Positions 1 through 64,000 of a stretch of 64,000 nt of DNA are shown here, piece after piece. Position 1 is the first letter of the stretch. Every line of letters begins with the position of its first letter. Location of the stretch: NCBI GenBank assembly GCA_965226495.1, contig OZ245365.1:864001-928000 (forward strand). The letters run 5' to 3'. The DNA is from Candidatus Marinacidobacterales bacterium. GTDB taxonomy: Bacteria > Acidobacteriota > Vicinamibacteria > Marinacidobacterales > DATDRI01. The notes below the pieces were generated by a model. That model was given only the letters and a program-made list of their open reading frames with translations. It had not been told where the DNA came from and did no database searches. The position numbers were made by a program, and so were the translations under genes.

Positions 1-516
1 CACGAGCAGAGAACCGGGTTCTACGCCGAGGCGGATCAGAAGATCCGCCGTTATCTACTTACTAAGGTGTCGACGTCCGCGGCGACGGGACTTCTAACCG
101 GGATCATTCTAAGTCTGTTCGGTCTCGACCTTGCCTTAGTCTTCGGTGTGCTGGCGTTCTTTCTGAATTTCATCCCATCTGTCGGTTCCATCATCGCGAC
201 CTTGCTTCCGATTCCGATGGCGATGGTTCAATTCGAGAGTTCCTGGATGATCGCGGGCATCATCCTAGTTCCCGGTGCGGTCCAGATGACGATCGGAAAC
301 GGAATTGAGCCCGTGCTGATGGGTGAGGGCCTCGACCTCCATCCGGTGACGATTCTCCTCGCCTTGGTGTTCTGGGGATTGATCTGGGGCGTGGTGGGAA
401 TGTTTTTGGCCGCGCCGATCACCGCCGTCCTGCGAATCGTTTTCGATCGCTTCGAGACGACCCGGCCGGTCGCGGGCTTGTTGGCGGGCCGCCTGCCCGG
501 CGAAGCTGAAGCCTAA
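1..516 (+). CDS. AI-2E family transporter (5'-truncated by window edge)
   Basis: Frame is open from base 1 (HEQRTGFYAEADQKIRRYLLTK...). Hydrophobic protein with LNFIPSVGS and GNGIEPVLMGEGLDLHP...WGVVGMFLAAP motifs typical of the AI-2E/PerM family. Confidence 0.85.
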   Translation, partial: HEQRTGFYAEADQKIRRYLLTKVSTSAATGLLTGIILSLFGLDLALVFGVLAFFLNFIPSVGSIIATLLPIPMAMVQFESSWMIAGIILVPGAVQMTIGNGIEPVLMGEGLDLHPVTILLALVFWGLIWGVVGMFLAAPITAVLRIVFDRFETTRPVAGLLAGRLPGEAEA

Positions 517-750
517 CCTAAGCTTCGATCTGGACCATCGGCCCTGGCGGTGCGTCGCCAAACCTCAGCGGGTCCATCGGACAGCACGAGAGTGCCGGAG
601 CGCTAATCCTGTTTCTTTTTGGCGGCGAGAATTGCCTTGATGAGATCTTCGGGAGCGTCCTCCGGCACTCCTTCATCGGGCTCGGCGAGCGCCGCTTTTT
701 CGGCGGTGAAGACGAATCTTGACGGCGTTTGATAGGCTTGCACCATTACC

Positions 751-3132
751 ATGCGTGGAAGAAAGGTAACGCTTCTCCCAATGCTGCTGGCGCTCGCGGC
801 GGCCTGCAGCGAGTTGCCGAGAAAGCAGCCTGTTTCGCTTCTCGATCCTTCTCTGCCTTCCAGGGAAGTGGTGTTGGAAGGAGAGTCCCGAACTGCGTTT
901 GACGGCTCGAAGCGGGTGTTCCCGCTCAAGGTGCCGCAGAACGCCGTACTCCAGTTCTCGATGGCCGTGTTGGGCACACCCAGCCCCGGTCTGCCTGAGA
1001 CAGAGTTTCTGATCGAGATCGAAGTCGATGGCAGGCGGAGCCGCGCGTTTCGCGAAACCCTTGCTGCACATGGGGAAAATCATTGGAACGATCGCATGGT
1101 TGACCTCAACCCATGGGAGGGGAGAGTGGTCTCGCTGAGATTCACCGCGAGATCTTTGCCGGACACCTCGGGTGGGGAGCATCGGCAGTCACTAGTTCCG
1201 GTTTGGGGAGAGCCGGTCTTAGCGAGTGTCCATGCGCAACCGGTTGGGCAAGCGGTGGCGCTCTTCAATGAGTGGCATCGCCGAGCCGGCCGAACGCGCG
1301 CGGTAGGCGATACAAAGTTCAGCCACGACCGTGGCTTCTATGAGGACCCCCTGGAAGTTACTATCGCCACCGCCACTCCCGGCGCGACCATCGTCTATAC
1401 GACGGACGGCAGTGAGCCGAGCGCGAGCAATGGCATCGTCGGCGACAAGGTTGTTGTGGAAAAAACGACCGTCCTTCGAGCCATGGCGTACAAGCCCGGT
1501 GCGAGGAGCACCAACGTCGACACGCATACCTATTTATTTCCCACGACGGTAAAGAAGCAGGCGACTTTGCCATTCGATTATCCAGCGCCCTTCCGCTCTT
1601 TCAATATGGCTCCGCGCGCAGATCTCGACCTCGAAATCGATCCCGATGTCGTGAACACGAGCAACGAACTGGAGTTCGTGGAAGGATTAACCTCGATCCC
1701 CACACTCTCCGTCGTCATGGACGCGGAGCATCTTTTTGGTGAGAGCCAAGGACTCTACTTTCAGGAGGGCGCACTAACCCGTCCCGCATCGGTTGAGCTC
1801 CTTTATCCCGGGACGTTTCCCGATTTCGAAGGTTTCCAGGTCGATTGTGGAATTAGAGCCCACAGCGTGACACGAGCGAGTGAAAAACGTTCGTTTCGCC
1901 TTATTTTCAATAAAGATTTCGGTCCGGGCATGCTGAGATACCCTTTTTTCGAGAGCGCCGTGCACCACGCCGAGTCTGCGGTGCAAGAGTTCAACACGAT
2001 CGTGCTACGGGCCGGGGGACAAGCAAATTGGTCGAGAGCCGGCCATATCAGCGAGTTGGCGGTCTATGTCCGCGACCAACACGCTCGCGACGCGCAACTT
2101 TCTTTGAGCGGTAACGCCGCGCACGGAATTTTTGTGCATCTCTATCTGAACGGGGTTTACTGGGGGGTGTACAACGCGGTGGAGCGTCCGGATCCTCGAT
2201 TCCTCGCTTCCTATTATGGTGGCGATCCGGCCGCCGACTGGTTTGCCATCAACCAGTCCGGCGCGGTTGGGAACCCGAACCCCCGGTGGCACGGCATGCA
2301 CCGTTATGCGCGTGACAATGTCCTCTCGGATCCGGCGAAGTACGAGGAGATGAAAACCTTATTGGATACCGCCCAGTTTAGTGACTACATCTTGCTCAAT
2401 TGGTTGGCCGGCATGGGGGACTGGGGTGACAAGAATTGGTATGGAGGAATTCGGATTCACCCTCCCGGTTCAGGATTGTATTTCTGCTGGGATTCGGAGA
2501 TCACCTACGGGCTCCTTGCCAATTACGGCCACGCGGGGGCATGGGTTCCGCCTAAGTTCGTATCGGGCGGGACGACCCCGTTGCACAAACTGTGGATGGC
2601 GTTGGCTGACAGCCCGGAATTCAGATTGGAGTTCGCGGATCGCGTCTACCGCGCCTGCTACGACGGCGGCCCGCTCACAGACAGCGTAAGCAAGGCCAAT
2701 TTCCGAAGGCTCGCGGATTATGTGGAGCCGGCGATGCTTTGTGAGTCGGCCCGATGGGGCGACTCCAGTCCCGGCAGAAAAAACAAACCTCGAACGCGAG
2801 ACGTGCATTGGAAAAGATCGAGGGACTACGTCCTCGAATTGATGGACGGAAACGTCGAAAGGTTTATTCAAGCGCTTCGCCGACACTCTTATTACCCTTC
2901 GATCGACCCTCCTGTGTTCGAGCGAACTCCTGATGGCATTACCATCAGCCGCCCGGAGGGAGCGGAAAGAGTCTATTACACGCTCGATGGCCGCGATCCA
3001 CGAGACCCGACGGCGCTCAGTTTCAGTGAAGCCGTTTCTACGGTTCCTTTCTCTCGCAACCTCAAGGGGCGTTCGCGACGAGGCAAGGAGTGGAGTGCCC
3101 TGAACGAATTCGGGATTTGGGGACAAGAGTAA
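751..3132 (+). CDS. Lipoprotein with chitobiase/FN3-associated domains and CotH kinase-family domain
   Basis: Lipobox LAAAC. FSHDRGFY...TIVYTTDGSEP (FN3-associated) is repeated near the C-terminus (VYYTLDGRDP). CotH-type motifs FVHLYLNGVYWGVYNAVER, DWGDKNW and WDSE. Confidence 0.75.
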   Translation: MRGRKVTLLPMLLALAAACSELPRKQPVSLLDPSLPSREVVLEGESRTAFDGSKRVFPLKVPQNAVLQFSMAVLGTPSPGLPETEFLIEIEVDGRRSRAFRETLAAHGENHWNDRMVDLNPWEGRVVSLRFTARSLPDTSGGEHRQSLVPVWGEPVLASVHAQPVGQAVALFNEWHRRAGRTRAVGDTKFSHDRGFYEDPLEVTIATATPGATIVYTTDGSEPSASNGIVGDKVVVEKTTVLRAMAYKPGARSTNVDTHTYLFPTTVKKQATLPFDYPAPFRSFNMAPRADLDLEIDPDVVNTSNELEFVEGLTSIPTLSVVMDAEHLFGESQGLYFQEGALTRPASVELLYPGTFPDFEGFQVDCGIRAHSVTRASEKRSFRLIFNKDFGPGMLRYPFFESAVHHAESAVQEFNTIVLRAGGQANWSRAGHISELAVYVRDQHARDAQLSLSGNAAHGIFVHLYLNGVYWGVYNAVERPDPRFLASYYGGDPAADWFAINQSGAVGNPNPRWHGMHRYARDNVLSDPAKYEEMKTLLDTAQFSDYILLNWLAGMGDWGDKNWYGGIRIHPPGSGLYFCWDSEITYGLLANYGHAGAWVPPKFVSGGTTPLHKLWMALADSPEFRLEFADRVYRACYDGGPLTDSVSKANFRRLADYVEPAMLCESARWGDSSPGRKNKPRTRDVHWKRSRDYVLELMDGNVERFIQALRRHSYYPSIDPPVFERTPDGITISRPEGAERVYYTLDGRDPRDPTALSFSEAVSTVPFSRNLKGRSRRGKEWSALNEFGIWGQE

Positions 3133-3139
3133 CCTAGAT

Positions 3140-5662
3140 TCACTCTTGGCCCAGATCTTCAATCGCCTCTCTTATGGCGTGCGTGGCGCTCTGGTAGTCC
3201 TCGCTCTCCGCGAAATGTAGTGCAGGGCCCATTCGAATATGCACCGCGCCGGTTCGTGGCCAACTATCGTGCAGCGAGTAGATTTCGAACATCCCTTGGT
3301 GGTGGATGGGGATCACCGGAAGTCGGAGTCGAACCGCCATGAGTCCGATACCGTTCTTGAACGGCTTTAGTGTGCCGTCCGGGGAACGTTCACCCTCGGG
3401 GTAAACCAGGGGGCAAAAGCCTCGGTCGACGAGCTCGCCCGTGAATCGGAGTGCCCTTCGCACACCGGTCATCTCGTGAGGAAGGGGGTAGGCGTTGAAG
3501 AGACAAGTGGCCAGATAATACTCGATCATATTTCGCCATCGAGTTTTCAACGGGTGGCCGCTCGGGTCGAAGTAGGCACGGAACCGTTCCTGCATCATGG
3601 CCGGTGCGACCCGATGGCGCCATGGCATTGGCAGGGAAGCCATGATGACCGGCGTATCGAGATGGCTGTTGTGGTTGGCCGCGAAAAGCACGGGCCGCGG
3701 TTGGCCTCGCAAATTCTCGAGCCCGTCGACAGAAAGCTCGATGTAGTGGCGGAGCAGAGGCCAGAACAAGAGCTCCGAGATCGCGGCGCTCGCCCACCTT
3801 ACGGGCCGCGAACGGTCCCAGCGAGGCAATGCTTCGCGTGAAAGAGTCTCGAAAGGCGATTGGGTGGCTGTGGGCCGCTCTCGTTCGAGCCTGGCCCTCA
3901 AAGCGCCGACAGTTTTCGACTCGGAGAGAACCTCCTCGTCTAGGGCGACCCCGTAGGCCTCCTCCAACTGCGACAACAAATCGAGCTGTTCCAGCGAGGA
4001 TAGACCGAGGTCCTCGGAGAGGCGGAGGTCGTCCCGCAGGGTTGCAGCCTCGCGACTCGAGATCTGAGCCAAGATTCCCATGACTTCGGTAGCCGGTCTC
4101 GGCTCCGACGGTGCGGGCTCGACAGCCTGGAGGCGGTTCAGCACTTCGCGACGTTGGATCTTCAAGGTCGAGGCGGTGCGCGGGAAGTCTACATCGGGCC
4201 AAACGCTCCACGAACGAATGCGCTGGTGAGGTTCCAGAGACTCGTTGGCCCGGCGAACGAGGCTTTCGACGTCTCTTTTGGGATCACTCAAGAGAAAGAC
4301 GGCATGTACTTGTTCGTCCCCCTGGCTGGGTAAAGCCAGTACGACGCTCTCTCTCACTTCCGCGAACTGGTTGAGGATCGACTCGACGTCTTGTGGGAAG
4401 ATATTGAGGCCGTCGGCTGTGACGATCACATCTTTCTTTCTGCCCAGGAAGTAGAGCCGTCGATCCTCGTCGATGCGGCCGAGATCCCCCGTGTGTAACC
4501 ACCCTTCATCGTCGACGAAAGTGTCCTGATCGCCTCGCCGCGTCGGTGTTTGCCCCAAGTATTCCGAGACCACGCTTGCTCCCCGAACCAGGATCTCGCC
4601 GTCCGGCGCAATCGCGACTTCTTGATCGCCTACGACTTTTCCGAGCGAGCCTGCGCTCGTGTGGAACGGGTGATTCACGGTAACCACCGGACTCGTCTCG
4701 GTGAGCCCGTAGCCTTGCACGACAACGAAACCCAATCGCCGCCAAAAAGATTCGTCTTCAGTGGACAGCCGCGCCCCTCCTACGACAAGCGCCCAAAATT
4801 TCCAGCCGAGGTCACGGTGGAGCGGCCGGTTGCTCCACCAGCCCTCTTTCGGAGGCGATGGGAGTCGCGGCTCTATCTGGTGCCGCAGATTCTTTAGGAC
4901 TTGGGGGACGCCGACCAACACAGAGACTCGCTCGCGGCGCAGAGTCTCTATGATCGCGCCCGGTTGAAGCTCCTTTACGAATACCGCCGATCCACCGAGG
5001 AGGACGGGAATGAAGAGCCCGAGCGACTGTCCGAAGAGATGGCTCAGGGGAAGCAGGTCGAGAATGCGAATCGGTTGAAAGGGACGGGCGAGTTTCTTGT
5101 ATTTGTCGATCTCTCTAGCGATCGGCGTCAGGTTGGCGCAAAGGTGTCGCTGTCGGTGAACGACACCTTTTGGCACGCCCGTTGTACCTGAGGTGAAAAC
5201 GATCTGAACGACGTCATCTTTCGAGGGTATCGAGGGTCTGACGTCGATGACGTCGTGATCAGCCAAGGCCGCCACGTCCTCGAAGGAAAGTCTCCGAAGT
5301 TTCTCATTTTTCGCCCCATTCGCCGTGACCTGAGCGCCATGCACGAGCCACCGTGCGTTGACCGTTTCTTGAATCCGGGTCATCAGCTCGGGAGAGGATC
5401 GGAAATCCAGAGGGACCACCTCCACACCCCGGGCGATCGCGGCCCAAAAAACGGCGACCCACTCGGGCCGGTTCTCGCCCCACAGGAGCAGGCGATCGCC
5501 CTTGCGTGCTTCTTGGCTGTCGAGAAAATGTACGAATCCAGAAATGTGACGGTAGAGTGCCCGGTAGGAGAGCGTCCAGGTTCGGAAACCGTTGTAATAC
5601 CGGATGGCCTCGCGGCTGCCGAGGCGCTTAATCTCAGGGAAGAGTTCGACGAGCGTTTGCAT
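3140..5662 (-). CDS. Acyl-CoA/acyl-ACP synthetase - ACP - PlsC-type acyltransferase fusion (Aas-like)
   Basis: AMP-binding motifs FTSGTTGVPKG, GYGLTE and TGDLG; carrier domain DLGLSSLEQLDL; acyltransferase motifs NHNSHLD and YPEGER. Confidence 0.85.
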   Translation of the reverse strand: MQTLVELFPEIKRLGSREAIRYYNGFRTWTLSYRALYRHISGFVHFLDSQEARKGDRLLLWGENRPEWVAVFWAAIARGVEVVPLDFRSSPELMTRIQETVNARWLVHGAQVTANGAKNEKLRRLSFEDVAALADHDVIDVRPSIPSKDDVVQIVFTSGTTGVPKGVVHRQRHLCANLTPIAREIDKYKKLARPFQPIRILDLLPLSHLFGQSLGLFIPVLLGGSAVFVKELQPGAIIETLRRERVSVLVGVPQVLKNLRHQIEPRLPSPPKEGWWSNRPLHRDLGWKFWALVVGGARLSTEDESFWRRLGFVVVQGYGLTETSPVVTVNHPFHTSAGSLGKVVGDQEVAIAPDGEILVRGASVVSEYLGQTPTRRGDQDTFVDDEGWLHTGDLGRIDEDRRLYFLGRKKDVIVTADGLNIFPQDVESILNQFAEVRESVVLALPSQGDEQVHAVFLLSDPKRDVESLVRRANESLEPHQRIRSWSVWPDVDFPRTASTLKIQRREVLNRLQAVEPAPSEPRPATEVMGILAQISSREAATLRDDLRLSEDLGLSSLEQLDLLSQLEEAYGVALDEEVLSESKTVGALRARLERERPTATQSPFETLSREALPRWDRSRPVRWASAAISELLFWPLLRHYIELSVDGLENLRGQPRPVLFAANHNSHLDTPVIMASLPMPWRHRVAPAMMQERFRAYFDPSGHPLKTRWRNMIEYYLATCLFNAYPLPHEMTGVRRALRFTGELVDRGFCPLVYPEGERSPDGTLKPFKNGIGLMAVRLRLPVIPIHHQGMFEIYSLHDSWPRTGAVHIRMGPALHFAESEDYQSATHAIREAIEDLGQE

Positions 5663-5864
5663 CGAGCCAAGGCTCCAGCGTGCGCTCGAGCTCCTCGAGT
5701 GGGAGCCACCCTCGGCTTACCGTGGTAAACCGGGCGTCCTCGCGGAGGAGGGTGGAGGGGAATCCACGCGCACCCATCTCTAAAGCGCTGCGGAAGTCCG
5801 CCAGTGAACCCCAACACCATGAGCACATGGGGTGCGCGACGTAGACGAATTCGGTACCGGACAA
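5634..5864 (-). pseudogene. DsbA-family remnant (N-terminal CxxC joined to C-terminal part)
   Basis: TTG at 5864 after GGAAGA. FVYVAHPMCSWCWG is immediately followed by LADFRSALEMGARGFPSTLL...RGWLPLEEL. Only 76 aa, so the central part of a typical DsbA-family protein is absent. Confidence 0.6.
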
Positions 5865-5875
5865 TGTCTCTTCCG

Positions 5876-6238
5876 TCAGGAGCGAAACGAGCCGACCGCG
5901 AGAAGCAGCCAACCTACCAGGAAACCGAGACCACCGATGGGTGTCACCGCACCCCACCACTTGACGCCGGATATCGCGAGCACGTAGAGACTGCCGGAGA
6001 ATACGAGCACCCCGAAAGTGAACGCAACGCCGGCGCCCGTGACCCATTGGCTCGGGTGTGATTCGGAAAGCCACGCCACAACGAAGAGGCCGAGCGAGTG
6101 ATAGAAATGATACCGGACGCCGGTCTCGAAGACTTGGAGCATATCGGCCGATAGACGCGCGCGCAGAGCGTGCGCTCCGAACGCCCCCAGCCCGACAGCG
6201 AAAAACATGAGGACGCTCCCCAGGCGGATCCAGATCAT
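5876..6238 (-). CDS. DUF423 (YgdD/TMEM256) membrane protein
   Basis: AVGLGAFGAHAL, TGVRYHFYH, FSGSLY and GAVTPIGG signatures. Confidence 0.9.
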   Translation of the reverse strand: MIWIRLGSVLMFFAVGLGAFGAHALRARLSADMLQVFETGVRYHFYHSLGLFVVAWLSESHPSQWVTGAGVAFTFGVLVFSGSLYVLAISGVKWWGAVTPIGGLGFLVGWLLLAVGSFRS

Positions 6239-6930
6239 TTCGACCGCGCCTCCATGAGCTCGATCCAGTCGAGTGATGCGAGATCCCCTTGAAACGCCCG
6301 ATGGGTCTTGTGGGCTTGGCAGTAGCGGATTATCAGCTCTCTCTGACCATCGGCCAGCTCCCGGTCTTCCGCAAACTCGACCGGCATCGCGTAGCGGTCG
6401 ATGATGCTCTGAATCTGAGCGCGGTTCTTCCCCTGGCCGGAGCGAAAGACGACGCGGAGCTCTTCCAGATCACAGGTGCCGAGATACCGTACCTCCAGTC
6501 TATGCCAGAGCGTGAGGGTGAGGAAAATGGCACCGGCCAGGGCCAGACCACTGGTTGCGTATCCAACTCCTACGACCATTCCCACCGCGGCAATCACCCA
6601 TATGGAGGCTGCGGTGGTCAAACCGGTGATGCTGCCCCTTTCCCGAAGGATGGCGCCCGCGCCCAAGAAGCCGACCCCGGTTACGATCTGCGCCGCGATG
6701 CGTGAGCGGTCGAGGGCTCCGAAGGCCTCGTCGATGGACATCAACGTAAAGACCGCCGAGCCCAAGCAGATGAGGGTCAAGGTACGCAGCCCGGCGGGCT
6801 TGTCGGCCCGTTCTCTCTCCGCGCCGACAATCGTTCCGCAGACGATGGAAACGATCACCAAAATGAACTCCGAGAACGGAGCGGGAACCACCTCACGAAT
6901 GTCACCGAATATCGTTTGGAGGAGGTCCAT
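6235..6930 (-). CDS. MgtC/SapB family membrane protein
   Basis: GAERERADKPAGLRT, RIAAQIVTGVGFLGAGAI and GLTTAASIW motifs. ATGA overlap with the DUF423 gene. Confidence 0.9.
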   Translation of the reverse strand: MDLLQTIFGDIREVVPAPFSEFILVIVSIVCGTIVGAERERADKPAGLRTLTLICLGSAVFTLMSIDEAFGALDRSRIAAQIVTGVGFLGAGAILRERGSITGLTTAASIWVIAAVGMVVGVGYATSGLALAGAIFLTLTLWHRLEVRYLGTCDLEELRVVFRSGQGKNRAQIQSIIDRYAMPVEFAEDRELADGQRELIIRYCQAHKTHRAFQGDLASLDWIELMEARSK

Positions 6931-7016
6931 GGCGGGTCATGTTACTCCTCAGTTGGGGATGAAGCCAAGCCCTGATAGGATCGGCCGTTATCTTTAATAA
7001 GGAGATTCGACCGAAG

Positions 7017-8090
7017 ATGCCTTCCCGCAGAAGCTTCATAGGGTTGCTGGCGGCTCCCGCCATCGCCGGCCCACTACGTAGAACTATGGTTCGTGAAAGC
7101 GAGTTCGTTCGAACCGGCAATCCCGTACTCGACACTCTGGAGCCGGTGATCACCGGATCCAATCATGTCAGCTTTCATGAGGACAAAGTGAGTCAGGTCG
7201 CCGACTGGATGGCGTACGAGTCCCTTCCATGGCCTGATTTCCGATCCCCACTCAATCCTGAGGGAAATGATCAGGACACGATGGACTTCATCTTCCTTAC
7301 GTCGACCATCAATTTCGCGTTCACAGATTTCGAGACCCACACTATTTACAAGGTCGACTACGCCGGTGGAGAGCAGTGGGACTCTTTGGGTATGGCGGCC
7401 GGCGTGAAGCGTGCCTACGACGATGGGATTCCGATCTTGGAGGGAAGCTACCTGGCAAAGGTGAAGCGGGTGGATCTCGAAAGGATCTTCAGCGGCAACA
7501 TCCCTATTCCAATGTTGGGTGAGCGCTTGGATATCTTTCGTGAAGTGGGCAAAGTGTTGGATGAGCGCTACGACGGGCGTTTCTACAACTTTGTGGAGGC
7601 CGGTCCGCCCCGTTTGTACGCAGACGGTAACGGGTTGCTGGAGCGCTTGTTGGCCGAGTTCCCGTCATTCCGTGATACCAGCATGTACCGTGGTTCCGAG
7701 GTCGCCTTCCAGAAGCGGGCACAGCTCTTGTGGTGGCAGTTACACGGACGGTTTCGGAAGAGCGGCTTCTTCAAACTGGAGGATCCCGAGGAGCTGACCA
7801 TCTTCGCAGACTACATCGTCCCGGTGGCGTTTCGCGTTTTTGGCATGATGTCGTACTCGCCGGAGCTAGAGGCGGCGATCAACGCGCGAAAGATTATTCC
7901 CGCTGACAGTGAAGAGGAAATCGAGATCCGAGCCTTCACGCTTTGGGGAGCACATCGATTGACCCAGGAGATCAACAAACGCCGTCCGCCAGAGCTGCAA
8001 GTCATCGGGCCGGTCGTCGACGGACGGCTTTGGACTCACTATCACGAGACCCATTGGCCTCATCACCTAACGATCACTACCGACTATTGA
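7017..8090 (+). CDS. Queuosine salvage family protein (QNG1/DUF2419-like N-glycosylase) with Tat-like signal
   Basis: INFAF, FPSFRD, FQKRAQL, LTIFADYIVP, EEEIEIRA, DGRLW and terminal HHLTITTDY match Q_salvage motifs. N-terminus MPSRRSFIGLLAAPAIA. RBS AAGGAG. Confidence 0.8.
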   Translation: MPSRRSFIGLLAAPAIAGPLRRTMVRESEFVRTGNPVLDTLEPVITGSNHVSFHEDKVSQVADWMAYESLPWPDFRSPLNPEGNDQDTMDFIFLTSTINFAFTDFETHTIYKVDYAGGEQWDSLGMAAGVKRAYDDGIPILEGSYLAKVKRVDLERIFSGNIPIPMLGERLDIFREVGKVLDERYDGRFYNFVEAGPPRLYADGNGLLERLLAEFPSFRDTSMYRGSEVAFQKRAQLLWWQLHGRFRKSGFFKLEDPEELTIFADYIVPVAFRVFGMMSYSPELEAAINARKIIPADSEEEIEIRAFTLWGAHRLTQEINKRRPPELQVIGPVVDGRLWTHYHETHWPHHLTITTDY

Positions 8091-8104
8091 AAGGGGATTC
8101 GAGC

Positions 8105-9367
8105 ATGAACAATCCAGCGCCTCTTCGACCATCTTGGTGTCGATTCGTCCTGCTGTTCACCGCGCTTGGTATGGGATTGGGGGCCTGCGACGAGGCGAGC
8201 GAGATGGAGATCTCGACTACCGAGGTGGCCCCGCCGCTCAGTCAGAAAGAGAGAGCGGGACAGCTCGCTCAGGAAATCATCATCGCCGATACGCACATCG
8301 ACGTACCGTACCGATTGGCCGAGAAGATGGAAGACATCTCCACCAGAACCGAGGGAGGTGACTTCGACTACCCCAGGGCCAAAGAGGGTGGTCTCGATCT
8401 CGCCTTCATGTCCATCTACGTGCCCGCCGACCATCAGGGGACCGGTGACGCCAAAGGTGTCGCGGATCGGCTCATCGATATGGTCGAGAAATTCGCCGCC
8501 GACTGGCCCGACAAGTTCGCGATCGCGACCTCGGTGGCCGACGTCAGACAACAGTTTGCTCAGGGTAAGATTTCGCTCGCGTTAGGTATGGAAAACGGCG
8601 CACCCATAGAAACCATCGAAGATCTCCTTCATTTCTACAACCGGGGGATTCGGTACATCACACTCACGCACTCTAGGGTCAACCAGCTCTCCGATTCTTC
8701 TTTTGACGTCAATCGCCAGTGGAATGGATTGAGCCCGTTCGGCAAGGAAGTCGTCGCGGAAATGAACCGCCTCGGTATCATCGTCGACGTCTCGCATATT
8801 TCCGACGAGGCCTTCTATCAGGTGATGGAGCTCTCGACGGCTCCGGTGATCGCTTCTCATTCTTCGAGTCGACACTTCACGCCAGGTTTCGAGCGCAACA
8901 TGAGCGATGCGATGATCCAGAAACTAGGCGAGAATGGTGGGAGCATCGATATCAATTTCGGGTCTTCGTTCCTCGTCGATTCGATTCGGCAGGGTGAGAT
9001 GGGGATTCGGAAATACTTCCAGGAGAACAAAGTGCGCCCGGATTCCGATGAAGGGAAAGAGTACGTCCAAAGGTATCGGGAGAAGACGGGTCTCGGCTAC
9101 GCCGACGTCAGCGATGTGATGGCTCATGTCGATCGCGCCGTCAAGCTCGCAGGAATCGACCATGTGGGGCTGGGCTCGGACTTCGACGGGGTGGGGGACT
9201 CCCTCCCAACGGGTCTCAAGGATGTCTCCTTCTATCCCAACCTTATTTATGAGCTCCTGAAGAAGGGGTACTCCGAAGAGGACATCGCGAAGATCTGCTC
9301 CGGAAACGTGCTGCGCGTGTGGTCCGAAGTGGAGCGGAGGGCGGAGGAACTCCAGGCGAGCGAGTGA
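8105..9367 (+). CDS. Membrane dipeptidase (peptidase M19) lipoprotein
   Basis: DTHID, GMENG, YITLTH, DVSH, ASHS and GLGSDFDG motifs; lipobox LGAC. Start reassigned to ATG 8105 (in frame). Confidence 0.88.
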   Translation: MNNPAPLRPSWCRFVLLFTALGMGLGACDEASEMEISTTEVAPPLSQKERAGQLAQEIIIADTHIDVPYRLAEKMEDISTRTEGGDFDYPRAKEGGLDLAFMSIYVPADHQGTGDAKGVADRLIDMVEKFAADWPDKFAIATSVADVRQQFAQGKISLALGMENGAPIETIEDLLHFYNRGIRYITLTHSRVNQLSDSSFDVNRQWNGLSPFGKEVVAEMNRLGIIVDVSHISDEAFYQVMELSTAPVIASHSSSRHFTPGFERNMSDAMIQKLGENGGSIDINFGSSFLVDSIRQGEMGIRKYFQENKVRPDSDEGKEYVQRYREKTGLGYADVSDVMAHVDRAVKLAGIDHVGLGSDFDGVGDSLPTGLKDVSFYPNLIYELLKKGYSEEDIAKICSGNVLRVWSEVERRAEELQASE

Positions 9368-9471
9368 TAGGAGCGGCGGAATGGGAAAATCCATTTTTGG
9401 TCCGGCCATGGCGCTTCTCGTTGTCGTTCTCTGGCCGTGGGTGAGCGCTAGCTCGAGGAGACGCCGGAAAC

Positions 9472-9942
9472 ATGTCTGAGCGAGTCATCGAGCTCGATCT
9501 CGGGTGTCGACCGGAGCCGGCTGTTTCCGGTGCCGTGCTGGTGTCCTCCGAGTACTCGACGTTTTTGACGTTCAACGCCGTTAGACTTAACGAAGATGGG
9601 CCGGGCCTCGTGAGCTTAGGGCACGCCGTCGTCGAGTTCCACCATTGTTCCATCACGAAGTTTGGTTATCCAAACGACGAGGCACGCTGGGGCATACCGC
9701 GCTACCAAGTGACGTCGTACGGAATCTACGAGGTTAAGAACTCGGAGTGGATTCCCGAGATCGTTCGACTGAATCGGTATCGCTTTCCGGATACGCCCGA
9801 GGACACGAGCACGCGGCACTTTCTTTTCGCGTTTCACGACAGCACGTTCGAGTGCCTGGCGGGGGACATGAAGCTCGAGCTGACCACCGAGCCCTACGAG
9901 CAAGTCTTCGCGCGGATTTCCGCGCGGTTGTTGTCGGAGTGA
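9472..9942 (+). CDS. Conserved hypothetical protein
   Basis: RBS GAGGAG, protein-like composition, motifs FGYPNDEA, YEVKNSEW and HFLFAFHDSTFEC. No function recognised. Confidence 0.7.
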   Translation: MSERVIELDLGCRPEPAVSGAVLVSSEYSTFLTFNAVRLNEDGPGLVSLGHAVVEFHHCSITKFGYPNDEARWGIPRYQVTSYGIYEVKNSEWIPEIVRLNRYRFPDTPEDTSTRHFLFAFHDSTFECLAGDMKLELTTEPYEQVFARISARLLSE

Positions 9943-9946
9943 GCTG

Positions 9947-10771
9947 GTGACTGGTTCCGAAAAGGATCTTTCGTTTCATGCCTTCGAGCGCGAAGCGTGG
10001 GAGAGAGTCGTTTCCGTTTACCACACGGGTTTCGGGGAGCTCACATCTCAGACCATCGAGCCACTCCTCGACGCGGCAGAGGTAAGAGCGGGTGTCCAAG
10101 TGCTCGACGTCGCTTCCGGGCCGGGGTACGTGGCGGCGGCGGCCGCGGCGCGGGGTGCCCACGTCATCGGTGTCGATTTTTCGAATGCGATGGTGAAGGA
10201 GGCGAGAAGGCGATACCCGGATGTGGAGTATCAGGCGGGGGACGCCGAAGAGCTTTCTTTCCCCGCCGCTCGGTTCGACTCAGTGGTCATGAATTTCGGT
10301 TTGCTCCACCTCGAGAGACCGGAACGGGCCCTTTCTGAGGTGCATCGAGTGCTTCGCCCGAAGGGACGAGTCGCGTTCACGGTCTGGGACGATCCAAGCG
10401 TGGCCGTCGGCTTCAAGATCGTTCTCGATGCCGTCGAAAAGTGGGGGGATATGAATGTGCCGCTTCCTCCCGGGCCCCCCTTTTTTCGCTACCGCGATCC
10501 TGCGGAGGCCACGAAGGCGCTACGTGAAGCGGAGTTCGAGAATCCGGACCGGCTCGAGCTCCGACTCGTTTGGCGGGTCCCCACACCGGAAGCTCCCTTT
10601 GAATTCATGCTGGGAGGAACCGCACGAACCGGCGGGCTTCTTCGGGCCCAGACCCCGGAAGCTCTCGAAGCCATTCGCCAGGCTGTGCGCGAAGGAACCT
10701 CGTCCTACCAAGTGCGTGGCACCTGGGAGATCCCGATGCAAGCGGTCGTGTACTCGGCCGTTAAGCCATAG
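9947..10771 (+). CDS. Class I SAM-dependent methyltransferase
   Basis: VLDVASGPG, GVDFSNAM, GDAEELSF and RVLRPKG motifs. Confidence 0.88.
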   Translation: MTGSEKDLSFHAFEREAWERVVSVYHTGFGELTSQTIEPLLDAAEVRAGVQVLDVASGPGYVAAAAAARGAHVIGVDFSNAMVKEARRRYPDVEYQAGDAEELSFPAARFDSVVMNFGLLHLERPERALSEVHRVLRPKGRVAFTVWDDPSVAVGFKIVLDAVEKWGDMNVPLPPGPPFFRYRDPAEATKALREAEFENPDRLELRLVWRVPTPEAPFEFMLGGTARTGGLLRAQTPEALEAIRQAVREGTSSYQVRGTWEIPMQAVVYSAVKP

Positions 10772-10939
10772 GTGCCGAACGAGTTCGCCTTCGGCCCGCC
10801 CTTGGGAAATCCATCGACTGGGTGGTTTATCCTACATCTTCCCTGGGGGGAAAACCCATCACATGCGCTCACTTCAATTCCCCGGCGGCTAGGGTATAAC
10901 CATAAGGCAGAGCAGTAACTGCGGAGGTTTGTCGAGCCC

Positions 10940-11011
10940 ATGCAAGAGATTTTCGCGATTGCCTTTTTCGGCCTGGCTGCCGTGATCTACCTGGTGCAGG
11001 TCAGCCGTTAG
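10940..11011 (+). CDS. Putative 23-aa single-pass membrane peptide (below ORF-track cutoff)
   Basis: ATG CAA GAG...CGT TAG = MQEIFAIAFFGLAAVIYLVQVSR. GGAGG at 10923-10927. Its TAG overlaps the AGGAG RBS of the bactofilin gene. Confidence 0.5.
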   Translation: MQEIFAIAFFGLAAVIYLVQVSR

Positions 11012-11021
11012 GAGAAAAGAC

Positions 11022-11558
11022 ATGTGGAAGAAGAACGAAGCGAGGACGTATACTCCTCAGACCCCGACTCCGGCTCCGGCTCCGGTGAACCAGCCGGAAC
11101 GGAGCAAGAAGGAGCTGTCCATCATCGGCCCGTCGATTACGGTCAAGGGTGAGCTCTTCGGCAAAGAGGATCTCGAGGTCCAGGGAAAGGTTGAGGGTAC
11201 TATCTCGCTCAAGAAGCACAGCGTCTCGGTCGGTGAGAACGGTCGTGTCAAAGCCGACATTCATGCGAAGAGCATCCAGATTGGCGGAGACGTAAAGGGG
11301 AACCTTTTCGGCGACGATGAGGTCGTGATTTCGCGGTCCGGCCGTGTGGAAGGGGACATCAAGGCCTCTCGGGTGACACTGGAGAACGGGTCCAAGTTCA
11401 AGGGAAGTATCGACATGGAGCCCAAGTCGGAAGACAAGGAACGCGACAAGGAGCGTACGACGGACGACGACGTATCCAAGTCGGCGAAATCTCCAGACAA
11501 CGGCGGCTTCGCCAGGCAGGGCTCGTCGCTGCGCAGCGGGAGCTCCGCCCCGGCGTAA
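11022..11558 (+). CDS. Bactofilin (polymer-forming cytoskeletal protein)
   Basis: SIIGPSITVKGEL...DLEVQGKVEGTI...GRVEGDI...GSKFKGSIDM beta-helix repeats; N-terminal MWKK membrane-targeting-like motif. Confidence 0.92.
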   Translation: MWKKNEARTYTPQTPTPAPAPVNQPERSKKELSIIGPSITVKGELFGKEDLEVQGKVEGTISLKKHSVSVGENGRVKADIHAKSIQIGGDVKGNLFGDDEVVISRSGRVEGDIKASRVTLENGSKFKGSIDMEPKSEDKERDKERTTDDDVSKSAKSPDNGGFARQGSSLRSGSSAPA

Positions 11559-11567
11559 GGACGTCTA

Positions 11568-12233
11568 ATGTTGCAGCTCACTTCACCCTGGACAAAAGAA
11601 CGTTACTGGAACCAAACACCTGCCGCGGATAACGGCGAGTATCATTCACTCGCCTTTCCCGGCGTGGTGGAAAAGTTCGCCGAGGATCAGAAGTATCAGA
11701 TCCTCGATCTCGGGCGGGCGCACGGTCCCAACGTCGAGTTTTTCTCGCAATTCTCGTGCACGTACTACGTCGCCGACCTTTACCGCGCGCTGCAGTCCTA
11801 TACCCTGGCGCCTGCCGAAGAAGATGACGACGGGTCCCGGCTCTCCCAAATCTTCGAGGAGTTGCTTCCCTACACCGAAGACACGCGTTTCGATCTCATC
11901 TTGGCGTGGGATCTCCTGAACTACCTACGGCCCGAGCAGATCGAGGCGATGAGTCGTCGCCTCGCGAGTTTCTCGAAGGAAGGGACCACCATCTTCGCCA
12001 TGATCGCCATCCACCAATCGATCCCGGCGCGGCCGTGCGGTTTCAAGATCGTGGACGCGGCGTCTTTCGACTACGATTCGACAACGGACCGACCTCGGCC
12101 CTCTCCTCGCCACAAGGAGCCCGACCTTTGTCGGCTGATGCCCGGCTTCGAGGTGGAAAACACGTTCTTACTGCGAAACGGGCTACAGGAGTACGTGTTC
12201 ATTTTCAATCCCGACCTTCCCTCCGAAGGGTAA
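11568..12233 (+). CDS. SAM-dependent methyltransferase-like protein
   Basis: ILDLG and FDLILAWDLLNYL motifs; lies 9 bp after the bactofilin gene. Confidence 0.65.
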   Translation: MLQLTSPWTKERYWNQTPAADNGEYHSLAFPGVVEKFAEDQKYQILDLGRAHGPNVEFFSQFSCTYYVADLYRALQSYTLAPAEEDDDGSRLSQIFEELLPYTEDTRFDLILAWDLLNYLRPEQIEAMSRRLASFSKEGTTIFAMIAIHQSIPARPCGFKIVDAASFDYDSTTDRPRPSPRHKEPDLCRLMPGFEVENTFLLRNGLQEYVFIFNPDLPSEG

Positions 12234-12281
12234 GCCGCCCGATAGATCGTCCCAGGTCTCGCGGTATACTCGGGCCGAACG

Positions 12282-12944
12282 ATGGTGCCGCGAGTCAAAA
12301 TCTGTTGTATCGCGAGCGAAGCCGAAGCCGCTCTAGCGGTTCGTCTCGGGGCGTCCGCGCTGGGACTGGTCTCGGAAATGCCGAGCGGGCCCGGGGTCAT
12401 CGCCGAAGCGACGATCCGCCAGATCGCCAAGGGCGTTCCACCTGGCGTCTCTTCGTTCCTTCTGACCAGCCGTCAAGACGTTGACTCCATCGTCGCCCAG
12501 CAGAAACAGACGGGTGTGAGCACGATCCAGCTCGTCGACGAGCTTCCTCCCGGCTTGCATGAACAGCTTCGTAAAGCGCTGCCCGGGATTCGAGTCGTCC
12601 AAGTGATTCACGTTATGGACGAGGGCTCGGTGGAGGAGGCGACCTCCGTTGCTCCCCATGTCGATGCGCTTCTTCTGGATTCTGGAAATCCCAGGCTCGC
12701 CGTGAAAGAGCTTGGAGGTACCGGTCGAACGCATGACTGGACCCTCAGCCGGAAGATTCGTGACGCCGTGCCGAATCCGGTTTTTCTGGCCGGTGGCCTC
12801 ACCGCAGCCAACGTACGCGACGCGATTGAGGAAGTTGCTCCCTTCGGGGTCGACGTCTGCAGTGGCGTGCGCACCGACGACAAACTGGACGAAACAAAGA
12901 CCGAGGATTTCATTCACGCGGTACGCCAGGGGTTCGTAAAGTGA
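12282..12944 (+). CDS. trpF: Phosphoribosylanthranilate isomerase
   Basis: VKICCI, ALLLDS, GGTGRTHDW, LAGGL and GVDVCSGV motifs. Confidence 0.85.
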   Translation: MVPRVKICCIASEAEAALAVRLGASALGLVSEMPSGPGVIAEATIRQIAKGVPPGVSSFLLTSRQDVDSIVAQQKQTGVSTIQLVDELPPGLHEQLRKALPGIRVVQVIHVMDEGSVEEATSVAPHVDALLLDSGNPRLAVKELGGTGRTHDWTLSRKIRDAVPNPVFLAGGLTAANVRDAIEEVAPFGVDVCSGVRTDDKLDETKTEDFIHAVRQGFVK

Positions 12945-13342
12945 TCGACGGGATCGTCAAGTTCAATCGGGCCGTCTTCAAGATGCCCCTCGAGTGGCGT
13001 ATGTGGCTGATGTTGTTGATGGCGGTGAACCTGATCGTGCCGTTTTTCTTTATCGACCGGATCGAAGCCCGGGTGGTTCTAGTCACCATGATCCTCAGCG
13101 CCGCGCTCATGATGGCGCTGACCGGCAAGTTCGGGTTCGCGCGGATCCTGGGGTTAGGACACGTCCTATGGATCCCCTTGATCTTCTACCTATGGACGAG
13201 ACTCGGACAGCATGGGCCGGATGAGCCGTTCGGTATTTGGATTCGGTTTTTGATGGTAGTCAACGCGGTTTCGGTGGTCATCGACGTCGTCGATGTCGTC
13301 CGCTACGTGAGGGGCGACCGTGCAGAGACGGTCAAGGTGTAG
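12941..13342 (+). CDS. Hypothetical membrane protein
   Basis: About four hydrophobic segments; GTGA overlap with the trpF stop. Confidence 0.7.
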   Translation: MIDGIVKFNRAVFKMPLEWRMWLMLLMAVNLIVPFFFIDRIEARVVLVTMILSAALMMALTGKFGFARILGLGHVLWIPLIFYLWTRLGQHGPDEPFGIWIRFLMVVNAVSVVIDVVDVVRYVRGDRAETVKV

Positions 13343-13352
13343 CCTCGACAGG

Positions 13353-13796
13353 CTAGCTCGGGAGCTCCGGGAAGGCGTAATGCTTCAGTAGGTCTCTTTC
13401 CTCCCTCATTTCATCGAAGAACGCGCGAGTGAGGTCGGATTGAGTCACCATACCCAAGTAGTTATTTCCGTCCAGCACCAGGAGGTGTCGGGTCTCGTGA
13501 TCCTTCATCCGCTCCGCCGCCACCAGACATCTCTCTTCCGGACGCGCGGTCACCAGATCGGGGCTCATCACTTCCCTCACGGATGTGGATTTGGGATTGA
13601 CCCCTTTAGCCACGACCCGATTGAGTAGGTCGCGCTCCGAGAAGACTCCACAGCAACTCCCGTCGTCTTCTTGGACGGCAACCGCTCCGACTTTGTGGTC
13701 GGTCATGTATTCGCATACCTTTCCGACCGAATCGCTTGCCAGCGCGAAGTAATAGTCTGACCGCCCTTCGATAATCTCGCCAATCGTTTTTCCCAC
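13353..13796 (-). CDS. CBS-domain protein
   Basis: VGAVAV...GVFSERDL, VREVMS and RHLLV...GMVTQSDL (CBS pair). GTG start at 13796 after AGGGG. Confidence 0.85.
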   Translation of the reverse strand: MGKTIGEIIEGRSDYYFALASDSVGKVCEYMTDHKVGAVAVQEDDGSCCGVFSERDLLNRVVAKGVNPKSTSVREVMSPDLVTARPEERCLVAAERMKDHETRHLLVLDGNNYLGMVTQSDLTRAFFDEMREERDLLKHYAFPELPS

Positions 13797-13806
13797 GATT
13801 GCACCC

Positions 13807-14001
13807 CTATGAAGCTTTGCTTTCCTTGCGCACCGGGCAGGTTTCACAGGACAAGGAATCGCCGTCGGGACCGACGGCCGCTTCTCCTCCACAAGAGCCG
13901 CGGAGGCAGCGGCCGCTGAAAAGCACTCCTACCGCCATGACCAGCATCGCCAGGCTGATGATCAGAACGGTGATAAGGAAGACGCCCATAGCTAAGTCCA
14001 T
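13807..14001 (-). CDS. nqrM: NqrM-like (DUF539) small membrane protein
   Basis: TM helix ending MAVGVLF, then RCLRGSCGG and CETC, matching the NqrM GSCGG/Cys pattern. Alternative start at 13989. Confidence 0.65.
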   Translation of the reverse strand: MDLAMGVFLITVLIISLAMLVMAVGVLFSGRCLRGSCGGEAAVGPDGDSLSCETCPVRKESKAS

Positions 14002-14107
14002 TTTACCGACTTTCCGCGGAAACTGCCGACCTCCAACTGGGGGAGGAAAGGATTCCTACTTTGACCGGGTAGACCGGTACTGTTACATTCCTGGCGGGAG
14101 ATCGGCG

Positions 14108-16702
14108 ATGGAATTCACGACCATTGGGCCATACCGCGTTCTTCAAAGGTTGGGGAGTGGCGGTATGGGTGAGGTCTATCTTGCCGAGGACACTCGGCTC
14201 CATCGCCGAGTTGCTCTCAAGCGTCTCACCGGTTCACGCCTCACGACCCCGGAGGCACGAAACCAGCTCCTTCGCGAGGCGCGAGCGGCCGCCATTTTGA
14301 ATCATCCCAACATTGCTGTCGTCTACGACGTGATAGACGACGGTAACCAGTCCATTATCGTCATGGAATACGTGGCGGGGGAGACGCTGGCACAACTAGT
14401 GCGTCGCGGTCGACTTTCTCCCCATCAAGTCATCGACATCGGCATCCAACTCGCTAGCGCGCTGGCAGAAGCGCACGAGCACGAGATCATTCATCGGGAT
14501 CTCAAGCCGGCGAACATCCTGCTGACGCCTGACGGTAAGGCTAAGATTCTGGATTTCGGCCTCGCCAAGGCTCCCCCTACGCCGGATGCCTCGGCAACCA
14601 CCGACGGACGGGTCGTCGGAACACCCGCCTATATGGCGCCGGAACAAATGCTGGGCTACCGGGCCGACCACCGCGCCGACCTCTTCAGCTTGGGAGTCGT
14701 CTTGTTCCAGCTCCTAACCGGCCGCTGGCCCTTCGAGGACCGGGATTCGCAGGCTTTGACCCTTGCGGAAATGAAAGAGCACACTCCCCGGGCCGCGGAA
14801 TTCGACGCGAATATCCCGCTGGAGCTCAGCGCGGTCGTTTTCCGATCGATGTCTCCGGAACCTGGGCAGCGTCAACAGTCCGCGAGGGAGCTTGGAGAGG
14901 AGCTCGAGAGACTAGCGGGCGCGCTTCCCGAGCAACCGACTTTGGGCCGTTTCACTTCCAGTATGGAACCGCTTCCGGGAATCAAGAAGTCTCGATCGCG
15001 AACGGCCGTACCCTACCGCAAGGTCGCGGTGGTTGCCGGCCTATTAAGCGCGGCAGTGGCGGTGTGGTTGCTAGTGGCGGGGAAGATACCGACGCACGAT
15101 CCTGGGGGCGATGGACCTCCGGTGATTGCGGTGCTCCCTTTGGCTAACGTTAGCGGAGATCCGACGATCGAGCACGTTGGGGTTGGGATCGCGCACACGC
15201 TCATCACCAAGCTGTCGGCCATACCGTCGGTCACGATGATCTCCAGGTCCGCTACACTCGAGTACAGTGGACAGAGCCAGGACACACGAAAGGTCGCCAA
15301 AGATCTCGGCGCCTCCTTTGTCGTGAACGGCTCGGTGCAGCGTTTGGATGACTTGCTTCACATCACCGTCAACCTCGTTCGCTCTGACGATTCGGTGGTT
15401 TGGGGCGGGGAGTACGACGGAAAACTGAGCGAGCTCTTCGAGCTTCAGCGGAAGCTAGCCAGTGGAATCACTCGGGCACTTCATCTAAACCTGACGCCCG
15501 CCGAGGCGCGACGGTTCGAGGCCCCTCCCACGTCGAACATAGACGCCTTTGCAGAGTTTTCTCAGGGCCGTGATTTCCTGGACCGGCCCCACGATCCCGA
15601 TAACCTCGATCGGGCCGTTGCACTTTTCGAGAGCGCTCTGGCTAAGGATCCCAACTTCGTCCAAGCGCATGCCGCATTGGGGGAGGCCTATTGGGCTCGA
15701 TTCGAACGGACGACCGACTCACGCTGGACGGACAAGGCTCGTATCGCCGCCGAAGAGGCGCGTCGCTTGGACCCCGATCATCCCTCGGTGACTTATACTT
15801 TGGCAGTCATCTACGAGGGCTCGGGGAGAACTGATGAAGCGGTGGAGGAGCTTCGCCGAACCCTCACCCTGCAGCCCAACAGCGACGATTCGTACCGGTT
15901 GCTCGGAGAGATTCTTGCCGAGAGTGGCCGAATCGACGATGCCGCAGAGGAGTTTCGTCGAGCCATCGCGATCCGACCCAGCTTCTGGGGACACTATTAC
16001 TCGCTTGGCCGCGCGTACTTCAATGCTGGAAAACTGGCAGATGCCGCGCTTGCCTTTCAACGCGTGACCGAGCTCCAGCCCGACTTGCCGGTTGGATTTC
16101 AAACACTCGGAGTCACCTATCACATGATGGGGGACCTCGATCGAGCGGTGCCGAATTACTTGAAGGCCATCGAGCAGGGGCCTGCCTGGGCGGCTCACTC
16201 CAACTTGGGGACGATCTACTATCGCCAAGGCAAGTTCTCGAAGGCGGCGCAGTCCTATGAGGAGGCGATAAAGCTGGATCCCAGCTCGTCGAATCACCAT
16301 CGCAATCTGGGAGACGCTTTCCAGAAATTGAATCGCCCGGAGGATGCCCGCAAGTCATACCTCACATCGGCGGAGCTCGATCGTAACCGGCTTGAAGTGA
16401 ATCCAAATGATGCGCGAGCGATGGAAATGCTTGCCGTCGTAGAAGCGAAACTGGGTCGAACCAGCGAGGCGTTACGTCTTGCCGCCGAAGCTGTCAAACT
16501 GGCACCCGAGGATGGCCAGGTGCTTTACAGCAAAGCCGTTGTGCACGCGCTGAACGGTCAGACAGAGGAAGCGATGGTCGCCTTGAGAGACGCGCTCGCT
16601 CATGGATACAGCCTCGCAGAAGTGCGTGAGGATGAGGATCTGGCCGCGCTCTGGGAGCTGCCAGCGTTCAAAGATCTGGTGGATGGCGAAACAACTGGTT
16701 AA
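14108..16702 (+). CDS. Ser/Thr protein kinase with TM helix, TolB-like domain and TPR repeats
   Basis: LGSGGMGEVY, VALK, HRDLKPANI, DFGLAK and GTPAYMAPEQ; TM VAVVAGLLSAAVAVWLLV; IAVLPLAN (TolB_N-like); many TPRs. ATG 14108 with GGGAG RBS. Confidence 0.92.
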   Translation: MEFTTIGPYRVLQRLGSGGMGEVYLAEDTRLHRRVALKRLTGSRLTTPEARNQLLREARAAAILNHPNIAVVYDVIDDGNQSIIVMEYVAGETLAQLVRRGRLSPHQVIDIGIQLASALAEAHEHEIIHRDLKPANILLTPDGKAKILDFGLAKAPPTPDASATTDGRVVGTPAYMAPEQMLGYRADHRADLFSLGVVLFQLLTGRWPFEDRDSQALTLAEMKEHTPRAAEFDANIPLELSAVVFRSMSPEPGQRQQSARELGEELERLAGALPEQPTLGRFTSSMEPLPGIKKSRSRTAVPYRKVAVVAGLLSAAVAVWLLVAGKIPTHDPGGDGPPVIAVLPLANVSGDPTIEHVGVGIAHTLITKLSAIPSVTMISRSATLEYSGQSQDTRKVAKDLGASFVVNGSVQRLDDLLHITVNLVRSDDSVVWGGEYDGKLSELFELQRKLASGITRALHLNLTPAEARRFEAPPTSNIDAFAEFSQGRDFLDRPHDPDNLDRAVALFESALAKDPNFVQAHAALGEAYWARFERTTDSRWTDKARIAAEEARRLDPDHPSVTYTLAVIYEGSGRTDEAVEELRRTLTLQPNSDDSYRLLGEILAESGRIDDAAEEFRRAIAIRPSFWGHYYSLGRAYFNAGKLADAALAFQRVTELQPDLPVGFQTLGVTYHMMGDLDRAVPNYLKAIEQGPAWAAHSNLGTIYYRQGKFSKAAQSYEEAIKLDPSSSNHHRNLGDAFQKLNRPEDARKSYLTSAELDRNRLEVNPNDARAMEMLAVVEAKLGRTSEALRLAAEAVKLAPEDGQVLYSKAVVHALNGQTEEAMVALRDALAHGYSLAEVREDEDLAALWELPAFKDLVDGETTG

Positions 16703-16720
16703 AGGAGGAGGGACCGCTCT

Positions 16721-17185
16721 ATGAAGATACTGAGGATTTTGAGGCTGATGGCAATCGTTTTCTGTGCAGGATTTGTCCTCGCGTGGGCTCCAGGATTACC
16801 GGCTCTGGTGCCGCCTCCACCGCTCGCCAAGATCACGCTGGAGGGTGGCAAGATCGAAATCGATAAGCGTGACGTGAGCACATCGAGAAGGCAGGCGGTG
16901 GTGTGGTGGATCGAAAACCACTACCCAGACGAGAAGGCAGTAGAACTGACCAACTTTCAAATTGGCACAACGTCGGGCGATGACTGCATAGACCTCAAGA
17001 GAATGAACCAACCTCCCCTTCGTGGACGACTGGAGGACCGGAAAGTAGAGGGGGCCGAAAATGGCGAGCCAGGGACGGGGATCATCGCGGTGGTGGTCAA
17101 GAAGAACGCCGATGAGACTTGCTACAAATATGACATCACCGCGACCGGGTTGCCCGATCTCGATCCTCGGCTGCATGTGCGGTGA
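16721..17185 (+). CDS. Exported hypothetical protein (probable beta-sandwich)
   Basis: Strong RBS AAGGAGG, signal peptide, beta-rich mature part with two Cys, ending YKYDIT...LDPRLHVR. Confidence 0.7.
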   Translation: MKILRILRLMAIVFCAGFVLAWAPGLPALVPPPPLAKITLEGGKIEIDKRDVSTSRRQAVVWWIENHYPDEKAVELTNFQIGTTSGDDCIDLKRMNQPPLRGRLEDRKVEGAENGEPGTGIIAVVVKKNADETCYKYDITATGLPDLDPRLHVR

Positions 17186-17225
17186 GTCAGGAAAGCTGGG
17201 CGGTACGACAGGGAGAGGAGCGGTT

Positions 17226-18293
17226 TCAGTGCAGTCCCGCGTCGAGGAGGCGTTGGAAAGCCGGGGTGGCTAGCTCTTGGAGCTCGCCTCCTTCTTCCTC
17301 GATCAGGAAGAGAGCAGCAATGTTCTGGTCCACGGCGAGGCTGTAACCCTCTGCCGGGCCGAGGACGAGGAGTCCCGTAGCCAAGGCATCGGCGCTGACG
17401 CCGAGCTCATGCACGACGCTCACTGAAGCCAAACGGTGCGTAATGGGCCGACCGGTTCGAGGATCGATGGTGTGGGAGAAGCGAGCGCCATCGACTTCGT
17501 AGGAGTTCCGGTAACCACCGGAGGTGGCCATGGCCAGGCCGCTCAAAGAGACGATGCTTTGAATGGCTCGCTTTCCAGCGACCGGCTGTTCGATAGCGAT
17601 GCGCCAAGCATTTCCAGTGGCGTTGGCGCCGCTCGTTCGAACTTCACCGCCGACTTCGACCATATAGTTAATGAACCCGCCACGGTCTAGACCCACGGCC
17701 ACGCGATCGACGCCATATCCCTTGGCGATGGCGGAAAGGTCACAATAAAGATCGGGCTGAGTCTTACGGAGGGTCGATCTGTTCTCATCGATTTCGAGCT
17801 TGTCATAGCCGGTTCGCTCGAGTGCTCGGGCGATCTCGGCATCCGAAGGCGGCGTCTCCGCATGCCCTTCGGGACCGAAGCCCCAGACGTTGACCAGTAG
17901 GCCAGCCGTGATGTCGAAAGCGCCTCCCGTCAGGGCGCTCACCTCTGCCGCATGACGAAATACTTCGAGCGTTGATTGAGAAACGACGAAGGGTGTCGTT
18001 TCCTGCGAGCGATTGAATTGCGAGAGCTCGGAATCCTCGAGATAGTGCGACATCTTGTCGTTGACGGCCCGGAGCTCGTCTTCGATCAAACCTTGGAGTC
18101 GGATCTGGTTGGCGTCGGTCAGACTCTCCGCCACGACCTTTACCGTAAAGGTCGTTCCCATGGTCGAGCCTTCGAAGGTGTAAGCGTTAGGGCCGTCCCC
18201 GGCGCGATGGCAGGCACCGGCCCCGACTAGCGTGGCGCAAACGCTGATGCCAACCAGTGCCGGTGTCCGTAAGTGAGCGCCCAGTGACCGCAT
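17226..18293 (-). CDS. apbE: FAD:protein FMN transferase lipoprotein
   Basis: TMGTTF, SELSQFN, GAFDIT, DLSAIAKGYGVD, EVGGEV, ATSGGY, SHTIDPRTG and ADALAT motifs; lipobox AGAC. Confidence 0.93.
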   Translation of the reverse strand: MRSLGAHLRTPALVGISVCATLVGAGACHRAGDGPNAYTFEGSTMGTTFTVKVVAESLTDANQIRLQGLIEDELRAVNDKMSHYLEDSELSQFNRSQETTPFVVSQSTLEVFRHAAEVSALTGGAFDITAGLLVNVWGFGPEGHAETPPSDAEIARALERTGYDKLEIDENRSTLRKTQPDLYCDLSAIAKGYGVDRVAVGLDRGGFINYMVEVGGEVRTSGANATGNAWRIAIEQPVAGKRAIQSIVSLSGLAMATSGGYRNSYEVDGARFSHTIDPRTGRPITHRLASVSVVHELGVSADALATGLLVLGPAEGYSLAVDQNIAALFLIEEEGGELQELATPAFQRLLDAGLH

Positions 18294-18383
18294 ATAGTGT
18301 TCAGATTACCTCAACTCCTGAGTTCCGACAGCGTTCGCGGCTGTGCTAGACTCCGCGCCGTGCCTCTTTCTGGGAGGAGATGA

Positions 18384-19643
18384 ATGCTCGCAAGGCTCGT
18401 TACGTTACTCCTGCTTCTTTCCGCCCCGGTTCTCGCCGAGACGGTGGCCATTCGCGCTGGCCACTTGGTTGATCCGACTACCGGCCTGGTGACCGACGAC
18501 CAAATTGTTTTGGTTCGAGAGGGAAAGATCGTTGAGGTGGGACCGTCGGTCAAGATCACTGAAGGCGCCGAAGTCGTCGACCTGAGCAACGCATGGGTGT
18601 TTCCGGGCTTGATGGATGCACACACCCATCTCGCCATGGGGCTGCCGCCTGCGCCTCCGGGTGAGTCCCTCTGGGAGATCTACCTGCTCAAAGAAAGCAC
18701 TGCCTTTCGTACGGCGCGCGCTATTCATCACGCCCGGGTTCTGCTCGAGGGTGGTTTTACCACCGTGAGGGACATCGGTAACGAAGGCAACTTCGCCATG
18801 ACCGCAGTGCGACAGGCTCAGGCCAAGGGTTGGGTAAGTGGACCGACCATCTTCAGTGTGGGGAAGATCATCGCCCCGTTCGGAGGACAGTCCTACCGGA
18901 TCGCGCCGGAGCAGGGGCCCTTTTGGCATTACGAGTATTTCGATGCCGACACCCCGGACGAGATCCGCAAGGCGGTGCGGCAGAACATCTACTACGGCGC
19001 CAACGCGATCAAGATGGTTGCGGACAATAGCGCTTTTCACTACTCCGAGGAGGAGATCCGTGCCGGAGTCGAGGAGGCACACGGAGCCGGACTCACGGTC
19101 GGAGTCCACGTCTATGTCGACGATGCCGCCCGGAGCGTCATCCTCGGCGGCGCCGACTCCATAGAACATGGGTTTCGATTGTCTGATGAAGTCCTTGAGC
19201 TCATGAAGGAAAAAGGCACGGTGTTGGTCGGGACCGACTTTCCGTATGAGCATCTGATGCAAGCGGGCCAGACGTTACCCCGCGATGAGAAGGAGACCGC
19301 CAACACCATCCTCGATCGGCTGCGACGAGCCCACCGGGTTGGTGTGAAGATGGCCTTCGGGACAGACGTGGTGGTGGATACTCCGGGTCGGACTCGGCTC
19401 GATAAGATGCTGGATTATCTGGACGTGTGGATCACGGCCGGGATCCCAGCGCCGAAGATTCTGAAATGCATGACCACCAACGTGGCCGAGCTCTTGTGGA
19501 TTGACGACGAACGGGGAGCGGTGAAAGCCGGCTTCGCCGCGGACATTGTCGCTACACCGGTGAATCCCTTGGAAAACATTCACACGTTGCGCGATGTGCA
19601 CTTCGTGATGAAAGACGGGGAAGTCATCAAATACTCGCAGTAG
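18384..19643 (+). CDS. Exported metal-dependent amidohydrolase (Xaa-Pro dipeptidase-like)
   Basis: Signal peptide; PGLMDAHTH, GFTTVRD, SIEHG, AFGTD and ADIVA motifs. Confidence 0.85.
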   Translation: MLARLVTLLLLLSAPVLAETVAIRAGHLVDPTTGLVTDDQIVLVREGKIVEVGPSVKITEGAEVVDLSNAWVFPGLMDAHTHLAMGLPPAPPGESLWEIYLLKESTAFRTARAIHHARVLLEGGFTTVRDIGNEGNFAMTAVRQAQAKGWVSGPTIFSVGKIIAPFGGQSYRIAPEQGPFWHYEYFDADTPDEIRKAVRQNIYYGANAIKMVADNSAFHYSEEEIRAGVEEAHGAGLTVGVHVYVDDAARSVILGGADSIEHGFRLSDEVLELMKEKGTVLVGTDFPYEHLMQAGQTLPRDEKETANTILDRLRRAHRVGVKMAFGTDVVVDTPGRTRLDKMLDYLDVWITAGIPAPKILKCMTTNVAELLWIDDERGAVKAGFAADIVATPVNPLENIHTLRDVHFVMKDGEVIKYSQ

Positions 19644-19666
19644 AGGGTCGAGAAAGGAGTTCTCTC

Positions 19667-20647
19667 ATGCGCTTCAAATGGTCGTTTTTCGGGTCCATCA
19701 TGAGTCTTGTCGTGTTGGTTGCGCCGGCGTCGGCGCAGGAAAACACCGTTCACTTCACTCCCACGGTTGGGTACCCGACCTACGCGGTGCGTGAGCCGGT
19801 CCTGCATTTGAAGCCGGGAACGAGACTCGTCTCGAGCACCAACTTCGGTGCTTATTACACCGAAGAGGGCGGAGATTTCCCGGGAGAAGTGGGCCCGTTC
19901 TATATCGACGGCGCGACCACTGAGGACACCTTGGTGGTTCGCGTGATCAAGGTCGAGCCCAATCACGACCTCGCCGTATCCGGACTTTACTCCGACTTCG
20001 GAGGCTTGGCGATGGATAAAACGGTGGTGCTCTTGAACCCGCGCATCGAGCCGCGTCGCTATCTTTGGCGTTTGGATCGGGAGAAGATGACCGGGACGAC
20101 CCAGCTTCCGGACAGCAAGATGAAGGAGATCGAGATCGAGCTGCAGCCGATGTTGGGTCGAGTGGCTGTCGCACCGAGAGGCGAGGAGGCCTTCGCGGGC
20201 CTCTGGCCGGGCGACTTCGGAGGCAACCTGGATGCTCCCGAGGTGCGGCCTGGCACGACGGTCTACTTACCTATTTTTCATGACGGAGCCTACTTCTATT
20301 TCGGAGACGGGCACGCTCGGCAAGGCCAAGGCGAGGTGAGTGGCACCGGACTCGAGACTTCGATGGACGTCATTCTCGAGATCGATCTGATCAAGGGTCA
20401 GAAGATCGATTGGCCGAGGCTCGAGGACGACCATTACATCATGGTGGCGGGCAGCGCCCGACCGCTCATCGACGCGTTTCGCCTCGCGCACGTGGAGCTC
20501 ATCGAGTGGTTGGAAGAGGACTACGGGTTCGGCCGTTTGGACGCCTATCTTCTACTGGGAGAGCTGGCGGAGAGTAGCGTGGCGAACATCGTGGATCCTG
20601 CCTACACCGTGCTGGCAAAGTTTCCGAAAAAATACTTGCCAAAATAG
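19667..20647 (+). CDS. Acetamidase/formamidase family protein with signal peptide
   Basis: GPFYIDGA, GGNLD and GDGHARQGQGEV motifs; signal peptide ending ASA. Confidence 0.85.
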   Translation: MRFKWSFFGSIMSLVVLVAPASAQENTVHFTPTVGYPTYAVREPVLHLKPGTRLVSSTNFGAYYTEEGGDFPGEVGPFYIDGATTEDTLVVRVIKVEPNHDLAVSGLYSDFGGLAMDKTVVLLNPRIEPRRYLWRLDREKMTGTTQLPDSKMKEIEIELQPMLGRVAVAPRGEEAFAGLWPGDFGGNLDAPEVRPGTTVYLPIFHDGAYFYFGDGHARQGQGEVSGTGLETSMDVILEIDLIKGQKIDWPRLEDDHYIMVAGSARPLIDAFRLAHVELIEWLEEDYGFGRLDAYLLLGELAESSVANIVDPAYTVLAKFPKKYLPK

Positions 20648-20677
20648 TCAGCCCAAAAGACAAAGGGGAGGAAACGG

Positions 20678-21868
20678 ATGGACGGGAAGACGAACAGAGA
20701 GACCCCCAATGTGAGGTCCACGCTCTTCATTCTCGTGGTCACAGCGTCGATCTTATTGCTGCGCCCCCCGGAGTCGGGCTCTCAGGGGCGGGATGCCGCA
20801 GTAGACCTACTCGCCGAGTTGACCAATGCGCACGGCGTCGTGGGATTCGAAGGGGAGGTCCGGGACATTCTGCGGCGAGAGTGGGGAGGGTTACTGACTG
20901 ATCTACACACCGACGGAATCGGGAATCTGTTTGGCACACTAGAGGGACAGTCGGAGTCGCCCCGGGTCTTGCTGATGGCTCACATGGACGAAGTCGGTTT
21001 CTTGGTTAGATACATCGATGAGGACGGCTTCATCTACTTCAATAACGTCGGCGGCTATTTTTCTCAAAGTGTGCTGACCCAGCGCCTCTCTATACTGACT
21101 CCGAACGGGCCGGTCCTTGGATACACCGGCATGAAATCGGGACACATCCTCCCCCGCGAGAATCGCATGACGATGGTTCCCCTGGAGGACATGTTCATCG
21201 ACGTGGGAGCCCGCAGCCGGGAGGAAGTTGAAGGGATGGGCATCCGGCCGGGGCTTCCAATTACCTATGCGACCGAGTTCCAAGTCCTGAATGGGACGAG
21301 CCGCTATCTGGCGCGGGCTTGGGACGACCGCGTAGGCCTCGCCGTGATTATCGAGGCGCTACGGCAGCTGAGGAGCCGAGAGCATCCGAACAACGTTCAA
21401 GTCGCCGCGACCGTGCAAGAAGAAGTCGGCCTGAGAGGTGCCTCGGTGGTGCAAGCAAGTACGCGACCCGACATCGTGATCAATCTCGAAATCGGGATCG
21501 CGAGCGATTTTCCATTGCTCACGTCGCCAACAATGTCTCAGGAAGCCTTGGGTAAAGGTCCGGGCATTTTCGTGTTCGACGGGAGCATGATCCCCAACAA
21601 TAAGTACGTGGACTGGATCATCCAGGTAGCCAAGGAGAACAACATTCCCTACCAGTTCGAGTCGGTCACCGGCTACGGCGAGGATGCCGCGATGCTACAG
21701 AAATCGGCGCAGGGTATTCCCGCCGTCACCATCGGTATTCCGACACGATACGGGCATAGCCAATCAGGCGTAATCGACCGAGCGGATTACGACAACACCG
21801 TCAGACTCGTGGTGGCGATGATCGAGAAACTCTCGGCCTCAGAGGTGGAGTCGATTCGCGCATTCTGA
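20678..21868 (+). CDS. M42 family metallopeptidase with N-terminal hydrophobic segment
   Basis: AHMDEVG, FIDVGA, AWDDRVG, QEEVGLRGA and PTRYGHS motifs. Confidence 0.88.
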   Translation: MDGKTNRETPNVRSTLFILVVTASILLLRPPESGSQGRDAAVDLLAELTNAHGVVGFEGEVRDILRREWGGLLTDLHTDGIGNLFGTLEGQSESPRVLLMAHMDEVGFLVRYIDEDGFIYFNNVGGYFSQSVLTQRLSILTPNGPVLGYTGMKSGHILPRENRMTMVPLEDMFIDVGARSREEVEGMGIRPGLPITYATEFQVLNGTSRYLARAWDDRVGLAVIIEALRQLRSREHPNNVQVAATVQEEVGLRGASVVQASTRPDIVINLEIGIASDFPLLTSPTMSQEALGKGPGIFVFDGSMIPNNKYVDWIIQVAKENNIPYQFESVTGYGEDAAMLQKSAQGIPAVTIGIPTRYGHSQSGVIDRADYDNTVRLVVAMIEKLSASEVESIRAF

Positions 21869-21909
21869 CCGAGTTCTGTTTTTTCTGGCGACGTGCGTGA
21901 GGACGAAGT

Positions 21910-22383
21910 CTACGTATCCCCGTGGCGGAAGTAGACCTTATCGGTAATCTTCCAGCCGTCGTTAAATTTCAGCAGCGAAAGGTAGTCGGTATAGACGTGC
22001 TTCGAGTCCTTGAAGAGCTCGATCTTCGCGACCGCAGCGTTTTCGGTGACGTCGACGAAAACGAACTTGTGATCCCACTTTTGATCGGCGGGGTCGAAGT
22101 TCGGCGCCGATTTCCGTTCCTCGATGCCTACGATCCAGTCATCGATGGGGTATTCACTGAGGGCGCCGTCGTTGACTCCATGGATCTTGAAGACCGGGTG
22201 GAACCCGGCACGCATGGTCTCGGTATCTAGGTCGTTGAAGGCGCCGTTGATGTATGCGCCTTCGATCAAAGCCTCGACCGCGGCCTTATCGACGTCGGCC
22301 TCGGAGTACAGCGCGGCGTTTGAAGCGAGCGCGACGACGAGCAGGGCGAGGGCAAGAAAGCTGAGCAGGCTGATTCTCTTCAT
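21910..22383 (-). CDS. Exported NTF2-like (lumazine-binding-2/SnoaL-like) protein
   Basis: Signal peptide MKRISLLSFLALALLVVALA; AVAKIEL...YTDYLSLLKFNDGWKITDKVY; RBS GGAGG. Confidence 0.8.
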   Translation of the reverse strand: MKRISLLSFLALALLVVALASNAALYSEADVDKAAVEALIEGAYINGAFNDLDTETMRAGFHPVFKIHGVNDGALSEYPIDDWIVGIEERKSAPNFDPADQKWDHKFVFVDVTENAAVAKIELFKDSKHVYTDYLSLLKFNDGWKITDKVYFRHGDT

Positions 22384-22641
22384 TAGTATTCCTCCCATAT
22401 CACTCTTGGTATCGAGAATGGAGAATGAGGTGGCTGAGGTGTGGGTGCCTCTCGATGCCCGTCAGTCTAGTCCAATCCTTGGGCGGTGCAAAGCAACCTG
22501 GCGAAGGCTGCGAGTTAACGCTAATGCCGTCAATTGGTTATGACGGTGGGTGGGCCAGTCTGAAAACCCGCTTGCCACAGAACCCCTCCTCGAATTACCA
22601 TCGATGTCTCCCTAACCACTACCCGAAAAAGGGGGGCGATT

Positions 22642-23136
22642 ATGCCGGGACCCACTGCCGCAGACATCATGAGTCCTCTGGTCGTGACGCTCACGCCGGA
22701 AGAGGACATCTATTCCGCCATGCGCACCTTGTTGAAGAAAAGGCTCTCTGGTGCGCCGGTGATCGATCGCGAAGGCACTCTCGTCGGAATGCTGTCCGAA
22801 AAAGACTGTCTTAGAATTCTGACCGCCGAGGCCTTCGATGGCCTGCCTTTGGGCACGGTGGCCGGTTATATGACGAGCCCGGTCGAGACCGTGAAGATGG
22901 AGACCAGCATCTACGACATCGTGACTCGTTTCCTGGAGAGAGCCTTTCGGAGAATGCCAGTCTTGGATGGTGGGGGGCATGTCGTTGGACTGGTCACTCG
23001 TCGCGATCTGCTCGTCGCGATCGAGTCGTTGAGAGACAACTCCTATCTCTACGGCACCGAGGACCAGCATCTCTCTCTTGACGAGAGCGCCGGTGTCGAC
23101 TCCGCCATGCGACGTGCGCGAAGCCAAAAAGACTGA
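22642..23136 (+). CDS. CBS-domain protein
   Basis: SGAPVID...GMLSEKD and RRMPVLD...GLVTRRD. Confidence 0.88.
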   Translation: MPGPTAADIMSPLVVTLTPEEDIYSAMRTLLKKRLSGAPVIDREGTLVGMLSEKDCLRILTAEAFDGLPLGTVAGYMTSPVETVKMETSIYDIVTRFLERAFRRMPVLDGGGHVVGLVTRRDLLVAIESLRDNSYLYGTEDQHLSLDESAGVDSAMRRARSQKD

Positions 23137-23194
23137 TCGGTTGCAGCGACATCTGGAAAGGGGCCGAGCGCGCTAGCGCGCGCGGGATCCCGCC

Positions 23195-23923
23195 TTGCAG
23201 TTTCGTATCGCTCCCACGATTTTCGAAGTTTTCCAGGAAGTGCGGATCGGTGTAGTGACTGCGCATGGGTTGGACAATCACGGCAGCGATCCCGCCATCA
23301 CATCACAAGTGCGCGAGGCGGAGACCGCCTTGGTCGAGTCCTTTCGAGATGGCAATGTCACCGAGCACCCGCGAATCGCCCCTTGGCGCGAGGCTTACCG
23401 AAAGTTCGGGGCCAAGCCGAAGAAGCACCTTTCCTCGATCGAAAGCCTTGCCCGGCGCGCCATCAAGGGTGATACGTTGAGGTCGATCAATAAGCTCGTC
23501 GACATTTACAATGTCGTATCGCTCCGGCATATCGTTCCCGTAGGCGGCGAGGATCTCGACCGGATCGAGGGAGACATCGTCCTTGTCCGTGCCAGCGATA
23601 ACGAGGCTCCCGTGAGGCTCCTCGGAGAGGCGGAGGAGCGATCGCCGTCGAACGGCGAGGTCATTTACAAGGATGATCGCGGCGCGATTTGCCGGCGGTG
23701 GAACTGGAAGGAAGCCGACCGAACCAAGCTGACGGAGGATACTCGGAGGGCGGTTCTGGTTATCGAGTCGCTGCCACCGGTCGACCCGGTCGCCGCGGTA
23801 GGAAGCATCGAGCTCCAACGAGCCGTCGATGATCTCGCCGAGCTGATCCAGCGTCATTGCGGCGGCGACACGGTGACGACCATCCTCGACCAGGAGCGGC
23901 CCGAGACCGGGCTCGATCACTGA
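23195..23923 (+). CDS. B3/B4-domain protein (PheRS beta-related tRNA editing domain)
   Basis: WREAYRKFG, SSIESL, INKLVDIYN.VSL, PVGGEDLD, GEVIYKD and CRRWNWKE motifs. Confidence 0.88.
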   Translation: MQFRIAPTIFEVFQEVRIGVVTAHGLDNHGSDPAITSQVREAETALVESFRDGNVTEHPRIAPWREAYRKFGAKPKKHLSSIESLARRAIKGDTLRSINKLVDIYNVVSLRHIVPVGGEDLDRIEGDIVLVRASDNEAPVRLLGEAEERSPSNGEVIYKDDRGAICRRWNWKEADRTKLTEDTRRAVLVIESLPPVDPVAAVGSIELQRAVDDLAELIQRHCGGDTVTTILDQERPETGLDH

Positions 23924-23931
23924 CCATTGAC

Positions 23932-25122
23932 ATGACAAAGCATGGCTCGGAGCGCGGCACGTGCAGCCCCACTTGTACCACCGACGAGGAGGCTCGCTTC
24001 CAGGTGACCAAAGAATTCCGCCGCTTCAACCAGAAGGGTGACATCTTCAGCCGCTCCTTCTGGGACTCCACCATTCGCTCGAAGGACTCCGACAAGTTCT
24101 ACGAGTCTTACCGCCTGCCCCTTGACGAATGGCGTCATGTGGACGGCTATCACCAAAAAGACTTCGCGCTCCGTAACGCGGGCTGGCACGTCGCCGACTT
24201 CTTTGCCGAGAGGTTGCAAAATGAGGATCGCCGGGAGGGTTTCCTAGATTATCTGACGGCACACCGTCAAGGTGCGAGCGAGAAGCGAGAGATCGATTCG
24301 TCGGCTCAGATGAGCAAGGAGATCAAGAAAGTCGCCAAACTTTTGGGGGCCGACTTGAGCGGCATTACCCACTATGACGAACGGTGGGTCTACACCCACA
24401 AATATAGCCGGGCCACCGAGGACGAGGTGGAGATGGATCTACCGGAGGGAATGACATCGGTCATCGTTGTCGTGCATGAGATGGATCACGACGTTCTTAA
24501 GACGGTCCCCTCGGCTCTCAGTGGAACCGCCACCGGAGTCGGTTATTCGAAGGACGCGGTGACCTTGCTCGCGCTCGCTCAATACATTCGCAATCTGGGA
24601 TGCCAAGCCTACGCGAGCATGAACGACACCGCAGCCAGTATTCCCTATGCGATCAAGGCGGGGCTCGGAGAGTACGGCCGCCACGGTCTGCTGATCACTC
24701 AGGAGCTCGGACCGCGTCTCCGAATTGGCAAGGTGTTTACGGATTTGCCACTCGCTCATGACAAGCCGACCAGGTTCGGAGTGGAGGAATTTTGCAGCGT
24801 TTGCCGTCGATGCAGCAATGACTGTCCCCCTCAGGCGATTGCAAAGGACGAACCTTCGGATCGGATTTTCAACCGATCCAATATCCGGGGCGTTAGAAAG
24901 TGGACGACCGACGCGGAGAAGTGTTTCAGTTTTTGGGTGAAGCAGGTCACCGATTGCTCCATCTGCCTGAGGGTCTGCCCCTACAATCTAGACTACCCGC
25001 GTTGGGTTAACCGATTGCGCTTCCGGCTCATGGGTTCATCTCTGAGAAGACCCATGCTTTTGCTCGATTCGATCTTGGTCGGCGGCACACGCCGTCCTCC
25101 GAAATGGTGGTGGAGCCGCTAG
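23932..25122 (+). CDS. rdhA: Reductive dehalogenase-like protein (cobalamin, 2x[4Fe-4S]), no Tat signal
   Basis: DFALRNAGW, IKKVAKLLGADLSGI, YIRNLG, AGLGEYGRHG and VFTDLPL; Fe-S motifs CSVCRRCSNDCP and C...DCSICLRVCP. Confidence 0.75.
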   Translation: MTKHGSERGTCSPTCTTDEEARFQVTKEFRRFNQKGDIFSRSFWDSTIRSKDSDKFYESYRLPLDEWRHVDGYHQKDFALRNAGWHVADFFAERLQNEDRREGFLDYLTAHRQGASEKREIDSSAQMSKEIKKVAKLLGADLSGITHYDERWVYTHKYSRATEDEVEMDLPEGMTSVIVVVHEMDHDVLKTVPSALSGTATGVGYSKDAVTLLALAQYIRNLGCQAYASMNDTAASIPYAIKAGLGEYGRHGLLITQELGPRLRIGKVFTDLPLAHDKPTRFGVEEFCSVCRRCSNDCPPQAIAKDEPSDRIFNRSNIRGVRKWTTDAEKCFSFWVKQVTDCSICLRVCPYNLDYPRWVNRLRFRLMGSSLRRPMLLLDSILVGGTRRPPKWWWSR

Positions 25123-25139
25123 CAGAGCAACCTAGGGCA

Positions 25140-26650
25140 CTAGCTATCTAGTGTCGTAAAGAGGTTGTTCAGGGACTCGGCTAGCGTCGGATGAGCGAAG
25201 GTGCCGTCCTTGATAGCCGTGTACGGCAACTTTCCCATCATGGCCACTTGCAAGACGGCCATGACCTCGCCACCGTGAACGCCTAGGATCGCGCACCCCA
25301 GAATCTGTTGGCTTTTCGGATCCACGAGAGCCTTCATGAATCCACGGGTCTCGTCGGATTCGAGCGCCCGCGCAACTCGCGTCATGGGTAGTTTCGCCAC
25401 CCGTATGTTGAGCTTCTGAGATTTCGCCTGTTCCTCCGTCAGGCCGACGCGACCCAACTCCGGATCGATAAAAACGGTATAGGGTACGAAACGTCCTTTG
25501 GTGGTCACGTCCGCTCCTTCGAGAAGGTTGTCCCGAATGATGCGATAGTCATCGTAAGAGATATGGGTGAACGCGGGACCTCCGTTGGCGTCACCCAAGC
25601 AGTACACTCCCGGCACGTTGGTCTCCAAGCGCTCGTTAACGAGGATATAGCCTCGCTCGTCGGTGCGGATCCCGGCCGCCTCGAGATTCAAGTGATCATT
25701 TACGGGGACCCGCCCCACCGCGACGAGTAATTGGGTTCCAAGCGCTCGTTAACGAGGATATAGCCTCGCTCGTCGGTGCGGATCCCGGCCGCCTCGAGAT
25801 TCAAGTGATCATTTACGGGGACCCGCCCCACCGCGACGAGTAATTGGGTTGCCCGAATCGTATCCGTTCCTTGCGCGCTGTCTACCGCCGCGAGGATTTG
25901 ACCGTCGCCGTCTTGCTCGAACCGTGTCGCCGTAGTTTTCAGCCTGACGTCAACGCCTTCCTCGCCGAGGATTTTCGCGATCTCCTCCGCGACGTCAGGG
26001 TCTTCACGCGAAAGCAGCTGCCCCGATCGCTGGAGGACCGTCACCTTGCTTCCGAAGCGTCGGAACATCTGTCCGAACTCGAGCGCGATGTAGCCGCCTC
26101 CGAGGACGAGTAGATGCTCGGGAACGGAATCCAATTCCATGATCGACGTCGAGTCGAGATAGGGGAGGTCCTTCAAGCCAGGAATATCGGGGATTAGCGG
26201 CCGGAGGCCAGTATTAATGAATATCTTCTCCGCCGAGAGTCGCCGGGGGCTTCCACCTGGGGGGGCGACTTCGATCTCATTTGGACCGGTGAAGCTGGCT
26301 TGGCCGAAAATGAGTTCGACGTTCTCCAGTTTCTCGAGCCCTCGACGACCTCCGCCACTGAACAGATCGACGATATTGCGTTTGCGCTCGCGGACGCGAA
26401 CCATGTCTACCGTCACGGGCGACGTACCCACACCATAATCCGCGGCCCGCCGGGCCACGTGGGCAACCCGGGCACTGGCGACCATGGTTTTGGTGGGGGT
26501 GCAGCCTTTAATGACGCAGGTGCCACCCACTTTGTCCTCCCGCTCGATGATGGCGGTCTTCCAACCTGCCCGTGCCAGGCTCCCGGCCAGTGGTTTTCCA
26601 CCCTGTCCGGTACCGATCACGATCGCTTTATAGTTCTCAGGGTTCTCCAT
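25140..26650 (-). pseudogene. RclA-like pyridine nucleotide-disulfide oxidoreductase, frameshifted by tandem duplication
   Basis: GTGQGG, GGTCVIKGCTPTK, GGGYIALE and terminal [12 protein letters not shown]. Split into ORFs 25700-26650 and 25140-25718 by a 113-bp duplication. Confidence 0.8.
25624..25850. repeat. Perfect tandem duplication, 113-bp period
   Basis: TCCAAGCGCTCGTTAACG...GAGTAATTGGGT at 25624-25736 is repeated at 25737-25849. Confidence 0.95.
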
Positions 26651-26712
26651 ATTTAGATTCCTTTCGAGGAGGGACGCTCCTGTGCTAGCCTCTTTTGTGT
26701 GCGGTGACCAGA

Positions 26713-27468
26713 ATGTATCAAGCGGTTATTTTCGATCTGGATGGAACGCTGGTGCAAACGGAGAAGCTCAAGGCGACTTCTTATGCACGAGCGGCCGTCG
26801 AGCTTTGCCCTCGGAGCTCCCGTAATATTGACGAGGATGAGGTTATCGAAGCCTTCAAGGAGGTCGTCGGGAGCTCTCGACAAGAGGTGTCCCAGTTCTT
26901 GCTCGACCGGTTCGAATTGGAGAAAGCCGCCGGGTCTCTGATGAATGAGTTCGGCGTGACCACACCCTGGCAAGCATTCGCTCAAGTGCGTCTCCGAATC
27001 TACGACAAGATGTTGGCCGATCCGCAGGTATTGGTGGACCACCAATGGCCACATAACTTGGATCTCCTCCATGACGCGCGGAAAAGCAAATGCCGCACCG
27101 GCCTGGCCACGATGTCCCATTGCGCGCAGGCGCGACGTGTTCTTAGAGTCTTGAACCTTACCAACGAATTCGACTTCGTGGCTACTCGAGACGACGTCGA
27201 GCATCCCAAACCGCATCCTGAGATCTATTTCTTGGTAGCCCGCGCGCTCCAGGTTCTTCCAGGCGAATGCCTGGTCATCGAGGACTCTCCGGCCGGCGTG
27301 CAGGCGGCGAAATCTGCTGGCATGGGGGTCATCGCCGTGACCACGCCGTTTACGCGACAGGCCTTCAAAGAGCGCGACATACTGGCCAGCCGCTTCGTCG
27401 TTGACGAGCCTAGCAAACTACCTGAGACCCTAAGAGAATGTATCAAAGCCCACCAGTCGCCGAGCTAG
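26713..27468 (+). CDS. HAD-family phosphatase (beta-PGM/CbbY-like)
   Basis: IFDLDGTL, KPHPEIY and VIEDSPAG motifs. Confidence 0.88.
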   Translation: MYQAVIFDLDGTLVQTEKLKATSYARAAVELCPRSSRNIDEDEVIEAFKEVVGSSRQEVSQFLLDRFELEKAAGSLMNEFGVTTPWQAFAQVRLRIYDKMLADPQVLVDHQWPHNLDLLHDARKSKCRTGLATMSHCAQARRVLRVLNLTNEFDFVATRDDVEHPKPHPEIYFLVARALQVLPGECLVIEDSPAGVQAAKSAGMGVIAVTTPFTRQAFKERDILASRFVVDEPSKLPETLRECIKAHQSPS

Positions 27469-27482
27469 GGGAGGAGCCCTAA

Positions 27483-28925
27483 ATGGCGGAATCGACGAGT
27501 ATTATCATCTTTGGAGCTTCCGGTGACTTGACGCGGCGCAAGCTCGTGCCGGCGCTCTACAACCAGTTTCGCAAGGGTCGTCTTCCGAAGAACCTCCGAA
27601 TCGTGGGTTTCGCGCGACGCGATTATAGTCATGAGAAGTTCAGGGAGCTCATGGAGGCGGCGATCAAGGAATTTACGCCCGATGGGTACGATGAATCCGC
27701 CTGGAACGAGTTCGCTCCGAGCCTTTTTTACGTGCGCGGCAACGTCAATGAGCCGCTGTCGGGATTGGACGAATTTCTTCGCGAGAGGGAGAGCCAACAC
27801 TGCAATCGACTCTACTATCTGTCGATCGCCCCGCAGTTCTACCAGCCACTGGTGGAGCAATTGGGCTCGTCGGGAATGGGCCGCGAAGAACAAGGATGGC
27901 GCCGCATCATCGTGGAGAAGCCCTTCGGCCACGACCTCGCTTCCGCCCAGTCACTCAACCGCGCCCTCCACGCGGTTTTCGAAGAACATCAAATTTTCCG
28001 TATCGACCACTATCTCGGTAAAGAGACTTCTCAGAACATTCTCTTCTTCCGTTTCGCGAACACGGTCTTCGAGCCGATCTGGAACCGCAACTACGTCGAT
28101 CATGTTCAGTTGACGGTCGCCGAGAGCGTGGATGTGGGGCACCGCGCGGCCTTCTACGATGCAACCGGGGTGGTTCGGGACATGTTTCAGAACCATCTAC
28201 TCCAGTTGCTGACGCTCGTCACGATGGAGCCGCCGGCGTCGTTCCGTGCCGATGAAGTGCGGAACGAGAAGGCCAAGGTTCTTTCGGCGATCCGTGCGAT
28301 TCCAGGCCCCGAAATCATCGAGGAAACGGTCCGCGGGCAGTATCGAGGCTACTGCGATGCCGAAGGAGCCGCGCCCGGCTCTCAAACCGAGACCTACGCG
28401 GCGATGAGACTCTTCATCGACAATTGGCGTTGGCAAGGTGTTCCGTTTTATCTACGTTCTGGCAAAGCGCTTACCACGAAGACCTCCGAGATCATCATCC
28501 AGTTCCGCCGCCCGCCGCATAACATGTTTTCCATGGAGCCTGGGTCGTCGATCCGTCCCAACTATCTGGCGCTCTTCATTCAACCGGACGAGGGCATGCA
28601 CCTTCGCTTCGAAGCCAAAGTGCCGGACACGGTCGCAGAGATGCGGGCCGTCGACATGGAGTTCCATTATGCCGATGACTTCGGTAAAGACTCCATCCCC
28701 GAAGCCTACGAACGTCTGTTGCTCGACGCGTTACAAGGCGACGCATCCTTGTTCACGAGGAGTGACGCCATCGAAATCTCTTGGAAGCTCATCGATCCCA
28801 TTCTTCAGGAATGGGTGGAGTCGGGAAAACCTCCCCTCTCCATCTACGAGCGCGGGAGTTGGGGCCCCACCGAGGCGGATGAGCTTCTCGACAGAGACGG
28901 CCGCTGCTGGTTGCGCGGCTGTTGA
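27483..28925 (+). CDS. zwf: Glucose-6-phosphate 1-dehydrogenase
   Basis: GASGDL, EKPFG, RIDHYLGKE, RDMFQNHL and NWRWQGVPFYLRSGK motifs. Confidence 0.97.
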   Translation: MAESTSIIIFGASGDLTRRKLVPALYNQFRKGRLPKNLRIVGFARRDYSHEKFRELMEAAIKEFTPDGYDESAWNEFAPSLFYVRGNVNEPLSGLDEFLRERESQHCNRLYYLSIAPQFYQPLVEQLGSSGMGREEQGWRRIIVEKPFGHDLASAQSLNRALHAVFEEHQIFRIDHYLGKETSQNILFFRFANTVFEPIWNRNYVDHVQLTVAESVDVGHRAAFYDATGVVRDMFQNHLLQLLTLVTMEPPASFRADEVRNEKAKVLSAIRAIPGPEIIEETVRGQYRGYCDAEGAAPGSQTETYAAMRLFIDNWRWQGVPFYLRSGKALTTKTSEIIIQFRRPPHNMFSMEPGSSIRPNYLALFIQPDEGMHLRFEAKVPDTVAEMRAVDMEFHYADDFGKDSIPEAYERLLLDALQGDASLFTRSDAIEISWKLIDPILQEWVESGKPPLSIYERGSWGPTEADELLDRDGRCWLRGC

Positions 28926-28957
28926 ACGGGGTTAGCAGGGCGTCTGGAGGGAAAAAG

Positions 28958-28988
28958 GGGAGCTCTGGCCCCTACCGAGGCGGATGAG
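28958..28988 (+). repeat. Partial copy of zwf 3' region (left arm plus 14-bp core)
   Basis: GGGAGCTCTGGCCCCTA-CCGAGGCGGATGAG resembles zwf 28854-28883 GGGAGTTGGGGCCCCA-CCGAGGCGGATGAG. Confidence 0.7.
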
Positions 28989-28997
28989 ACCACTCGG

Positions 28998-29225
28998 TCA
29001 TTGCCAATTTTTCTGCCGCGCCCAGTCGATGATGTAATCCGAAGCGACCTCGCCCTGTTCGTCCTGCCAGAAGTGGCTCGCCTCGAAAAGACCAAGTGGG
29101 ATTGCCATGAAGCACTAGTACGACCGGGCCCTTCCCTTCGTCGACGTAGTGCACTACCGCTCCACTGTCGGTCTCAAGAAGTGGTTCTCAAATGGAAACA
29201 GTTCTTTGTCTACCTCAAACTTCAT
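28998..29225 (-). pseudogene. Haloalkane dehalogenase-like alpha/beta hydrolase remnant
   Basis: [16 protein letters not shown], a frameshift, then [23 protein letters not shown] joined directly to C-terminal [12 protein letters not shown]...IIDW...stop. The catalytic core is missing. Confidence 0.75.
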
Positions 29226-29248
29226 TAGCCTTCCCGCCTTGCTCAAGT

Positions 29249-29794
29249 TCAGGTGGTGACGCGGAGTGGGGCCGGAGGCGCGACCTGGTCTATCCTGCCG
29301 GTTTCTACGTCGTAGACGAGGCCGGTGACGATGAGTGCGTCTGGTGTTCCAGGTGTGTGGCGGAGTCGCTCGAGATCGGCTTGCACCGTCCGGGCGGGGT
29401 CGGTGACCGCCATCGCCGCGACCTCGTCGTCACTCAGGCTGAGCCGTTTCGCCACCTGTTGCCGGAAGGGCGGCTTGGCGAGGCGCCCCATTCCGCAGTC
29501 GGTGTGGTGGATAACGACGAGCTGCAGCTGCCCGGCGCCAGGTCCCGGCAAGTTGGCGGCGAGAACGCTGAGGACAGCGAGGTCTCCCATCACGGCAGGG
29601 GTGATTCTGCCGCCAGCGTTGCGGATAACGACTGCGTCGCCGAGCCCGAGGCCCAAGACATGTGCAGGGTCGACGCGGGCGTCGAGGCAGGTCACGATAA
29701 TCGCCGACAGGCGGGGTCGAATGTTGAGCTCTCTACCCTCGAACTGCTCGGCAAAGCTCCGGTTGCGATCCAGTAGTGTTTCGAGGTCCGTCAT
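29249..29794 (-). CDS. Beta-class carbonic anhydrase
   Basis: Zn ligands CLDAR and HHTDCG; IRNAGG; GLVYDVETG. ATG at 29794. Confidence 0.88.
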   Translation of the reverse strand: MTDLETLLDRNRSFAEQFEGRELNIRPRLSAIIVTCLDARVDPAHVLGLGLGDAVVIRNAGGRITPAVMGDLAVLSVLAANLPGPGAGQLQLVVIHHTDCGMGRLAKPPFRQQVAKRLSLSDDEVAAMAVTDPARTVQADLERLRHTPGTPDALIVTGLVYDVETGRIDQVAPPAPLRVTT

Positions 29795-29873
29795 CTCTTT
29801 CCGTCCCTTTCTTGATGCGGTTGAACCGCACGCTAGCTTGATCGTTTGTAGGATGTCAACGGTCCGGGTCCAC

Positions 29874-29929
29874 CCGAGGCGGATGAGCTTCTCGCTAAAG
29901 TCGGCCGCTGCTGGTTGCGGGGATGTTGA
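29874..29929 (+). repeat. Diverged copy of the last 56 bp of zwf
   Basis: 50/56 identical to 28870-28925; encodes EADELLAKVGRCWLRGC* versus EADELLDRDGRCWLRGC*. Confidence 0.9.
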
Positions 29930-30009
29930 TCGAGAGTCGCGCCGGTTAGAGACTCCAGAAATCAGCAGGGCTAAGCCACCACAAAACGCCCAATCCAACA
30001 CCGCGTGCG

Positions 30010-31092
30010 TCAGACGGGGACGGGGCCGCTCTGGACCTTCACGACCTTCGCGACAAAGGGTGAGGTCATAGCGCGGAGGAGCGCGCTGTAGTTGAGCTGG
30101 AATGTGACCTCGGCGCCGACGGACAAGGGGGAGTGGCTGGAGTCCGCGACGAGGTGGTCGCTGCTGGCCCCGAGAATCTCGATTCCGGGAGGCGGGTGGA
30201 GGCCGCACGGATCGGTGTCCTGGCGTCCAACGGCGAGGATCGTCTGCGAGACGTTGCCCCGATCGGTGGCGGGCGGCTTCTCCCCAAAGGCGGTTTGTGC
30301 GATCTCGCCCCAGGGCTGTGATGGCTTGACCTTCGACTCGATCACTTCGGCGATGAGCTGGATGGCGTCGGTGTGCAGCCCGTCGATCGGTTGACGATGG
30401 AGGGTCTCCCGACCGAGCAATAGCGATTCACCTAAGCGGAGATTGTTGATCCGCCCGGTGTCCGCGCCGCTAAGTGCCCATTGAAGGTTGCCGGAGTTGC
30501 CCCCGGAGACGATGCCGAGCATTGGGCCGAACGTCGCGTCGATCGAATCGGCCAAGGCGGACAACTCCGCCATGTTCTTGGCGTCGGGTGACACTCCGCT
30601 CTGGCAGGCGAGGTTGGTGCCGATGCCTTTGAGCTCGATGTTCGGGAAGCGAAGCGTTTCGCGCACGGTTTTCTCGAGGTCGCCGGGCATGATGCCTTCG
30701 CGGAGGTCTCCAAGTTCGACCATGAGCACGATCCCGTGCGTCCGACTCGCAGCCTGCGCGGCCGACGAGAGCTTGCTGATGACATCGAGCTCGGTGTTGA
30801 AGCTCACGTCGGCGTGCGTTACCACCCGTTCCGCCTGACTGAGCATCGGCGAGCGGATGAGTGTCATCGCTGCCGGTACGCGCGAACGGCGCATCCCTTC
30901 GATGTTCTCGATGCGTGAGTCGCCGAGCGCACTCACGCCTGCCCGGAGCAACGTGCCGGCGATCTCGGGGGAGCCGAGGAACGCCTTCGTCACGCCCGTG
31001 ACGGAGATGCCACGATCGGCTAGCCGTTCGACCAGTGTTCGGGCGTTGTGGTGGATCTTGTCGAGGTCGATCTCTAATCGCGGCGCGGTCAC
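30010..31092 (-). CDS. Alanine/ornithine racemase family PLP enzyme
   Basis: PRLEIDL.KI..N, GVTK (PLP Lys), DSRIEN, MVELGDLREG, GTNLAC, SGGNS and GASSDH. GTG overlaps the upstream stop (GTGA). Confidence 0.88.
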   Translation of the reverse strand: MTAPRLEIDLDKIHHNARTLVERLADRGISVTGVTKAFLGSPEIAGTLLRAGVSALGDSRIENIEGMRRSRVPAAMTLIRSPMLSQAERVVTHADVSFNTELDVISKLSSAAQAASRTHGIVLMVELGDLREGIMPGDLEKTVRETLRFPNIELKGIGTNLACQSGVSPDAKNMAELSALADSIDATFGPMLGIVSGGNSGNLQWALSGADTGRINNLRLGESLLLGRETLHRQPIDGLHTDAIQLIAEVIESKVKPSQPWGEIAQTAFGEKPPATDRGNVSQTILAVGRQDTDPCGLHPPPGIEILGASSDHLVADSSHSPLSVGAEVTFQLNYSALLRAMTSPFVAKVVKVQSGPVPV

Positions 31093-32288
31093 CGTGCGCC
31101 GTCGGTCAGTTTCTCCTCGAGTTCCGGGAACGCCGCAAGGATCATCTCCACCAGACGTTCGGGTGAGCGGGTCAGCGCATCGGTGGCGGGGATGCCGAGT
31201 TCGCACTCATACAGCGTGATGGCCGCGTCGACCTCAGCCTCGGTCATGTTCTCGTGGTTGATTGTGAGGCCGATGACTTTCGTGTCGGAGAAGGTCTGGA
31301 TGAGGTTGATCTCGGTGGCCGGTGTCGGCATCGCCATCTGTTCGAAGTCGCAGCGATGGGTCCGTCCCGGTGCGTGCTGCAGCACGACGGCGTCGGGGCG
31401 GCTGCCTCGGAGGACCAAGGCAGAGGTCGAGTAGGCGGGGTGACTCAGTGCGCCCTGGCCTTCAATGATGATCACGTCGGGCTTCTCGCCTTCGAACGCT
31501 TCGATGATGGTGGCTTCCAACTCACCCGAGCAGAACTGCGACGGGACGGCATCGAGCGCAACGCCGTAGCGGGCTCCTTGGATCAGGCCGGTCTGGCCGG
31601 TCCCGACGAGAACCGCTTTCACTCCGCGATCGTTGAGGGCGCGGGTGAGGATGGTGGCGGTGGTGCGTTTGCCAATGGCGCAGTCGGTGCCGAGCACGGT
31701 GATTCGTGGGCATGTGACCTGGGTGATGCGATCGCTGAAGCTCCGTAGGTCCTTCTTGGCGCGGGGTCTTCGGACGTCGAGGATCTCTACGTTGCTCGCT
31801 GCGCTCGCCGCTACGAACTCGGGGTCGTCGTTCAAGAACTCATGGAGACCGTTCACGACGTTCATCCCGCGACGTAAGGCCTCGAGGACGAGGCCCCGCT
31901 CGGACTTCGACAACATGCCACTCGCCGGCGCCATCCCGAAGATGAAGTAATCGGGTACACCTCCAGCGTGCGCCAGTGCGTCGTCGAGGTCGCGGCAGAT
32001 GGGGATCGCGAGCGGCCCCTCGCCGAGCGACACCCCGGCATCGAGACCTGCCTTCTCGCTGTCGATGACCGAGAGGATCTTGTAGACCTCCGAGTGACGA
32101 ACGAGCCCGTTGGCGGTCTTGCCGTCGACGGCACCGAAGTTCGCTTCGCAATAGACGATGGCAGTTGCAACTGGTCGCCGTTTACGGCTGGATGGTAGTT
32201 GCGTGGATATCGTCGCCTCGTTTCCGGCGGTAAGGGTATGATCGGCAACGGGTGCGTTCACCGAAGGGGAGAATGGGGCTGTGGACAT
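31089..32288 (-). CDS. DUF1611 domain protein (DgcN-like, P-loop)
   Basis: GKTANGL, NGLHEFL, GTDCAIGKRTT, GTGQTG, IEGQGAL.HP and VLQHAP motifs. Confidence 0.88.
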   Translation of the reverse strand: MSTAPFSPSVNAPVADHTLTAGNEATISTQLPSSRKRRPVATAIVYCEANFGAVDGKTANGLVRHSEVYKILSVIDSEKAGLDAGVSLGEGPLAIPICRDLDDALAHAGGVPDYFIFGMAPASGMLSKSERGLVLEALRRGMNVVNGLHEFLNDDPEFVAASAASNVEILDVRRPRAKKDLRSFSDRITQVTCPRITVLGTDCAIGKRTTATILTRALNDRGVKAVLVGTGQTGLIQGARYGVALDAVPSQFCSGELEATIIEAFEGEKPDVIIIEGQGALSHPAYSTSALVLRGSRPDAVVLQHAPGRTHRCDFEQMAMPTPATEINLIQTFSDTKVIGLTINHENMTEAEVDAAITLYECELGIPATDALTRSPERLVEMILAAFPELEEKLTDGAR

Positions 32289-32400
32289 CGTCGCTCCTCG
32301 AGTTGAGCTCAGAGGAGGCGACCGGATCGTGCCGGCCGAAATTAGCCGGATGTCAAGGAGAGGTCCCCGCTAAGTTTAATTCGTGCTGCCTATGGTATCA
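32289..32400 (-). promoter_or_regulatory. Structured 5' leader (candidate riboswitch/attenuator) with extended -10
   Basis: On the minus strand: TG-A-TACCAT, stem AAAcTTAGCGGG/TCCgGCTAATTT, competing stem CCGGCT/GGCCGG, and CTCCTC pairing with the SD GAGGAG. Confidence 0.45.
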
Positions 32401-32529
32401 CACCCGCGATAGGCAAGTATCGGGGAAGCACTCATCAGCCGACAGCACCATTCCACTAATTCCCATTTAGTGAGAGAGTACCGCTCCCGAAGCGCCACAG
32501 GCGCCCGGAATCAAGAGGAGGTCACCCCG

Positions 32530-35007
32530 TTGAGTCTACAGAGACCCGCATTCCCGCGGCTCGCCGCGACCATCATGTTTTTGGCGACGTTCATACCGTT
32601 CGGCACGGTGGAGGCGCAGACCGAGCCCCCGATCGTCCAGCCGGGCGCTCCCGGAGAGCCTAGTCGGCAGATCTCCGCGGAGGAAGCCTCGGATCTCGCT
32701 GGTATCCTGTATACCGAAGCCGACGTGAAGTTTATGCAAGGAATGATCTCTCACCATGCCCAGGCGCTCGAAATGACCGAGCTCCTCGCGTCGCGGAGTG
32801 AGCGCGAGGTCATGCACACGCTTGCGAAACGCATGGAGCTCTCCCAAGAGGACGAGATCAAGATGATGCAGGAATGGCTCCGGTCACACGACCAGGAGGT
32901 CACTGCCGTGGAGGCTCATCACGCGCATGGCGCGGTCCTGATGCCGGGCATGCTGACCGCCGAGCAGATGGGCCGTCTTGAACAAGCGCGCGCGATCGAG
33001 TTCGACCAAGCTTTCCTCGAGCTCATGATCAAGCATCACCAAGGCGCCTTGATCATGGTCGAGAATCTCCTCGCCCAGCAGGGCGCGGCACAGGACTCGG
33101 CCATCTACGGGTTCACTTCCGACATCGTCGCCGATCAGAGCATGGAGATCGATCGTATGGGGGGCATGCTGGCGGAGCTCTCCTCCGATCCTCGGGTCCA
33201 TCTCAAAGCTGGCTTTCGGGATGCCGGTGAGGCTGCGTTGAATCTGGAGCTCGTCGCGACGCTTCCAAAGCCGGAGGGTTTCTTCGATCCCCACGCGCCG
33301 GCGGGTTTGCCCGTACCGCCCGAGCCAGGAGACGAGGAAAGTGAGGAGCCAGAGGGCGATGCTGACGGCGAGACAGAGGATGAGGGAGAGGAGGCTGAAG
33401 AATCTGCCCCGGAGACGGGAAGGCCTGGTCTTTTGAACTTCGCGAACTCGGATCTCGCATTCGCGGGAGACGTCGTGTTCGAGGGCAATTTCCACGGCTT
33501 CAATACGTACAACGTCGAGGATCCGATGGTGCCACGGCTTCTGGGTTCTGTGGTGTGCCCGGGTGGTCAAGGCGATGTGTCCATCATTGGCAACCTCTTA
33601 ATAATGTCGGTCGAGCAGACACGGGGCCGACTCGACTGCGGCCTTCAGGGTGTTGCGGAGCCAGTCAGCGGCGCACGGTTCCGTGGAATCCGGATCTTCG
33701 ATATCAGCGATGTGCGGATCCCGAAACAGGTGGCCGCGGTTCAAACGTGCCGAGGCTCACACACGCACACCGTAGTGACCGACGTCGATGACGAGGGCAA
33801 CGTCTATGTCTTTGGTTCCGGCACGGGCTCGGTGCGCTCTGGAGAAGAGCTCGCCGGGTGTTCGGACGCGGGTCCGGGCGCGGATGAGAACACGGCTCTA
33901 TTCAGCATCGACGTCATCCAAATCCCGTTGGCGAAACCGGAAGAAGCGCGCATTGTGAACCGGCCGCGCATCTTTGCGGATCCGAATTCTGGCGTGATCG
34001 CAGGCTTGTGGAAGGGAGGCGATCATGGTCCGGGCACACAGAAGACTTCCGAGACCAACCAGTGCCACGACATCACGGTGTTTCCCGAGATGGGCCTCGC
34101 AGCGGGGGCGTGCTCCGGCAACGGCATCCTCCTCGATATCTCCGATCCGGTGAATCCGGTCCGGCTCGATCAGGTAGTCGACCCGAGCTTTGCCTACTGG
34201 CACTCGGCGACGTTCAACAACGACGGTACCAAAGTGATATTCACCGACGAATGGGGCGGCGGCATGCGCCCTCGATGTCGAGCCTCCGATCCCAAGCAGT
34301 GGGGCGCCAATGCGATTTTTGACATCGTCGATCGCAAGTTGCAGTTCCGAAGCTACTTCAAGTTGCCGGCGCCGCAAACCGAGGAGGAGAACTGCGTGGC
34401 CCACAACGGGTCTCTCGTCCCTGTCCCGGGGCGCGACATCATGGTTCAGGCTTGGTATCAGGGCGGCGTCTCTGTATTCGATTTCACCGATTCCTCTAGA
34501 CCGGTCGAGATTGCGTTCTTCGACCGCGGCCCGATCGATGGGAGTAAGCTCGTCATGGGGGGCCATTGGTCGGCGTACTGGTACAAGGGATTCATCTACG
34601 GTACGGAGATAGCTCGGGGCCTCGACGTGCTGAAACTCGAGCCGAGTGAGTTCCTGTCGCAGAACGAGCTCGGTGCTGCGTCACTGATCACCCCGGAGGT
34701 CGTCAATGCGCAGCAGCAACGGCGGGTCGATTGGCCGGCGAAGCCCGTTGTAGCGAGGGCGTATCTGGACCAGCTGGGGCGGAGCCGGGCGCTTACCTCG
34801 GAGAGGGCCGAGGCTTTGACGGAAGCGCTCGACCGCGCCGAGCAAATCCTCGCCAGCGGTACTTCAGACAAAGGCCGAACTTCGGGGCAGCTCGACGCGT
34901 TCGCAACCGAGCTCGAGCGCGATAGCGCTGGGGCGGGCCGACGCGACCAGGCTCGACTCCGGTCACTCGCGGAGACCGTGAAAGGCGTTGCCGACAGCCT
35001 AAGGTGA
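32530..35007 (+). CDS. Exported DUF305 - LVIVD-repeat fusion protein
   Basis: Signal peptide; DUF305 motifs FMQGMISHHAQA and FLELMIKHHQGA; acidic linker; NSDLAF, CPGGQGDV, CRGSHTHT, CHDIT, WHSATF and CVAHNG. TTG start after GAGGAG. Confidence 0.85.
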   Translation: MSLQRPAFPRLAATIMFLATFIPFGTVEAQTEPPIVQPGAPGEPSRQISAEEASDLAGILYTEADVKFMQGMISHHAQALEMTELLASRSEREVMHTLAKRMELSQEDEIKMMQEWLRSHDQEVTAVEAHHAHGAVLMPGMLTAEQMGRLEQARAIEFDQAFLELMIKHHQGALIMVENLLAQQGAAQDSAIYGFTSDIVADQSMEIDRMGGMLAELSSDPRVHLKAGFRDAGEAALNLELVATLPKPEGFFDPHAPAGLPVPPEPGDEESEEPEGDADGETEDEGEEAEESAPETGRPGLLNFANSDLAFAGDVVFEGNFHGFNTYNVEDPMVPRLLGSVVCPGGQGDVSIIGNLLIMSVEQTRGRLDCGLQGVAEPVSGARFRGIRIFDISDVRIPKQVAAVQTCRGSHTHTVVTDVDDEGNVYVFGSGTGSVRSGEELAGCSDAGPGADENTALFSIDVIQIPLAKPEEARIVNRPRIFADPNSGVIAGLWKGGDHGPGTQKTSETNQCHDITVFPEMGLAAGACSGNGILLDISDPVNPVRLDQVVDPSFAYWHSATFNNDGTKVIFTDEWGGGMRPRCRASDPKQWGANAIFDIVDRKLQFRSYFKLPAPQTEEENCVAHNGSLVPVPGRDIMVQAWYQGGVSVFDFTDSSRPVEIAFFDRGPIDGSKLVMGGHWSAYWYKGFIYGTEIARGLDVLKLEPSEFLSQNELGAASLITPEVVNAQQQRRVDWPAKPVVARAYLDQLGRSRALTSERAEALTEALDRAEQILASGTSDKGRTSGQLDAFATELERDSAGAGRRDQARLRSLAETVKGVADSLR

Positions 35008-35072
35008 ACTCAGGGAGACGTCGGAAATACGCCGGCAACGTTTATCGAAGCTTTCGAATTATCGAATCCTCT

Positions 35073-35600
35073 TTATTTCCCCAGAAGCTCCTCGAGGGCA
35101 AGGCGCGTCTTGGGGTGAAGCTGCGCGTCGTCGAAGTAGCGGCCGACGACAGCGAGCGCTTCGTCGACGGTCGAAATATCGAGATGTCGAAGCAGATATC
35201 GTACGTCATCCAAGTCGTGGAACTCTTCGCCCAGCCGCATCGCTGCACATTTCATGGCGAGTAGGTAGTGCGGCTCTGCGACGTAGACGCGAAGGTGCGG
35301 GCGCTCGAGATAGGGAGCGAACTCTCCTCGAGGGCTGAGGAAACCCTTCACGGCATCGTTCAACCAGGTGCTCGAAACGTTTGCTTGGGCGGCGACGCGC
35401 CCTGCTGCTTCGCGGACCAGTTTGGCCGGTTTGAAGAATGCGTCGACATCGCGTGTCGCATCACGGGCATCCAGAACGAGGCACATGACCGCACCGCCGA
35501 CGACGTAGAGCTCGCCCAGGCTTTCTTCTTTCGCGAGTTCTGAATCGAGTAGATCGAACAACTGGATGATGTCCGATTTGGTGAGCCGCGATGTGGACAT
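35073..35600 (-). CDS. DUF6036-like nucleotidyltransferase (putative toxin)
   Basis: VVGGAVM...ATRDVD, WLNDAV, LLAMK and DLDD motifs. Confidence 0.8.
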   Translation of the reverse strand: MSTSRLTKSDIIQLFDLLDSELAKEESLGELYVVGGAVMCLVLDARDATRDVDAFFKPAKLVREAAGRVAAQANVSSTWLNDAVKGFLSPRGEFAPYLERPHLRVYVAEPHYLLAMKCAAMRLGEEFHDLDDVRYLLRHLDISTVDEALAVVGRYFDDAQLHPKTRLALEELLGK

Positions 35601-35604
35601 CCTG

Positions 35605-36093
35605 TTAGACGCGCTCGCCGATTCCCGAATCGACGAATATGTTTCGCTTTCTGAACGGCACCGGAGACGCCCTCAGCAAGTGTGGACGGAGGCTCGCGAG
35701 GGGCGCGGCAAAACGAGGCTCCGGCAGAGGCTCGACGCCGCCGACCCAGGCCGGCGGCGAGACTCCTTTTTGCTGCGATGCTTGCTCCACCATCGCAGCT
35801 ACGTAGTTCCGAAGGTAGGGCGATAGCGCTTCATCCGGAGCCTCGCCGACGGATTCTCGGAACTCCGAGCGCGTGAGACCGGCAAGAAGGTCGTTCAATT
35901 CGGCCAGGGCGAAACGCCGTTCGCCCTCATCCTGCAGCGCTCGGAGCAGCTCGGCGAATCGAACTTGGTTCTCCGGCAATGCGCGAGACAGGACATAAGC
36001 GGAGATGCTCTGTCCGGCGCGTCGTGCCAGGCGTTTGAGCGCAGCTTTCTCCTCGCGGGTTACCCGGATCTGCAGCTGCTCGGTCCTGTTCAT
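35605..36093 (-). CDS. Ribbon-helix-helix antitoxin-like protein
   Basis: QLQIRVTREEKAALKRLARRAGQSISAYV (RHH); C-terminal SPVPFRKRNIF; directly upstream of the NTase gene. Confidence 0.75.
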   Translation of the reverse strand: MNRTEQLQIRVTREEKAALKRLARRAGQSISAYVLSRALPENQVRFAELLRALQDEGERRFALAELNDLLAGLTRSEFRESVGEAPDEALSPYLRNYVAAMVEQASQQKGVSPPAWVGGVEPLPEPRFAAPLASLRPHLLRASPVPFRKRNIFVDSGIGERV

Positions 36094-36099
36094 CAACCT

Positions 36100-36150
36100 A
36101 GGATAGCGCCGAAGTCCTTATATGTCAATACATGTGTATTGACATATAAG
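36100..36150 (-). promoter_or_regulatory. Sigma70 promoter with perfect palindromic operator
   Basis: TTGACA-17 bp-TATCCT ends 6 nt before ATG 36093. Perfect 16-bp inverted repeat CTTATATGTCAATACA-TG-TGTATTGACATATAAG (36117-36150) covers the -35. Confidence 0.85.
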
Positions 36151-36290
36151 TTCCCTAGAGTCACAGGATCCCGCTGCCGGCCACGGTGAGAAAACGTTGG
36201 CGAACGCGTAAGCGTCCGTGCTCCTGGCTTGAGCATTCTCGATGCTCAGGGACGCACCGCTCGTCATCTGTGTCTAAGGGCGAAAAGCTT

Positions 36291-36344
36291 ACCTCTCCCC
36301 CTTGGGGGAGAGGTCGACGGCGTTTGCGCCGTCGGGTGAGGGGG
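36291..36344. repeat. REP-like palindromic element
   Basis: ACCTCTCCCCC-TT-GGGGGAGAGGT hairpin, CGACGGCG-TTTG-CGCCGTCG hairpin, then GGTGAGGGGG. Confidence 0.65.
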
Positions 36345-36398
36345 AAGTCGGTGCTTGTACGACCGCGGTGCGAACGAGCGGCATCGCGAAGCTGCCAT

Positions 36399-37100
36399 TC
36401 ATCTGTCTGCACTGGACTGCTCCCGCTTTTCCTGTTCCAGCTTGCGCTTGACGAGAAGAGGGATTAGCGCAGCCACCGCCGCGAGCAGGCTAATCGGCGG
36501 AAGGCCTCCGTGCCACCCCGATGGCGCCAACCAGCCTTTCACGCCGAGGAACACGAGGTGAACGAGCACGAGAGCTAGAGCGAGGTAGCCCACACGCTGG
36601 GTTCGCTTCCAGCGCTTGCCTCCAAGCTCTCTCGGCATCATCGGAAGCGTGGAGATCGCCGGCGACAGGAGAAAGAACAGAGCGAGGACACCCACCGACA
36701 TCGCCAGCTCGCCGTCGAGATTCAAGCCGCCATCGGAGTCGAAATACTTGGCGTAGTACGCCGGTCGCAAGAGCGCGAGCGAAAAAAAAGCGTGCACCCC
36801 GGCCATGAAGAAACCGGTCAAACCGCAGAATTTGATCACCACCAGGCGCAGCGCCTTGTCGTGATCGTGCCAGTGGATGATCTTGCCGATGAGATACGAG
36901 CACGCGACGAACACCACCGCCGCCAAGGATGTCGCCTTGTTGAGGATGAAGAGCGGGAGGTGCCGCCAAGCAACGTCCCCGGCGAGGTGATAACGGACGA
37001 TCGCGTAGGCGAGCGAAGCTCCAAACACGACGGCAAACCACTTCCCTGTGGTGGGTTGCCACAGCCGATCGGGCGGCAGATCCGAATGCGCATCACTCAT
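36399..37100 (-). CDS. Ferric reductase-like transmembrane protein (MsrQ/STEAP-like)
   Basis: About six TM helices with His in GVHAFFS and LVHLV; WKRTQRVGY motif. Confidence 0.65.
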   Translation of the reverse strand: MSDAHSDLPPDRLWQPTTGKWFAVVFGASLAYAIVRYHLAGDVAWRHLPLFILNKATSLAAVVFVACSYLIGKIIHWHDHDKALRLVVIKFCGLTGFFMAGVHAFFSLALLRPAYYAKYFDSDGGLNLDGELAMSVGVLALFFLLSPAISTLPMMPRELGGKRWKRTQRVGYLALALVLVHLVFLGVKGWLAPSGWHGGLPPISLLAAVAALIPLLVKRKLEQEKREQSSADR

Positions 37101-37307
37101 CTCGCGTGCCTCCTAGGGGTCTTTGGTCCCCGTTTGATGGGCGGTTCGGCCGCAAGCGATTTGCATGTGCTCCCCCAACTGGCCCAACGCGGCCTTCGGT
37201 ACCCACGTGTGGGGGAAGAGCACGTTCTCACGCTCTTGTGGGTCTGTAAGCAGGTTGTAGAGTCGCGGCATTCCGTACTCGCGCGTTTCGCTAAAGACGT
37301 GATGCAA
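37097..37307 (-). pseudogene. C-terminal remnant, probably of an arylsulfatase
   Basis: PRLYNLLTDPQEREN resembles the sulfatase C-terminal motif. Frame disruptions; no N-terminal part. Confidence 0.45.
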
Positions 37308-37412
37308 CGGTTCCGGCGATCAGGCAACCTCGCGCGCGAGCCGGCGCAGCTCTACTTGTAAAGTATTGCAGATAAGTCGCTTACGAGTCAGCCTCACCCT
37401 CCAATTAATGCT

Positions 37413-37467
37413 TTGACATCCATCGAACATTTAGACTATGATATATCCGACCAAACTGGTCGTATAT
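37413..37467 (+). promoter_or_regulatory. suf promoter and IscR-type (Rrf2) operator
   Basis: TTGACA (37413)-18 bp-TATGAT (37437), followed by palindrome ATATCCGACCAAACTGGTCGTATAT (37443-37467) resembling the IscR type-1 box. Confidence 0.8.
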
Positions 37468-37474
37468 AGTAATC

Positions 37475-37966
37475 ATGCTGAGACTCTCCAAGAAAGTGGA
37501 CTACGGGCTGATGGCACTCATGCATCTGGCTCGATATGACGATGCCTCGTCCTGGAGTGCTCGCAAGATGGCGGAAACCTACGACATCCCGGGGGGGCTT
37601 CTGGCGAAGGTTCTTCAAAAGCTGGCACAAGATGGCTTCGTCGCATCCCAACATGGCCAGAAGGGCGGCTATACACTCGCACGTCCCGCCAGCCAGATCA
37701 GCGTGGCGGAGATCGTGCGAGCGATCGATGGGACGCTGTCCTTGACCGAATGTTCGTCGGTCGATGGGAACTGCCTGCAATTCGAGAACTGCAATGTGAA
37801 GAGCCCTCTACAAAGACTCCACGATCGCGTCGTCGGGATGTTGTCCACTCTGACCATCGCTCAGATGGTCGCGCAAGAGTCCGAGATTCGCCCAGCCGGC
37901 AATCCTGAAAGTCCTGACGTTCCTGACGTTCCTGACGTTATTGATGAGCTGCCGGTCCTCCAATAG
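37475..37966 (+). CDS. Rrf2 family (IscR/SufR-like) regulator
   Basis: LSKKVDYGL and GQKGGYTLARPA motifs; three Cys (C-x6-C-x5-C); heads the suf operon. Confidence 0.9.
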   Translation: MLRLSKKVDYGLMALMHLARYDDASSWSARKMAETYDIPGGLLAKVLQKLAQDGFVASQHGQKGGYTLARPASQISVAEIVRAIDGTLSLTECSSVDGNCLQFENCNVKSPLQRLHDRVVGMLSTLTIAQMVAQESEIRPAGNPESPDVPDVPDVIDELPVLQ

Positions 37967-38019
37967 GAAATTCGGACCGAAGTGAATCGGTCCAGAAGAA
38001 CTCGACAAGGGGAGTATAG

Positions 38020-39465
<1,446 letters not shown>

Positions 39466-39470
39466 AAGCG

Positions 39471-40265
39471 ATGGCAAAGGGAAAATCAGCGATGCTCGAA
39501 ATCAACGATCTTCACGCCAAGGCCGGCTGTGTGGAGATTCTGAAGGGAATCAACCTCAAGGTAAATGCCGGCGAGGTGCACGCCATCATGGGGCCCAATG
39601 GTTCCGGCAAGAGCACCTTGTCTCAAGTACTTGCGGGAAGAGAGACGTACGTTGTTACCCGGGGAGAGGTGTTGTATCGAGGAGAGAACTTGCTGGAAAT
39701 GCCTCCCGAGGTCCGTGCCTGTGAAGGCATCTTTCTGGCTTTTCAATACCCGGTGGAGATTCCCGGCGTCAACAATACCTATTTCTTGAAGGCGGCGGCC
39801 AACGCGATCCGGAAGCATCGCGGCGAAGAAGAGCTCGACGCCATGGACTTCCTGGCCTTGGTTCGCAAGAAGATGAAGCTGGTGGAAATGGATGAAGGGC
39901 TCATCAACCGTCCCGTCAACGAAGGATTCTCCGGCGGCGAGAAGAAGCGAAACGAAGTGTTTCAACTTGCGGTCCTGGAGCCGGCGCTTGCTATCCTCGA
40001 CGAGACGGACTCCGGGCTCGATATCGACGCTCTGAAGGTCGTGGCCAATGGCGTCAACACGCTTCGCAGCGAAGAGCGCGCCTTTGTCGTGATCACGCAC
40101 TATCAGAGACTGCTGAATTACATCGTGCCCGATTTCGTTCACGTGATAGATGACGGACGCATCGTGCGCTCGGGAGGCAAAGAGTTGGCCCTCGAGCTCG
40201 AGGAGAAGGGGTACGGTTGGATCGAGAAGGTACCGGCGCCGAGTCAGACCGCCGAGGCTGTTTGA
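39471..40265 (+). CDS. sufC: Fe-S cluster assembly ATPase SufC
   Basis: GPNGSGKST, FQYPVEIPGV, FSGGEKKRNE and DETDSGLDID motifs. Confidence 0.97.
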   Translation: MAKGKSAMLEINDLHAKAGCVEILKGINLKVNAGEVHAIMGPNGSGKSTLSQVLAGRETYVVTRGEVLYRGENLLEMPPEVRACEGIFLAFQYPVEIPGVNNTYFLKAAANAIRKHRGEEELDAMDFLALVRKKMKLVEMDEGLINRPVNEGFSGGEKKRNEVFQLAVLEPALAILDETDSGLDIDALKVVANGVNTLRSEERAFVVITHYQRLLNYIVPDFVHVIDDGRIVRSGGKELALELEEKGYGWIEKVPAPSQTAEAV

Positions 40266-40279
40266 GCCGTCATGCCACC

Positions 40280-41638
40280 ATGCCTCCCATGTTAGAAGCG
40301 ACCAAGCAACTGGGAAATTACCTCGAGGAGTTTTCGCGCTTCGAGAAGGCCCTCGGGGGCAAGCCATCCTGGGTTCATTCTCTGCGGCAGGCAGCCATGC
40401 AACGCTTCGCGGAGCGCGGCTTCCCGACCACCCACGATGAAGAATGGCGTTTCACGAGCGTCGCCCCGATCACGCGCAACGCGTTCGAGCTCGCCACGCC
40501 CACAACTGTTTCACCCGATGCCCCTGCCCATATCGCCCGACTCGGTCTCGGCGAGTGGAACCGGAGCGAGCTGGTCTTCGTTAACGGATGGTTTTCGCCG
40601 GCGCTCTCGTCCATACGTTCTTTACCCCAAGGAGCGTTTGTGGGGAGCCTGAGTGAAGCCTTGGAGACGAAACGCGACCTCGTCGAACCGCACCTAGCAG
40701 GCTATGCTGACTACCGAGAGAATAGCTTCGCCGCATTGAATACAGCTTTCCTCGGGGATGGAGCCTTCGTTTTCTTGCCCAAGGGAGGAGTCGTCGAGGA
40801 ACCCATTCACCTCGTGTTCCTCTCTGCTCCTGGCGATACGGCCACGGTCTCGCACCCGCATAACCTTATTGTTGCGGAGTCGGGAAGCCAGGCAAGGATT
40901 GTGGAAAGCTACGCGGGGACGGACGGGATCGGCTATTTCACCAATGCGACCACCGAGGTTGTGGCCGGGGAAAGCGCCAACCTCGATCACTACAAGCTCC
41001 AACGCGAAAGCGCTCAGGCGTTCCACGTCGCCACGCTTCATTTTCAGCTCGAGCGGAGCGCGACGGTTTCTACTCACTCGATCTCGTTAGGTGGTGGGCT
41101 CGTTCGGAACGACATCAACGCCGTCTTGGACGGGGAGGGCGGCGATCTTACGCTAAACGGGCTCTATGTCGTGGGAGGCGAACAGCATGTCGACCACCAT
41201 ACGGTGATCGACCATGCTAAGCCGCACTGTACGAGCCGGGAGCTCTACAAAGGGATCTTGAACGAGCGTGCTCAAGCCGTCTTCAACGGCCGGGTCATCG
41301 TGCGTCCCGACGCCCAGAAGACCGATGCCCAGCAAACCAACAAGAACCTCCTGCTTTCGGACGAGGCCTTGGTAAATACTATCCCCCAGCTCGAGATCAA
41401 CGCCGACGACGTGAAGTGCGCGCACGGCGCGACCATTGGTCAGCTAGACGCCGACGTTCTCTTCTACCTTCGTTCTCGCGGGATCGACATCGAAACCGCC
41501 CGGCATCTCCTGACCTTCGGGTTCATGAGTGACATCAACTCCAGGATCAAGGTCGATGCGATTCGGTCGGAGCTCGAAAGGACATTGTTCGCCGGTTTGC
41601 CCGCACCAGTGAATGTGAGCGACGGGACACCCCGATGA
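40280..41638 (+). CDS. sufD: Fe-S cluster assembly protein SufD
   Basis: EEWRFT, FAALN, AQKTDA and PQLEINADDVKCAHGAT motifs. Start at 40280 or 40289. Confidence 0.95.
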   Translation: MPPMLEATKQLGNYLEEFSRFEKALGGKPSWVHSLRQAAMQRFAERGFPTTHDEEWRFTSVAPITRNAFELATPTTVSPDAPAHIARLGLGEWNRSELVFVNGWFSPALSSIRSLPQGAFVGSLSEALETKRDLVEPHLAGYADYRENSFAALNTAFLGDGAFVFLPKGGVVEEPIHLVFLSAPGDTATVSHPHNLIVAESGSQARIVESYAGTDGIGYFTNATTEVVAGESANLDHYKLQRESAQAFHVATLHFQLERSATVSTHSISLGGGLVRNDINAVLDGEGGDLTLNGLYVVGGEQHVDHHTVIDHAKPHCTSRELYKGILNERAQAVFNGRVIVRPDAQKTDAQQTNKNLLLSDEALVNTIPQLEINADDVKCAHGATIGQLDADVLFYLRSRGIDIETARHLLTFGFMSDINSRIKVDAIRSELERTLFAGLPAPVNVSDGTPR

Positions 41639-41645
41639 GCGCCCG

Positions 41646-42914
41646 ATGAGTGTTGGCAGCAAGCCTTCGGCTACTCCACCGGTCGCAGCGAAGAAGCCGT
41701 ACGACGTCTACCGGCTCCGAGAAGACTTCCCCATTCTGAAGCAAAAAGTTCGAGGCAAGCCTCTCGTCTACCTAGACAATGCGGCTAGCTCGCAGAAGCC
41801 GAGGAAAGTGATCGATGCTATCTCGCGCTTTTACTCCGAAGATTATTCCAACATCCATCGCGGCGTCCACGAGCTGAGCCAGCGGGCCACCAAAGGCTAC
41901 GAAGACGCTCGGCTCAAGGTGCAGCGTTTCATCAAGGCGGCCAGCGAGCGGGAGATCATCTTCGTACGCGGCACCACCGAGGCCATCAACCTGGTAGCCG
42001 AAACCTATGGACGGGCTCAGGTAGGTGCTGGCGACGAAGTCTTGATCACGACCATGGAGCATCATTCCAACATCGTTCCATGGCAGATGCTTTGCGAGGA
42101 AAAAGGCGCTTACCTGAGAGTCGCCCCTATTAATGACCGGGGCGAAGTGATCCTGGACGAGCTCGAAAAACTCCTTAGCCCGAAGACCAAATTGGTGGCC
42201 TTGGCCCATGTTTCGAACGCGCTCGGCACCATCAACCCCGTGCGGGAGATTATTCGCATGGCGCACGCGGGTGACATTCCAGTCCTCCTCGATGCAGCGC
42301 AGGCCGTACCGCACATGGCCGTCGATGTGCAGGAGCTGGACGTCGACTTCTACGCCTTCTCGAGCCATAAGATGTTCGGCCCATCGGGGGTCGGTGTTCT
42401 CTATGGCAAGGAAGCGCTCCTCGAGGCGATGCCGCCCTACCAGGGTGGGGGAGATATGATCAGCTCGGTCACCTTCGAGAAGACGACCTACAACCAGCTT
42501 CCCTACAAATTCGAGGCAGGAACGCCGAACATTGCCGACGTGGTGGGACTGGGCGCCGCCATCGACTACGTCGAAGAGATCGGGATGGATGCCATGGAAG
42601 TTTACGAACAGGAGCTACTGGAGTACGGAACTCAAGCGCTCTCGAAGATTTCGGGGCTCACCATCATCGGCCAGGCGAAGGAAAAGGCGTCGGTTCTTTC
42701 TTTCGCCTTGGAGGGGATCCACCCCCACGACGTCGGCACGGTCTTGGATCAGGGCGGTATCGCGGTTCGAACCGGACACCACTGCGCACAGCCGGTAATG
42801 GACCGATTCGGACTCCCCGCCACCGCCCGCGCCTCGCTCGCGCTCTATAATACGAAGGAAGAGATCGATATCTTGGTCGAAGGAATTCATAAGGTCATCG
42901 AGGTGTTTCGTTGA
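41646..42914 (+). CDS. sufS: Cysteine desulfurase SufS
   Basis: YLDNAASSQKP, EHHSN, SSHKMFGP and RTGHHCAQP motifs. Confidence 0.97.
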   Translation: MSVGSKPSATPPVAAKKPYDVYRLREDFPILKQKVRGKPLVYLDNAASSQKPRKVIDAISRFYSEDYSNIHRGVHELSQRATKGYEDARLKVQRFIKAASEREIIFVRGTTEAINLVAETYGRAQVGAGDEVLITTMEHHSNIVPWQMLCEEKGAYLRVAPINDRGEVILDELEKLLSPKTKLVALAHVSNALGTINPVREIIRMAHAGDIPVLLDAAQAVPHMAVDVQELDVDFYAFSSHKMFGPSGVGVLYGKEALLEAMPPYQGGGDMISSVTFEKTTYNQLPYKFEAGTPNIADVVGLGAAIDYVEEIGMDAMEVYEQELLEYGTQALSKISGLTIIGQAKEKASVLSFALEGIHPHDVGTVLDQGGIAVRTGHHCAQPVMDRFGLPATARASLALYNTKEEIDILVEGIHKVIEVFR

Positions 42915-43366
42915 TGGAGGGACTGCGCGAGCTTTATCAAGAAGTCATCCTGGACCATAGCAAAAAACCCCGCAATTTCCGCGAAATCGAAAACGCCAGG
43001 CATCAGGCCAAGGGGCACAATCCCTTGTGCGGAGACAAGGTCACCGTCTTCATCACCGTGGAAGACGGCAAGATCCAAGACCTCGGTTTTCAAGGAGCAG
43101 GCTGCGCGATCTCGACGGCGTCGGCGTCGCTGATGACCGAGAGTCTGAAAGGGAAGACCCTGGAAGACGCGGAGGCGCTTTTCGGACAGTTTCACGGTCT
43201 GGTGACCGGCAAGCTCGAGCCGGGAGGCGGAACCGAAGGTCTCGGTAAACTTACGGTCTTCGCCGGCGTCCAAGAGTTTCCGATTCGCGTGAAGTGCGCC
43301 ACACTGGCGTGGCATACGTTGCGGGCCGCGTTGGACAAGACCGACGAGGCTGTATCCACAGAGTAG
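42914..43366 (+). CDS. sufU: SufU (NifU-like) sulfur transfer protein
   Basis: LYQEVILDH, NPLCGD, GCAISTAS and RVKCATLAWH motifs; TGATG coupling to sufS. Confidence 0.95.
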   Translation: MEGLRELYQEVILDHSKKPRNFREIENARHQAKGHNPLCGDKVTVFITVEDGKIQDLGFQGAGCAISTASASLMTESLKGKTLEDAEALFGQFHGLVTGKLEPGGGTEGLGKLTVFAGVQEFPIRVKCATLAWHTLRAALDKTDEAVSTE

Positions 43367-43380
43367 GGGGAGTAGAAAGA

Positions 43381-43800
43381 ATGACGGAAACGAACGAACC
43401 CAAGGTGACCGGCAGCCCTGACAGTAACGACGGGCCTGACAGTAACGACAGTAACGACAGCGCCGAGAAAAACACCACCAACGAGGCCGGGGTCTCGAAG
43501 GATCTCAAGAGCAAGGTGGTCGAGGTGCTCGAGACGTGTTTCGATCCCGAGATCCCCGTCAATATTTACGAGCTGGGACTCATTTACGACATCGACATCG
43601 ACGACGCGGGCTCGGTCGCGATCCAGATGACCTTGACCTCGCCGGCCTGCCCGGTGGCCGGGTCGCTTCCGCCGGAAGTAGAGAACAAGGTTAAAAATGT
43701 CGAAGGGGTCAGCGCGGCCAAGGTGGAGGTTATCTGGGAGCCTCCCTGGACACCGGAAAAAATGACTGAGGCCGCTCGGTTACAGCTCGGGATGTTCTGA
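43381..43800 (+). CDS. sufT: DUF59 / SufT Fe-S maturation protein
   Basis: DPEIPVNIYELGLIY, MTLTSPACP and WEPPWT motifs. Confidence 0.9.
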   Translation: MTETNEPKVTGSPDSNDGPDSNDSNDSAEKNTTNEAGVSKDLKSKVVEVLETCFDPEIPVNIYELGLIYDIDIDDAGSVAIQMTLTSPACPVAGSLPPEVENKVKNVEGVSAAKVEVIWEPPWTPEKMTEAARLQLGMF

Positions 43801-43881
43801 ACCCGCCCGACGTTTTCCCGCCCGGCCACCTCGCATCGATTCCATCGCAGTGTTGCCGCTAGAGAATCTCGGTCGAGTTGA

Positions 43882-44421
43882 ATGGTAAACATCAAGAGCG
43901 CACAACAAGCTAGCTGGCCCGAGGAGCTTTTTGCGGTGCTACAGGACATGGCGATTCGCCAGGCGGTATATGTACCGGATGCGGGCCATACGCGCTTGAT
44001 CGAGCTTTGTCATGCCGACGAGCACATCAAAGCCATTCCCCTGACCACAGAAGAGGAAGGCATCGCTTTGCTCGCGGGCGCCTGGCTTGGCGGCGAGCGC
44101 GGCGTATTGCTGACGCAATCGAGTGGCGTCGGTAACTGCATCAACATGCTGGCGATGGTCCAGGAGTGTCGCTTTCCCTTACTCATGCTAGTGACCATGC
44201 GCGGTGAGTGGGGAGAGTTCAATCCATGGCAGGTACCGATGGGACAAGCGGCCCGACGCTTACTTCAGGAGGTCGGCGTAATCGTCCATCATGTGGACGT
44301 GGCCGAGCGGCTGGCTGAGACAGTCGAGGCTGCGGCGCGATTGGCTTTCAACGCCAACCACGCAGTAGCCGTTTTGGTTTCACAACGGATCGTTGGTTTC
44401 AAAAATTGGGAATGTAAGTAG
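43882..44421 (+). CDS. comD: Sulfopyruvate/phosphonopyruvate decarboxylase alpha subunit (ComD-like)
   Basis: YVPDAG, TTEEEG, QSSGVGN and MRGEWGEFNPWQVPMG motifs. Confidence 0.78.
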   Translation: MVNIKSAQQASWPEELFAVLQDMAIRQAVYVPDAGHTRLIELCHADEHIKAIPLTTEEEGIALLAGAWLGGERGVLLTQSSGVGNCINMLAMVQECRFPLLMLVTMRGEWGEFNPWQVPMGQAARRLLQEVGVIVHHVDVAERLAETVEAAARLAFNANHAVAVLVSQRIVGFKNWECK

Positions 44422-44465
44422 CCCATCTTCGTCGATATCCAGCACGATGCCGGACTCTTCCAGCC

Positions 44466-45065
44466 ATGACACGTAGCAAGGAAATTACACTTGACCGCCA
44501 CGAGGTGGTCCCACGGATTCTTGAGGATCGCGGTGATGCCTTACTCATCGCAGGTCTTGGGAGTACGGCATGGGACGCGGCAGCCGCAGGCGACCACCCC
44601 GATAACTTCTACCTGTGGGGCGCAATGGGCGGTGCGGCCATGATCGGCCTTGGGCTTGCGCTGGCGCAACCGAATCGACGCGTGCTCGTGATCACCGGGG
44701 ATGGCGAGTTACTTATGGGGCTCGGCGGGCTCGCGACTATCGCCGTGCAACGGCCGCAAAACCTGTCGGTGGTTGTTATCGACAACGAGCGCTACGGCGA
44801 GACCGGCATGCAGGACTCACACACCCGCTTCGGCGTTGATCTGGCAGGCATCGCTAGCGCTGCAGGTTTCGTGCACAGCGCGACGGTGTACGATCAAGGC
44901 GAGCTTGACGCCCTCGTTCCGACGCTTTACAGCGGCGATGGCCCAACTTTTGCCGCCATCAAGGTCAAAGCCGTATCACCGCCTACGGTGCTGCCGGCAC
45001 GCGATGGTGCGTATCTTAAGAATCGTTTCCGCGAGGCCGTACTTGGCGGGCAAGCGAATGAGTAA
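44466..45065 (+). CDS. comE: Sulfopyruvate/phosphonopyruvate decarboxylase beta subunit (ComE-like)
   Basis: FYLWGAMG, GLGLALAQP and ThDP motif GDGE...DNERYGETG.Q. Confidence 0.78.
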   Translation: MTRSKEITLDRHEVVPRILEDRGDALLIAGLGSTAWDAAAAGDHPDNFYLWGAMGGAAMIGLGLALAQPNRRVLVITGDGELLMGLGGLATIAVQRPQNLSVVVIDNERYGETGMQDSHTRFGVDLAGIASAAGFVHSATVYDQGELDALVPTLYSGDGPTFAAIKVKAVSPPTVLPARDGAYLKNRFREAVLGGQANE

Positions 45066-45100
45066 AGGTGGTCGAATCTACAAGTTTCATGGAGGGGTGT

Positions 45101-46600
45101 ATGAACACGGCACGGCAACCGCTTGAAACGTACAAGATGTACATCGACGGGAAGTGGGTGGAGTCTGCTTCCGGCGACTACTTTGAGAGCGAGAACCCGT
45201 ACACGGGTCGTCCGTGGGCGCGAATTCCGAAAGGCAATGCCGAGGATGTCGACCGCGCCGTGCAGGCCGCCCACAAGGCTTTCACAACCGGCAAGTGGCC
45301 GAAGCTGACGGCGACCGAGCGCGGCGCACTGCTGCGCAAGCTTGGCGACGCCCTCGCCGAACATGCGGAGCAGCTTGCGGAGATCGAGGTGCGCGACAAC
45401 GGCAAGCTGATCGCCGAGATGGGTGCGCAGCTCAAATACGCACCCCAGTGGTATTACTACTATGGCGGCCTAGCCGACAAGATCGAGGGGGCGGTTATAC
45501 CCATCGATAAGCCCGGGAATTTCAACTATACGCGCTACGAGCCGCTGGGTGTGATAGGCGCGATCGTTCCGTGGAACTCGCCACTGCTACTCACGACCTG
45601 GAAGCTTGCCCCGGCACTCGCGGCGGGCAACACCGTCGTGATCAAGCCGTCCGAGTACACCTCGGCCTCCACGCTCGAGTTTGTGAAGCTGCTCGAGCAA
45701 GCGGGGTTGCCGCCCGGTGTGGTGAACGTGGTTACGGGTTTCGGTCCGGATGTGGGTACCCCACTGGTTGAGCACCCACTCGTGCGCAAGGTGGCCTTTA
45801 CCGGATCCGACAAGACCGGGCAGCTGATCTATGAAACGGCGGCGCGCGGACTCAAGCGCGTAAGCCTCGAGCTTGGTGGCAAATCTCCCAATATCGTGTT
45901 CGACGACGCCGACATAGACAATGCGGTGAAAGGTGTCATATCGGGGATCTTCGCCGCCACCGGCCAAACCTGCATTGCCGGATCGAGGCTGCTTGTGCAA
46001 CAAAGCATCCACGATGAGTTTGTCGATAAGTTGCTCGGTTTCGCTAAGACTGCGAAGATGGGCGATCCGATGAGCCTCGACACCCAGGTCGGACCGGTCA
46101 CGAACAAGCCGCAGTACCAAAAAGTGCTCGACTACATCGACATCGCCAAAAGCGAGGGAGTGGAAACCTTGCTTGGGGGGGGCAAGGCAACGCGTCCCGA
46201 GTGCGGCGATGGCTGGTTTGTCGAGCCGACGATCTTTACGCACGTAAAAAACTCGATGCGCATCGCCCAGGAAGAAGTGTTCGGTCCGGTCCTTTCTGTC
46301 ATACCATTCAAAGACGAAGACGAAGCAGTCGCGGTCGGTAATGACATCGTCTTCGGTCTCGCCGCTGGAGTGTGGACGCAGAGCATTCGTCGTGCCATCA
46401 CGATGGCGGAACGTTTGCAGGCAGGCACCGTATGGGTGAACACCTACCGCGCGGTGAGTTTCATGTCGCCCTTCGGCGGATACAAGCGCAGCGGGCTCGG
46501 GCGCGAAAACGGCCAGGAAATGATCAAGGAGTACATGCAGATCAAGAGTGTGTGGATCTCTACCTCGACCGAGGTTCCGAATCCGTTTGTTATTCGTTAG
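45101..46600 (+). CDS. Aldehyde dehydrogenase
   Basis: PWNSP, FTGS, LELGGKSP, GQTCIAG and EEVFGPV motifs; RBS GGAGG. Confidence 0.93.
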   Translation: MNTARQPLETYKMYIDGKWVESASGDYFESENPYTGRPWARIPKGNAEDVDRAVQAAHKAFTTGKWPKLTATERGALLRKLGDALAEHAEQLAEIEVRDNGKLIAEMGAQLKYAPQWYYYYGGLADKIEGAVIPIDKPGNFNYTRYEPLGVIGAIVPWNSPLLLTTWKLAPALAAGNTVVIKPSEYTSASTLEFVKLLEQAGLPPGVVNVVTGFGPDVGTPLVEHPLVRKVAFTGSDKTGQLIYETAARGLKRVSLELGGKSPNIVFDDADIDNAVKGVISGIFAATGQTCIAGSRLLVQQSIHDEFVDKLLGFAKTAKMGDPMSLDTQVGPVTNKPQYQKVLDYIDIAKSEGVETLLGGGKATRPECGDGWFVEPTIFTHVKNSMRIAQEEVFGPVLSVIPFKDEDEAVAVGNDIVFGLAAGVWTQSIRRAITMAERLQAGTVWVNTYRAVSFMSPFGGYKRSGLGRENGQEMIKEYMQIKSVWISTSTEVPNPFVIR

Positions 46601-48216
46601 GCTGAAGGTGCTCCGCGAATCGTCTCTAGCATCGAGCGATAGCCCGAAGGGTCGACCCGCGCGTCGATCAGCACGGGTCCTTCCGTCGCCAAGGCCGTGG
46701 CAAACGCCTCTTTGAACTCAGTCTCCGTGACCGCGGCAAAGGCCTCGAATCCGAAACCGCGAGCGAGCGTCGGGAAGTCCGGTCCGCAGTAGCTCATGTC
46801 TCGGTCCCCATAGCCCTTCTGCTCCTGCTTGACTTTGATGAGGGAGAGAGTTCGGTCGTTGAACACGACGATGACGATCGGCAAGCCGAGGCGCTTCACG
46901 GTTTCCAGCTCCGCCGCCACCATCATCAGCCCGCCGTCTCCAGTGAAGCAGATGACGGGCCAGTCGGGACGAGCGAGCTGGGCGGCGATGGCGGCGGGAA
47001 GCGCGAAGCCCATCGTGGCCAACCCGTTGCTAATGAGGAAGCTCTGAGGCGCTCGCGCCGTCCAGAAGTGGGTCAGGGGGAACATGTGGGCCCCGGAATC
47101 GACAACGGCGATACTTGGTTCCGGTGCCATTTCCCTGGACATCTGTACGACGCGGTGGGGTGCCAAACCCTCCGTCGGAACCGCCAGTCTTTCGACCACG
47201 GAGCGCTTGAGCTCGGCCAGCGTCTCTCTTTTCCACTCGGTAAGCACATCGCGGCCGAGTTGTGCCATCAGCTCCTGAAGGATCTGTCCCGGCTGACCGG
47301 TGAGGGCGACATCGGGGCGGTAGTAATGAGCCGAGGACGGCTCGCGGCTGATGTGGATGACGGGGCTCTTGTAGGCCCACCGCTTGGGGATCAACTCCAC
47401 ATGGTCGAGCCCGACGGCCACGATCACGTCGGCGGCCCCGACGACGCCCTGCTCGATGGCGGCTCCCGTGAAGATCCCCGCGTGCAGCGGGTGATCGTCC
47501 GGCACGACGCCTTTCGCCTTGTAGGTCGTGAGGACGGGAGCGCCGAGACGCGTGGCCAGCTCTCGGACATGTCGGGTATCCTCATCATCTCGGCACTCTA
47601 ATCCCACAAGCAGCACGGGTCGTCGGGACGAGCGAATCCTCTCGGCGGCCCGGTTCATCCCGGAAATCTCCGTGAGAGGCTCTGGCCCGGGCTCCCCCAC
47701 GAGAGCCGACACGGCGGCCGGCTCGGACGCTACGTCCGCCGGTAGCTCCAGATGCACCGGCCCCCGGGGGTCGGTCAAGGCGAGCTCAACTGCTTCGGCG
47801 ATCTGAGCATGCGCCGTGGTTGGACGGACGATCGTGCTCGCTTTGGCAGCGGTGCCGAGGAGACCTCGGTGGTCGAGAGCTTGGTGGGTCGTAAAGGCAC
47901 GCGTTTCCTCGGGGTGGCGGTCGGTGAAGACGACCAGGGGCGCCCGGTCCAGCCGCGCGTAGGCGACCCCGTTGACCGCGCTCGCCGCTCCCGGTCCCAG
48001 GGCGACGAGGGCGGCACCGGGTTTTCCTGTGAGCTCTCCGGTGACCGCGGCCATGATACAGGCGGCCGTTTCCTGGTGACACAAGACGAAGGGCAGACCG
48101 CAGCGGCGGGCCGCCTCCAGGAGCTCCAGGCTGGAGCCGCCACCGGGAACTCCGAACAACCGCGCCGCTCCCGCGTTCTTGAGACCGCTAAGCAGTACTT
48201 CCGCTACCGAGGACAC
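46597..48216 (-). CDS. ThDP-dependent enzyme (acetolactate synthase-like superfamily)
   Basis: FGVPGGG, HQETAA, GPVHLELP, SNGLATMG and GDGG...VFND motifs. Confidence 0.88.
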   Translation of the reverse strand: MSSVAEVLLSGLKNAGAARLFGVPGGGSSLELLEAARRCGLPFVLCHQETAACIMAAVTGELTGKPGAALVALGPGAASAVNGVAYARLDRAPLVVFTDRHPEETRAFTTHQALDHRGLLGTAAKASTIVRPTTAHAQIAEAVELALTDPRGPVHLELPADVASEPAAVSALVGEPGPEPLTEISGMNRAAERIRSSRRPVLLVGLECRDDEDTRHVRELATRLGAPVLTTYKAKGVVPDDHPLHAGIFTGAAIEQGVVGAADVIVAVGLDHVELIPKRWAYKSPVIHISREPSSAHYYRPDVALTGQPGQILQELMAQLGRDVLTEWKRETLAELKRSVVERLAVPTEGLAPHRVVQMSREMAPEPSIAVVDSGAHMFPLTHFWTARAPQSFLISNGLATMGFALPAAIAAQLARPDWPVICFTGDGGLMMVAAELETVKRLGLPIVIVVFNDRTLSLIKVKQEQKGYGDRDMSYCGPDFPTLARGFGFEAFAAVTETEFKEAFATALATEGPVLIDARVDPSGYRSMLETIRGAPSA

Positions 48217-48219
48217 CGT

Positions 48220-48738
48220 CTACCTCGGTGTCGGATCTTGGCGTCCTGTACTCGGAGGCCATGTCTGCGGGACGTGACCACGCTTGTAAATCATCATGGT
48301 CCGCTTGAACTCGATAATCACCTTCCCGTCCTGATTGAGGCCGGTCGTTTTCACCTTGACGATGCCGACGTTGGGTCGTGACTTGGACTCGCGCTTTTCG
48401 AGGACCTCGCTCTGCGAGTAAACGGTGTCTCCTTCGAAGAGAGGATGCGGCAAGCGCACCTCGTCCCAACCCAGGTTCGCCATGGCGTTCTGGGAGGTGT
48501 CCGTCACCGACTGGCCGGTCACTAGAGCCAGCGTAAACGTGGAATCCACCAGCGGCTTTCCTATCTCGGTCTTGCCGGCGTAGGCGTGATCGAAATGTAG
48601 CGGGTTGGTGTTTTGCGTCAATAGGGTAAACCAGATGTTGTCGGCGGCAATGACGGTCCTTCCGAGTGGGTGGCGATAGATGTCACCGACCTCGAAGTCT
48701 TCGTAAACTCGCCCGGTCCACCCTTCTTTGATTGCCAT
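48220..48738 (-). CDS. MaoC-family (R)-specific hydratase (RipB/Ich-like)
   Basis: GRVYEDFEVG, RTV...DNIWFTLLTQNTNPLHFD and NLGWDEV motifs. Confidence 0.88.
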   Translation of the reverse strand: MAIKEGWTGRVYEDFEVGDIYRHPLGRTVIAADNIWFTLLTQNTNPLHFDHAYAGKTEIGKPLVDSTFTLALVTGQSVTDTSQNAMANLGWDEVRLPHPLFEGDTVYSQSEVLEKRESKSRPNVGIVKVKTTGLNQDGKVIIEFKRTMMIYKRGHVPQTWPPSTGRQDPTPR

Positions 48739-48803
48739 GGTCTTAACCTCACCTGGTCAACGGGCCACCATTGAGAATAATCTTGTAGAAATTCGCTTCA
48801 GGA

Positions 48804-49982
48804 TTAGATCACTCCCGCCCGTCGGAGCGTTTCGAAAGTGCTCGAATCGAATCCCAGCTCCCGGAGGATGGCCTCGGTGTGCTGGCCCAGGGCCGGAACG
48901 GCTTCCATCAAGGGCTCGACCCCCTCCATGATCACGGGAGGAAGGAGAACCCGCACTGGGCCCGCAGGGGAGTCCACTTCCTGCCAGCGTTCGCGGGCGG
49001 CAAGCTGCGGGTGCTCCAAAAACTCCTGAACGCTTCTCATACGACCATGGGCAATCTGCGCCTGCCCGAGGCGCTCCACAACCTGCCGAGAGCTGAGTTC
49101 CTGAAACGACGACTCGATCAGGGCATGGAGAGCCTCACGATTCCGAACACGCTTCGAGTTGGAGTCGAAGCGGGGGTCCTCCGCCAGCTCGGGACGCTTC
49201 AAGACATGCTTGCAAAAGCGCTTCCACTCCGTCTCGTTCTGGACGGCGAGATACACGACGTCACCCCCACCGCTCGCAAAAGGTCCGTAAGGGGCAATCG
49301 CGGCGTGGCTCGGTCCGGTTCGAGGTGGGGCCGAGCCTCCATAGCCGGTGTAAAGCGCCGGATAGCCCATCCACTCTCCCAGCGCGTCGAGAAGAGAGAC
49401 TTCGATGGCCAGTCCCTCACCGGTTTTGGCCCGACAAAGAAGTGCTGACAGAACCCCCGCGTAGGCATACGTACCGGCCGCGATGTCGGCGACGGAGATC
49501 CCCACCTTGGAAGGAGTCTCCTCGGTTCCGGTGATGGAGATGAGTCCCGTCTCTGCCTGGACGAGCAGATCGTAAGCTTTCTCCTCTCGCAATGGACCCG
49601 ACGAGCCGTAGCCGGAAATCGTGCAGATAATGAGACGGGGGTGCCTTTTTCTCAAGTCCAGCGACCCCAGTCCGAGCCGGTCCACGGCACCCGGCGCCAG
49701 GTTGTGAATGAACACGTCCGCCTTGGCCAGAAGCTGGTCCACGATGGAACGAGCTTCTTCTTGTTTGAGGTCGAGGGTGAGGGATTCCTTCGACCGGTTG
49801 AGCCAGACGAAATGACTGGACAAGCCCTTGACGGTCGTGTCGTAGGAGCGAGCGAAGTCGCCGATCTTCGGGCGCTCGATCTTGATCACCCGCGCGCCGA
49901 GATCGGCGAGCTGGCGACTGGCAAAGGGGCCCGCCACGGCTTGCTCGACGGCGACGACGGTGATCCCGTCCAGTGGAAGCAT
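48804..49982 (-). CDS. CaiB/BaiF family III CoA-transferase
   Basis: PLDGITV, AGPFASRQLADLGARVIKIE, NRSKES, KAYD and ADIAAG motifs. Confidence 0.92.
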   Translation of the reverse strand: MLPLDGITVVAVEQAVAGPFASRQLADLGARVIKIERPKIGDFARSYDTTVKGLSSHFVWLNRSKESLTLDLKQEEARSIVDQLLAKADVFIHNLAPGAVDRLGLGSLDLRKRHPRLIICTISGYGSSGPLREEKAYDLLVQAETGLISITGTEETPSKVGISVADIAAGTYAYAGVLSALLCRAKTGEGLAIEVSLLDALGEWMGYPALYTGYGGSAPPRTGPSHAAIAPYGPFASGGGDVVYLAVQNETEWKRFCKHVLKRPELAEDPRFDSNSKRVRNREALHALIESSFQELSSRQVVERLGQAQIAHGRMRSVQEFLEHPQLAARERWQEVDSPAGPVRVLLPPVIMEGVEPLMEAVPALGQHTEAILRELGFDSSTFETLRRAGVI

Positions 49983-51145
49983 TAATAAGACCGGGGGAGT
50001 CCCAGCGTGTGCTCGGCCACATACGCCAGAATGAGGTTCGTCGAGATCGGAGCGACCTGATAGAGCCTCGTCTCTCGAAACTTGCGCTCGATGTCGTACT
50101 CTTCGGCGAAGCCGAAGCCGCCGTGGGTCTGAACGGCGACGTTGGCCGCCTCCCAGGAGGCGTCTGCCGCCAAGAGCTTGGCCATGTTGGCTTCAGCCCC
50201 ACAGGGCTTGCCGCGATCGAAAAGCGCCGCAGACTCGAAACGCATGAGGTCCGCAGCTTCTACATTAATATGGGCGCGCGCAATGGGGAACTGAACGCCT
50301 TGGTTCTGGCCGATGGGCCGGCCGAAGACCACGCGTTCTTTGGCATAACGGCAGGACCGATCGAGGAACCAGCGCCCGTCACCGATGCACTCGGCAGCGA
50401 TGAGAATCCGCTCGGCGTTCAAGCCGTCGAGAAGGTAGCGAAAACCCTTGCCCTCGGCGCCGATCAAGTTCTCGACCGGAACTTCGAGCTCCTCGATGAA
50501 GAGCTCCGTTGAATGATGGTTCATCATGGTGCGAATAGGCCGAATGGTGATGCCGTTGCCGACCGCCTGGCGCAGGTCAACCAACAAGATGGACAGTCCA
50601 TCGGTTCGTTTCTCAACTTGCTCAGCCGGCGTGGTGCGAGCCAGGAGGAGAAGCAAGTCCGAATGTTCGGCCCGCGAGATGAACACCTTTTGGCCGTTGA
50701 CCACATACTTGTCACCCTTCCGCACCGCCGTCGTCTTGAGCTGGGTCGTATCCGAGCCGGTCGTGGGCTCGGTCACGCCGAAGGCTTGCAAGCGTACCTC
50801 GCCGCGGGCAACGGCCGGCAGGTACTGTTTCTTCTGGCGATCCGATCCGTGTCGAAGCAGCGTCCCCATGATGTACATTTGTGCGTGGCAAACGGCGGCA
50901 TTACCCTCGGAGTGGTTGATCTCCTCCAGGATCAGGCTCGCTTCCAGGACGCCCAATCCGATGCCGCCGTGTTCTTCGGGGATGAGTGCTGCCAGCCAGC
51001 CTCCTTCGGTGAGGGCTTCGACGAAGGCCGCCGGGTACCCCCCCCGACGATCCAAATCGCGCCAATACTCTCCCGGGAAGCCGCTGCAGATCTCGCGGAC
51101 GCCCTTTCTTATCTGTTCTTGCTCAGGGGTATGCTGAAACGGCAT
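49982..51145 (-). CDS. Acyl-CoA dehydrogenase
   Basis: FGVTEPTTGSD, NGQKVFIS, RVVFGRPIG.NQ and QTHGGFGF...DIER motifs. ATG at 51145. Confidence 0.92.
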   Translation of the reverse strand: MPFQHTPEQEQIRKGVREICSGFPGEYWRDLDRRGGYPAAFVEALTEGGWLAALIPEEHGGIGLGVLEASLILEEINHSEGNAAVCHAQMYIMGTLLRHGSDRQKKQYLPAVARGEVRLQAFGVTEPTTGSDTTQLKTTAVRKGDKYVVNGQKVFISRAEHSDLLLLLARTTPAEQVEKRTDGLSILLVDLRQAVGNGITIRPIRTMMNHHSTELFIEELEVPVENLIGAEGKGFRYLLDGLNAERILIAAECIGDGRWFLDRSCRYAKERVVFGRPIGQNQGVQFPIARAHINVEAADLMRFESAALFDRGKPCGAEANMAKLLAADASWEAANVAVQTHGGFGFAEEYDIERKFRETRLYQVAPISTNLILAYVAEHTLGLPRSY

Positions 51146-51308
51146 TGAGCTCTCGCGATTCCCATGTTCTCGAAGCGGAACACCCTGCGATTCTATACCA
51201 GGCACCACCTCTGGGAACATCACACGGGTGCGGAGATCTCGCGCTCTTCGTCAATCTGGACGGAGAGCGGGGGTTCTTCGCCGCCCCCTATAAGGCGGCG
51301 GATAGGCC

Positions 51309-52616
51309 TGTCCCTCGTCAATACTCGTCAGCCTGTGCAATCAAGGTCTTACCACCCGCTTGAGTTCCGGGCCGAAGAAAGCGAAACTCCGCCGCCATGC
51401 TCCGTGTACTCATTTTCTTCGTCTCTCTCGGCGCCCGTGCGTTGCGGGCGATGTGTCGGCGGCGGGCCGACCTGGTGATGGAAAACCTCGCTCTGAGGCA
51501 GCAGTGACGGCGTTCAAGAAAGAGCGACCCCGGCCACCCCTCGACGACACGGACCGCGCATTCTGGGTTGCGCTCCGAAGCTCGTGGCCGGCGTGGGCGA
51601 GCCGCTTGGTCATCGTCAACGCAGACACAGTCAAGCAGTGGAATCGGGAACGATTCCGACGATACTGGACTCGGATCTCACGCAGACGCTATCCAGGCCG
51701 ACCTCGGATTGACGCCGAGATTCGCCGACTCGTCCGCACGATGTCGCAAGACGGCTGGGGCGCACCTCGTATCCACGCCGAGCTCATGAAGCTCGGCTTC
51801 ATCATCTCGGAGAAGACGGTGTCGCGATACATGCCGCGGCTCCCAGCGGAGCCCAATCAGGTCAAGCGTTGGGTAGTGTTCTTGCGGAACCACAAGGACG
51901 ACATTGCCGCCATGGATCTGTTCACCGCGCCGACCGCGTCGCTTCGGCTGCTGTACGGCTTCTTCGTCATCGAGCACGGCCGCCGCCATATCTTGCACTT
52001 CAACGCCACATTCCATCCGACCTCGGCCTGGGTGATGCAGCAACTGCGTGAGGCATTTCCGTACGACACCGCGCCGCGATACCTCATCTTGGACCGCGAC
52101 TCCATATTCAGCCCCGCGGTGGTCGGGTTCATAAGGGCCATGGGCACAAAGCCTGTTCGCATTTCGTATCGGAGCCCTTGGCAAAATGGCACCGCTGAGC
52201 GCTGGATCGGAAACTGCCGGGGCGAGCTCCTTGAACATGTCGTAGTCCTCGGCGAGCGCCATCTCGTGCGGCTCATGCGCTTGTATCTCAGTTACTACCA
52301 TGAAGATCGTTGTCACTTGGGGCTCGAAAACGACACGCCGAACGAGAGACGAATCACGCCGCGACCGTCACCCACGGCGAAAGTTGTCGCACTGCCGCGC
52401 GTCGGTGGACTGCACCACCGCTACGAGTGGAGCGAGGCTGCGTAGCAACGTTTTCGGCCGCATCCGGGGCCCCGAGTCTTGACATCCCCGGCCCTCCTGA
52501 ATCCGCGCTCCCGCTTCAACCCGGCGCCATCTCTCACGCGTTTGAACCCCGTTTCATCGTCCCTTCTCGCTTCGAACGGCTGTTCGTCCCAACCGGATCT
52601 ATAATGACGAGGCACA
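51309..52616 (+). mobile_element. IS element, copy 1 (integrase-core DDE transposase, TG...CA ends)
   Basis: Imperfect terminal IRs TGTCCCTCGTCAATA / TAATGACGAGGCACA; possible 3-bp GCC flanking repeat; 1308 bp. Confidence 0.88.
51397..52445 (+). pseudogene. IS transposase, frameshifted after codon 36
   Basis: MLRVL...ENLALRQQ* (51397-51507) overlaps GTG 51504, which opens the frame carrying WGAPRIHAEL, AMDLF, LILDRD and SPWQNGTAER. Confidence 0.8.
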
Positions 52617-52740
52617 GCCCTTCAACGCCGATGGGCCCATCTCATCCGACGGGTGTTTGAAGTCGACCCCCTCGTTTGCACCCAATGCGCGGGACAACTC
52701 CGCGTCGTGGCCTTCATCACCGAGCCGCGAGTCATCTTCC
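52617..52740 (+). pseudogene. C-terminal remnant of an IS91-like transposase
   Basis: RRWAHLIRRVFEVDPLVCTQCAGQLRVVAFITEPRVI resembles the IS91/Y2 transposase C-terminal Zn-ribbon. Confidence 0.65.
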
Positions 52741-52871
52741 CCATTACCTCGAATGTGCTATTTTCCGGACCCACCGACAGCCGAAGCAATCTCACGAACA
52801 CGAACTCACTAGTCTTGGCTCGCGCGGCCACAGTCAAATTTCCTATGATTTAACGCCATGCGGGTCCCCGG

Positions 52872-53810
52872 CTAGAATTCTCCGGAGTGCGTCCTGATTC
52901 TATCCAAGACCTCTTTGAACGTTGGTCCCGGAGAGAGTAGCAAGCTGTTTATTGACTCAAACTCCTTCTCGAACAAGCGGTAGGTCTTGTCATCGGTGAT
53001 CGTAAAGGCGCTCCGGGCCGCAAACTCCTTCGCATCCTCTCCACGGAGCTTTTCTTGCTTGTAGGTTTGGTAGTCTGTCGTCCCGATAAACTTCTTGACC
53101 CGCTCGAGCTCCAGCAGCTTGTAGAGATCATAGTAATGCCGCATAAACTGGCGAGGACGATCTCTTTCTTCATTCCGATCCCGATACTGCCGGAACCTTT
53201 TGCAAATCGTTTGGAGTTTATCAACGACCGTGTACTCGGGATTGAAGCATTTGACTGCCGTAGCCCGGTTATCAACGACATCAATATTCGCCTGAAGAGC
53301 CTTCTCCAGAGCCCAGCTGGTGAAATCCCTTGGCTCATTCGGAGCTGTCCGTGCGAACCCAATCTCGAGGAGTACCTCGGGTTTCAGCTCAGGCAACGCC
53401 TTGAAGTATGAGTCGAACTTGAGGCTGATCCCTCCGTTCCGAGCCTTCTCATCGTCGTAGGCTCGGTTCCTTTCCACAGCAATCCCTGGAATTTCGAACT
53501 CTTTGGCGAGACCGTCATAAAACTCGCATCGAGCTTCGATGTGGGCAGGCTTCTCTCCTTTGAGGTTCAATCCTTCCGGGGGCTCAAAGCGGATGTCGAT
53601 GTCTTCCGAGAAACGATCAATGCAGCGCCATCCTTTCGAGAGCGAGGTGCCGCCTTTCATTTCAAACTCAAAACCTTTCTGCTTCAATCCCCAAAGGCAA
53701 TGCATGACCCAGTAGTCTTTCTCAATCACGATGGGAAGGAGGTTCTTCTCCGCACCGAGGGTCTCGAACAACGCCTTGGCGTCGGGCAATTCGTGGACCA
53801 ATTTAGGCAA
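52872..53810 (-). CDS. abiEii: AbiEii/AbiGii nucleotidyltransferase toxin
   Basis: IEKDYW, KGGTSLSK, RFSEDID, DKL and RHYYDLY motifs. Confidence 0.9.
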   Translation of the reverse strand: MPKLVHELPDAKALFETLGAEKNLLPIVIEKDYWVMHCLWGLKQKGFEFEMKGGTSLSKGWRCIDRFSEDIDIRFEPPEGLNLKGEKPAHIEARCEFYDGLAKEFEIPGIAVERNRAYDDEKARNGGISLKFDSYFKALPELKPEVLLEIGFARTAPNEPRDFTSWALEKALQANIDVVDNRATAVKCFNPEYTVVDKLQTICKRFRQYRDRNEERDRPRQFMRHYYDLYKLLELERVKKFIGTTDYQTYKQEKLRGEDAKEFAARSAFTITDDKTYRLFEKEFESINSLLLSPGPTFKEVLDRIRTHSGEF

Positions 53811-54375
53811 GCGCCTCTTGCAGGGCTCTTCGTGCAGCGGGGCGTCCGTATCGCTCTAGGTGTTTTCTCACACCTGCCTGGTCGAACTGGTTCAAGCGGG
53901 ACTTCAAATTCCGAAGCACAAGACCCGTATTATCGGGCAGGTGCTTGAGATTGTTGAGCATGTCGACGAGTAGATACTCCTTACTCAGTTTTTCAGGATA
54001 GGCTGGAACCACCCGGAACTTGAAGTGCTTCCCGCCCAGAGAGAAATCGCCTGACCGCTTGTGGTTGTAGACCAGATAGGTGTTATAGACCTGGGTCAGG
54101 CCAAGGCCAAGTTGGTTGTAGTAATTGCAGGAGGTCAGCAGGAAGTCGGCTGTTTTAAGAAAAGCACGCACGAGATCCCGGTCGTCCGGCGGAGTGTTGC
54201 CGAAACGATTCTTACGAGGACGATAGTAGAGTCCCCCGGCCAGTTTCTTGACGTCTCTACTGGCAACAAGCGACCTAAGATCCCGGTCCACGGCCGTCGA
54301 GAAGCCTTTGAGGTGTTGGCGCCGATAGACCCGTCCAGGGCGCATAGATTTTTTTAGCTTATCTGCATTTTTCAT
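53803..54375 (-). CDS. AbiEi-like (DUF6088-like) antitoxin
   Basis: Winged-helix-like AVDRDLRSLV...KKLAGGLYYRP; NQLGLGLTQV; overlaps the toxin start. Confidence 0.78.
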   Translation of the reverse strand: MKNADKLKKSMRPGRVYRRQHLKGFSTAVDRDLRSLVASRDVKKLAGGLYYRPRKNRFGNTPPDDRDLVRAFLKTADFLLTSCNYYNQLGLGLTQVYNTYLVYNHKRSGDFSLGGKHFKFRVVPAYPEKLSKEYLLVDMLNNLKHLPDNTGLVLRNLKSRLNQFDQAGVRKHLERYGRPAARRALQEALA

Positions 54376-54394
54376 GGCTTCTCTCCTCAGGAGT

Positions 54395-54447
54395 AGTATA
54401 GACAGATTCCCGCCCGGATTGCAAGTATTTTATATTATAATACATGC
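54395..54447 (-). promoter_or_regulatory. abiE promoter with overlapping inverted repeat
   Basis: Minus strand TTGCAA-18 bp-TATACT. AT-rich IR GCAAGTATT...AATACATGC (54421-54447) overlaps the -35. RBS GAGGAG. Confidence 0.7.
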
Positions 54448-54498
54448 GAATATATTGGCTATCCTACTTAAAATAAGGATCTTTGCCATTAGTGTGCA

Positions 54499-55137
54499 TG
54501 CCGGCGTTTTCTTCCAAGGCCCCGGGGCGGTGCGCATGGAGAACATGCTCCTCGATTGGATGGCCGATCTGGTGGGATACCCTGAGAGCGCCGCGGGGAG
54601 CTTGAGCTCGGGAGGCAGTATCGCCAACCTTGGCGGGATCGTCGCCGCACGGGATGCCCACGGTTTGAAGGCCAGGGATTTCGAGCGCTCGGTGATCTAC
54701 TTGACCGATCACGTCCACCACTCGGTGGATAAGGCGATCCGCATCGCTGGCCTCGGTGAGTCGGCTCGGACGATCGTACCTGTGGACGCACGTCGTCGAA
54801 TGGACCCCGAGGCCCTTGAGGAGGCGATCCAGAAAGACAAGGCCGCCGGACTGAGCCCCTGGCTCGTCATCGCCTCCGCGGGAACCGCCGACACCGGGGC
54901 GGTGGATCCGCTCGGAAACATAGGCGAGATCGCCAGCCGCCGATCTCTCCCCCGAGTTCAGCAAGCATTTCCGCGCCCTCAGACTTTGGTTGCCGCTGAA
55001 GCTTTTCGGAGTGCGGCCCTTCCGAGCGGCTCTAGAGGAGAAAATGCTTTTGGCTCGCTACTTCTACGAGAAGATTCAGTCCATGGACGGATTCGAGGTC
55101 GGTCCTTTCCCAGACCTCTCGGTGGTCACGTTCCGGT
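54499..55137 (+). pseudogene. Group II PLP-dependent (aromatic amino acid) decarboxylase remnant
   Basis: SGGSIANL, HHSVDKA and AGTADTGAVDPL, then a jump in another frame to DLSPEFSKHFRALRLW. The PLP-lysine region and both termini are missing; the 3' side is cut by IS copy 2. Confidence 0.8.
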
Positions 55138-56445
55138 TGTCCATCGTCAAAACTCGTCAGCCTGTGCAATCAAGGTCTTACCACCCGCTTGAGTTCCGGG
55201 CCGAAGAAAGCGAAACTCCGCCGCCATGCTCCGTGTACTCATTTTCTTCGTCTCTCTCGGCGCCCGTGCGTTGCGGGCGATGTGTCGGCGGCGGGCCGAC
55301 CTGGTGATGGAAAACCTCGCTCTGAGGCAGCAGTGACGGCGTTCAAGAAAGAGCGACCCCGGCCACCCCTCGACGACACGGACCGCGCATTCTGGGTTGC
55401 GCTCCGAAGCTCGTGGCCGGCGTGGGCGAGCCGCTTGGTCATCGTCAACGCAGACACAGTCAAGCAGTGGAATCGGGAACGATTCCGACGATACTGGACT
55501 CGGATCTCACGCAGACGCTATCCAGGCCGACCTCGGATTGACGCCGAGATTCGCCGACTCGTCCGCACGATGTCGCAAGACGGCTGGGGCGCACCTCGTA
55601 TCCACGCCGAGCTCATGAAGCTCGGCTTCATCATCTCGGAGAAGACGGTGTCGCGATACATGCCGCGGCTCCCAGCGGAGCCCAATCAGGTCAAGCGTTG
55701 GGTAGTGTTCTTGCGGAACCACAAGGACGACATTGCCGCCATGGATCTGTTCACCGCGCCGACCGCGTCGCTTCGGCTGCTGTACGGCTTCTTCGTCATC
55801 GAGCACGGCCGCCGCCATATCTTGCACTTCAACGCCACATTCCATCCGACCTCGGCCTGGGTGATGCAGCAACTGCGTGAGGCATTTCCGTACGACACCG
55901 CGCCGCGATACCTCATCTTGGACCGCGACTCCATATTCAGCCCCGCGGTGGTCGGGTTCATAAGGGCCATGGGCACAAAGCCTGTTCGCATTTCGTATCG
56001 GAGCCCTTGGCAAAATGGCACCGCTGAGCGCTGGATCGGAAACTGCCGGGGCGAGCTCCTTGAACATGTCGTAGTCCTCGGCGAGCGCCATCTCGTGCGG
56101 CTCATGCGCTTGTATCTCAGTTACTACCATGAAGATCGTTGTCACTTGGGGCTCGAAAACGACACGCCGAACGAGAGACGAATCACGCCGCGACCGTCAC
56201 CCACGGCGAAAGTTGTCGCACTGCCGCGCGTCGGTGGACTGCACCACCGCTACGAGTGGAGCGAGGCTGCGTAGCAACGTTTTCGGCCGCATCCGGGGCC
56301 CCGAGTCTTGACATCCCCGGCCCTCCTGAATCCGCGCTCCCGCTTCAACCCGGCGCCATCTCTCACGCGTTTGAACCCCGTTTCATCGTCCCTTCTCGCT
56401 TCGAACGGCTGTTCGTCCCAACCGGATCTATAATGACGAGGCACA
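55138..56445 (+). mobile_element. IS element, copy 2 (direct repeat of copy 1)
   Basis: Offset 3829 bp. The internal ORF translations in the track are identical to copy 1; two differences seen in the left IR. Confidence 0.88.
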
Positions 56446-57610
56446 GGAACAAGGCGAAACTCCGCCGCCATGCTTCGTGTTCTCGTCTTCCTCGTCTCTC
56501 TCGGCGCCCGCGTGATCCGAGTGATCTGTCGGCGCCGAGCCGACCTTGTGATAGAAAATCTCGCTCTCGGCAGCAGGTGACGGCGCTCAAGAAGGAGCGG
56601 CCGCGGCCAGCGCTCGAGACGATATCGATCGGGCCTTCTGGGTCGCGCTGCGAAGCTCGTGGCCCGCGTGGGCGAGCCGCTTGGTCATCGTCAACGCCGA
56701 TACAGTTGTCCGGTGGCATCGGGATCGATTCCGGCGATACTGGGCGAAGATCTCGAAGCGCCTCTATCCCGGGCGACCTCGCGTCGAGGCCGAGATTCGT
56801 CGACTCATACGGCTCATGGCGCAAGACGGTTGGGGTGCACCTCGTATCCACGCCGAGCTCATGAAGCTCGGCTTCGTCATCTCCGAGATCCCTCCGCGAT
56901 GTACCTGTGGCAGCTTGCTCCGGCCCGACCGTGTCGCTTCGACTTCTGTATGGCTTCTTCGTCATCGAGCACGGCCGGCGACACATCGTTCACTTCAACG
57001 CCACGTTCCATCCGACGTCGGCCTGGGTGATGCAGCAACTGCGTGAGGCGTTTCCGTACGACACCGCGCCGCGATACCTGGTCTTCGACCGCGACTCTAT
57101 ATTCAGCCCCGCGGTGGTCGAGTTCATAAGGGCCATGGGCACAAAGCCTGTTCGCATCTCCTATCGCAGTCCTTGGCAAAACGGAACCGCCGAGCGCTGG
57201 ATTGGGACCTGTCGTCGCGAGCTCCTCGAGCACGTCGTCGTCCTCAGCGAACGGCATCTCGTCCGGCTCGTGGGCTTGTACATCAGCTATTACCACGAGG
57301 ACCGCTGCCACTTGGGTCTCGACAACGACACTCCGAACGAGAGAACGGTCACGCCACGACCGTCACCCGCGGCGAAGGTCGTGGCACTGCCGCGCGTCGG
57401 TGGACTGCACCATCGGTACGAGTGGCGCGAGGCTGCGTAGCAACGTTTTCGGCTGCATCCGGGGTCCCGAGTCTTGACATCCCCGGCGCTCCTGAATCCG
57501 CTCTCCGCGTCAACTCGGGGCCATCTCTCAGGCTTTGAACCTCGTTTCGTCGTCGCTTCTCGCTTCGCGTGGCTGTTCGATCCCCGCCGGATCAATAATG
57601 ACAAGGGACA
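56446..57610 (+). mobile_element. IS element, copy 3 (diverged, left end lost, internal deletion and frameshifts)
   Basis: Homologous fragments 56681-57046 and 56907-57440; right IR AATAATGACAAGGGACA. Confidence 0.85.
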
Positions 57611-57998
57611 GGCCGGAGATCTGCTCTGGGCTCCAGTCGGCCTTAAGCTTCTTCTCCACCAGGGCAAAGTCGGCCTTTGTGAAGTACTGGTTTCGGCGAG
57701 ACCGCGAGCGTCGTCCGTTCGTTCTCTCGATGGCCTTGCTCGGCCGGTAGCATCCATCACTAGGTGAGCTGTTCCTCCTGACCTCTCTCGAGATGGTGCT
57801 CCGGTGGCGCCCCAGGCGCCGCGCGATCTCGGCCGAGCAAAATCCCTCCCGTCGCAGCGCCGCGATGGTGTAGCGTTCTTCCGAGGTGATCTGGTAATAA
57901 GTCATTAGCGAGTCCCCATTCTTGGTCGTTTGAGGAATCGTGGTACATTCCAGGTCACCTCATCCGGGAGCTGTGTTGCACTTACTTTATGAATTCGC
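57611..57998 (-). mobile_element. Truncated IS30-family element (left end plus transposase N-terminus)
   Basis: MTYYQITSEER...AEIARRLGRHRSTISREVRRN...WSPEQISG, cut at the copy-3 IR; terminal GCGAATTCATAAAGTAAGTGCAACA. Confidence 0.82.
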
Positions 57999-58147
57999 GG
58001 GGGAGACCACCATGAACGGGCGGACCAGGGGATGGCTCGACAGCCTTGATTGTGCTTAAATGTCCGAATTCTCGGCGGTCGGTTCAACGCCGTGTCGCAT
58101 CGATTTGAGCGCCGCATGGGGTCGGCCTCCACGAAAGGAGCAGCCGG

Positions 58148-59578
58148 GTGAAGAAACCCAATCGTAGCGTAGTTCCGCGTCGCATCGTGATTCTGTTGGC
58201 CCTGCTGAGTGTAGGGACAGCAATCTCAGAAGCAGCCGAGTGGTCGCGCTATCGAGGGCCGAACGGGTCAGGGATCTCAGACGCGGTCGGCCTTCCCATC
58301 GTGTTCGGGCCTGCGAAGCACCTGGTGTGGAAAACGAAGCTGCCTCCCGGGCACTCCTCTCCCGTCTTAACCGAAGATCGGATCTTCCTCACCGCCTTCG
58401 AGGACGAGATTCTCCTGACGTTCTGTCTGGACCGTGAGACCGGAGAAATCCTGTGGCGCCGGGTGGCTCCCCGGGACCGTAGCGAAAAGCTGGATCGACG
58501 GAATTCGCCTGCTTCTCCAACCCCGGTGACCGATGGCGAAAATGTCTACGTCTTCTTCGGGGACTTTGGGATGCTCTCCTATGACTCTGCCGGCAACGAG
58601 CGCTGGAGGCTGCCGCTCGGACCCTTTGACAACGCGTATGGGATGGCGGCATCTCCGATCATCGTCGAGGACAAGGTGGTTCTGGTGTGCGACCAGGCCA
58701 CCGGGTCGTTCATGATCGCGGTGGGAAGGGATGACGGCCAGCCTAGGTGGAAAGTGGATCGCGCGGAGTACAAGACCGGACACTCCACCCCAATTGAGTA
58801 CCGCACGGAGCGGGGCGACGTGCTGCTCCTCGTCCCGGGATCTTTTCGCCTGACCGCGTACACCGTCGATACTGGCGAGCCGGTTTGGTGGGTGACGGGT
58901 CTGGCCTTCGAGATGAAGGCTACCCCGGTCTTCGACCGGGACATGGTTTTCATCAACGGTACCAGCGGCGCCCAGGCCAGCATTCCACCATTCGAGAAAG
59001 TGTTGCCTGCATATGACGAGGACGGTGATGGGCTCTTCTCCCGCGAAGAGACAAAGGACGGGAGAGTCAAGTGGTTCGGGTTGATGGACCTGGACGGGAG
59101 CGGCTTTCTCGATGCCGAGGAATGGGCCTATTACCAGGCGGCTAGCGCGACACGGGGCGGGATGTACGGCTTCACACTCGGCGGTCGCGGCGACATGACG
59201 GAGGCCAACTTTCGCTGGCACTACGGCAAGTCTGTTCCCCAGCTCCCATCTTCCTTGCTCTACAAGGGCGTCCTTCACATGTTGAGTGACACCGGCATCG
59301 TGACATCCTTCGAGCCGTCAACGGGCAAGGTCATCAACCAAGGTAGACTGAAAGGTGCGATCGACAACTTCCGCGCGGCTCCGGTGGCCGCGGACGACAA
59401 GATTTTCATGGTTAGTGAGTCGGGCAAGGTCGTGGTGATGGAGTCTGACGGTAGCCTCGAGGTATTGGCCGTGAACGACCTCGACGATCTGTGCTTCGCC
59501 ACACCCGCCGTCGCTGACGGTCGAATCTACATTCGCACGATGAGCGCTCTCTACAGCTTCGGCCTTACGACCCCTTAA
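58148..59578 (+). CDS. Exported PQQ-binding-like beta-propeller with EF-hand insert
   Basis: Signal peptide; WSRYRGPNGSG, GHSSP, ASPTP, ASP and ATPA repeats; EF-hand loops DEDGDGLFSREE and DLDGSGFLDAEE. Confidence 0.85.
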   Translation: MKKPNRSVVPRRIVILLALLSVGTAISEAAEWSRYRGPNGSGISDAVGLPIVFGPAKHLVWKTKLPPGHSSPVLTEDRIFLTAFEDEILLTFCLDRETGEILWRRVAPRDRSEKLDRRNSPASPTPVTDGENVYVFFGDFGMLSYDSAGNERWRLPLGPFDNAYGMAASPIIVEDKVVLVCDQATGSFMIAVGRDDGQPRWKVDRAEYKTGHSTPIEYRTERGDVLLLVPGSFRLTAYTVDTGEPVWWVTGLAFEMKATPVFDRDMVFINGTSGAQASIPPFEKVLPAYDEDGDGLFSREETKDGRVKWFGLMDLDGSGFLDAEEWAYYQAASATRGGMYGFTLGGRGDMTEANFRWHYGKSVPQLPSSLLYKGVLHMLSDTGIVTSFEPSTGKVINQGRLKGAIDNFRAAPVAADDKIFMVSESGKVVVMESDGSLEVLAVNDLDDLCFATPAVADGRIYIRTMSALYSFGLTTP

Positions 59579-59648
59579 GCTTATTGAAGACGGGGATAAT
59601 CGTGCGATAATGGGCGTCTCTCGCCGACGTCACTTCAAGGAGGATGAC

Positions 59649-60230
59649 ATGAGAAACTTCTGGATGGGCGTGGTCTTGGCCCCGCTGGTTCTTTCAATGG
59701 CGGCGTCCGAGGCCGCGCAGGAACCCGAAGTGCAGACCTTCCAGCCGCTTAGCAGTCGGGCCATCTATCTAGGGCGGGTTTTGGACGACGGCGCGTTAGG
59801 ACAGCGCGCGCTAGAGCAAAACGCGGCCAGCGGCGCAATCGAAGTCTACAATGTCTGGACTAGCTTTCAGGAACCCCAGATCAAGAGCAACCTCAGCCTG
59901 AAGGGCCACGCTTACCAAATCTGCGGCGACCAATACAATTCGTTCTTCTTTGCCAGTCTGATCTTCAACTCCGCAAATTCCATCGACGTCGAGGTAACCT
60001 ACAATCTCTCCAAAGCGCGAAAACAGTCGACCACTTGTTCCTTCGATGTCAATCTCCCTGGCTTGTGGCTGCTCATGTGTGAGGGCGATTCTCGGGATTA
60101 CGTCACCGGCTTGTACAAGCTCAAGGCCAAGCACACTGTCACCCAGGGAGGTTCCGGCCGCGGCACGGCAAAGTGTTTTTTTGATGTTCTCGCCTGCCTC
60201 AGTGGTGAGGGCCCGCCGCCGGTCTACTGA
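59649..60230 (+). CDS. Exported hypothetical protein
   Basis: RBS AAGGAGG, signal peptide ending SEA/AA, beta-rich, five Cys. Confidence 0.65.
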   Translation: MRNFWMGVVLAPLVLSMAASEAAQEPEVQTFQPLSSRAIYLGRVLDDGALGQRALEQNAASGAIEVYNVWTSFQEPQIKSNLSLKGHAYQICGDQYNSFFFASLIFNSANSIDVEVTYNLSKARKQSTTCSFDVNLPGLWLLMCEGDSRDYVTGLYKLKAKHTVTQGGSGRGTAKCFFDVLACLSGEGPPPVY

Positions 60231-60248
60231 GCGGATCGACAATCTCGG

Positions 60249-63200
60249 ATGAGGTGGCATTTCTGGATCGACAGGGGTGGCACCTTTACCGATGTGGTGG
60301 GCCGGCGTCCCGACGGCGCCGTCGTATCGCAAAAACTCCTTTCGGAAAACCCGGGCCGCTACACCGACGCGGCGATTGAAGGTATCCGGCGGCTACTCGA
60401 TGTTCCGATCGCGGCCGCGATCCCCGCCTCCGAGATCGAGGTGGTCAAGATGGGAACGACCGTGGCCACCAATGCGCTCCTGGAGCGAAGGGGAGTCCCC
60501 GTGGCGCTCGCCATCACCAAGGGGTTCCGAGACGCGCTGCGCATCGCTTACCAGAATCGGCCCCGGCTCTTCGTCCACCGGATCGAGCTTCCCGGGATGC
60601 TCTACGAGCGGGTGCTCGAGGTTGATGAGCGAATGAGTGCCCAGGGCGAGGTGTTGCATCCCCTCTCGATCGAGGCGGTCCGTCGCGACTTGGAAGTGGC
60701 TTTCGCAGCCGGCATCCGTTCCTTGGCCATCGTCTTCATGCACGGGTATCGCTACCCGAATCACGAGAAGCAAGTAGCGGCGCTGGCGCGGGAGATCGGG
60801 TTTACGCAGATCTCGGCGAGCTCAGAGGTAAGCCCACTCATGAAGCTCGTCTCGCGCGGCGACACCACGGTCGTCGACGCCTATCTCTCGCCGATCCTTC
60901 GCCGCTATGTGGACGGCGTCTCGGGTGAGCTGGGCACTACTCGCTTGATGTTCATGCAGTCCAGCGGCGGCCTTACCGACGCCCACCTCTTTCGTGGCAA
61001 GGACGCCATCCTCTCCGGGCCGGCAGGGGGTCTGGTGGGCGCGGTGGAGACATCGGCCATGGGCGGCTTCGAGAAGATCATTACCCTCGACATGGGCGGC
61101 ACTTCCACGGATGTGGCCCACTACGACGGTGAGTACCCACGGGTCTTCGAGACGCGGGTGGCGGGCGTTCGTATGCGGGCGCCGATGATCGAGATCCATA
61201 CCGTTGCCGCTGGCGGTGGGTCCATCGTGAGGTTCGACGGCGCGCGTTATCGCGTGGGCCCCGAATCGGCAGGCGCCGACCCGGGCCCCGCCTGCTACCG
61301 GCGTGAGGGGCCGCTGGCTCTTACCGATGCCAACCTCATGCTGGGCCGCATCGTTCCGGAGTTCTTCCCCCATGTCTTTGGCCCCGAGGGCAACTCGCCC
61401 CTAGACGCGGAAGTCGTTTCCAGGGGTTTCGCCGAGTTGGCGAAGACGATCGGCGAGGCCACCGACGATGTGCGCCGCCCCGAGGAGGTGGCCGAGGGTT
61501 TCCGCCGGATCGCCATCGAGAACATGGCCAACGCCATCAAGAAGATCTCGCTCGAGCGTGGCTACGACGTAACCGAGTACACGCTGAGTTGCTTCGGCGG
61601 CGCGGGTGGGCAACATGCGTGCGACATCGCCGATACCCTGGGGATGACCACGATCTTTCTGCACCCCCTGGCAGGCGTTCTCTCCGCCTACGGTATGGGG
61701 CTGGCCGACGTTAGGGCGCTTAGGGAGCAGGCGGTCGAAGCCGAGCTAGACGAAGAGATGCTCGCCTCGCTCTCGGACACCTTGGAGCGTTTGGCGGAGG
61801 CGGGGCGGAAGGAGCTTCGTCACCAGGGTGTCGCGGAGGAGCACATCGAGGTGCTTCAGAAGGTGCATCTGCGCTATATGGGTACCGACTCGGCCCTCGT
61901 CATCGACTACGGAGATCTAGCTTCCGTCACCACCCGGTTCGAGGCCGCCCACCGTCAGCGCTTTGGGTTCACAATGGAAGACAAGGGTTTCATGGTGGAG
62001 GCGGTCTCGGTCGAGGTGATTGGCCGGACGACCACGGTCGAAGAGCCACTTCTGGAGGCCGTGGTCCGCAAACAACCGATCGAGCCTAGTACCCACGTTC
62101 CCATGTATGTGGGGGGCGATTGGCATGACACACCCGTTTACGAGCGAGAAGATCTCGTCCGTGGCGACACGATCGACGGCCCGGCCATCATCACGGAAGC
62201 GGGGAGCACCACGGTCGTCGAGCTCGGCTGGCAATCGCGGCTTACCGAGCGTAACCACCTCGTGTTGAAGCGCGTGGTCCCGCTTCCCCGTCGCAAAGTG
62301 GTGGGCACCGAGGCCGACCCGGTGATGCTCGAGATCTTCAATAACCTCTTCATGTCCATTGCCGAGCAAATGGGCTCGACCCTCGAGAAGACCGCCTACT
62401 CTGTGAACATCAAGGAACGACTCGACTTCTCCTGCGCCATTTTCGATCCGCACGGGAACCTCGTCGCCAACGCCCCTCACATGCCGGTTCACTTGGGGTC
62501 CATGAGCGAGAGCATCCGTACTGTGATCCGCGAGAACCGGGAGCAACTAGCTCCCGGAAACGTTTATGTGTTGAACGCACCTTACAACGGCGGGACTCAC
62601 TTGCCGGACGTCACCGTGGTGACGCCGGTCTTCGACGCCGGCGGTAACGAGCTCCGGTTCTTCGTGGCGAGTCGTGGTCACCATGCCGATATTGGAGGCG
62701 TGACACCGGGCTCCATGCCGCCTGACAGCCGCAGCGTGGACGAGGAGGGTGTGCTCATCGACAACTTCAAGCTGGTCGATGGCGGTCGATTCCGCGAGGC
62801 GGCCATGCGCCAACTACTAACCTCGGGACGTTACCCGGCGAGAAATCCGGACCAAAACATCGCTGATTTGAAGGCCCAGATTGCCGCCAACGAGAAGGGA
62901 GTTCAGGAGATCGGAAAGATGATCGAGCACTACGGCCTGAACGTCGTGCACGCTTACATGAAGCATGTGCAGGACAACGCCGAGGAGCATGTACGCCGCG
63001 TGCTCGACGTGCTCAAGGACGGTCGCTTCCGCTATCCTCTCGACGACGGTGCTGTCGTGGCGGTCCAGATCCGCATCGACAAAGAAAGCCGGAGCGCACT
63101 CATCGACTTCTCCGAGACCAGCCCCCAGCAGCCGACGAACTTCAACGCGCCCAGTGCGGTGTGCCGTGCCGCCGTGCTCTACGTTTTCCGTACTCTGGTC

Positions 63201-63845
63201 GATGACGAGATCCCGATGAACGAAGGCTGCCTCAAACCGCTTGAAATCACCATCCCCGAAGGCTCGATGCTGAGCCCTCGCTATCCCGCCGCCGTGGTCG
63301 CAGGCAACGTGGAGACTAGCCAAATCATCACCGACACGCTCTATGGAGCTTTGGGAGTCCTCGCCGCTTCCCAAGGCACCATGAACAACTTCACCTTCGG
63401 CAACGATCGACATCAGTACTATGAGACCGTTGCCGGCGGCGCCGGCGCCGGGCCGGACTTCGACGGCACTGACGCCGTCCACACCCACATGACGAACTCA
63501 CGTTTGACGGATCCAGAGGTGCTCGAGTGGCGGTTCCCCGTGCTCCTGGAGTGCTTCGAGATCCGTCGCGGCTCCGGAGGGTCTGGCCGGCATCGGGGAG
63601 GCGACGGAGCGCGCCGACGGATCGTCTTCCGCGAGGCGATGACGGCGGCCATCCTTTCCAGCCACCGGAAGGTGCCTCCCTTCGGCGTTGACGGTGGGGA
63701 GACCGGAGCGTTAGGCCGCAACCGGGTCGAGCGGACGGACGGAACGGTAGAAGAGCTCGAAGGCACCGACCAGACCGAAATGAATCCAGGAGATGTCTTC
63801 GTCATCGAAACCCCAGGGGGTGGCGGCTTCGGTCCTCCCGAGTAG
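60249..63845 (+). CDS. oplA: 5-oxoprolinase (fused hydantoinase A/B)
   Basis: IDRGGTFTD, MGTTVATNALLER, DMGGTSTDV, AGGGS, SVNIKERLDFSCA, HMTNSRLTDPE and ETPGGGG motifs. Confidence 0.92.
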   Translation: MRWHFWIDRGGTFTDVVGRRPDGAVVSQKLLSENPGRYTDAAIEGIRRLLDVPIAAAIPASEIEVVKMGTTVATNALLERRGVPVALAITKGFRDALRIAYQNRPRLFVHRIELPGMLYERVLEVDERMSAQGEVLHPLSIEAVRRDLEVAFAAGIRSLAIVFMHGYRYPNHEKQVAALAREIGFTQISASSEVSPLMKLVSRGDTTVVDAYLSPILRRYVDGVSGELGTTRLMFMQSSGGLTDAHLFRGKDAILSGPAGGLVGAVETSAMGGFEKIITLDMGGTSTDVAHYDGEYPRVFETRVAGVRMRAPMIEIHTVAAGGGSIVRFDGARYRVGPESAGADPGPACYRREGPLALTDANLMLGRIVPEFFPHVFGPEGNSPLDAEVVSRGFAELAKTIGEATDDVRRPEEVAEGFRRIAIENMANAIKKISLERGYDVTEYTLSCFGGAGGQHACDIADTLGMTTIFLHPLAGVLSAYGMGLADVRALREQAVEAELDEEMLASLSDTLERLAEAGRKELRHQGVAEEHIEVLQKVHLRYMGTDSALVIDYGDLASVTTRFEAAHRQRFGFTMEDKGFMVEAVSVEVIGRTTTVEEPLLEAVVRKQPIEPSTHVPMYVGGDWHDTPVYEREDLVRGDTIDGPAIITEAGSTTVVELGWQSRLTERNHLVLKRVVPLPRRKVVGTEADPVMLEIFNNLFMSIAEQMGSTLEKTAYSVNIKERLDFSCAIFDPHGNLVANAPHMPVHLGSMSESIRTVIRENREQLAPGNVYVLNAPYNGGTHLPDVTVVTPVFDAGGNELRFFVASRGHHADIGGVTPGSMPPDSRSVDEEGVLIDNFKLVDGGRFREAAMRQLLTSGRYPARNPDQNIADLKAQIAANEKGVQEIGKMIEHYGLNVVHAYMKHVQDNAEEHVRRVLDVLKDGRFRYPLDDGAVVAVQIRIDKESRSALIDFSETSPQQPTNFNAPSAVCRAAVLYVFRTLVDDEIPMNEGCLKPLEITIPEGSMLSPRYPAAVVAGNVETSQIITDTLYGALGVLAASQGTMNNFTFGNDRHQYYETVAGGAGAGPDFDGTDAVHTHMTNSRLTDPEVLEWRFPVLLECFEIRRGSGGSGRHRGGDGARRRIVFREAMTAAILSSHRKVPPFGVDGGETGALGRNRVERTDGTVEELEGTDQTEMNPGDVFVIETPGGGGFGPPE

Positions 63846-64000
63846 TGACCGGCTCCCTGTTGCTTTGTGCACGCTGGGGGTATATGGGATAGGTGCATGC
63901 ATCCCAGTGGAGCCCTATCCCTAAATCGCTGGAACGCTCGCCCGCTCTTCGCAAAGGCTCACCTCCGCTTCACTGTGATCATTCCTGATGGTTTTCTCTC

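Follow-up and report, generated by a model that had tools for sequence, protein, structure and literature searches.

Among the known systems in which N-acylation and racemisation are joined, the NSAR route of Geobacillus kaustophilus runs from D- to L-amino acids by means of an acyltransferase, an NSAR, and an L-specific deacylase, and members of the OSBS/NSAR subfamily can be promiscuous N-succinylamino-acid racemases. PLP racemases require a free α-amine and cannot use an N-α-acylated substrate. For the DUF1611 family, DgcN and DgcA reportedly make up a catabolic pathway for D-glutamate, and DgcN is, to our knowledge, the only DUF1611 protein to have been characterised. By the name of its NCBIfam entry (NF041892), and by excerpts of the papers that cite it (PMC12363236, PMC13759103), DgcN is a CoA-dependent, D-specific D-glutamate N-acetyltransferase, and an excerpt of the first of these gives it a catabolic role (PMC12363236). 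On the racemase side, the described counterparts are Orr of clostridial ornithine fermentation and OrnR of Salmonella (STM2358). For OrnR, the residues described in an excerpt of PMC13397332 are K36, R129, N161, C164, and R220, with roles as the PLP lysine, a catalytic cysteine that replaces the tyrosine of alanine racemase, two PLP-binding arginines, and an asparagine that replaces the stacking histidine.

Here, we analysed a 64,000-nucleotide stretch of DNA from a Candidatus Marinacidobacterales bacterium (the window), in which a conserved RNA leader, a DUF1611 gene, and an Orr/OrnR-type racemase gene follow one another on the minus strand (Table 1). The TGA stop of the DUF1611 gene (31091..31089) overlaps the GTG start of the racemase gene (31092..31090), an arrangement from which translational coupling of the two is predicted, and the ATG at 32288 is backed as the true DUF1611 start by an SD-to-ATG spacing that is kept across 34 aligned leaders. 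The initial annotation, which had described a DUF1611 gene with an intact P-loop coupled through GTGA to a gene of the alanine/ornithine racemase family, proved accurate in its open reading frames, Walker A motif, and overlap. As a whole, we read the locus as a self-contained, mobile cassette of two enzymes that would combine racemisation with irreversible N-acylation under the gating of the leader, and that leans toward salvage; we place this tentative reading a little below even odds (a probability of about 0.45).

Table 1. Positions in the window of the genes, the leader elements, and the transferable unit.
Feature	Position	Strand	Description and basis
DUF1611 gene	32288..31089	minus	399 aa; Pfam DUF1611_N 89 bits and DUF1611_C 235 bits
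Orr/OrnR-type fold-III PLP racemase gene	31092..30010	minus	360 aa; Ala_racemase_N; NCBIfam racem_Orr 367 bits
GTGA overlap (DUF1611 stop/racemase start)	31089..31092	minus	read directly from the sequence
Conserved 5′ leader RNA, ~90 nt	32377..32289	minus	conservation, P2 covariation, and covariance model
Leader P1	32374..32365 with 32317..32308	minus	three-helix model
Leader P2 hairpin	32349..32345 with 32336..32332	minus	covaries at every pair
Leader P3		minus	small helix 3′ of P2; three-helix model
Leader anti-SD	32318..32312	minus	can pair with either the P1 5′ strand or the SD
SD	32299..32294	minus	can pair with the anti-SD
Transferable unit (leader and two genes), ~2.5 kb	29933..32402		comparison with same-genus genomes

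The Walker A motif (G-x4-GK[RT]) of the DUF1611 protein is intact, with G200, D202, G206, and K207 invariant among the 24 family members aligned, and its relatives in the PDB are 2G0T, 2OBN, and 7XRJ. Against the NCBIfam model for DgcN (NF041892), the protein scores 176.8 bits, which is below the equivalog cutoff of 480, and DgcN shares 27–31% identity with the racemase-partnered DUF1611 clade. In the DUF1611 tree, the window protein falls within a clade of 89 rows (SH-aLRT 90) that is made up of all 78 racemase-partnered proteins, 9 that lack a racemase, and 2 from contig ends. This clade stands apart from an 11-row sister clade of PALP/dipeptide-epimerase-type DUF1611 proteins, and lies far from a DgcN-type protein whose partner scores as a true DgcA (431 bits for a DgcA cutoff of 400). 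Marking the partner genes on the phylogeny, as the initial annotation had proposed, placed the PLP-partnered proteins in a clade of their own, separate from the enolase-partnered ones, and by these sequence comparisons the window protein is not a DgcN equivalog and belongs to a separate, racemase-partnered clade. The racemase-less members (9/89) are mostly from Actinomycetota, and because of them the DUF1611 protein may be able to function without the racemase. By analogy with DgcN, as the one characterised family member, the window protein is presumed to be an acyl-CoA-dependent N-acyltransferase. A whole clade of DUF1611 proteins has exchanged its racemase partner for a PLP enzyme, which would force the reactions into a different order.

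The racemase matches the NCBIfam model racem_Orr (NF040742) over its full length with a score of 367.4 bits, below a cutoff of 480 bits that was reached by no genome of our 401-genome phylum sample, the aminomutase-operon copy itself scoring 401 bits. In an alignment of 7 family members, K36, R131, N160, C163, R219, and Y335 are invariant. Here, K36, C163, R131, R219, and N160 match the catalytic set of OrnR, a mapping made by motif and near-identical numbering with the Salmonella sequence outside the alignment, and the window racemase thus appears to keep the Lys/Cys catalytic pair and PLP-site residues of Orr and OrnR (the PLP lysine, the catalytic cysteine, both arginines, and the asparagine for histidine). 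It is unlike them in scoring below the 480-bit cutoff, in having DUF1611 as its partner, and in lying outside an aminomutase operon. In fact, no Lys/Orn aminomutase (PF09043) was detected in the genome of the window (G000) or in the same-genus genome G402, the search having picked it up in the positive control (G172), and canonical ornithine fermentation was thereby ruled out. Nor is there a decarboxylase/transporter operon of the OrnR type among the neighbours of the pair at the locus.

A dgcA elsewhere in the genome, foreseen by the initial annotation as an argument against its proposal, was not found, as two enolase-superfamily genes score 35 and 106 bits with the DgcA model (NF042940) against a cutoff of 400. 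The gene with 106 bits is of the MenC/OSBS type (menC_lowGC_arch 374 bits, cutoff 200), is without adjacent men genes, and is found 3.9 Mb away amid the housekeeping genes uppS, cdsA, dxr, and rseP. Compared with the DgcN–DgcA pathway, the window locus shares the DUF1611 fold and P-loop, the coupling of a DUF1611 gene to a racemase gene, and, on our reading, the logic of an irreversible stereo-inversion via an N-acyl derivative. In contrast, the partner is a fold-III PLP racemase for a free α-amine, whereas DgcA is an enolase-superfamily N-acyl racemase; moreover, a basic substrate is more probable than an acidic one, and the cassette has an RNA leader of its own and is mobile. The Geobacillus kaustophilus NSAR route is alike in being a small module that joins N-acylation and racemisation for an irreversible enantiomer conversion, but its racemase is from the enolase superfamily and acts on the N-acyl compound, and its acyltransferase is a GNAT, neither of which applies to the window cassette. 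As for the PALP/epimerase-type DUF1611 cassettes, these likewise hold a DUF1611 protein and a stereo-inverting enzyme in a conserved operon, although the DUF1611 clade (the 11-row sister) and the partners (a fold-II PLP enzyme and an enolase epimerase) are different, and there is no match to the leader.

The pairing of the two genes extends well outside the window. The 401-genome phylum sample has 19 Orr-like genes, of which 10 immediately follow a DUF1611 gene on the same strand and one more is truncated at the end of its contig. Among the 80 closest DUF1611 loci from a species-level genome collection covering many phyla (the best 80 of 591 relatives), the racemase is located 0–45 nt downstream in 69, one of which (L064) is a partial match. 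Moreover, when metagenome loci were found via the leader alone (80 of 119 matches taken), the racemase was present in 44 of the 47 loci having at least 1.7 kb downstream, and natural fusions of DUF1611 with Ala_racemase_N account for 5 of 11 long homologues. Chance falls far short of explaining such a pairing, and the misgiving of the initial annotation that it might not hold in other genomes was dispelled by the 69/80 loci and 10/19 Orr-like genes; judged by the adjacency counts and fusions, DUF1611 and the racemase appear to be a conserved functional unit. In the literature on DUF1611, DgcN, DgcA, and COG3367/PF07755/COG3457, we found no description of a DUF1611–PLP racemase pairing or of the leader, and the RefSeq labels of the plasmid copy inspected are only "DUF1611 domain-containing protein" and "alanine/ornithine racemase family PLP-dependent enzyme".

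The leader sequence is conserved across 34 genome loci, with the conservation extending ~40 nt into the coding region. For the three-helix model, which is our own and was tested on both alignments, 87.7% of cells pair in the 34 genome loci (≤53% with the partners slid), and 94.5% pair in 86 distinct sequences (≤53.5% slid), the latter alignment (A4) having been fitted to the model and part of its P1 fixed by the search pattern. In both alignments, P2 covaries at 5/5 pairs, while P1 is 89–94% paired over the two; clear compensatory changes are seen only in P2, and P1 and P3 are backed mainly by conservation and one-sided changes. RNAalifold alone gave P2 and one 3-bp stem, and the minimum-energy fold is comprised of P2 and an SD-sequestering hairpin (z = -2.4). 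The covariance model of the leader has a single match in its own genome (E=1e-22), and a search of Rfam 15 (4227 families) over 28500-33500 on both strands returned 0 matches at E<=1. Of the 74 metagenome loci selected through the leader, 70 have DUF1611 immediately behind it (66 under a strict distance criterion and 4 with an alignment that overlaps the match). At many pair-bearing loci, the Rhodobacteraceae group and L035-L038, L040, L042, and L043 among them, the leader was not detected. The suggestion of the initial annotation that the operon has its own RNA-level control is supported by this ~90-nt leader, its covarying P2, its SD-sequestering helix, and its link to DUF1611.

With a ~90-nt conserved 5′ UTR, a covarying helix, an anti-SD that can pair with either the SD or the closing helix, and a tie to one gene family across phyla, the leader resembles translational riboswitches with an SD-sequestering platform; it is unlike them in matching no Rfam 15 family, and its ligand sensing is something that we infer. 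We consider it unlikely that the leader is a new riboswitch class that responds to the cassette substrate, either a D-amino acid or a basic amino acid in free or N-acylated form, and that turns on a cross-phylum stereo-inversion cassette. If true, it would be the first D-amino-acid riboswitch, and would come with a new two-step chemistry for environmental D-amino acids, namely racemisation of the free amino acid and then DUF1611 acylation. As an orphan riboswitch-like element, the leader could also reveal the true substrate of the cassette.

Scans of the surrounding sequence gave no sigma-70 promoter match across the leader region and one terminator-like site, which is within the racemase gene on the other strand and within chance. 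By eye, no sigma-54 -24/-12 element was seen upstream of the pair. Sigma-54 activator genes are found near the pair in 6 loci. Contigs from two metatranscriptome runs, which as RNA-library contigs are not proof of transcription, match stretches of the DUF1611 gene without a difference (X19 at 31542-31765 and 31849-32044, X20 at 31435-31609), and, with the same reservation, an RNA-library contig of a relative in X20 spans the leader (32290-32375) with 7 differences and 1 gap.

Comparison with other genomes of the genus delimits the transferable unit. G402 matches 29866-32402 of the window at 90% identity, between zwf and a DUF305 gene, and the unit is absent between these two genes in G401, G403, and G407 (the last an unpublished genome), where they are 750, 840, and 73 nt apart, respectively. 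The 67 nt at 29866-29932 repeat the zwf 3′ end, and this repeat brackets the neighbouring carbonic anhydrase insert. This downstream carbonic anhydrase gene was rejected as an operon member, being a separate insertion that is absent from G402. Moreover, 8 plasmid records carry the unit at 57–61% identity, conjugative and mobilizable plasmids included (a native carrier is plasmid pP97_c of Phaeobacter porticola P97), and the pair has an integrase or transposase gene as a neighbour in L037, L038, L039, L042, L107, and L109. The leader and two genes behave as mobile cargo across very different bacteria. Like integrase-less islets and cis-mobilizable elements, they form a ~2.5-kb two-gene unit that is present or absent in close relatives and has no recombinase of its own; unlike these, the window cassette is not at a tRNA gene (none in 20000-42000 of the window) and is without a bracketing repeat (none found in the window). 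PADLOC gave no defence-system match for the DUF1611 protein, the racemase, or the upstream repeat protein, and a protein scan of viral contigs returned 0 loci.

On the reading that we prefer, the Orr-type racemase would interconvert, by a Lys36/Cys163 two-base mechanism, the D and L forms of a free and probably basic, ornithine-like amino acid, and the DUF1611 protein would N-acylate one enantiomer, thereby making the stereo-inversion irreversible. In the default state of the leader, the anti-SD would be held on the SD and translation blocked, and formation of the alternative helix P1, in which a ligand probably helps, would draw the anti-SD away and free the ribosome-binding site. Since a PLP racemase needs a free α-amine, racemisation would come before N-α-acylation, and the order of steps would therefore differ from that of DgcN–DgcA. 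The chemical argument of the initial annotation stands to the extent that a PLP racemase cannot act on an N-α-acylated substrate, though it does not fix which enantiomer is acylated. For salvage or disposal, D-amino acids, which in some genomes may come from adjacent or fused peptidases, would pass through the racemase and then the acylation trap into ordinary metabolism. Here, one racemase is fused to a VanY/Peptidase_M15 (VanX-like) domain, and peptidases of the M81/MlrC (5 loci), S51 (3), and M19 (2) families neighbour the pair, in all at ~11 of 89 loci. We lean to salvage rather than synthesis because such minority partners are peptidases for unusual or D-containing peptides, and these, together with the catabolic role of DgcN, give a faint hint of that direction. 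What acylation would contribute to a D-to-L salvage is conjectural, as the racemase alone would suffice for this. Soils, sediments, and seawater contain a large pool of organic nitrogen in the form of D-amino acids, and this pool is poorly understood.

Alternatively, the racemase might make the D form of an abundant L-amino acid and a D-specific DUF1611 protein acylate it, with the N-acyl-D-amino acid then being an osmolyte, an envelope part, or a signal. The need for a free α-amine, which puts racemisation before N-α-acylation, agrees with such a route, as do the tight coupling and fusions, which would suit channelling of a D intermediate, and a switchable leader, which would be sensible for a pathway draining an L-amino-acid pool; DgcN, the sole characterised relative that we know of, points the same way. 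By its NCBIfam name and by excerpts of PMC12363236 and PMC13759103, DgcN is D-specific. However, the neighbourhoods of the pair loci show no conserved gene for an exporter, a ligase, or any other user of the product, the two genes travel as mobile cargo among phyla and lifestyles that differ widely, the adjacent carbonic anhydrase gene belongs to an insertion unrelated to the pair, peptidase fusions and neighbours suit degradation better, and the racemase-less clade members would be left without a source of D-substrate. For these reasons, the biosynthetic route to an osmolyte or envelope component that the initial annotation had put forward looks doubtful to us.

The order of steps could be the reverse if DUF1611 acylated a side-chain amine (N-δ/N-ε of ornithine/lysine) or another non-α group, with the racemase then acting on a product whose α-amine is free. 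Acylation first is chemically allowed in this case, the racemase is from a basic-amino-acid family, and DUF1611 is the constant member that carries the leader, but no known family member acylates a side chain and we hold this to be improbable. An ordinary DgcN-like system, where DUF1611 acetylates a D-amino acid, a distant enolase-superfamily N-acylamino-acid racemase completes the conversion, and the PLP racemase is independent, could draw on the OSBS/NSAR-family gene of the genome (menC_lowGC_arch 374 vs 200, without adjacent men genes). That gene, however, has a score of 106 for a DgcA cutoff of 400 and is 3.9 Mb off among housekeeping genes, and the DUF1611 clade is defined by its PLP partner across phyla, sometimes in fused form, all of which makes such a system very improbable indeed. 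It might also be that the DUF1611 protein of this clade is an ATP-using kinase or ligase for the racemase product, or that the upstream block is a protein-binding or promoter element and not a ligand-sensing RNA. While the Walker A P-loop is intact and invariant, PALP and other partners occur in other DUF1611 cassettes, and a TTGACA-like hexamer lies within the unpaired, strongly conserved block of the leader, there is no sigma-70 promoter match over the region, P2 covaries at 5/5 pairs, which is not required of DNA-level elements, and the SD/anti-SD arrangement is typical of RNA control, so that we give either variant little chance of being right. The leader-gated cassette that we favour is small, self-sufficient, and mobile, which reduces the question to two enzymes and one 90-nt RNA, and native copies of it are present in culturable marine bacteria, e.g. 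Phaeobacter porticola P97.

The DUF1611 protein of the window contains both domains of its family by Pfam, and its Walker A motif is intact, with key residues that are invariant in an alignment of 24 relatives. Against the equivalog model for DgcN, the D-glutamate N-acetyltransferase whose partner is the enolase-superfamily racemase DgcA, it scored 177 bits (cutoff 480). Its stop codon and the GTG start of the following racemase gene overlap as GTGA. The racemase aligned end-to-end with the ornithine racemase (Orr) model at 367 bits (cutoff 480) and retains Lys36, Arg131, Asn160, Cys163, and Arg219. In the accessible text of a 2025 study on Salmonella OrnR, the counterparts of these residues are the PLP lysine, the catalytic cysteine, two PLP arginines, and an asparagine that replaces the stacking histidine (PMC13397332). 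DUF1611 and Orr-like genes each occur once in the host genome (one contig of 6.34 Mb, 94.8% complete).

Coordinates of the cassette, its proposed leader helices, and neighbouring or comparable features (window positions, unless a DUF1611/leader locus, L, is named)
Feature	Position	Strand	Remark
DUF1611 gene	32288..31089	minus	399 aa
Ala_racemase_N gene	31092..30010	minus	360 aa
Leader RNA	32377..32289	minus	conserved ~90-nt block, upstream of DUF1611
P1 (proposed)	32374..32365 with 32317..32308	minus	closing helix
P2 (proposed)	32349..32345 with 32336..32332	minus	hairpin
P3 (proposed)			3-bp helix
Joining strand			17 nt, strongly conserved
β-Carbonic anhydrase gene	~29860..29249	minus	in ~1-kb insert
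zwf-end direct repeat	28862-28928 / 29866-29932		67 nt, 85% identical
zwf-end repeat, third copy	28967-28988		partial, 22 nt
Divergent neighbour	32470-35007		845 aa
Upstream repeat protein, examples	L106:2946-3791, L040:4563-5558, L058:3076-3918, L067:2875-3753, L119:2229-3446
Racemase-peptidase fusion	L035:5328-7064		genome G007
Leader with nucleotidyltransferase	L166:200-1194, L187:1991-3432
Orphan leader copy	L112:6538-6642	minus	30 bits, E = 5e-5

The pairing of the two genes is conserved beyond the window, as seen among Orr-like genes, at the nearest DUF1611 loci, and in natural fusions. In an even sample of 401 genomes from the phylum of the window, DUF1611 matches passed the Pfam cutoff in 65, and 19 Orr-like genes were found at E < 1e-70. 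Ten of these, counting the window's own, directly follow a same-strand DUF1611 gene, and another is truncated at a contig end. Two are of a higher-scoring type in genomes without DUF1611, one confirmed inside a classical ornithine aminomutase operon and the other from a congener, and six form a lower-scoring subfamily whose host genomes also lack DUF1611. At 30 DUF1611 loci of this sample, the partner is a PLP racemase (10 loci), an enolase-superfamily gene (eight loci, including L022 of the unpublished genome G152), or an upstream fold-II PLP gene (five loci), the last often with an unnamed ~480-aa protein downstream; at seven loci, no partner was recognisable within 1.5 kb. A species-level scan (one genome per species, with a DUF1611 alignment as query) gave 591 relatives. 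The best 80 of these share 53-85% identity with the window's protein and come from Acidobacteriota, Alpha-, Gamma-, and "Delta"-proteobacteria, Planctomycetota, Verrucomicrobiota, Chloroflexota, Actinomycetota, Nitrospinota, Bacillota, and Bacteroidota. Here, a racemase gene begins 0-45 nt 3′ of DUF1611 in 69 of the 80 loci (L064 being a partial match only), while the 11 others comprise two at a contig end, one with just 728 nt of room, and eight true absences. Fusions of DUF1611 and Ala_racemase_N in one chain account for five of 11 long homologues. A 1762-aa protein from a eukaryote protein set (P0011) unites the other DUF1611 cassette in a single chain, with domains of the creatininase, DUF1611, fold-II PLP, and enolase-superfamily types.

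The partner-annotated DUF1611 phylogeny suggested by the initial annotation placed the PLP-racemase-partnered proteins in a clade separate from the DgcN type. In this tree (from a quick run of IQ-TREE, with SH-aLRT as the sole support measure), one 89-row clade with a support of 90 holds all 78 racemase-partnered proteins, nine without a racemase, and two at contig ends. Its sister clade (support 99) has 11 proteins, partnered by a fold-II PLP gene, a dipeptide-epimerase-like gene, or none recognised. A DgcN-type protein whose neighbour scored 431 bits as DgcA (cutoff 400) sits on a long branch far from the 89-row clade. Within that clade, the branching of this quick tree does not follow taxonomy, which fits horizontal transfer of its members: a Bacteroidota sequence is nested in a Rhodobacteraceae group, and the rows nearest to the window's protein are Acidobacteriota and Planctomycetota sequences.

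The pair is also plasmid-borne in eight records (57-61% identity). The two inspected were a conjugative Vibrio cyclitrophicus plasmid and the mobilizable Phaeobacter porticola pP97_c, where both cassette genes are annotated by family name only. Integrase, transposase, or mobilisation genes adjoin the pair in L037, L038, L039, and L042, and integrases are found in L107 and L109. In the congener G402, the cassette occupies the same zwf-DUF305 interval (90% identity to 29866-32402), and it is absent from the congener G401 and from G403 and the unpublished G407 of the same family, with zwf-DUF305 spacings of 750, 840, and 73 nt. Neither a tRNA nor a bracketing repeat was found with the cassette in this window.

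The RNA-level control claimed in the initial annotation gains support from the conserved leader, with its covarying P2 hairpin and a predicted fold that would sequester the Shine-Dalgarno (SD) sequence. Of the 80 genomic loci, sequence profiles recovered the leader in 32, and a covariance model added four more; the profiles also found it in two of nine phylum-sample pair loci. In 34 leader sequences, 87.7% of cells pair, as against at most 53% with partners slid, and P2 has compensatory changes at all five pairs. For 98 model-aligned matches (86 distinct), the values are 94.5% and at most 53.5%, the alignment being fitted to the model, and P2 again covaries at 5/5 pairs, both partners having changed in 28 cells. 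Changes in P1 and P3 are mostly one-sided, part of P1 being fixed by the search pattern and the alignment again fitted to the model. The P1 3′ strand contains the anti-SD CCUCCUC, which in the minimum-energy fold (-36.3 kcal/mol, z = -2.4) pairs with the SD GAGGAG just 5′ of the ATG rather than within P1. The covariance model has a single match in its own genome (E = 1e-22; next E = 0.2) and none at E < 0.7 at canonical orr loci or at DUF1611 loci with another type of partner. No Rfam 15 family matches the leader.

A gene-blind metagenome scan with the leader motif as sole query produced 119 matches, and 80 of them were analysed. Downstream sequence of 300 nt or more is available at 74 of these 80 loci; among the 74, DUF1611 lies right 3′ of the leader in 66 by a strict rule, and its alignment overlaps the motif in four more. 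A racemase is also present in 44 of the 47 leader-selected loci that extend 1.7 kb or more downstream, and five leader-selected loci are in decay. Since the leader still precedes DUF1611 in Microbacterium loci without a racemase, it belongs to DUF1611. In L166 and L187, the leader and first ~13 codons are kept, with a nucleotidyltransferase as gene body (PF00483/PF12804) and then a CobD-like aminotransferase/decarboxylase fragment (L206 is a broken copy); from these, the regulatory module, ORF start included, seems swappable. The second leader copy in L112, placed inversely 3′ of the racemase with no DUF1611 after it, looks like what is left of a further cassette. In Vibrio penaeicida (L131), an additional DUF1611 gene, this one lacking a racemase, lies 2.6 kb upstream.

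From the cassette anatomy, we argue for a two-step module in which the PLP racemase would take a free amino acid as its substrate (judging by the enzyme's family, most likely a basic one) and the DgcN-family protein would then acylate one enantiomer. PLP chemistry requires a free α-amine, so α-nitrogen acylation cannot precede racemisation, and on this the initial annotation had the order right. The enzymes are of known families, and the proposed logic resembles known acylation-coupled routes of stereo-inversion; the partner swap, separate clade, leader, and mobility had no description that we could find in the searchable literature. DgcN is D-specific, going by its name and the accessible passages of citing papers, and a distant homologue is predicted, in the accessible part of PMC13759103, to make N-succinyl-L-glutamate; thus, stereochemistry may vary within the family.

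As to purpose, the initial annotation favoured biosynthesis of an N-acyl-D-amino acid as an osmolyte or envelope component. We lean instead towards salvage or disposal of D-amino acids, on the basis of a minority of loci, because a peptidase is found fused to the racemase and others beside the pair, the precedent is catabolic, the unit spreads like cargo, and no product-using gene was seen at pair loci. The racemase of G007 has a fused C-terminal VanY/Peptidase_M15 region of D-Ala-D-Ala dipeptidase type (36.6 and 32.7 bits, each above its cutoff). Peptidase genes near the pair include M81/MlrC in five loci and S51 directly upstream in three, with an M19 dipeptidase in two racemase-less loci. 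No third gene is universal among the pair loci compared, and no conserved exporter, ligase, or transporter was found there. A switchable leader is sensible for salvage and biosynthesis alike, since it is hazardous to leave a racemase running freely on a proteinogenic or near-proteinogenic amino acid. The main source of interest in the cassette is this orphan leader, through which the substrate question can be approached by experiment.

A DgcN-like system with its dgcA elsewhere in the genome is not what we found. The window's genome has two enolase-superfamily genes, one galactonate-dehydratase-like and one MenC/OSBS-type, and neither is dgcA; the MenC-type protein scored 106 bits as DgcA (cutoff 400) and 374 bits with its own model (cutoff 200). 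Conceivably, it could be a promiscuous N-succinylamino-acid racemase. Nothing links its gene, which follows uppS, cdsA, dxr, and rseP 3.9 Mb away, to the cassette. Lysine/ornithine aminomutase was not found in this genome or its congeners, while the positive control (G172) was detected.

Directly 5′ of DUF1611 in 18 loci, mostly Rhodobacteraceae, is a secreted, cysteine-containing protein of ~280 aa, with a signal peptide, then 7-8 tandem ~35-aa repeats with conserved Trp, Cys, and Gly positions; no Pfam family reaches its cutoff. The Rhodobacteraceae copies are part of a conserved block of six genes that also encodes three small unnamed proteins. Sigma-54 activator genes occur near the pair in six loci, and in G007 the racemase fusion is followed on the same strand by genes for a histidine kinase and a sigma-54 response regulator. 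Actinomycetota clade members without a racemase (L091, L101, L093, L124, and L128, the Microbacterium copies retaining the leader) have among their neighbours a convergent M19 dipeptidase, an upstream arginine deiminase, and a PemK toxin gene together with an ammonium transporter.

In the window, the β-carbonic anhydrase gene between zwf and the cassette was ruled out as an operon member, being a separate insertion that is bracketed by direct repeats of the zwf 3′ end and absent from G402. One further copy of this insert occurs elsewhere in the same genome (78% identical), and others are in G408 and G416 (87-89%). The divergent neighbour carries a DUF305/CopM-like metallochaperone domain at its N-terminus and a choice-of-anchor B domain at its C-terminus, and it is kept beside zwf in relatives without the cassette.
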